Origin: a virus
Taxonomy: Duplodnaviria > Caudoviricetes
IMG/VR virus record: IMGVR_UViG_3300027975_000015
Location: 1 to 24,011 of that record
DNA length: 24,011 nt
Direction: 5' to 3' (one strand)
This document shows, piece after piece, positions 1 to 24,011 of the stretch. A program made the translations under genes and the position numbers. Each line of letters starts with the position of its first letter. Within the stretch, counting starts at the first letter, position 1. Below the pieces are notes generated by a model. The model made no database searches, was not told the DNA's origin, and saw only the letters and a program-made list of their open reading frames with translations.

Positions 1-1130
1 TTAGACGGCTTGTTGTTGTGTGAAACTACAAAGCCCTCAGGCTTCGATGGGCGACCTTCAATAGAGTGTCCGTATGTGCTGTGTGACGACAATGCGTGTA
101 CGAGGGAATTCTTTGCTTCTCCGACATGATGATGCGCTGAGAAAAGGTGCTCAAAGTCTTGCTTGTGTAGATGTACGTCTGCAACTTTGCCATTGCCACG
201 ATCAATATGCGCCTGCTTTGCCTTTGCGGTCTTTACGCTCCCCGATGCCTTTTGATAGTGTGCCTGTAGATGCTTTTTGTACCCCTCTACTGAAGGGCTC
301 GTCCCAGCAACAACGTTTTTGTTGACGAATGTTTTTAGGTGTTCTGTGTGCTGCCCGATAGCAGCATGACCTTCTTTCGTGATTTTGGAATGATGCGTCA
401 TTGCTTTACGCATGTGGTGCAGATACTTATGCTGTGCTTCTGGTGAGTAGTGTGACTTCGCGCCCTCGACTTTTGGTTCGATCACATGCACGTCCTTGTG
501 CTTCTTGAATGCGTTTACTGGAGGATCGAAGTGCGCCTTCATGTCATGGAAACCAGTGCCCTTGTAGTGCGTATGAACCACCACCCCAACTTTAGCCTTA
601 CTGATTTTCCTACCTTCTTCACTACGCTTGTCTACAGAATAGGTGATTGTGTTCGGCTTGAAGTGGTGTGACTTTTCGGCTGGGTTGTTGGCAATGTCGT
701 GATGCGTGTACATCAGGTCGCCCTGAAAGACGCCAGATTTTGGAGTTGCTTTTGGTAGATGGTGTAGCGCAGCGTGCAGCTTTTGACGTAGCCCAGGAGA
801 CTCATGGTTCTTGTCAATGTCTGCGTGCGAGTGATTCAGCTTTGGATTCTTGGAGAATGCGGACTTGGTAGCGACGAAAAACTTGCCTGTATCTGGATGA
901 TGCCCGAACACAATGCTCGGCGAACCATCGTACTTCGTTGTGACTGAGGTGTGCTTGTCTGACTTGCCTGACGCCAGATGCGAATGAACGGCATCTAGGG
1001 TCCGTACTGCATGGTGGAATCCGTTCTCGCCTGCATTGATCAGGTGATCTTCGGGATGCTCTAGGTGGCGGAGCTTGCCATCATCGGCACCTTCACACAG
1101 AAACTCGGTATAGGTGAAATCAAGATCCAT
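1..1130 (-). CDS. Conserved T4-like phage protein (DUF6267-like), His-rich, with ligase-like motifs; 3' end runs off the window
   Basis: Not in the ORF track because no stop codon lies in the window. Manual translation: MDLDFTYTEFLCEGADDGKLRHLEHPEDHLI...TTKYDGSPSIVFG...FFVATKS...VFQGDLMY...KPEGFVVSHNNKPSK. GGAG SD lies 5 nt upstream. The HLEH-ED and TTKxDG motifs are recalled from DUF6267 proteins of T4-like phages. Confidence 0.8.
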   Translation of the reverse strand, partial: MDLDFTYTEFLCEGADDGKLRHLEHPEDHLINAGENGFHHAVRTLDAVHSHLASGKSDKHTSVTTKYDGSPSIVFGHHPDTGKFFVATKSAFSKNPKLNHSHADIDKNHESPGLRQKLHAALHHLPKATPKSGVFQGDLMYTHHDIANNPAEKSHHFKPNTITYSVDKRSEEGRKISKAKVGVVVHTHYKGTGFHDMKAHFDPPVNAFKKHKDVHVIEPKVEGAKSHYSPEAQHKYLHHMRKAMTHHSKITKEGHAAIGQHTEHLKTFVNKNVVAGTSPSVEGYKKHLQAHYQKASGSVKTAKAKQAHIDRGNGKVADVHLHKQDFEHLFSAHHHVGEAKNSLVHALSSHSTYGHSIEGRPSKPEGFVVSHNNKPS

Positions 1131-1133
1131 TGA

Positions 1134-1196
1134 TGCTCCAAGAGTTGGAGCAAAGGAAGGTAGAGCTTACGCCCTAAACCACTCTCACATGCTCCA
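1134..1196 (-). promoter_or_regulatory. RBS-sequestering hairpin with an alternative anti-sequester pairing
   Basis: The minus-strand hairpin UGCUCCAA-CUC-UUGGAGCA (1152-1134) contains the GGAG SD of the downstream gene. A second UGGAGCA (1196-1190) can pair with the 5' arm instead. Confidence 0.45.
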
Positions 1197-1208
1197 TCTA
1201 ATCAAAAA

Positions 1209-1454
1209 CTACGAACAGTTTGTTGCAGCCTGCAACTTGCCTATATGCTTGTGCATTGTCTCTACTAGAGTCGTCAAAACTACTATCTCAGCCTGTAGCA
1301 ACAGAATTCTATCTACAATGGCCCTTTTTTCCACCATTGTTAGCGGTACTCCGTACTCTTGCTCAAGGCTTTCTTTCGATGCTGGGCCTTGAGCAGATAC
1401 AGATACCGCAATACACAATAGGAAAACAGCAAGCTTACTTGAGTAGTGTTTCAT
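1209..1454 (-). CDS. Hypothetical protein with signal peptide-like N-terminus
   Basis: 81 aa. Hydrophobic LAVFLLCIAVSVSA segment; overlaps the upstream gene on the coding strand. Confidence 0.6.
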   Translation of the reverse strand: MKHYSSKLAVFLLCIAVSVSAQGPASKESLEQEYGVPLTMVEKRAIVDRILLLQAEIVVLTTLVETMHKHIGKLQAATNCS

Positions 1455-1641
1455 AGTGGTCCATAGTTAGCGTTTCGTCCTTTGATAACGAAATTGCCTT
1501 CTCGGCCACTTTGTGTAGGTCCATATCAGTCTTTGCATCCTCACGCGCCCATTCCAAAAGGCGGATGAACAGAGGAACATTCAGGTGAATGCAATCCCCC
1601 TCTGCCTGGGATTCGGTGTATAGTTGCGCGAACGTTTTCAT
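1435..1641 (-). CDS. Hypothetical late protein (possible head-internal protein)
   Basis: 68 aa. Starts MKTFAQLYTE; ATAAATA late-promoter motif lies immediately upstream. Confidence 0.7.
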   Translation of the reverse strand: MKTFAQLYTESQAEGDCIHLNVPLFIRLLEWAREDAKTDMDLHKVAEKAISLSKDETLTMDHYETLLK

Positions 1642-1646
1642 CTTGT

Positions 1647-1653
1647 TATTTAT
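1647..1653 (-). promoter_or_regulatory. T4-like late promoter (ATAAATA)
   Basis: Intergenic GATAAATA on the minus strand, 5 nt before the ATG at 1641; matches the TATAAATA gp55-type consensus. Confidence 0.55.
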
Positions 1654-1659
1654 CGATCC

Positions 1660-2733
1660 TCATAGCTGGACGCCCAGTTTATCTTTGACAACATCCCAGC
1701 GGTGCTTGCTGCGGAAGTAGTAGCGATCATGGCTCTTGCCCATATTCTTGAGAGCAAACGTCGGTTTGCCAGTAGTATCTAGCCCCATCTTCAATACATT
1801 CAGGTCTTGGAATGTCGTCTGAATGAGTGGCGACACATCGAACTTGTCTGCCTTGTTAGCGTCTACTAACAACATCCCAAGCCCATAGACGATGTTGGTG
1901 GCTGTGTACTCCTTCTTTCCCTTGATGTAGTCGGTCTTCTCTTTGTCAGAAAGACGCAGGCGTGGAAGGACGTATTCGTCCATGAAAGTCTTATAGGACG
2001 AAGGACTTGACAGGCGCATCTTTGACAACACAGAGGTCTTTGAACCTTCCAGCACTCCTGCGTCAGACGCGAAGTTTATCCGTTTGAGTGCTGTGAGAAC
2101 GTTCCGTGACATGGTTGGCGGCAGCATGTTTGCCTTGATGAGGATTCCAACAGACGTTGCAATGCCTGCGAACATGCCCATCTTCGCCAGCTTCATCATT
2201 ACCTCGGCAGCGATCTTGGCTTGCGGAGGCACCTTACTCTTTTGGAGCAGCCGCTCTACTCGTTCGTTGATCAATGCAGGGGCAAGGGTATTCGATGTTC
2301 CACCAGCCACCTTTGCCGAGAAGCCCGTGTACTTTCCTTTCTTGCCGAGAAAGTAGTCGAACAGCTCGTAGTTAGAACGCACAGGGAAGACCACCTCATC
2401 GTAGTCCCCTGTCTTCAATAGATGGATAGGGCCTAGCACTTCGCCAAAATAGGACTTGACCACGTTCATGTCGATATGTTCCTTACCCACCTTGTAGAGT
2501 GTGTCAACCCGTTCTGGCTTTCTACCAGTCTGTGCGTATTCTGTCAGAGCCTCAAGGTAGTTCGTGAATGCAGGAGGCAACTTCGTCTTGTCGATTGCCT
2601 TGAGTACGAAATCGACATACTTGGCAGCAGGCATCGAAATGAACCGATCGGCTGGCTTTCGGACAAGTTGCGGTATGTCTACCGTCTTGATCGTCTTGAA
2701 CATCTCCGAAGGCTGAAGTACCGACTCTGCCAT
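1660..2733 (-). CDS. Hypothetical protein, possible PD-(D/E)xK nuclease-like fold
   Basis: 357 aa ORF with GGAG SD. The spacing of YFGEVLGP...NYELFDYF...FSAK resembles restriction-endonuclease-like active sites (weak inference). Confidence 0.75.
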   Translation of the reverse strand: MAESVLQPSEMFKTIKTVDIPQLVRKPADRFISMPAAKYVDFVLKAIDKTKLPPAFTNYLEALTEYAQTGRKPERVDTLYKVGKEHIDMNVVKSYFGEVLGPIHLLKTGDYDEVVFPVRSNYELFDYFLGKKGKYTGFSAKVAGGTSNTLAPALINERVERLLQKSKVPPQAKIAAEVMMKLAKMGMFAGIATSVGILIKANMLPPTMSRNVLTALKRINFASDAGVLEGSKTSVLSKMRLSSPSSYKTFMDEYVLPRLRLSDKEKTDYIKGKKEYTATNIVYGLGMLLVDANKADKFDVSPLIQTTFQDLNVLKMGLDTTGKPTFALKNMGKSHDRYYFRSKHRWDVVKDKLGVQL

Positions 2734-2745
2734 TGTTTTCTCCGC

Positions 2746-2772
2746 AAAAGGAAAGGGCCCGAAAGGGCCCTT
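2746..2772 (-). terminator. Intrinsic terminator
   Basis: AAGGGCCC-TTTC-GGGCCCTT hairpin followed by TCCTTTT on the minus strand, just after the stop at 2790. Confidence 0.6.
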
Positions 2773-2789
2773 GTGCTGCTATGTCGTGG

Positions 2790-3875
2790 TTACTTGAACA
2801 TATTGACCCACACATATTTAGACTGCTTAGAATAGGAGCATAGCCCCTTTCTTGCTTTTGCCGTGAACACTCCGTTCGGAAGATCCTTCCAGACCTTGCG
2901 ATAGTGTCTTGAGATTGACTCCACGCTGTTCGGCACTGCCTGCAGGTCTTCTGGCAACCAAGGGATTTCTGGAGACCCAACAACGTTGACACCTTGGCTT
3001 ACTGCGTCGGCTGCGACGATGTTGAACGTCTCGGAGAAGGTGACTTGGGTTACGATCTCCATCTTTGGAAGTAGGTCAAGAAAGTCTCCATGATCCATCC
3101 ATTGATGCTCGACCAGCGTATGCTGTCCATCCAGTCGCGCAAAGATGCCGCGCAGGTTATTCAGAATAGGCGAGGCATTACCTTCGACCCGAGTGCTGTT
3201 GATGTGGAAGCGCAGCTTTGCGTTTACGTCCTCTGCAAAGTCAATCGCGGCAAGCGCCTGATTCACATGATTCTTTAGGGGACGAATGGCCCCAAAGCAA
3301 CCGATATCGACCGTCCTGAACTTGGAAAACTTGTTCAGTACGTCACGACGCCAATCGAAGAATGGACCATCCTCTTCTAATGGGTAGTAGTTTGGCAGAT
3401 AGACCACCGAACCAGGCACCTTTGCGGCGCGTGCAAGGTTCTGGATGTCGTTCGCAGCATCCTTTGAGTTGCAAGCAACCGTGATACCACGACTCAGATA
3501 GTCAATCGTCCATCCAAATGCGATTCCCTCATTTGCAAGGAACTCAGACTTGGAATGATTGCGAACCATCCACCTAACCTTAGGGTGCAGCTTCGTCAAA
3601 ACTTCAAACTTCTCTGGGATCACCCAGTACGCCTCTACGATTACATGCGTAGGACGAAACTTTGTCACTTCGCGGTCGATGTGGTTATTGTCAAACACAT
3701 GAACCAACTTAGCCTCAATGCCCTCGTCATTGAGCATGTCAACAACGAATCGAACAGAGTTGTAAAGACCAGACGATAGGTGTCCACCGCTGTCACTATA
3801 GTTCCAGCAACCAGGCATACCCGCATCACGATGTTTAAGCACGAACAAGATTCTATTTCGTGAGTGGCAATGCAT
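2790..3875 (-). CDS. GT-B fold (GT4-like) glycosyltransferase
   Basis: 361 aa. IGCFGAIRPLKNH (R...K nucleotide-sugar motif) and TFSETFNIVAADAVSQGVNVVGS (E-x7-D/E motif); GAGG SD. Confidence 0.8.
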   Translation of the reverse strand: MHCHSRNRILFVLKHRDAGMPGCWNYSDSGGHLSSGLYNSVRFVVDMLNDEGIEAKLVHVFDNNHIDREVTKFRPTHVIVEAYWVIPEKFEVLTKLHPKVRWMVRNHSKSEFLANEGIAFGWTIDYLSRGITVACNSKDAANDIQNLARAAKVPGSVVYLPNYYPLEEDGPFFDWRRDVLNKFSKFRTVDIGCFGAIRPLKNHVNQALAAIDFAEDVNAKLRFHINSTRVEGNASPILNNLRGIFARLDGQHTLVEHQWMDHGDFLDLLPKMEIVTQVTFSETFNIVAADAVSQGVNVVGSPEIPWLPEDLQAVPNSVESISRHYRKVWKDLPNGVFTAKARKGLCSYSKQSKYVWVNMFK

Positions 3876-3921
3876 CTTAGTTTCCTCTTTGTTGTTATTC
3901 TTCTAGGGTGTGCTACACAGG

Positions 3922-3928
3922 TATTTAT
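3922..3928 (-). promoter_or_regulatory. T4-like late promoter (ATAAATA)
   Basis: CATAAATA lies directly downstream of a terminator and upstream of the glycosyltransferase gene. Confidence 0.55.
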
Positions 3929-3933
3929 GCCAC

Positions 3934-3961
3934 AAAAAAAGCCGCCCCGCGGCGGCTTTTT
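3934..3961. terminator. Intrinsic terminator (potentially bidirectional) after tRNA-Leu
   Basis: A7-GCCGCC-ccgc-GGCGGC-T5. Confidence 0.85.
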
Positions 3962-3968
3962 CTTTATT

Positions 3969-4045
3969 TGGTGCGAGTAGTGGGATTCGAACCCACACTT
4001 GAGGGATTTTAAGACCCTTGCCACTACCAATTGCGCTATACTCGC
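3969..4045 (-). tRNA. trnL: tRNA-Leu(UAA), short variable loop
   Basis: Acceptor GCGAGTA/TACTCGC, anticodon loop CT-TAA-AA, T-loop TTCGAAT, A73 plus encoded CCA; 77 nt. Confidence 0.93.
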
Positions 4046-4215
4046 AAGAAAGATGGCAAATGATGGAAGGCTTCAAGCAACGCGACACACGTCCATCCAA
4101 TCATAGATAGCAACCAGCCCTCTTTTACGTCCCCTGCTGTCGTCCGAAACTTGTATGCCGAATTGACGGCGAGATAGAGAGAAATTGCAACCATCAACCA
4201 ATGAATTGCAGACAT
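4036..4215 (-). CDS. Small membrane protein (59 aa)
   Basis: Manual translation MSAIHWLMVAISLYLAVNSAYKFRTTAGDVKEGWLLSMIGWTCVALLEAFHHLPSFLRV*. Two hydrophobic stretches; fills the gap between the tRNAs; the stop lies inside tRNA-Leu. Confidence 0.5.
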   Translation of the reverse strand: MSAIHWLMVAISLYLAVNSAYKFRTTAGDVKEGWLLSMIGWTCVALLEAFHHLPSFLRV

Positions 4216-4217
4216 AA

Positions 4218-4291
4218 TGGTGCCTCCTAAAGGAATCGAACCTTTGTAAACGACTTACGAGGCCGTTGTCCTACCACTGAACGAAAGAGGC
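4218..4291 (-). tRNA. trnT: tRNA-Thr(CGU)
   Basis: Acceptor GCCTCTT/GGAGGC, anticodon arm ACGGC-CT-CGT-AA-GTCGT, TTCGATT T-loop, CCA. Confidence 0.93.
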
Positions 4292-4299
4292 TTTGACAG

Positions 4300-4306
4300 T
4301 ATTTAG
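4300..4306 (-). promoter_or_regulatory. Possible late promoter (CTAAATA)
   Basis: CTAAATA 8 nt upstream of tRNA-Thr. Confidence 0.4.
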
Positions 4307-4470
4307 AATAGTTTGCCAACGCAGACCCCAGCGACGACGAGAGCAACGACGCCCACGCTCAACATCATCGGATCTCCATCTGCATTACCAATGAGCATAG
4401 CTCCAGAAAGGAACAGCATGGACGTAATCAACATACTGAACCACATCGGCACAATGATCGCAGCAGCCAT
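4303..4470 (-). CDS. Small membrane protein (55 aa)
   Basis: MAAAIIVPMWFSMLITSMLFLSGAMLIGNADGDPMMLSVGVVALVVAGVCVGKLF*; GGAGGT SD; two predicted TM helices. Confidence 0.65.
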   Translation of the reverse strand: MAAAIIVPMWFSMLITSMLFLSGAMLIGNADGDPMMLSVGVVALVVAGVCVGKLF

Positions 4471-4482
4471 ATGACCTCCAAG

Positions 4483-4500
4483 AAGGGGCCGAAGCCCCTT
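4483..4500 (-). terminator. UUCG hairpin (terminator or stabilising stem) after the DUF2828-like gene
   Basis: AAGGGGC-TTCG-GCCCCTT immediately after the stop at 4503; weak U tract. Confidence 0.55.
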
Positions 4501-4502
4501 TC

Positions 4503-5924
4503 TCAGATAGCGTACCGATCCACCATCACCGTGTCAAGCATGATGGCTTCTGGTGTGAAGCGGTCAAAGTCAGCCTTCAGTACCCCTTGCATTACTGCTG
4601 GCGAGAAGCCCGAAATCAAAGCCACCCCTTGATCGTTGAAACGTGCAGGCACGTTGTCATACGAGTTCAGGTTCCAGAACACGATCTTTGGAAGCTCATA
4701 ACCAGCAGCCTCGAATCGTGCGCGGGTAGCCTCAAGTGCCGATCCACCAAACTTCGCGCAGGCATCGAATTGCATGTCCGACAGAATCAACAGCATGGTC
4801 GGCATGTCCTTTGCAGGCACCGCAAACGTCTTTGCGTGCGAAAGAATCTTGTCCATCGCCTTCATCAGGTCGGTGTTCATCGCCCAGCTGGATTGAGCCA
4901 TTTGGTCGATCTTGGACAGAACATTCCCCTTCAGATGCAGCAACTCAGGCGAACCCGAGAAGGTCAAGAAGGTGTCCTTGAACGCGCCACGGTTCTTGTC
5001 AGCAACGTACAGACCCAAAGATACCGCCACTTCAAGGCACGATACCTTCGTAGGCGACTTCCCCGCACCAATTGGGCAAGTCATGGAACCCGAAACGTCA
5101 ACCATCGCCAGAACGTTGGTACCGTCCATGTAGTCAGGCAACGCTTCCCATTGCGACAGAATCACTTGTCCTTCAGCTTCGGACGGCGGGCGACCGTAAA
5201 CGCCCATCAACCCTTGCAGAACTTGGTACGGGAAAACAGCACCTGCATTCACCTTGTCCGTACCCTTTGCCAAACGTGCAGCATAGGCTTCGTATGCTTC
5301 CTTCGCGTTGCGATAGAAAGCACCCTTGTAGCGGGTCGATGCCAACGAAGGCAGCTTACCGAATTCGATCTTGTCCCATGCCTTCGCGCACATGAGAGTT
5401 TCAACCACGTTGGTCAGACCAACGAGAGTCTTGCGATATTGCTTTGGCGACATGCCCATGTACTCACGCAGGGCGATTGCGTCCTTACCCTTACGAGGCA
5501 TCCACTTCGCTGCCAGGCCGTCACCAGCCAGAAGCGCCATGTGGATGAACGCGAACGCTTCTTCGCGAAGCTTTTCGTCATAACGAAACACCAGCAGGTC
5601 ATCCCAACGACCAACTTCTGGAGTCTTGTACATCAGCGCCCTTGCGGCAGCTGGGTCGCGCACTTCCAGATATTGGAGAATGTCGCGGTAGATTTGACGT
5701 TCGCCAGCACCACCACGAACGTCACGGGCCCATTGCGCGAGGCGCAATGCGACTTCGCGGTTTTCTTGCAAAGCCTTTGCGAACAAAGGCGTCACATCGC
5801 GACCGCGGGAAGCGCCGATCTGGTAGAACAGGTCTACAGTGGCCTTCAACGAACCAACGAATGCCTCCATGCCGTTGGTGGTAGTGGTACGTTCTGCACC
5901 GACATTGGTGACAAAAGTGTTCAT
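4503..5924 (-). CDS. DUF2828-family protein (TROVE/Ro60-like helical domain + vWA domain)
   Basis: Motifs DLFYQIGASRG, RDVRGGAGER, GRWDDL and AAKWMPR; vWA MIDAS DVSGSM, LILSDMQFD, IVFWNL. AAGGAG SD at 5931-5936 favours the ATG at 5924. Confidence 0.88.
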   Translation of the reverse strand: MNTFVTNVGAERTTTTNGMEAFVGSLKATVDLFYQIGASRGRDVTPLFAKALQENREVALRLAQWARDVRGGAGERQIYRDILQYLEVRDPAAARALMYKTPEVGRWDDLLVFRYDEKLREEAFAFIHMALLAGDGLAAKWMPRKGKDAIALREYMGMSPKQYRKTLVGLTNVVETLMCAKAWDKIEFGKLPSLASTRYKGAFYRNAKEAYEAYAARLAKGTDKVNAGAVFPYQVLQGLMGVYGRPPSEAEGQVILSQWEALPDYMDGTNVLAMVDVSGSMTCPIGAGKSPTKVSCLEVAVSLGLYVADKNRGAFKDTFLTFSGSPELLHLKGNVLSKIDQMAQSSWAMNTDLMKAMDKILSHAKTFAVPAKDMPTMLLILSDMQFDACAKFGGSALEATRARFEAAGYELPKIVFWNLNSYDNVPARFNDQGVALISGFSPAVMQGVLKADFDRFTPEAIMLDTVMVDRYAI

Positions 5925-5942
5925 CATCATCTCCTTCATGTT

Positions 5943-6011
5943 AACGGAATCGCGCCTTTCGGCTATGGTTTCTTGTTAAGAGAAAGTTTGGTTGTTTGCT
6001 GAAACGATTCC
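5943..6011 (-). ncRNA. Structured repeat RNA unit 3 (Y-RNA-like candidate)
   Basis: 7-bp stem GGAAUCG/CGAUUCC, then UUUCAGCAA; internal GCC-GAAA-GGC hairpin; 3' GUU. Confidence 0.65.
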
Positions 6012-6021
6012 ACTTGTTTGT

Positions 6022-6075
6022 AACAGGCTAGCACGTTTAACGTCCGCCGACCTTTTGGGTTGCTGAATCTAGCCT
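6022..6075 (-). ncRNA. Structured repeat RNA unit 2 (Y-RNA-like candidate)
   Basis: 7-bp stem AGGCUAG/CUAGCCU, then AUUCAGCAA; 3' GUU. Confidence 0.65.
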
Positions 6076-6093
6076 AAAACACTACAGAACAAA

Positions 6094-6213
6094 AACGGGA
6101 TAGGGGGTCTGTCTTGATAGACGGGTCCAGTACCCGTGGTCCGTTGCTCAAAATGGGAGGTTGTACGTCCCCGCGGCAACGTCATGGCTTTGTTAGATTG
6201 CTGAAACTATCCC
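6094..6213 (-). ncRNA. Structured repeat RNA unit 1 (Y-RNA-like candidate)
   Basis: 7-bp stem GGGAUAG/CUAUCCC, then UUUCAGCAA; internal stems CGUUGC/GCAACG and ACGGGU/ACCCGU; 3' GUU. Confidence 0.65.
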
Positions 6214-6234
6214 TTTGTCTCACTCAAGATTCCT

Positions 6235-6262
6235 ATTATAGCACCTTTTGGAATCTTGTCAA
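6235..6262 (-). promoter_or_regulatory. Sigma70-type promoter for the repeat-RNA/DUF2828 transcript
   Basis: TTGACA-16 nt-TATAAT with TG extended -10; overlapped by a 9-bp inverted repeat CAAGATTCC/GGAATCTTG (6225-6258). Confidence 0.8.
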
Positions 6263-6271
6263 TCGGTAAAT

Positions 6272-6649
6272 CTAACGCAGTCCTTCTTGTCTTGCCTTTC
6301 GCCTTAACACCTGGCGAGAAGGAATGTCTGCTGGCCGCACCAGTTGAGTCGGGTGACTCGGATTCGGCACAAATGCTGGGGAGACGAATCCTCGCTTATT
6401 GCGTCGTGCGATTTCTCGCTTACCTTGATGGGCAGCCCGTTGCTCATATTGCTTAGGCTTATACCACGCCCGCGCCGGAAGGTTCAATGCGCCCAGATCA
6501 AACAGGATCTTCTCCGCCATGTTGCCGATGATGGGCTTCACTACCTTCTTGCTCATTTCCTCGACGGCTGCATTGTTGCCGTCAATGATTTCTTCGGTAG
6601 TCACAACTTCACTCGCCTCTACTTTATTTTCATTATCCATGCGCCCCAT
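6272..6649 (-). CDS. Hypothetical protein (acidic N-terminus, basic C-terminus)
   Basis: 125 aa ORF on the coding strand, overlapping the upstream gene; the start may be at MDNENK. Confidence 0.65.
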   Translation of the reverse strand: MGRMDNENKVEASEVVTTEEIIDGNNAAVEEMSKKVVKPIIGNMAEKILFDLGALNLPARAWYKPKQYEQRAAHQGKREIARRNKRGFVSPAFVPNPSHPTQLVRPADIPSRQVLRRKARQEGLR

Positions 6650-7182
6650 CCTTCAGTTTTATGTAGCATGATATCGTGTGCAGCAACGAAGGCATTCGTA
6701 ACTTCCGTAGCCCCATCGCACCCATTTGCACCATAGTCATCCAATACCATGATGCCACCTTTGACTAATCTAGGCCAGATGAAATCTAAACAGCCGTGAT
6801 ACGCGAGCCCAGAGTCAACGTCAATATGCGCCAATCTGATTTGCGAACCCTCTAGACCAAAAAACGTATTTGGAATGATGCCTTCATGGATACACACATT
6901 GTCATGTGCATCCTGCAAGGCGCGGATCGCCTCAAATTCTGCCTCTGTTATCGCGAAACGGCCGTGCAGTTTCGGTTCGTCACCGATCCTTGGAATCCCG
7001 CCACCGAAAGTGTCGAACAAACGCAGCGTGGTAGGGCCGATGATCTTTAGCAACTCCATTGCCGAACCACCACGATAGACACCACACTCCCAAACTTCTC
7101 CGTCTAGGTGATTGGTGCCGATAGCAGACATCCTTAGTCGGGCAAGTTGTTCAGAACCGCAGATTGATTTCATCATGTTCAA
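6619..7182 (-). CDS. TylF/MycF/NovP-family O-methyltransferase
   Basis: Motifs GEVWECGVYRGGS, LFDTFGG, AHIDVD, LVKGGIMVLDDYG; start possibly 7176. Confidence 0.85.
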   Translation of the reverse strand: MNMMKSICGSEQLARLRMSAIGTNHLDGEVWECGVYRGGSAMELLKIIGPTTLRLFDTFGGGIPRIGDEPKLHGRFAITEAEFEAIRALQDAHDNVCIHEGIIPNTFFGLEGSQIRLAHIDVDSGLAYHGCLDFIWPRLVKGGIMVLDDYGANGCDGATEVTNAFVAAHDIMLHKTEGWGAWIMKIK

Positions 7183-7187
7183 AAAGG

Positions 7188-7393
7188 TGATTGGTGGCCG
7201 TAGCCGGGATTCTGTTCTATGCTACGATTTATCTTCGCCGCAACCCGAGCCAATAAGCAAGGAATTCCCTGGCTCTGTTTGCGTTGCTGGCTGTATCACG
7301 GTAGTGTCAATGACCGAAGTCTCCTACTCGTTCCTTGCGCCAGTCCCGAACTTCCTCAGAGATTGCTCTCCGCCGTAACTCGCCTGCCAATCA
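7188..7393 (-). ncRNA. rnpB: Minimal RNase P RNA (catalytic domain intact, S-domain vestigial)
   Basis: CR-I GAGGAAGUUCGGGA (7357-7344) pairs with CR-V ACAGAAUCCCGGCUAC (7215-7200) to form P4 with a bulged U. Also P1 UGAUUGG/CCAAUCA, P2 GUUACGG/UCGUAGC, P3 GGAGA-GCAA-UCUCU, P5 CUGGC/GCCAG, P6 GCAAGGAA/UUCCUUGC, P15/L15 with GGU, P16 GAGCCA/UGGCUC, and CR-IV AGAUAAAU. Confidence 0.88.
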
Positions 7394-7630
7394 TTAAGGC
7401 CCTGGATTATCTGTCAACTCACTTGGCTTAGGCACCACGTGCCATGGGTTCTTTTCTGCGTACCGGTACCCATCAAACTGTCGCCTCCCAAAATCTTCCG
7501 CAATCTCAGCAGAACTAAAAAGGTCTGGGTCAAATGCGCTGCCATAATCCTGCCAATACAGACCCCACCAAGGCTTGACCTGAATCTTGTACCTATTCAA
7601 GCCCTCATGTCGAAGAATTCGCCAACGCAT
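7394..7630 (-). CDS. Hypothetical protein
   Basis: 78 aa; AAGGA SD; packed between its neighbours. Confidence 0.7.
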   Translation of the reverse strand: MRWRILRHEGLNRYKIQVKPWWGLYWQDYGSAFDPDLFSSAEIAEDFGRRQFDGYRYAEKNPWHVVPKPSELTDNPGP

Positions 7631-7631
7631 G

Positions 7632-7823
7632 TTATTTCCTTCTCACAATCGTAGCCATCACATCACCATCATAGGTGACAGTTCCTGGAGAAATGGCATA
7701 CTCTAGAAGCGCCTCATATCGTTGTTCGAAATTCACTGGGGCGCTCGTCAGATGCAGAAGCTCCGTAGCAAAACGGACGGCCGCATCTTTGTCTTTGAAG
7801 CCTTCGATTACAATTCGTGCCAT
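7632..7823 (-). CDS. Hypothetical protein
   Basis: 63 aa; GGAG SD. Confidence 0.7.
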   Translation of the reverse strand: MARIVIEGFKDKDAAVRFATELLHLTSAPVNFEQRYEALLEYAISPGTVTYDGDVMATIVRRK

Positions 7824-7838
7824 TACATTCTCCAGTTA

Positions 7839-7915
7839 TGGTAGGGGCGCCGGGGGTCGAACCCGAACCAGGGGATTAAAAGTCCGCTGTGCAGAAGCCG
7901 CTACACCACACCCCC
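7839..7915 (-). tRNA. trnK: tRNA-Lys(UUU)
   Basis: Acceptor GGGGGTG/CGCCCCT, anticodon loop CT-TTT-AA, TTCGACC T-loop, CCA. Confidence 0.92.
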
Positions 7916-7921
7916 GCAAAT

Positions 7922-8326
7922 TCACTTCGCCGGAGCCACCTTGAAACCGTGCTTCTTGGCTAGCTCCTCCAACAATTGCTTTTCTGTCTTGGCCTCCTTC
8001 AACAACTTCTTTTGATCACGGACAGCCTTCTTGGCTTCGCGGGCCGCCCTCTCGGCTGCCCTACGCTTTTCTTGCTCATCCACCCACTTGTCAAACCTCT
8101 CGACGGTGGTGAGAATGAACTCATCGGAAGACTCGCGTTCGATCAGTCTATATCCTTGTTCGTAAAGCTTCAAGGCGTGAAGGGCCGAAGAAAGCTTTTT
8201 AAAGACTGGCTCTTCTACCTTCTGCCAATCGGTGATCTTCGACTTGACAAGGTCTACTGTATATTGATAGTCCTCGTAAGAACCTTGATGCTCACCAACT
8301 ATCCTAATTATCGCTATCTCTCGCAT
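7922..8326 (-). CDS. Hypothetical protein with coiled-coil C-terminus
   Basis: 134 aa; charged helical EQEKRRAAERAAREAKK region. Confidence 0.75.
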   Translation of the reverse strand: MREIAIIRIVGEHQGSYEDYQYTVDLVKSKITDWQKVEEPVFKKLSSALHALKLYEQGYRLIERESSDEFILTTVERFDKWVDEQEKRRAAERAAREAKKAVRDQKKLLKEAKTEKQLLEELAKKHGFKVAPAK

Positions 8327-8336
8327 GATATTATCC

Positions 8337-8414
8337 TGGCACGCCCGGAAGGATTCGAACCCTCGTCTGTCTGAGGTAGAAGCTCAGTGCCATAGTCCAC
8401 TCGGCCACGGGCGC
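8337..8414 (-). tRNA. trnR: tRNA-Arg(UCU)
   Basis: CTGAG-CT-TCT-AC-CTCAG anticodon arm, A20, CCA. Confidence 0.93.
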
Positions 8415-8422
8415 ATTGTATT

Positions 8423-8498
8423 TGGAGCCACCGACAGGAATCGAACCTGCATCTGAACGGTTTAGGAAACCGTTGCCTCTCCATTAGACTACGGTGGC
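8423..8498 (-). tRNA. trnR: tRNA-Arg(CCU)
   Basis: ACGGT-TT-CCT-AA-ACCGT anticodon arm, A20, CCA. Confidence 0.93.
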
Positions 8499-8506
8499 AT
8501 TGTGTT

Positions 8507-8583
8507 TGGCACCCCCGGAGAGATTCGAACTCCCGACCGCAACGTTCGAAGCGTTGCATTCTAGTCCTCTGAATTACGGGGGC
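8507..8583 (-). tRNA. trnR: tRNA-Arg(UCG)
   Basis: CAACG-CT-TCG-AA-CGTTG anticodon arm, A20, CCA. Confidence 0.93.
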
Positions 8584-8584
8584 A

Positions 8585-8794
8585 CTACTTCCATTCTTTT
8601 ACGTCTATTTGAACACCATCCTGATAGCCAACCATACGGCGGCTATAGCCAGAAAGACGAGCAAAGTATTCCTGATCCTTCTTGTGAAAGGCCCAATATG
8701 TCTTGTAGGCCTTTTCAGTCTCGTATAGCTTGTGTTTCGATTTACGCCACACATTACGTTTGTCATCACGGTACTGGAATTCGATCTTGAACAT
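8585..8794 (-). CDS. Hypothetical basic protein
   Basis: 69 aa; ATAAATA lies 2 nt before the ATG (near-leaderless). Confidence 0.65.
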   Translation of the reverse strand: MFKIEFQYRDDKRNVWRKSKHKLYETEKAYKTYWAFHKKDQEYFARLSGYSRRMVGYQDGVQIDVKEWK

Positions 8795-8796
8795 AG

Positions 8797-8803
8797 TATT
8801 TAT
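8797..8803 (-). promoter_or_regulatory. T4-like late promoter (ATAAATA)
   Basis: AATAAATA upstream of the ORF and the Arg tRNA triplet. Confidence 0.5.
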
Positions 8804-9063
8804 TCGGTTGGTGGGTAAACGTCGCCATTTTCATCAATCTTCTTTTCCTCGTAGACCGAAACCGCCCTACGATAGAATTCCAGCTTCACGCACTCCAGCA
8901 CGCCCACAAGCGCATTATAGTCGGCATACGTCTTGGGGTCAGTTGCCAACAGCAAGTTGGTGATGGCATAGTTGAGATTGCCCGGGCCGACGCCCGTTTC
9001 TTTACGCAATGCCATTACAGCACGCCAAATCGGCGGACGATCCTTGGTCACAATGTAAGGCAT
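8800..9063 (-). CDS. Conserved phage hypothetical protein (DUF6899-like)
   Basis: GNLNYAIT...YNALVGVLECVKLEFYRR...YEEKKIDENGDVY pattern recalled from a widespread phage family. Confidence 0.75.
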   Translation of the reverse strand: MPYIVTKDRPPIWRAVMALRKETGVGPGNLNYAITNLLLATDPKTYADYNALVGVLECVKLEFYRRAVSVYEEKKIDENGDVYPPTE

Positions 9064-9064
9064 A

Positions 9065-9220
9065 TCACTTTCCCCAATATTCGTCGATCAAATCAACAAT
9101 CGTACTCGCAAAAACACCAGCACCGAAGAATGCAAACCCAATCCAACCTTCATGCGGAAAGAAGTGGCTCGTTGCAACAAAGATTGCCAGCCAGACTGCC
9201 CACGCCATTAACCATCTCAT
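9065..9220 (-). CDS. Small membrane protein (51 aa)
   Basis: MRWLMAWAVWLAIFVATSHFFPHEGWIGFAFFGAGVFASTIVDLIDEYWGK*; GGAG SD; fills the gap exactly. Confidence 0.65.
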   Translation of the reverse strand: MRWLMAWAVWLAIFVATSHFFPHEGWIGFAFFGAGVFASTIVDLIDEYWGK

Positions 9221-9221
9221 G

Positions 9222-9920
9222 TCATTCTCCAAGAACGCTCATCATGAACTGATACCGATCGGGATGCCCTTCATGTGTCTCGGTGATGACATCCACGCAA
9301 GTCTTACAGTACGTCGGGTTGACGCGAGACACGAAATGGTGCCTCTCTTTATGAAAGACCTCACCACACAGGCCACACAAGTAATCGTTGTTCACTCCAC
9401 GATTGCCGTACATATCACGTTTCAGAATGCCTTCAGGCAGCTTGTCGAGATACGCCAGCATATCGTCAAACTGGGTGAAGATCCGAGTAGACAGACCTTG
9501 CAGCCAACCCGGAACTTCGTTCACCCAATCTTCCCACTTCGACACAACGAATAGTGGAATGTCGTTGTTGTAGGCGACCTGTGCCTCACTAATCGTACCA
9601 GCACCACGGCGGACACTCTCATCGTAGTATAGAATCACCGCATGAGAGTGCTTCTCCACCAACTCAATGTCAGCATGAATGAAATGCTGACGGACATTCG
9701 ACTTGTATTGCAGGTGGTTGCCGTTCTTCTCTGTGAAGTAGAGGTTGCCGTGCTTCTCATTGTATCGCTTATCCAATGCAGTAATGTCGATTGGGTAATA
9801 CCTCATTGCGAACAACTTATTGGCCACATACTGTCGCCACTCAGAACCCAAATCTTCCGCAAACTGCATCCCACCCGACAGATAGATGCTGCCACGGTTG
9901 AAAAAGACGTTGCCCATCAA
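9222..9920 (-). CDS. Nucleoside 2-deoxyribosyltransferase-like (NDT/nucleotide N-hydrolase fold) protein with C-terminal zinc finger
   Basis: IYLSGGM, ADIELVEKHSHAVILY and GAGTISEAQVAY motifs; CGLC...CKTC at the C-terminus. Confidence 0.75.
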   Translation of the reverse strand: MMGNVFFNRGSIYLSGGMQFAEDLGSEWRQYVANKLFAMRYYPIDITALDKRYNEKHGNLYFTEKNGNHLQYKSNVRQHFIHADIELVEKHSHAVILYYDESVRRGAGTISEAQVAYNNDIPLFVVSKWEDWVNEVPGWLQGLSTRIFTQFDDMLAYLDKLPEGILKRDMYGNRGVNNDYLCGLCGEVFHKERHHFVSRVNPTYCKTCVDVITETHEGHPDRYQFMMSVLGE

Positions 9921-10777
9921 ACCTCCAAAAGAATTTGGTGGGTATACGCCTTCTTCTGATACCCACGCGCAGCAGTCACAATGACCGTATCTCCAACCGG
10001 AGTTCTGCGAACATCATGTGTATGACCGTGAAAGTATACAGCAACCTTCTTGTCGTTGTCAAGGATCAGATTCTCTAGATCCGTTGCTGCGTATGCATAG
10101 TCGATCAGGTTCCCACCATGCTGGCTGTTGCAATGCGCCATGATCGGTGCATGATGCGTCATCACCACTACAGGCACCTCGCCCTTGATCGCCTCCACTT
10201 GCTGTACCAGCCACTCACGGTTCTTGCGATACAACTCAACCGTATCGTACGGCTCAATGCGGACAAAGGTGAAATTCTCGTTCAGTTTGCGGATGTGCCA
10301 ATAGTCATTTAGGCCCTCTTTGACGGCCCCCATTACAATCGGGTCTGCGGCACGCAGATCAGTCCACAGCGTGGTGGCAATCACTTGCACGCGGCCATCA
10401 ATGTCAATTACGTCATTGTCCGCAACAACAAGGTTGTCAATGTGCTTGGTCGCATCACGAAGGGCATTGATTCCCTCGGCCAACTCCTCATGGTAGAATT
10501 CGTGATTGCCCGCAATCATGATCACCTTCTTGTAGGCTGCACAGATAGCCTCAAGGTCCATCAACGGGCGGCGCTTGAAAGTGCCACCAACACCATCATC
10601 CTTGCGTCGAAAAGCATTGATTTCGGCCGTATCCCCTGCGATCAGAAGAAGGTCGTTCTTGTGTTCGCCATTGACGAGCGGCCCATTCAGATGGTATACG
10701 AGGTCGCCGGCGTGGGTTCGGATTAGGCGATTTAAATCCAAATGCAAATCAGTTACGCCGTAAACACGCACGATCAT
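9917..10777 (-). CDS. Calcineurin-like metallophosphoesterase
   Basis: Motifs TDLHLD, IAGD, AGNHEFY, THHAP, FHGHTH. Confidence 0.9.
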   Translation of the reverse strand: MIVRVYGVTDLHLDLNRLIRTHAGDLVYHLNGPLVNGEHKNDLLLIAGDTAEINAFRRKDDGVGGTFKRRPLMDLEAICAAYKKVIMIAGNHEFYHEELAEGINALRDATKHIDNLVVADNDVIDIDGRVQVIATTLWTDLRAADPIVMGAVKEGLNDYWHIRKLNENFTFVRIEPYDTVELYRKNREWLVQQVEAIKGEVPVVVMTHHAPIMAHCNSQHGGNLIDYAYAATDLENLILDNDKKVAVYFHGHTHDVRRTPVGDTVIVTAARGYQKKAYTHQILLEV

Positions 10778-10783
10778 CTCCAG

Positions 10784-10819
10784 AAAAAGGTGGAGCTTTC
10801 AGTTGTACAGAAAGCTCCA
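10784..10819 (-). terminator. Intrinsic terminator-like hairpin
   Basis: TGGAGCTTTC-9 nt-GAAAGCTCCA followed by CCTTTTT on the minus strand. Confidence 0.6.
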
Positions 10820-10823
10820 AACT

Positions 10824-10883
10824 CTACGGCCGGGGAGTCAAGTTGCCGAAGCTTGCTTCGCGGGCCGCATCCCGCGTTACCCC
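10824..10883 (-). ncRNA. Candidate structured RNA downstream of tRNA-CAU
   Basis: GGGG/CCCC closing stem, CGCGGG/CCCGCG hairpin, CAAG-C-UUCG-G-CAA-CUUG hairpin; possible loop pseudoknot with downstream CCGUA. Confidence 0.4.
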
Positions 10884-10890
10884 AAATTCT

Positions 10891-10967
10891 TGGTCGTCAT
10901 AGTTGGAGTCGAACCAACCTTGGCCTCGTTATGAGCGAGGTGCATCAGACCGCTCTGCCATATGACG
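10891..10967 (-). tRNA. tRNA with CAU anticodon (elongator Met or Ile2)
   Basis: Acceptor CGTCATA/TATGACG (1:72 paired), CCTCG-CT-CAT-AA-CGAGG anticodon arm, CCA. Confidence 0.92.
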
Positions 10968-11333
10968 TTACTGTACCCACCGCGTAAAGCAATTTCCTTG
11001 CTGAAAGAATGGCGAGTTGCCAGACTGCACACAAACCACGATTGGTTGTGGCGGATGCACCGGACCCCAATGCTGCACAAACGGTTGTGGCCAGACAGGG
11101 ACAACTGGCATCGGCGCCACAAACTGTGGCCCACCCCACGCGCCCCAACTACCGACCATCGCGCCGGCAGCAAACGCGCCGGCGACTGCCCAACCATTGT
11201 TGTGATTGCCTTGCCAATGTCGGCCACCGTTGTTGGGGCCTTGATTCCAATTATGCCCACCGCGCCCGCCAGCGACAGCAGCAGTCGCCATCAACATCGC
11301 TACAAGAAACACCGTAAGACGTTTCATTTTCAC
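10968..11333 (-). CDS. Putative secreted/membrane Gly-Asn-His- and Pro-rich protein
   Basis: Signal peptide MKRLTVFLVAMLMATAAVA, Gly-rich linker, hydrophobic AVAGAFAAGAMVG, Pro-rich tail with two Cys; GGAG SD. Confidence 0.7.
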   Translation of the reverse strand: MKMKRLTVFLVAMLMATAAVAGGRGGHNWNQGPNNGGRHWQGNHNNGWAVAGAFAAGAMVGSWGAWGGPQFVAPMPVVPVWPQPFVQHWGPVHPPQPIVVCVQSGNSPFFQQGNCFTRWVQ

Positions 11334-11340
11334 TCCAATC

Positions 11341-11438
11341 TGGAAGCGGGGATGGGAGTCGAACCCACTATCTACGGCTTATGAGACCGTAATGATTTGT
11401 GCGATTATTACACCGCTCATCCGTTTCACTCACCCGCA
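11341..11438 (-). tRNA. Atypical tRNA-Met(CAU) with ~21-nt D-loop insertion
   Basis: ACGGT-CT-CAT-AA-GCCGT anticodon arm, GTGGG-TTCGACT-CCCAT T-arm, CCA. The D-stem GTGA/TCAT encloses an enlarged loop; 1:72 mismatch; ~98 nt. Confidence 0.75.
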
Positions 11439-11443
11439 TTAAC

Positions 11444-11520
11444 TGGCACCACGTAGAGGAATCGAACCCCTGTAGTCACGCTTCGTAGGCGTGTGCCTCA
11501 TTCCGCTCGGCCAACGTGGC
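11444..11520 (-). tRNA. trnR: tRNA-Arg(ACG)
   Basis: CACGC-CT-ACG-AA-GCGTG anticodon arm, A20, CCA. Confidence 0.93.
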
Positions 11521-11530
11521 ATAAAATAGT

Positions 11531-11640
11531 GTCAGCACGCCCTATGACGAGCATTGCGCTCGTCGCCACATCGCTTGTGGCCCCGCTGACTGCATATTGG
11601 CAAGACTGCTAGGGTCTCACCTTTATTTTTGGGCCTAGCA
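11531..11640 (-). ncRNA. Candidate structured RNA(s) between tRNA-Asn and tRNA-Arg
   Basis: GUCAGC/GCUGAC encloses two perfect hairpins, GCCACA/UGUGGC and GACGAGC/GCUCGUC; a second stem is UGCUAGG/CCUAGCA. Confidence 0.45.
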
Positions 11641-11656
11641 CCCATTGACTTACTTT

Positions 11657-11731
11657 TGGCTCCGGAGGCTGGGATCGAACCAGCGACACACGGATTAACA
11701 GTCCGTCGTTCTACCGCTGAACTACACCGGA
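11657..11731 (-). tRNA. trnN: tRNA-Asn(GUU)
   Basis: TCCGG/CCGGA acceptor, ACGGA-CT-GTT-AA-TCCGT anticodon arm, G73, CCA. Confidence 0.95.
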
Positions 11732-11744
11732 ATTATCTCGCTTG

Positions 11745-11751
11745 TATTTAT
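11745..11751 (-). promoter_or_regulatory. T4-like late promoter (ATAAATA) for the tRNA cluster
   Basis: GATAAATA about 13 nt upstream of the tRNA-Asn 5' end. Confidence 0.55.
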
Positions 11752-11767
11752 CTCAAAACCTCGAAAA

Positions 11768-11833
11768 TGGTGGCCTACTCGCTGCGTCCGGTTTCTCTAT
11801 GGCTATACGCTAGCCGGCATCCGCTTTTGGCCA
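11768..11833 (-). ncRNA. Small CCA-terminated non-tRNA RNA candidate
   Basis: UGGCCAAAAGCGGAUGCCGGCUAGCGUAUAGCCAUAGAGAAACCGGACGCAGCGAGUAGGCCACCA: GGCC/GGCC closing stem plus ACCA end; no T-loop or anticodon arm. Confidence 0.5.
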
Positions 11834-11840
11834 TTAACCT

Positions 11841-12302
11841 TTACTTCAGGCCGGCCTGCTTGAGAATCGCCAACACATCGGCGTCGTTCTCGCCCTCAAC
11901 TTCTTCCACGCCGTCGATCACATCGGCGACGTCCTTGACCTTCTTCGCCGAACGAGTCGGCTTCGCCGCCTTCTTCGCGCCCTTCGTGGGCTTGGTCGGC
12001 TTCGTCGCCTTCTTCGGCTTCGACGCCGCGACCTTCGCGGTGGCGGTTTCGGTGACTTCCGTCACTTCAGCCTTCTTCGCCGCGCCCTTGATATCAACGT
12101 ACTTGTACCCAATAACATTGCGCCCATCACGGACGGACTCAATGTTCATGCCCTCAGCCTTCAGATCCTTGATGCACGCACGCCAATATGAGGCGCCGAC
12201 CGCATCGAAGACCTGCTTCTCCGAAAGCACCTTGCCCGAATGGGTCTTGAAGGCCTTGCGAAGATTGTCCAGACGATTCACCGAAGTTTTCGGACGAGAC
12301 AT
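11841..12302 (-). CDS. Putative DNA-binding protein with Lys/Ala/Pro-rich histone H1-like tail
   Basis: N-terminal globular region, KPKKATKPTKPTKGAKKAAK repeats, acidic C-terminus; AGGAG SD. Confidence 0.8.
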   Translation of the reverse strand: MSRPKTSVNRLDNLRKAFKTHSGKVLSEKQVFDAVGASYWRACIKDLKAEGMNIESVRDGRNVIGYKYVDIKGAAKKAEVTEVTETATAKVAASKPKKATKPTKPTKGAKKAAKPTRSAKKVKDVADVIDGVEEVEGENDADVLAILKQAGLK

Positions 12303-12329
12303 AACTATACTCCTATCAAATTGGAAAGA

Positions 12330-12518
12330 TCACTCAGAAACTTGTATTGCTTCGAAGAAATGCGTGATGACGGGTTCGACATTCACCCTCGCAAACTCCT
12401 TGAGAAACGCCTGCGCCTGTTCGGCGTGCCCGTCATCCATGAAGGTCTTGGTCTCGACTTTGACTTCGGTCGCCACCGAGACTCGCGTACCGTATCGCAT
12501 ACGGGCAAACTTCTTCAT
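12330..12518 (-). CDS. Hypothetical protein
   Basis: 62 aa; GGAG SD; first gene after a sigma70 promoter. Confidence 0.7.
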   Translation of the reverse strand: MKKFARMRYGTRVSVATEVKVETKTFMDDGHAEQAQAFLKEFARVNVEPVITHFFEAIQVSE

Positions 12519-12550
12519 CGTTTTCTCCGCTCATTGAACAACGAACCGCA

Positions 12551-12579
12551 AGTATAGCGCACCTTTAGCCGCTTGTCAA
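12551..12579 (-). promoter_or_regulatory. Sigma70-type early promoter
   Basis: GGCTTGACA-17 nt-TATACT-TGCGGT. Confidence 0.8.
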
Positions 12580-12593
12580 GCCTTTCCTTTTGC

Positions 12594-12932
12594 CTATTGG
12601 AGGGTCGTCCCTACAGGAGCGCACGGCGGCTCGCCCACGAACTTCGCATGACCTTGAACGATCTGCTCAAACGCGCCGACCATTTGTTGATTGGCGAATT
12701 CAAACAACGCCTCGGCCAACTCAAGCTTCGACGCATAGCCGAGGTCTTCGTATCGCGTATGTGACGTAAGGAAGACATTGTAGATCATAGACCCAACGAA
12801 GCGCGACACTTCGGCGAGCACCTCGTTGCCCGGCGAGTCTGTCACTTCGCTGGCCGAAGTCGCAAAGTCATGCGCCGCAGTTTGCAGGCGCAGTTGCAGT
12901 TCTTCGCGGATCGAATCAAACGACTTGTTCAT
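12594..12932 (-). CDS. Hypothetical protein
   Basis: 112 aa; ATGA overlap with the upstream gene; GGAG SD. Confidence 0.75.
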   Translation of the reverse strand: MNKSFDSIREELQLRLQTAAHDFATSASEVTDSPGNEVLAEVSRFVGSMIYNVFLTSHTRYEDLGYASKLELAEALFEFANQQMVGAFEQIVQGHAKFVGEPPCAPVGTTLQ

Positions 12933-13153
12933 TTGCGTACTCCGAGGTAATAGTCCACACTAATATGTTCGAACGCGGCATCGATATCGTCGCCCACAGC
13001 CGAGTTGGTCTTGCCGTAAATAAAACCAACAAGCCCAACGTCAATCCCGTAGAGACGGCTCTCGTTAGATCCACCCATGTAGATGGAAAACGCCCGCTCC
13101 GCGAGCCTCTGCACAACCTGTTCGTAGGAACGAATTGCATCTGTCATCTTCAC
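12929..13153 (-). CDS. Hypothetical protein
   Basis: 74 aa; GAGGAG SD; coupled to its neighbours. Confidence 0.7.
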   Translation of the reverse strand: MKMTDAIRSYEQVVQRLAERAFSIYMGGSNESRLYGIDVGLVGFIYGKTNSAVGDDIDAAFEHISVDYYLGVRK

Positions 13154-13392
13154 TCCTCGTTCTTGACGGCGGCGTTCTCGCGGTGACGATTCTCGCGGTT
13201 AACCTTCCGCTTGTTACGGTGCTTCGCGCTCGCCGTCCAGATGCCGTCATCGGTCCAGCCAGTGTAGCGATCAGCACGCTTGAGGTGCTTCTCAAGCTTC
13301 AAGGCCCCGTCACGCCCTTGCTCGACGGGGTTGTTGTCAGCCTGGTGCCATTGCTTGTACCCACTCGGGTACTTACGAATCGTGCGAGCCAC
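13150..13392 (-). CDS. Hypothetical basic protein
   Basis: 80 aa; GTG start with GAGG SD. Confidence 0.7.
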   Translation of the reverse strand: MARTIRKYPSGYKQWHQADNNPVEQGRDGALKLEKHLKRADRYTGWTDDGIWTASAKHRNKRKVNRENRHRENAAVKNEE

Positions 13393-13394
13393 AG

Positions 13395-13655
13395 TTACCT
13401 CTTGGGAGGAAAAAGCTTTTGAAAGACCTCGTCAGGACCGAACGTGCTGTAATAGCGACTCTTGTATGATCCCTTGTAGTCCCAGATGCCGCAGAATACA
13501 CCATCGACTGCGAACCCCCAGCTATACTTCACCTTGTCAGGGTCATCAAGGACGTTCGGCTTGAAACCGAGAATGGCGGAAATTTCCGCCACCGTGTAGC
13601 CGACAATCGCGCCAGTGCGGTAATCGCCTGGCTTGTTGATAGGTACGATCTTCAT
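13395..13655 (-). CDS. Hypothetical protein
   Basis: 86 aa; GGAG SD; tightly packed. Confidence 0.75.
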   Translation of the reverse strand: MKIVPINKPGDYRTGAIVGYTVAEISAILGFKPNVLDDPDKVKYSWGFAVDGVFCGIWDYKGSYKSRYYSTFGPDEVFQKLFPPKR

Positions 13656-13832
13656 TCATTTCTCCATTGACTTCGTTGAGGTCTTCATCTTCACGATCTT
13701 CCAATCAGCCGTCTGTCCTTCTATCAGGCTGACGAACACGGTGTCACCGCCAAGCGTGCGAACAACGGGCCGCTCACCTCCACGTGAGGTCACGACAATC
13801 GTCACCACAAACTTGCGAGTCTTAGACAACAT
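13656..13832 (-). CDS. Hypothetical protein
   Basis: Track ORF 13656..13925 re-started at the ATG after GAGGAG (MLSKTRKF...). Confidence 0.6.
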   Translation of the reverse strand: MLSKTRKFVVTIVVTSRGGERPVVRTLGGDTVFVSLIEGQTADWKIVKMKTSTKSMEK

Positions 13833-14232
13833 CATACTCCTCATACGGCAGGGGCTCGGGGTCCGAAAACACGCGAGCAACCAGCGTGAAGTCTTCCGCG
13901 CCGATCGACGGATCGTCGTCATCATCGAACGGCAGGTCGCGGTGAAACTCCATCCACTCCTTGACTTCGCTGCGCGTCACATGCCCGCGCGGGCGAAAGC
14001 CGTTGCGATCCTTGTACGCATCCGAGTAGAACCCGTACAGATCACAGTCCACATCCGCGCAATGCGCGGCGGCACCGAGAAGGACCTCAAGCGCCGCGAC
14101 GGTCGCATCGTACATGCGGTTCGCCTCGTCACGCGCAGCGTCGTCGCCGCGCGAGAGGGCGTCATAGGCGGCAGAGCGGAACGCGCTCTGCTCGTCTTGC
14201 AACTTTTGAACCGCCGTCATCGTCGCATCCAT
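13822..14232 (-). CDS. Hypothetical acidic protein
   Basis: Track ORF 13822..14448 re-started at MDATMTAV, just after the stop of the upstream gene; YSDAYKDRNGFRPR motif recalled from phage early proteins. Confidence 0.75.
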   Translation of the reverse strand: MDATMTAVQKLQDEQSAFRSAAYDALSRGDDAARDEANRMYDATVAALEVLLGAAAHCADVDCDLYGFYSDAYKDRNGFRPRGHVTRSEVKEWMEFHRDLPFDDDDDPSIGAEDFTLVARVFSDPEPLPYEEYDVV

Positions 14233-14236
14233 CCGA

Positions 14237-14503
14237 TTACCCCTTCGCGAGAGTCTTGGCAAACTTGTTGCGGAGATAGTCGGGCGCGTAACCGCGCTTG
14301 ATCGACACCACCGTGACCTTACGCGCACGGTACAGCTCGCCCGTGAGACCCGTTTCCAGAACCTTCGCTTCGCGAAGCTCCTTCGCCGTCTGAAGCGCGG
14401 ACGCACGCGACACGCACTGGATGAACTGCACCGACTTGCGACCAGCACCGAGACCAGTCAGCATTTCTTGTTCCCAAAGCACAGCAGCGGGCGACTTGGA
14501 CAT
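14237..14503 (-). CDS. Hypothetical early protein
   Basis: 88 aa; AAGGA SD; first gene after a promoter. Confidence 0.75.
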   Translation of the reverse strand: MSKSPAAVLWEQEMLTGLGAGRKSVQFIQCVSRASALQTAKELREAKVLETGLTGELYRARKVTVVSIKRGYAPDYLRNKFAKTLAKG

Positions 14504-14539
14504 TAGCGTTCCTTTATGAATTACTCAATCGACACCGCT

Positions 14540-14568
14540 ATCCTACGGCAATCGGTGAACCGTGTCAA
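14540..14568 (-). promoter_or_regulatory. Sigma70-type early promoter
   Basis: GGCTTGACA-17 nt-TAGGAT-AGCGGT. Confidence 0.7.
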
Positions 14569-14597
14569 GCCTTTTCTGAAAATTCTTTCCTCAATGG

Positions 14598-14638
14598 AAT
14601 CAAGCACTTACAGAAACCCTATATAAATCAAGCACTTA
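14598..14638. promoter_or_regulatory. Two direct-repeat IHF-consensus sites
   Basis: AATCAAGCACTTA at 14598-14610 and 14626-14638; both fit WATCAANNNNTTR and lie upstream of the promoter. Confidence 0.6.
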
Positions 14639-14859
14639 GCTCGGAACCCGCGTCTGCCCCTGGGGTCAACGTAGCTGGCGGGGTCGCTCAGGCTCAGGAA
14701 GGGGCTATTCCTGCGTCGGAATCCGCCCCTTCTGTCTCCTGCTTCGTCGCGTAGACTGCTCCGCAGCCCGTAATCCCGAGCCTTTTACTCGGGCTTGTTC
14801 AACTTTTGCCCTTGTTCATGTAACGTGAACACCACATTTCGATGAACATCAAAATGACC

Positions 14860-15324
14860 CTAGCCCTGATCAGCACCCGCTTTCGCAGCACTTTTAGGCT
14901 CGGTCAGGAGACCAGGAAATGCCACGCGAACGAGTGCCTCGTCCACACCTGGATATTTCTCTGTCAACTGACCGTCCTTAATCGCGACCAGAAGGTCTGC
15001 GTCAGATTTATCTAGACTCTCCAGCAGATCAACGAACAGCATTTCCTTTCGAATACGCTTGATGTTCGTGTATGCCTTCTCGTAGAGATAGAAGGTCTTC
15101 GTCTGACCGCGAAGGTTGTTTCGTGCATACCCTTCAGGAACAGCCTCATTGCGCCGTGTCGGCGGATAGCCCGGTGGTAAGTCCCATGTAAAGTTGGGAT
15201 CAAACGCAACGGCCAGCACCAGCTTGATGCCCGGGTCTTCGTACTTACGAAGCAACGCTACACGGTCCTCCGTTACAGGCGTGCCACTCAATTCACCTAG
15301 AATCTGTGGAATAGTCTTTTGCAT
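14860..15324 (-). CDS. Conserved T4-like phage hypothetical protein (DUF6433-like)
   Basis: FDPNFTWDLPPGYPP and RKEMLFVDLLESLD...ADLLVAIKD patterns; this family usually follows rnh in T4-like phages (recalled). Confidence 0.8.
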   Translation of the reverse strand: MQKTIPQILGELSGTPVTEDRVALLRKYEDPGIKLVLAVAFDPNFTWDLPPGYPPTRRNEAVPEGYARNNLRGQTKTFYLYEKAYTNIKRIRKEMLFVDLLESLDKSDADLLVAIKDGQLTEKYPGVDEALVRVAFPGLLTEPKSAAKAGADQG

Positions 15325-16256
15325 TAGAAGTCTCCTACAACCTCAATCATGTTACGCATACGTTGCTTGATAAAGTAGTCAAGCAATCCCCGACGGCTAT
15401 TAGTCTTGACTGCATGATATCTAGACATGATATCCTGCCGCACCTTTTCAGGGATGCATCGCAAGTCAATGAGATTCCTGTTGCGCTCAAACCATTGCAA
15501 CTCTTCCGGAGTCTCGCAGAAATCTTTTGGATCTTTGTGAAGGTAGTTCGGCAGCTTCTTCTCCATGATCGCCTTCTGCCGCAGATCATCGACAAACGCA
15601 TTGTCAGGGGAACGGAAATTAGGAACGCCGTCGCCCTTGTCTCCACGAATGATATGCTCGCGCAGCGACAGTTCCGGCCCGCCCTTACCCTTCACCCACT
15701 TCTTTAGGATCGGACTGTACTGCTTCACGTTGCTATACCGTTGAAGCTGGTGAAAGTCCTTGTCGCCCGACAGAATCAAGACTGGCTGCGGTTCGTTGTC
15801 GAACACATTGGCGCTGCTCAATTCATTCGTGGCGAAGTAGTCGCATAGCACGCCGATAATGTCGTCTGCCTCGGCCCCGGGCACAGACAGCACCTTGTAC
15901 GGAAAGACCTCTTCCAACTCACGCTTGAGGTCATACAAGGAGTCGAAGATCAACGACCAGTTGGTGTCTGACTCGACACGATCACTATGGCGCTTCGCCT
16001 TGTAGTACGGAAAGTATCCCTTGCGCCACGACTTGTTGTCGGTGCAGATGATCATTTCACCGAACTCGTTATGGAACTTCATGCGATTGGCGCGCAACGA
16101 ATTCAGGATGATGTGCTTCAACAGCGGCACATGCTCCTCGGCAAAGTGGGCCACCTCTTTTGGTCCCATCTGGGCCATGAGGCTGGATATTGCGATCTGA
16201 TTAAAGTCAACTAGAATAGGAATTTTAGTCTCCGCTGCGTATTTTGGCCCACGCAA
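15324..16256 (-). CDS. rnh: T4-type RNase H / 5'-3' exonuclease (flap endonuclease family)
   Basis: Motifs ILVDFNQI, WRKGYFPYYKAKR, EADDIIG, ILSGDKDFHQL, IIRGDKGDGVPN. Confidence 0.93.
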   Translation of the reverse strand: MRGPKYAAETKIPILVDFNQIAISSLMAQMGPKEVAHFAEEHVPLLKHIILNSLRANRMKFHNEFGEMIICTDNKSWRKGYFPYYKAKRHSDRVESDTNWSLIFDSLYDLKRELEEVFPYKVLSVPGAEADDIIGVLCDYFATNELSSANVFDNEPQPVLILSGDKDFHQLQRYSNVKQYSPILKKWVKGKGGPELSLREHIIRGDKGDGVPNFRSPDNAFVDDLRQKAIMEKKLPNYLHKDPKDFCETPEELQWFERNRNLIDLRCIPEKVRQDIMSRYHAVKTNSRRGLLDYFIKQRMRNMIEVVGDF

Positions 16257-16277
16257 GTTTTGTGGATTGAGCCATCA

Positions 16278-17423
16278 TCATGCTACCCTCAGAAGAATTG
16301 TATCTGCATTCACACGGCCGTTAGGCGTGTATTCAACCGCCTTTACGTCATCCAGCAACTTACGCAAAGACACCTTTCCACCCTCTGCAACCTTCGTCAG
16401 CACCTGCTCAGGCTTGCGAAGTCGCTTTTGCTTTGACAGTTCGGTGTCAAAGTTGATAATCTTGGTACCCTTCACTCCGAGACCCTGCGACCCCGTAGCA
16501 CGATACACCGCCAAGACGCGAGTCTTGGTGTTGAACGTCCAGAGTTGATCCGCACCGATGATATCAGGTGCAGCAACGGACTTCACCTTGAACGCATCGT
16601 CAGATTGCTTGTACTTCATCTTCGCAACCTGCACAGATGCGGGCTTCGCCTTACGCTTGCGCGGCGCCCGGTTCACCTTCTTGAAGGTGCCGTAGTCCAC
16701 TGCCTGATTCTTGATCGCAGCAAGCCACTTCACCAACTCACCAATCTGCTTCTTGGTAAAGTTGCCGTAGCCGTCCTTAAGCTCGACATCCTTGGTGATC
16801 AGGACGGTACCGAACTCCTTGATCTTCTCGTCGCACCACGCAACGATAAACGGGATGTAGGCCTGCGGCAGTTCCTTGCCGCGAAGGTAGTTGTAGAACT
16901 CCTTATCGCTAGTCCACTTGCCCTTGCCGTAGATGTAGTTGTCAAGCTCGCCCTCAAAGTCACCGAGCATGGACTGCACCTTCTCGCGCATGAAGTCTTG
17001 AACCGACTTCACTGGCGCCGCAGCAGCAGTCTTGGAAGACGCCGCCGCCTTCGCCACAACATCCTTGCCATCAATGGTAGCCTTCAGCTTCGTAAGACGA
17101 TCTTCGACCGCCGCAGCGTGACCAGCAGACAACGTTGCACCATGCACCAGAAGCCGCGCACACCACGCGATGGTCTTTGGTACCTCGTCGTTGTCGAGCG
17201 CCTGAATGCCAGCAATGTATCGCTTGTCGAGGTGTTGCTTCTTGCCAAACTCCACGAGGTACTTGCGAGCGTCCTTGATATCGCAGTTCATGCCATACCA
17301 ATGAAACGCTCGGAGCAGCTTGCTCTGGTAGTCAGCGGCCTCAGCCTTGATGCTGGGCGCGTTCGGTTCCTTACCACCAACCAGATCACTTACAACACTA
17401 GCAGTCTTTGCAATGCGTGCCAT
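16278..17423 (-). CDS. Conserved hypothetical protein of T4-like phages (basic C-terminal domain)
   Basis: 381 aa; RAPRKRKAKP...IIGADQLWTFNTKTR...KQKRLRKPE; adjacent to rnh. Confidence 0.85.
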   Translation of the reverse strand: MARIAKTASVVSDLVGGKEPNAPSIKAEAADYQSKLLRAFHWYGMNCDIKDARKYLVEFGKKQHLDKRYIAGIQALDNDEVPKTIAWCARLLVHGATLSAGHAAAVEDRLTKLKATIDGKDVVAKAAASSKTAAAAPVKSVQDFMREKVQSMLGDFEGELDNYIYGKGKWTSDKEFYNYLRGKELPQAYIPFIVAWCDEKIKEFGTVLITKDVELKDGYGNFTKKQIGELVKWLAAIKNQAVDYGTFKKVNRAPRKRKAKPASVQVAKMKYKQSDDAFKVKSVAAPDIIGADQLWTFNTKTRVLAVYRATGSQGLGVKGTKIINFDTELSKQKRLRKPEQVLTKVAEGGKVSLRKLLDDVKAVEYTPNGRVNADTILLRVA

Positions 17424-17425
17424 GT

Positions 17426-17761
17426 CTATGCCTTTTCAAAGCCAATCACAGAGTTCCACTTGAACGAGCGCCATGCCTTCTTGTCCAGATCAAAGACGGC
17501 ACATGCCTTTTCTGCCCGTGCCTTCGCCGCATCTTCGGCGAAAGGACGGTCATCCATCACGCGCAACCGCTCATCCGATGATGGCATGTACTTTTCGATG
17601 ACATCCGGATCACGGGTGCATAGCATATCGCGAATCGATTTATCCGCCTTGACAAATCGAACGCGGAAAAGACCGCGCGAAAGCAGGTGCGCGAAAGCAT
17701 CCTTATCTTGTTGCGTTGTAAGATTCAGAACACTCACCGTCACATACGCTACTTCTTCCAT
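17426..17761 (-). CDS. WYL_2 / DUF2693-like SH3 beta-barrel protein
   Basis: VRFVKADKSIRDMLCT...VFDLDKKAWRSF motif. Start moved to MEEVAY (GGAG SD) because the ATG at 17833 lies upstream of the predicted TSS. Confidence 0.8.
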   Translation of the reverse strand: MEEVAYVTVSVLNLTTQQDKDAFAHLLSRGLFRVRFVKADKSIRDMLCTRDPDVIEKYMPSSDERLRVMDDRPFAEDAAKARAEKACAVFDLDKKAWRSFKWNSVIGFEKA

Positions 17762-17834
17762 TGCCGCAATCTCCGATTGTGGTTGATTCCACGTGAATGC
17801 AAAAGGCTGCATCGTTACAAAACGAGTAAGCATG

Positions 17835-17863
17835 ATTATACACTAAAAAGGAAAAGACCGCAA
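17835..17863 (-). promoter_or_regulatory. Sigma70-type promoter overlapping a terminator
   Basis: TTGCGG-17 nt-TATAAT with TG extended -10. Confidence 0.55.
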
Positions 17864-17877
17864 CTAGTCGCGGCCTT
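17845..17877 (-). terminator. Intrinsic terminator
   Basis: AAGGCCGCGA-CTAG-TTGCGGTCTT followed by TTCCTTTTT, after the stop at 17891. Confidence 0.6.
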
Positions 17878-17890
17878 AGCTGGGCTTGTG

Positions 17891-18166
17891 TCAAACCTCG
17901 TTGATTAGTGCGTCAAGGTCCATCCACGGGGAGCCAGTTTCCCGCACAAGAGGCGACTCATGGATCTTCTGCGCTTGTTTTCGACTGATAGCTTCGACAC
18001 TCAGGACAACCTCTCCCAAATACATCTGGTCAAACTCAGTCACAGCCACAGAACCATCATCTACCTTATTGGCTTTTGCAAACCACTCCACAGCCTCCTT
18101 TTCACTCTTGGCCTCAACCAAATAGCGAGACTTAAACTGTGACAAACCTTCAATCATTACCAGCAT
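17891..18166 (-). CDS. Hypothetical protein
   Basis: 91 aa; AGGA SD. Confidence 0.75.
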   Translation of the reverse strand: MLVMIEGLSQFKSRYLVEAKSEKEAVEWFAKANKVDDGSVAVTEFDQMYLGEVVLSVEAISRKQAQKIHESPLVRETGSPWMDLDALINEV

Positions 18167-18181
18167 AACAAAGTCCTAAGT

Positions 18182-18255
18182 TGGAGCGGGATGCGGGAAT
18201 CGAACCCGCGACCGAACCTTGGCAAGGTCCTGAGTTACCACTACACCAATCCCGC
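18182..18255 (-). tRNA. trnG: tRNA-Gly(GCC)
   Basis: GCGGGAT/ATCCCGC acceptor, anticodon loop TT-GCC-AA, U73, CCA; 74 nt. Confidence 0.94.
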
Positions 18256-18262
18256 TTTGTCT

Positions 18263-18439
18263 CTAGAAGAAACTCGGCCGCATGGCGCGAACGAAATCCT
18301 CAAACGCTTCGCGCAGGGCGACTTCGTTGAAGTCGGTTTCCTCAACCTCCACCGCCTTGTCAAAGCTGCGACGAGTACGGCTGTCATCCTCTTCACTTCG
18401 CGTAAGATCACCCACCGAAAAATTCACGAACACTCTCAT
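18263..18439 (-). CDS. Hypothetical protein (58 aa)
   Basis: MRVFVNFSVGDLTRSEEDDSRTRRSFDKAVEVEETDFNEVALREAFEDFVRAMRPSFF*; AAGGAG SD; possible CTAAATA late promoter at 18453-18459. Confidence 0.7.
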   Translation of the reverse strand: MRVFVNFSVGDLTRSEEDDSRTRRSFDKAVEVEETDFNEVALREAFEDFVRAMRPSFF

Positions 18440-18455
18440 GGTATTGCTCCTTTAT

Positions 18456-18698
18456 TTAGTCCCATTTCGTTATGTCGCCGTGCTTTTCGTCGGTCCATTC
18501 TGCAACCGCAAAAGCAACGTTGACGATCCACCACACCACCAGACAAAAGCCGACCAGCTTGGCCAATAGCAGCCCGCCCGCGGCAATGAAGGCCAGAATC
18601 TTGAGGTCCATGAATGCACCCACAAGGGCCAGGACCAGAAAGCCAAACCACGCGAGAACGGCGACGACTAAAATCCGCAATGTCTTGACTGCACTCAT
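18456..18698 (-). CDS. Membrane protein
   Basis: 80 aa; two long hydrophobic segments; ATGA overlap. Confidence 0.75.
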   Translation of the reverse strand: MSAVKTLRILVVAVLAWFGFLVLALVGAFMDLKILAFIAAGGLLLAKLVGFCLVVWWIVNVAFAVAEWTDEKHGDITKWD

Positions 18699-18886
18699 TT
18701 GTTTGGCTCTGCTACAAACGTATCCTCGGCCATTAGCTTGAATACGCGAGGATCGGCAGGAGTAGCAGGCTGATTCCAGACAGTAATGAACCGCTTCCCG
18801 TCGATCACTTTTGTTTGTACGAAATTGGAGGTGAAAACGACCTCACCAGTCCTGACATTCCGTAGCTTTCGAATTAGTTCTTTCAT
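18695..18886 (-). CDS. Hypothetical protein
   Basis: 63 aa; GAGGT SD. Confidence 0.7.
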   Translation of the reverse strand: MKELIRKLRNVRTGEVVFTSNFVQTKVIDGKRFITVWNQPATPADPRVFKLMAEDTFVAEPNK

Positions 18887-18894
18887 ACCTCACC

Positions 18895-19320
18895 TCACGC
18901 AAACACCTTCACTCTCCAGTCCGAACCATGCTTCGCAGCGAGCCATTTGAGGGCCGTCACCTGATGCTTGCACTTGCGGCGGAAGCCGTACCCCACGCAG
19001 TCGCACTCCACCAGTCCCGACGAATGCACCGACAGACGATGCTCGCCCTTTTCTCCGCGCACGATGATATACTTAGTGCCGTAGATAGAAGGCGAACCAC
19101 GAACCTTGCCGAGCACCTCGGACGCCACGACGTTCTTGAGGGCGATCACCGAGACTGGATACTCCGGACGACCCGTCAACAGGTTGAACGTATCCTTCGG
19201 CTCCCATCCCGTCCCACGAACGATGGTGCCTTCGTAGACAGCATCGCGGAACGGTGTGGTGGCATGGATGTAGTCATCCGGATGCCGCACCGTCACTCGG
19301 ACCCGCTCGCCAATGTTCAT
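18895..19320 (-). CDS. SWIM-type zinc finger protein
   Basis: CDCVGYGFRRKCKH (CxC-x8-CxH) motif; AGGAG SD. Confidence 0.8.
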   Translation of the reverse strand: MNIGERVRVTVRHPDDYIHATTPFRDAVYEGTIVRGTGWEPKDTFNLLTGRPEYPVSVIALKNVVASEVLGKVRGSPSIYGTKYIIVRGEKGEHRLSVHSSGLVECDCVGYGFRRKCKHQVTALKWLAAKHGSDWRVKVFA

Positions 19321-19505
19321 GCATCACTCCTAATGTCGCGGCCAACACGCAAGTCCCACATTTCTTCCTGAGCCTGCGTCATCGCTTGATCGAACCCATC
19401 CGAAAAGGCCTGAATGAGGGCCTGGTCGACCTTCTCCATAATCAGACCAACATCAACGCCATCAAGAATCATGGTCTGAATGTCAAGTGCAGTCACATGC
19501 GTCAT
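19317..19505 (-). CDS. Hypothetical protein
   Basis: 62 aa; ATGA overlaps on both sides. Confidence 0.65.
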   Translation of the reverse strand: MTHVTALDIQTMILDGVDVGLIMEKVDQALIQAFSDGFDQAMTQAQEEMWDLRVGRDIRSDA

Positions 19506-19735
19506 ACGTTTTGCTCATCCTTAAGGCGATCGGCCAAGACCGCCTCTCTCTGATCTTCGAACAGACCCTTCATTTCTGGATGAACCGACTGCCAGCAAGC
19601 ATTGTCATATCCTGCCCGGGCACCTTCTTCGAAGATATCGTCCATCATGGCCAATATTTCGCGCCGCGCCATTACAGGCGTCAATTGACCAGTATACACT
19701 TGGCCCAAAAGACTTGTAAGACTAGGCTTTTTCAT
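19502..19735 (-). CDS. Hypothetical protein
   Basis: 77 aa; ATGA overlaps. Confidence 0.7.
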   Translation of the reverse strand: MKKPSLTSLLGQVYTGQLTPVMARREILAMMDDIFEEGARAGYDNACWQSVHPEMKGLFEDQREAVLADRLKDEQNV

Positions 19736-19935
19736 ACACAGTACCCCTCATTGCGAAGATATTGCCGAACGAGTTCCTCAAGCGGCTCACCACGATACAA
19801 CGCCTGCATCATCTTCTCCTGCAGGTCAGTCCTTTTGGGCCAACCAGCATGTCGCTCGTTCAACTCCTCAATCAAATCCTCGTCATCGAAGTCACTAAGA
19901 TCAATTTCAACTTCGGTGTAGATTGTTCTAGACAT
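19732..19935 (-). CDS. Hypothetical acidic protein
   Basis: Track ORF re-started at MSRTIYTEVEIDLSDFDDEDLIEEL. Confidence 0.7.
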   Translation of the reverse strand: MSRTIYTEVEIDLSDFDDEDLIEELNERHAGWPKRTDLQEKMMQALYRGEPLEELVRQYLRNEGYCV

Positions 19936-19995
19936 TAGTCCCACCCTCGCCCACGAAAGAAATCGAACCAAGCACGCAGCCACTCGACTGCATTC

Positions 19996-20220
19996 TCAAA
20001 CTTCTCCTTCATCTTTCTCAGCACGGAACTGCTCCTTGTAAATGTCCATCAGACGATTAGTGATCCAAGCCTCAGGGTTCGCCTGGCCCGACTGCACATT
20101 GAAGGGCATTTCACCGGCTTCACGAAAGTGGTGAAACAGTTCCTCCAAATGTGCCTTTACAATGCCGCGATCCCATTGAAGCATGGCCGCGTAAAAACGG
20201 AGGTGTTGAAGCGGAATCAT
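19996..20220 (-). CDS. Hypothetical protein
   Basis: Track ORF re-started at MIPLQHL (GAGGA SD, ATGA overlap with the upstream zinc-finger ORF). Confidence 0.7.
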   Translation of the reverse strand: MIPLQHLRFYAAMLQWDRGIVKAHLEELFHHFREAGEMPFNVQSGQANPEAWITNRLMDIYKEQFRAEKDEGEV

Positions 20221-20381
20221 TCGACGTCCTCGTTGGGACCAACATCGGGATCGTAATTGACGCGACCCATCGTGCCACAATGGTAACAAGCGTGCTGCAC
20301 CTCGCGGCCATCCTCTTCAATGAGAATGTACCCATACCCGTCACATTGCGGGCATTCCCACGTGCGCGGACGTTCAGTCAT
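20217..20381 (-). CDS. Small DnaJ-type zinc finger protein (54 aa)
   Basis: MTERPRTWECPQCDGYGYILIEEDGREVQHACYHCGTMGRVNYDPDVGPNEDVE*; CxxCxGxG and CxxCxxxG motifs; GAGGT SD; first gene after a promoter. Confidence 0.75.
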   Translation of the reverse strand: MTERPRTWECPQCDGYGYILIEEDGREVQHACYHCGTMGRVNYDPDVGPNEDVE

Positions 20382-20411
20382 GCAGAAACCTCTTCACTGG
20401 AAAGAACCGCT

Positions 20412-20440
20412 ATTATACGGCAAACGGCGAAGCCTGTCAA
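20412..20440 (-). promoter_or_regulatory. Consensus sigma70 early promoter
   Basis: GCTTGACA-17 nt-TATAAT-AGCGGT (perfect consensus). Confidence 0.88.
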
Positions 20441-20444
20441 GCGG

Positions 20445-20494
20445 CAACCCATTGATTTGTAAGGAGAAAATTCTCCTTTAGAATCAACGACTTA
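20445..20494. promoter_or_regulatory. Inverted pair of IHF-consensus sites flanking a palindrome
   Basis: AATCAATGGGTTG (minus, 20457-20445) and AATCAACGACTTA (plus, 20482-20494) flank AAGGAGAA-AA-TTCTCCTT (20461-20478). Confidence 0.55.
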
Positions 20495-20707
20495 CTATGA
20501 CGCCTCTTGTATGACGAGGACTTGGGGGTTCTGCCCCGTCATGTCAAGGAGCGTGATCAGAGCATTCGGAAATGACGCGATTGCCCAATCGACTGCCATG
20601 CCGCGCGGCATGCCACCGTAAAATTGGTGACCGTTCGAATACAGCTCAACATTATCACCGTTTAGATTTGAAACAATGGCGACCCGGCCGACATGGAATG
20701 TTTTCAT
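20495..20707 (-). CDS. Hypothetical protein
   Basis: 70 aa; GGAG SD; ATGA overlap. Confidence 0.7.
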   Translation of the reverse strand: MKTFHVGRVAIVSNLNGDNVELYSNGHQFYGGMPRGMAVDWAIASFPNALITLLDMTGQNPQVLVIQEAS

Positions 20708-20961
20708 TCTCTCTCCCCATATGGAGTCAACTTCGGTTGATCTTCTGGAACCACCACGCCAGGCGACCTCGCCTGGGCCTTATAATACTTATCGTTCGGC
20801 ACGGCCACGATCATCACCGAATCTATTGTTTGCTTGAATGCATCGATGTTCGGTTGGCTATACTTGATGATCGCACAGGTAGTATCTTCGCCATTCTCCA
20901 GACGATCAAGCTTCGACAGCAACGTTTCAAGGTTGCGCCGAGACAGATAGATAGTTTCCAT
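20704..20961 (-). CDS. Hypothetical protein
   Basis: Track ORF re-started at METIYLSRRNL (TAATG overlap with the ligase stop; GGAG SD). Confidence 0.75.
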   Translation of the reverse strand: METIYLSRRNLETLLSKLDRLENGEDTTCAIIKYSQPNIDAFKQTIDSVMIVAVPNDKYYKAQARSPGVVVPEDQPKLTPYGERE

Positions 20962-22292
20962 TACAACTTTTCTCCCTTTGAAAACCCACGAAAACACTTG
21001 AACACAGGAAAGCGCAGACTGTAGGTGTCGCTATTCTTGGACTTGGTGATCGCGTCAGACTGCACCTCGACCAACTGCCCAATCACAGCACTCGGGTCTG
21101 CCCAAATGTCCTTACGCAGTTCGTCACTAAGGCCACCGCCTACACTCACGACGATCTTCTTACCATCCTCAACCCCCTCACACAACAGCGCGCCGAGGCT
21201 GCCCTTGTTCTTGGAGTCGGCATCACCTTCCTTGACTCCGACCACCTTCAGCGTCACTTCGATGAAGGGCTTGACCTTGAGCCACGCGGCGCCACGCTTG
21301 CACTCGTACGGGGCCTTCGGATCCTTGATCATAATCCCCTCAAACTTGCCAACAATCGCTTCTGCATTGATGCGACGAAACTCCTTTTGACCTCGCTTAG
21401 TGCTAAGGTCAATCTTCTCGTATGCAAGCACGTTCACGTTCGGTAGATTCACACCGACACGCTCCTGCCACATTTGCAGCGCGACTCGCCGAGCCAGTTG
21501 CGGAACCTTGTAGAACCCCGCCATGAAGTCCCTCAGCGGAATCATATCGAACAGGTTCAGAGCGGAATCGTCCGCATTCACGTTCGTCTTGCGACGGACC
21601 TGACGCATGAGGTCCTGAAACGACGCAGACTTGACCTCGCCATCGAACACGAACGGCTCCTTCAGACCTGTTGCAACAGAAGCAAACTGCTCCTTGATCT
21701 TGGTGAAGTTGTGCAGTTCCTTACCATTGCGGGAATACTGCACCACGTTGCCATTAGGGTAGACGACAGTCAGAACACGCACGCCGTCCACCTTAACGTC
21801 GATCAACACTTCACCCGTAATGCTAGGAAGCAGGACACCGTTTTCGTCAGTACCATCCTTCGCAAGCTGGCAAGTAAACGACTGGACGACTTCGACGCCG
21901 TGCAGTCGCTTGTATACCGTGTTGATCGTGCTGTCCGTCACACCGCACTTAAAGTCTTTGCGGAGAATGCGGCGATACCAGTTGTTCCACTGTTCGGGGA
22001 ACGACTTGTTCATCAACGCTTCGATTGCTTCCTTCGCCGCATTGCCTGTAAGCTTACGCTGGTATAGCATGATAGCGAGAGCCTGAAACGCCCCCCACTT
22101 AATGCCCTGCGGCTTGACCGCGTAGACGCGCTTCGGCATGACCGGGACCTGCTTCACCCCGAAGGTGATCAGGGAGTCATACGCATACTTCGCGCCAAAG
22201 AAGAATTCCTCGTCGGCTTGTTCAATGAGGCGCTCCTTGTCCTTACGGCCAGGAGTGGCTTCAAGCTTGACGATCAGTTCCCACGGTTTCAT
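20961..22292 (-). CDS. lig: ATP-dependent DNA ligase (T4 gp30-like)
   Basis: Motif I DVKVDGVR, III FDGEV, IIIa LFDMI, IV FEGIMIK, V WLKVKP, and OB-fold motif VI SLRFPVF. Start at MKPWEL (ATGA overlap). Confidence 0.95.
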   Translation of the reverse strand: MKPWELIVKLEATPGRKDKERLIEQADEEFFFGAKYAYDSLITFGVKQVPVMPKRVYAVKPQGIKWGAFQALAIMLYQRKLTGNAAKEAIEALMNKSFPEQWNNWYRRILRKDFKCGVTDSTINTVYKRLHGVEVVQSFTCQLAKDGTDENGVLLPSITGEVLIDVKVDGVRVLTVVYPNGNVVQYSRNGKELHNFTKIKEQFASVATGLKEPFVFDGEVKSASFQDLMRQVRRKTNVNADDSALNLFDMIPLRDFMAGFYKVPQLARRVALQMWQERVGVNLPNVNVLAYEKIDLSTKRGQKEFRRINAEAIVGKFEGIMIKDPKAPYECKRGAAWLKVKPFIEVTLKVVGVKEGDADSKNKGSLGALLCEGVEDGKKIVVSVGGGLSDELRKDIWADPSAVIGQLVEVQSDAITKSKNSDTYSLRFPVFKCFRGFSKGEKL

Positions 22293-22540
22293 TCTCGGTT
22301 TGCCTTCCAAAGCTCTTCATCCAGACGTTGGGGAAAGGTGTCATCACCATCATCCCCACTTATCAACCAATCGATACGGTGGGCGTAAACAAACGCCTCG
22401 TTCAACGTAAAGATTGCCCTTTCGAAACGAGAAACAACAGCATCAGGTAGTTGTGACCGATTTTCGTAGAGATACTCCTTGATATCGTCGGCGATGCGCT
22501 TAATCTCGTATTGCTTGTAGTCGAAATGTCCACCACTCAT
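22289..22540 (-). CDS. Conserved phage hypothetical protein
   Basis: Re-started at MSGGHFDYKQY (GAGGAG SD); RIDWLISGDDG motif. Confidence 0.78.
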   Translation of the reverse strand: MSGGHFDYKQYEIKRIADDIKEYLYENRSQLPDAVVSRFERAIFTLNEAFVYAHRIDWLISGDDGDDTFPQRLDEELWKANRE

Positions 22541-22550
22541 TTTCTTCTCC

Positions 22551-22883
22551 TCACTTCTTCCTATATGCAACGACTCGCCCGCTCTCGCAGAACACGCGGG
22601 CATACACCTCGCCCTTCCCCACAAACATCGCGACATGCTCGGCCGGGTTCTCGCCATAAATCTCAGGCTTTTCGGTCCCTCGACCATCCGCCGGCCACCA
22701 ACGATTACCGCAGTGGTCACAATCCACTCCGGTTTCCACGCCGTCGAAATACACACCCAGCCCTTCGGCTACAGTATCCGCCTCAGCCACGTTATTCGCC
22801 TCAACGATAACGTATTGGCAAACACGGTCGTTCGTTACGAACGAACCACCCGAGTTGTTTTGAGAGTAGGTAAAGAACGGCAC
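22551..22883 (-). CDS. Conserved phage hypothetical protein (QNNSGG...CxxCGxRW family)
   Basis: FFTYSQNNSGGSF and GVYFDGVETGVDCDHCGNRW; AGGAG SD. Confidence 0.8.
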   Translation of the reverse strand: MPFFTYSQNNSGGSFVTNDRVCQYVIVEANNVAEADTVAEGLGVYFDGVETGVDCDHCGNRWWPADGRGTEKPEIYGENPAEHVAMFVGKGEVYARVFCESGRVVAYRKK

Positions 22884-22898
22884 GATTATCTCCTAGAA

Positions 22899-23153
22899 TC
22901 ATTTCATCGCATCGATGCCCAGCGTAGCCATGTACGCAATGAGCTTGTCGCGTTGCTGTTCCAGTGCCGGCACTATGAACGAGCGGTCGATCTGGGTTTC
23001 GATCTTCTCGCCATTGAGACCTTGAAAGATGACATACGCAGGCCCAGGGAGCGGCTTAGCATATATGTCGATCAGATGATCCAGCCGCTCAAGGCCCTCA
23101 ATCGTGTACTGCATGTTGACCAACGACGTACGGTGCTTCGAAAGCTCAATCAT
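22899..23153 (-). CDS. Hypothetical protein
   Basis: 84 aa; GAGGA SD; ATGA overlap. Confidence 0.7.
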   Translation of the reverse strand: MIELSKHRTSLVNMQYTIEGLERLDHLIDIYAKPLPGPAYVIFQGLNGEKIETQIDRSFIVPALEQQRDKLIAYMATLGIDAMK

Positions 23154-23395
23154 GGAATCATCCTCTTTGTATCAAAGATAAAAGTTTCGACGCGCTGGCG
23201 AAACTTCTCTGTAATGAGAAGCTTCCCGCTCATCGTAGCCTTGGCCAACTCAACCACCGCAAGCGCCTCTGCCAACTGTCTCTTGAGATTAGCCACCACA
23301 AGCGCATCTTCTGCATCTTGCACCCTGTAAGCCCGCGAGAACCAGTCATTCTCGGCGCGCAGACGAATCAGTTCCTCATGTGGGGTTTCTGTCAT
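23150..23395 (-). CDS. Hypothetical protein
   Basis: Re-started at MTETPHEE (GAGGA SD). Confidence 0.7.
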   Translation of the reverse strand: MTETPHEELIRLRAENDWFSRAYRVQDAEDALVVANLKRQLAEALAVVELAKATMSGKLLITEKFRQRVETFIFDTKRMIP

Positions 23396-23624
23396 CTTCG
23401 TCCTCGTTTTTCGTGAGCGCAGCTTCGAATGCCTGCATCGTATTGAGCCGATCAGCACGAATGAGATCCATCACCTCATCAAACTTGGTCCATCCGTCAA
23501 GGGGCATAAAGATCGCGCCGGGGTCGCCATATAGGTCGTCAAATACACCAAGGGCCTTTTTGAGCTTGGCAGTGATTGCATCATGCTCCACCGCCAGCTT
23601 GGCCAACGTCTCCTTCTTTCCCAC
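23376..23624 (-). CDS. Hypothetical protein
   Basis: Re-started at GTG (MGKKETL) after GGAGG. Confidence 0.7.
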   Translation of the reverse strand: MGKKETLAKLAVEHDAITAKLKKALGVFDDLYGDPGAIFMPLDGWTKFDEVMDLIRADRLNTMQAFEAALTKNEDEDDRNPT

Positions 23625-23626
23625 GA

Positions 23627-23815
23627 TCAGGCCTCCGCCCATGCACGCACGAACGGGGCGAGATCCGTCTCCAGCCACTTCGCGAACTTCGCCGCTTCCT
23701 TCTTCGACATGACGCCGTAGCTATCACCGAAAGGCGAGTAGTAAAGCACTTCGTCGCCCACCATGTTTTTCAGGATCTTGAATTGCAGATGCCGATTTTG
23801 CAGATTGCGCTTCAT
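23627..23815 (-). CDS. Hypothetical protein
   Basis: 62 aa; AAGGAG SD. Confidence 0.7.
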   Translation of the reverse strand: MKRNLQNRHLQFKILKNMVGDEVLYYSPFGDSYGVMSKKEAAKFAKWLETDLAPFVRAWAEA

Positions 23816-23818
23816 TGT

Positions 23819-23941
23819 CTACGCTCCTTGAAGGACGTACCATACACAAAAACCAGGGAAGCGAATCATCGCCTCCCCAAGAGTCTCGGCACGAACATAG
23901 ACCCACTCGGTCATGTCGCGATTACACATTGCCACTAGCAT
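23819..23941 (-). CDS. Possible small protein (40 aa)
   Basis: MLVAMCNRDMTEWVYVRAETLGEAMIRFPGFCVWYVLQGA*; fills the gap between its neighbours. Confidence 0.4.
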   Translation of the reverse strand: MLVAMCNRDMTEWVYVRAETLGEAMIRFPGFCVWYVLQGA

Positions 23942-24011
23942 GCCTTGCACCTATTGACGATAGTTTCCGCACGACCCTTGTAGTAGGTGTGATCCTTGAC
24001 GGTCGCCTTGA
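23935..24011 (-). CDS. 3' end of a gene entering from outside the window
   Basis: Open frame ...KATVKDHTYYKGRAETIVNRCKAC* ending at TAG 23937-23935. Confidence 0.4.
   Translation of the reverse strand, partial: KATVKDHTYYKGRAETIVNRCKAC

Follow-up and report, generated by a model that had tools for sequence, protein, structure and literature searches.

The window, i.e., the whole 24,011-nt stretch of DNA that was analyzed, is a virus record of 24 kb. Its T4-like genes encode RNase H, a DNA ligase, DUF6267 and DUF6433, and the RNase H is about 45% identical to the RNase H of phages Melnitz and DLP6. On the minus strand, a 206-nt RNA gene (measured from P1 to P1) exactly fills the gap between two open reading frames (ORFs) and is followed by a U-run at 7185-7181. 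This RNA is confirmed as the catalytic domain of an RNase P RNA with a short structured stub (Table 1). The upstream ORF is probably outside the RNase P system. The minus strand of the window carries all of its 10 tRNA genes, and CCA is encoded in all seven that were read. Between 7839 and 11731, tRNA-Arg accounts for four of the 10 (UCU, CCU, UCG, ACG). A tRNA-like gene with a CAU anticodon, a CCA end and a weak D-arm lies at 11344-11418 (minus strand), where ARAGORN missed it and the Rfam match is weak. Two small intergenic multi-hairpin sequences (11532-11590 and approximately 10826-10885, both minus strand) sit just 3' of tRNA genes and have no match in Rfam. A 478-aa DUF2828/DUF7788 protein (phrog_850, labelled RNA-binding) is encoded at 4503-5939 (minus strand); it also occurs near six of 146 loci of the RNA described here, and the long 5' region of its gene (5940-6270) holds a perfect sigma-70 promoter.

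Table 1. Coordinates of the mini RNase P RNA, its structural elements and its neighbors in the window
Feature	Position	Strand	Basis or remark
Mini RNase P RNA gene	7188..7393	-	starts where the upstream ORF ends, directly after its stop codon
P1	7393-7381/7200-7188	-	pair-by-pair check
P2 (6 bp)	7379-7374/7226-7221	-	pair-by-pair check
P3 hairpin (6 bp, GCAA loop)	within 7357..7393 (with P1 and P2 5' strands)	-	alignment and pair check
CR-I and P4 5' strand	7344..7357	-	bulged U7349
P4 (8 bp)	7352-7344/7209-7202	-	bulged U7349
P5 and P6 5' strands	7331..7343	-	7343-7339 is P5, 7338-7331 is P6
P5 (5 bp)	7343-7339/7291-7287	-	pair check, covariation
P6 (8 Watson-Crick pairs)	7338-7331/7264-7257	-	pair check, P6 duplex test
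Stub helix X	7327-7324/7304-7301	-	covariation
Stub hairpin Y	7321-7312	-	covariation
Stub internal loop	GA opposite AUUGACA 7311-7305	-	
P5 3' strand and J5/15 CAA	7284..7291	-	pair check
P15 (3 bp), P16 (7 bp), P6 3' strand, L15 GGU (7245-7243)	7239..7283	-	
Conserved GC, 2-nt gap at the P18 site, CR-IV (7234-7227), P2 3' strand	7221..7238	-	
CR-V (from 7215) and P4 3' strand	7201..7215	-	RF00010 alignment, pair check
Upstream 78-aa ORF	7394..7630	-	no family match
Downstream TylF-type methyltransferase ORF	6619..7182	-	not a conserved neighbor
tRNA-Lys(UUU)	7839-7915	-	nearest candidate substrate, encoded CCA
Three tRNA-Arg genes	8337-8583	-	nearest candidate substrates, encoded CCA

The preliminary description had read the minus strand as a phage-borne RNase P RNA catalytic domain and named the Rfam models RNaseP_bact_a (RF00010) and RNaseP-T for comparison. 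With Infernal, the window copy matches RF00010 across the whole model (positions 1-367; 43.6 bits, E = 2.3e-12 in a 501-nt scan), in agreement with that reading, at a score that does not reach the gathering score of 100. At this locus, the whole-window Rfam scan returned only a weak RNaseP-T match (22.9 bits, E = 0.29). P1, P2, the GCAA-capped P3, P5, the 8-bp P6, P15, L15 GGU, P16, CR-IV and CR-V were all located where they had been placed, and P4 was recovered as a pseudoknot with its bulged U, extended by one pair (A7352-U7202) that the earlier reading had missed. At four of the eight P4 pairs, both sides differ from the RF00010 consensus. The described loss of P7-P14 and P18 also holds, in that the alignment skips the specificity domain (S-domain) and P18, and just 2 nt are left at the P18 site. 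P17, a 3-bp helix that covaries in most family members, is not clear in the window copy, where the 8-bp P6 takes those bases. The elements that PMC4919922 describes for the active site and for RCCA binding are retained, including L15 GGU, given there as the site that pairs with the tRNA 3' RCCA in known RNase P RNAs. Single-sequence folding is weak evidence alone (z = -2.11), and the P4 and P6 pseudoknots are absent from the minimum free energy fold of the window copy; the structural case rests on covariation in homologs.

Homologs were collected by motif scans of viral contigs, metagenomes (120 of an estimated 220 or so) and GTDB genomes. At least 197 distinct CR-I to CR-V cores were obtained, at least 168 of which are short, after removal of 29 cores that were outside 140-225 nt or off-pattern. 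For the alignment, 27 of the 168 (longer than 175 nt) and 22 more at 90% identity were left out, leaving 119 sequences; a smaller alignment, A1, combines the window copy with 39 of 89 eligible sequences (40 in total). Since the scan patterns fix most CR-I and CR-V bases, and the GTDB, the metagenome and one viral-contig scan also fixed GCAA and length, conservation of these features is a product of the search itself, and forms that are long or carry P18 are undercounted. L15 GGU was absent from all patterns behind the 119 sequences except one viral-contig scan, and it is found in 114 of the 119 members (110 of the 111 parsed). The gap at the P18 site is at most 4 nt in 145 of 167 members. Median identity to the window copy is 54% among the 119 members, all less than 90% identical. 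The family model R1 gives the window copy, which was in its training set, 144 bits.

Covariation was observed throughout the proposed structure. In a structure-blind analysis (MI-APC) of the 119 sequences, the top 23 pairs are all located in P1-P5, P15-P17 and helices X and Y. Counted over the 40 sequences of A1, the proposed pairs are 92.5% paired, against 67.4 ± 0.8 after shuffling, and the covariation score is 0.647, against 0.196 after shuffling and at most 0.132 in slid controls (the shuffles ignore kinship in both cases). The preliminary description had pointed to covariation of P4 and P6 in homologs, and both helices are supported there. P4 pairs 5 and 6 covary with zero mismatches in 168/168 cores, although the patterns permitted mismatched combinations. 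The P6 duplex has a mean of 4.94 bp in 114 sequences, compared with 3.29 ± 0.08 under a null with mismatched partners; in the subgroup of the window copy, 21 of 26 members have seven to eight Watson-Crick pairs with differing sequences. P4 is fully rewritten in a 635-kb phage record (LR745206), yet it is paired and keeps the bulged U. CR-IV and the P1/P2/P3/P5/P15 core are likewise present in the window copy.

Where the S-domain would lie, 39 nt (7330-7292) separate P6 from the P5 3' strand, fewer than the approximately 45 nt first described. In 161 of 168 cores, the stub resolves into helix X, an internal loop and hairpin Y of variable length. The 5' side of the internal loop is GA in 151 cores; the 3' side begins with G in 153 and is 6-7 nt long in 138. 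Four nucleotides (G7324, A7322, A7305 and C7304) are each kept in at least 114 of 119 sequences. Rather than simple debris, the stub is an arm of two covarying helices that carries a conserved internal loop, which refines the earlier reading. The loop was also compared with the K-turn and T-loop consensus. Among the last five loop bases (UGACA in the window copy), U comes first in 72 of 99 members, against a background of 19%, with a U...A closure; the canonical U-N-N-R-A T-loop fits in 19 of 99. A kink-turn was rejected, as tandem G.A/A.G after a 3-nt bulge is unsupported and the required G occurs in only 10 of 99. Judging from intermediates such as L117, hairpin Y may correspond to P12, and the loop may be an eroded CR-III.

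Several relatives have unusual architectures. The RNA at L239:293-441 (minus strand) is approximately 150 nt long and has no S-domain stub, its P5 loop holding the P6 strand only; it is preceded by a sigma-70-like promoter and followed by three tRNA genes (RF00373, 39.9 bits; R1, 83.6 bits). In four relatives (L020:314-614, minus strand; L128:367-669, plus; L138:2745-3046, plus; L122:2987-3247, minus), hairpin Y carries a CCA-ended tRNA-like domain with a G3-U70-type pair, and three of these passengers are tmRNA-like without an evident tag frame. At L044:486-565 (minus strand), a tRNA-like gene (RF00005, 42.8 bits) is nested in hairpin Y of another mini RNase P RNA. The intermediate form at L117:135-342 (minus strand) has kept CR-II and CR-III and lost P8/P9. 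Seven viral contigs (L013, L029, L046, L052, L072, L078 and L085) encode RNase P RNAs with a full S-domain and the same P4 variant; in L078, there is an insert of about 330 nt that by eye resembles a small HNH-type ORF.

This is a family of phage RNAs. Of the 185,579 cellular genomes in the GTDB scan, only four match. The contigs concerned are all 2-13 kb long and bear 2, 10, 27 and 10 tRNA genes together with phage-like ORFs, and under the pattern there was no chromosomal match among the 185,579. Of the four bins concerned, one has a canonical rnpB of its own (209.7 bits) and one has fragments; rnpB was not seen in the other two, both of which are incomplete. Among 50,697 annotated phage records, the window copy matches Stenotrophomonas phage DLP6 only. 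In this cultured phage, the copy (KU682439.2, approximately 105,775-106,020) is unannotated and lies within a tRNA cluster, 5' of tRNA-Arg; it has extra hairpins at the P18 site and scores 54.7 bits with RF00010 (again below the gathering score of 100). BLAST with four family members against the same records gave real matches only to DLP6 and three uncultured huge-phage records; one further match is a bacterial rnpB and not the mini RNA. Huge-phage records with the mini RNA include L442:366-606 (LR756501.1, 735 kb; R1, 135.7 bits) and L443:344-575 (LR745206.1, 635 kb; R1, 122.5 bits). Model R1 has no match in Melnitz-3, phiM12, S-CREM1 or S-PM2, and four of the five cultured T4-like phages searched are without the RNA.

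The link to phage tRNAs suggested in the preliminary description was supported in the family. A tRNA lies within 2.9 kb at 45 of 60 loci with enough flank (a count without a random-position control), and 528/528 of the nearby tRNAs are on the same strand as the mini RNA; at the remaining 15 of the 60 loci, no tRNA was found within that distance. GG and UUCRA are present in 1135 of 1332 tRNAs near family loci by a crude, ARAGORN-biased regular expression, which points to mostly ordinary host substrates. CCA is encoded in only 773 of these 1332, although GGU is nearly invariant. No protein neighbor is conserved, the largest protein cluster reaching 16 of 146 loci (71 of which have at least 5 kb, so that a distant gene is possible). 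The only promoter-like site near the window copy is sigma-70-like (7417-7390), and its start would fall inside P1. Seven sigma-70-like sites were found against 3.0 ± 1.8 expected, and the T4 late-promoter motif is at chance level (8 versus 6.6). The earlier observation that rnpA is not visible in the window extends to the family: none of the 36 virus records that carry the RNA, of which 12 are 90% complete or more, has a match to rnpA (PF00825); the control gave 10 of 14.

The usual view of RNase P RNA is that of a housekeeping ribozyme of cells. No RNase P RNA encoded by a phage was found in the literature searched, which leaves subscription journals mostly outside and does not prove absence from print; the sole viral case encountered there is a camelpox RNase P-like RNA, reported as inactive in vitro (PMC3001073). 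A text search for RNase P was negative in PMC7162821 (main text, 10 supplements) and in PMC10690425 (main text, six supplements); part of the family could stand unnamed in three further files of the latter. The mini RNA is missing from phage annotations because the family falls under the Rfam cut-offs. As a natural, selected family with bacterial-type cores and the catalytic domain only, it makes testable the minimum size of a working RNase P RNA, the in vivo benefit of the specificity domain, and the reason why large phages encode tRNA machinery themselves. With its copy, the cultured phage DLP6 offers a bench system.

From sequence comparison, we consider it probable that the mini RNA is an active phage ribozyme that, together with host RnpA, processes phage pre-tRNAs with a CCA end. 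It is predicted to be transcribed, probably inside a polycistronic transcript of the tRNA region, and would bind host RnpA. Substrates may be docked mainly through pairing of their RCCA with GGU, together with the leader and acceptor stem. The RNA would then cleave 5' leaders from CCA-ended precursors of the phage's own tRNA operons, and the stub may replace the tRNA-elbow contact with a single loop or act as a strut in the structure. This reading is supported by the RF00010 alignment, the covariation, GGU in 114 of 119 members, the tRNA context, the absence of a phage rnpA, and the precedents of an engineered catalytic domain and of archaeal type T RNAs, which indicate that nature tolerates S-domain loss of this kind. 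Counted against it are the 15 of 60 loci without a near tRNA, the encoding of CCA in only 773 of 1332 nearby tRNAs, the four of five cultured T4-like phages without the RNA, the promoter start inside P1 and the T-loop fit of 19 in 99. That the RNA is instead a decayed host rnpB fragment or a chance resemblance is very improbable; the score under the Rfam gathering threshold and the folding z of only -2.1 speak for it, yet it is largely refuted by covariation, with compensatory changes throughout, the same deletion in 168 distinct cores and no chromosomal match under the pattern. The engineered E. coli domain loses about 100-fold in rate relative to the full-length RNA (18 versus 2161 with C5 protein; PMC5839562), and in T4 infection of E. 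coli, host rnpB is relatively stable while host tRNAs decay, as reported in PMC9697503. Together these values put in doubt what would be gained from a slower extra enzyme. The stable host rnpB and the mostly ordinary nearby tRNAs argue against a simple top-up of host activity and leave room for changed specificity, a decoy or a phage protein partner.

Changed specificity would mean an active ribozyme that, without an elbow ruler, acts mainly on short CCA-ended helices rather than on ordinary pre-tRNAs; phage tRNA-like RNAs, atypical tRNAs, and host 4.5S and tmRNA precursors are candidate substrates. Helix X has just 4-6 bp in 87 of 99 members and is shorter than the P7/P10/P11 stack, L239 is without any stub, hairpin Y of several close relatives encloses a tRNA or tmRNA-like domain with a CCA end, and the window has the tRNA-like CAU gene, whose D-arm is weak and which ARAGORN overlooked, all of which fit such a rule, as do the many non-tRNA substrates of bacterial RNase P listed in PMC4919922. 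The strong link to ordinary tRNA arrays, the fact that no specific target was identified, and a conserved stub loop that could still touch the elbow, as modelled for type T (PMC13462272), make it unlikely. A non-catalytic decoy, titrating host RnpA or pre-tRNAs and thereby tilting processing toward the phage, would be consistent with the absent phage rnpA, the stable host rnpB (PMC9697503) and the inactive camelpox RNA (PMC3001073). However, at a median identity of 54%, L15 GGU and further core nucleotides that the patterns left free hardly vary, which a protein sponge does not obviously need, and the position inside tRNA operons fits processing; we regard a decoy as quite improbable. A similarly low probability is given to an active RNA whose lost domain is replaced by a stub-binding phage protein unrelated to RnpA. 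The conserved asymmetric loop could be a protein site, and type T relies on the archaeal proteins Rpp29, Pop5, Rpp30 and L7Ae (PMC13462272), but the neighborhood offers no conserved candidate (largest cluster, 16 of 146 loci, 71 of them 5 kb or longer) and the K-turn guanine is present in just 10 of 99. Returning to an active ribozyme with host RnpA, a more far-reaching version is possible though doubtful. The family could be a phage-restricted structural type of RNase P and the first trans-acting viral tRNA-processing ribozyme, in which the two-T-loop ruler became a short one-loop arm or was lost (L239), and whose different substrate rule would favor short CCA-ended helices, including the tRNA-like passengers in the hairpin of some members.

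With the RNase P RNA of bacterial type A (rnpB, E. coli M1 RNA, RF00010), the window copy shares P1-P6, P15, P16, the bulged U in P4, CR-I, IV and V, J5/15 CAA, L15 GGU and a 6-bp P2. It differs in size (206 nt against 367 positions in RF00010), in the loss of P7-P14, CR-II, a canonical CR-III, P18 and a clear P17, in being phage-encoded, in the rewriting of four of eight P4 pairs, and in scoring 43.6 bits against a cut-off of 100. An engineered E. coli catalytic-domain RNA (Eco CP RPR, including delP18 P3Mini; PMC5839562) similarly is without the S-domain and P18, has a short P3 and keeps P6; it is a laboratory construct, whereas the phage RNA is natural, with a structured stub and an 8-bp P6. 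According to the same source, the E. coli domain alone cleaves a hairpin model substrate at the correct site (Table 1 of PMC5839562), with kapp rising from 0.095 to 18 upon addition of C5 protein; it needs the P6 pairing and tolerates P18 loss and a short P3. L239 is a natural match to this construct.

Archaeal type T (RF02357) had been named in the preliminary description as comparably reduced. The architecture is indeed alike, with a similar size, an intact catalytic domain, no P18 and only a looped single stem left of the S-domain (PMC3579882, PMC13462272). In type T, this stem is modelled with one T-loop (PMC13462272), and type T RNAs are active without most of the S-domain (PMC7191817). 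Membership was rejected, as the window copy scores 22.9 bits against a gathering score of 60 and has a 6-bp P2 and a 3-nt P5/P15 linker, compared with 3 bp and 2 nt in type T (PMC3579882). Type T also has P7-P9-derived stems and archaeal proteins, and the likeness is likely convergent. The diverged RNase P RNAs of CPR bacteria, as described in PMC8172020, are also bacterial-type, fall below the Rfam cut-off and have no P13, P14, P18 and sometimes P12; however, they are chromosomal, retain more of the S-domain, and in 23 of 35 cases are without the CCA-binding motif retained in the phage family. Theta ribozymes (PMC10879173) likewise occur beside tRNA genes, in gut phages, and have a proposed role in tRNA maturation, but they are HDV-like, with an unrelated fold, and self-cleave in cis at the tRNA 3' end. 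Among these systems, the window copy resembles the type A catalytic domain, and it departs from type A in its S-domain and score and from type T in its P2, linker and score.
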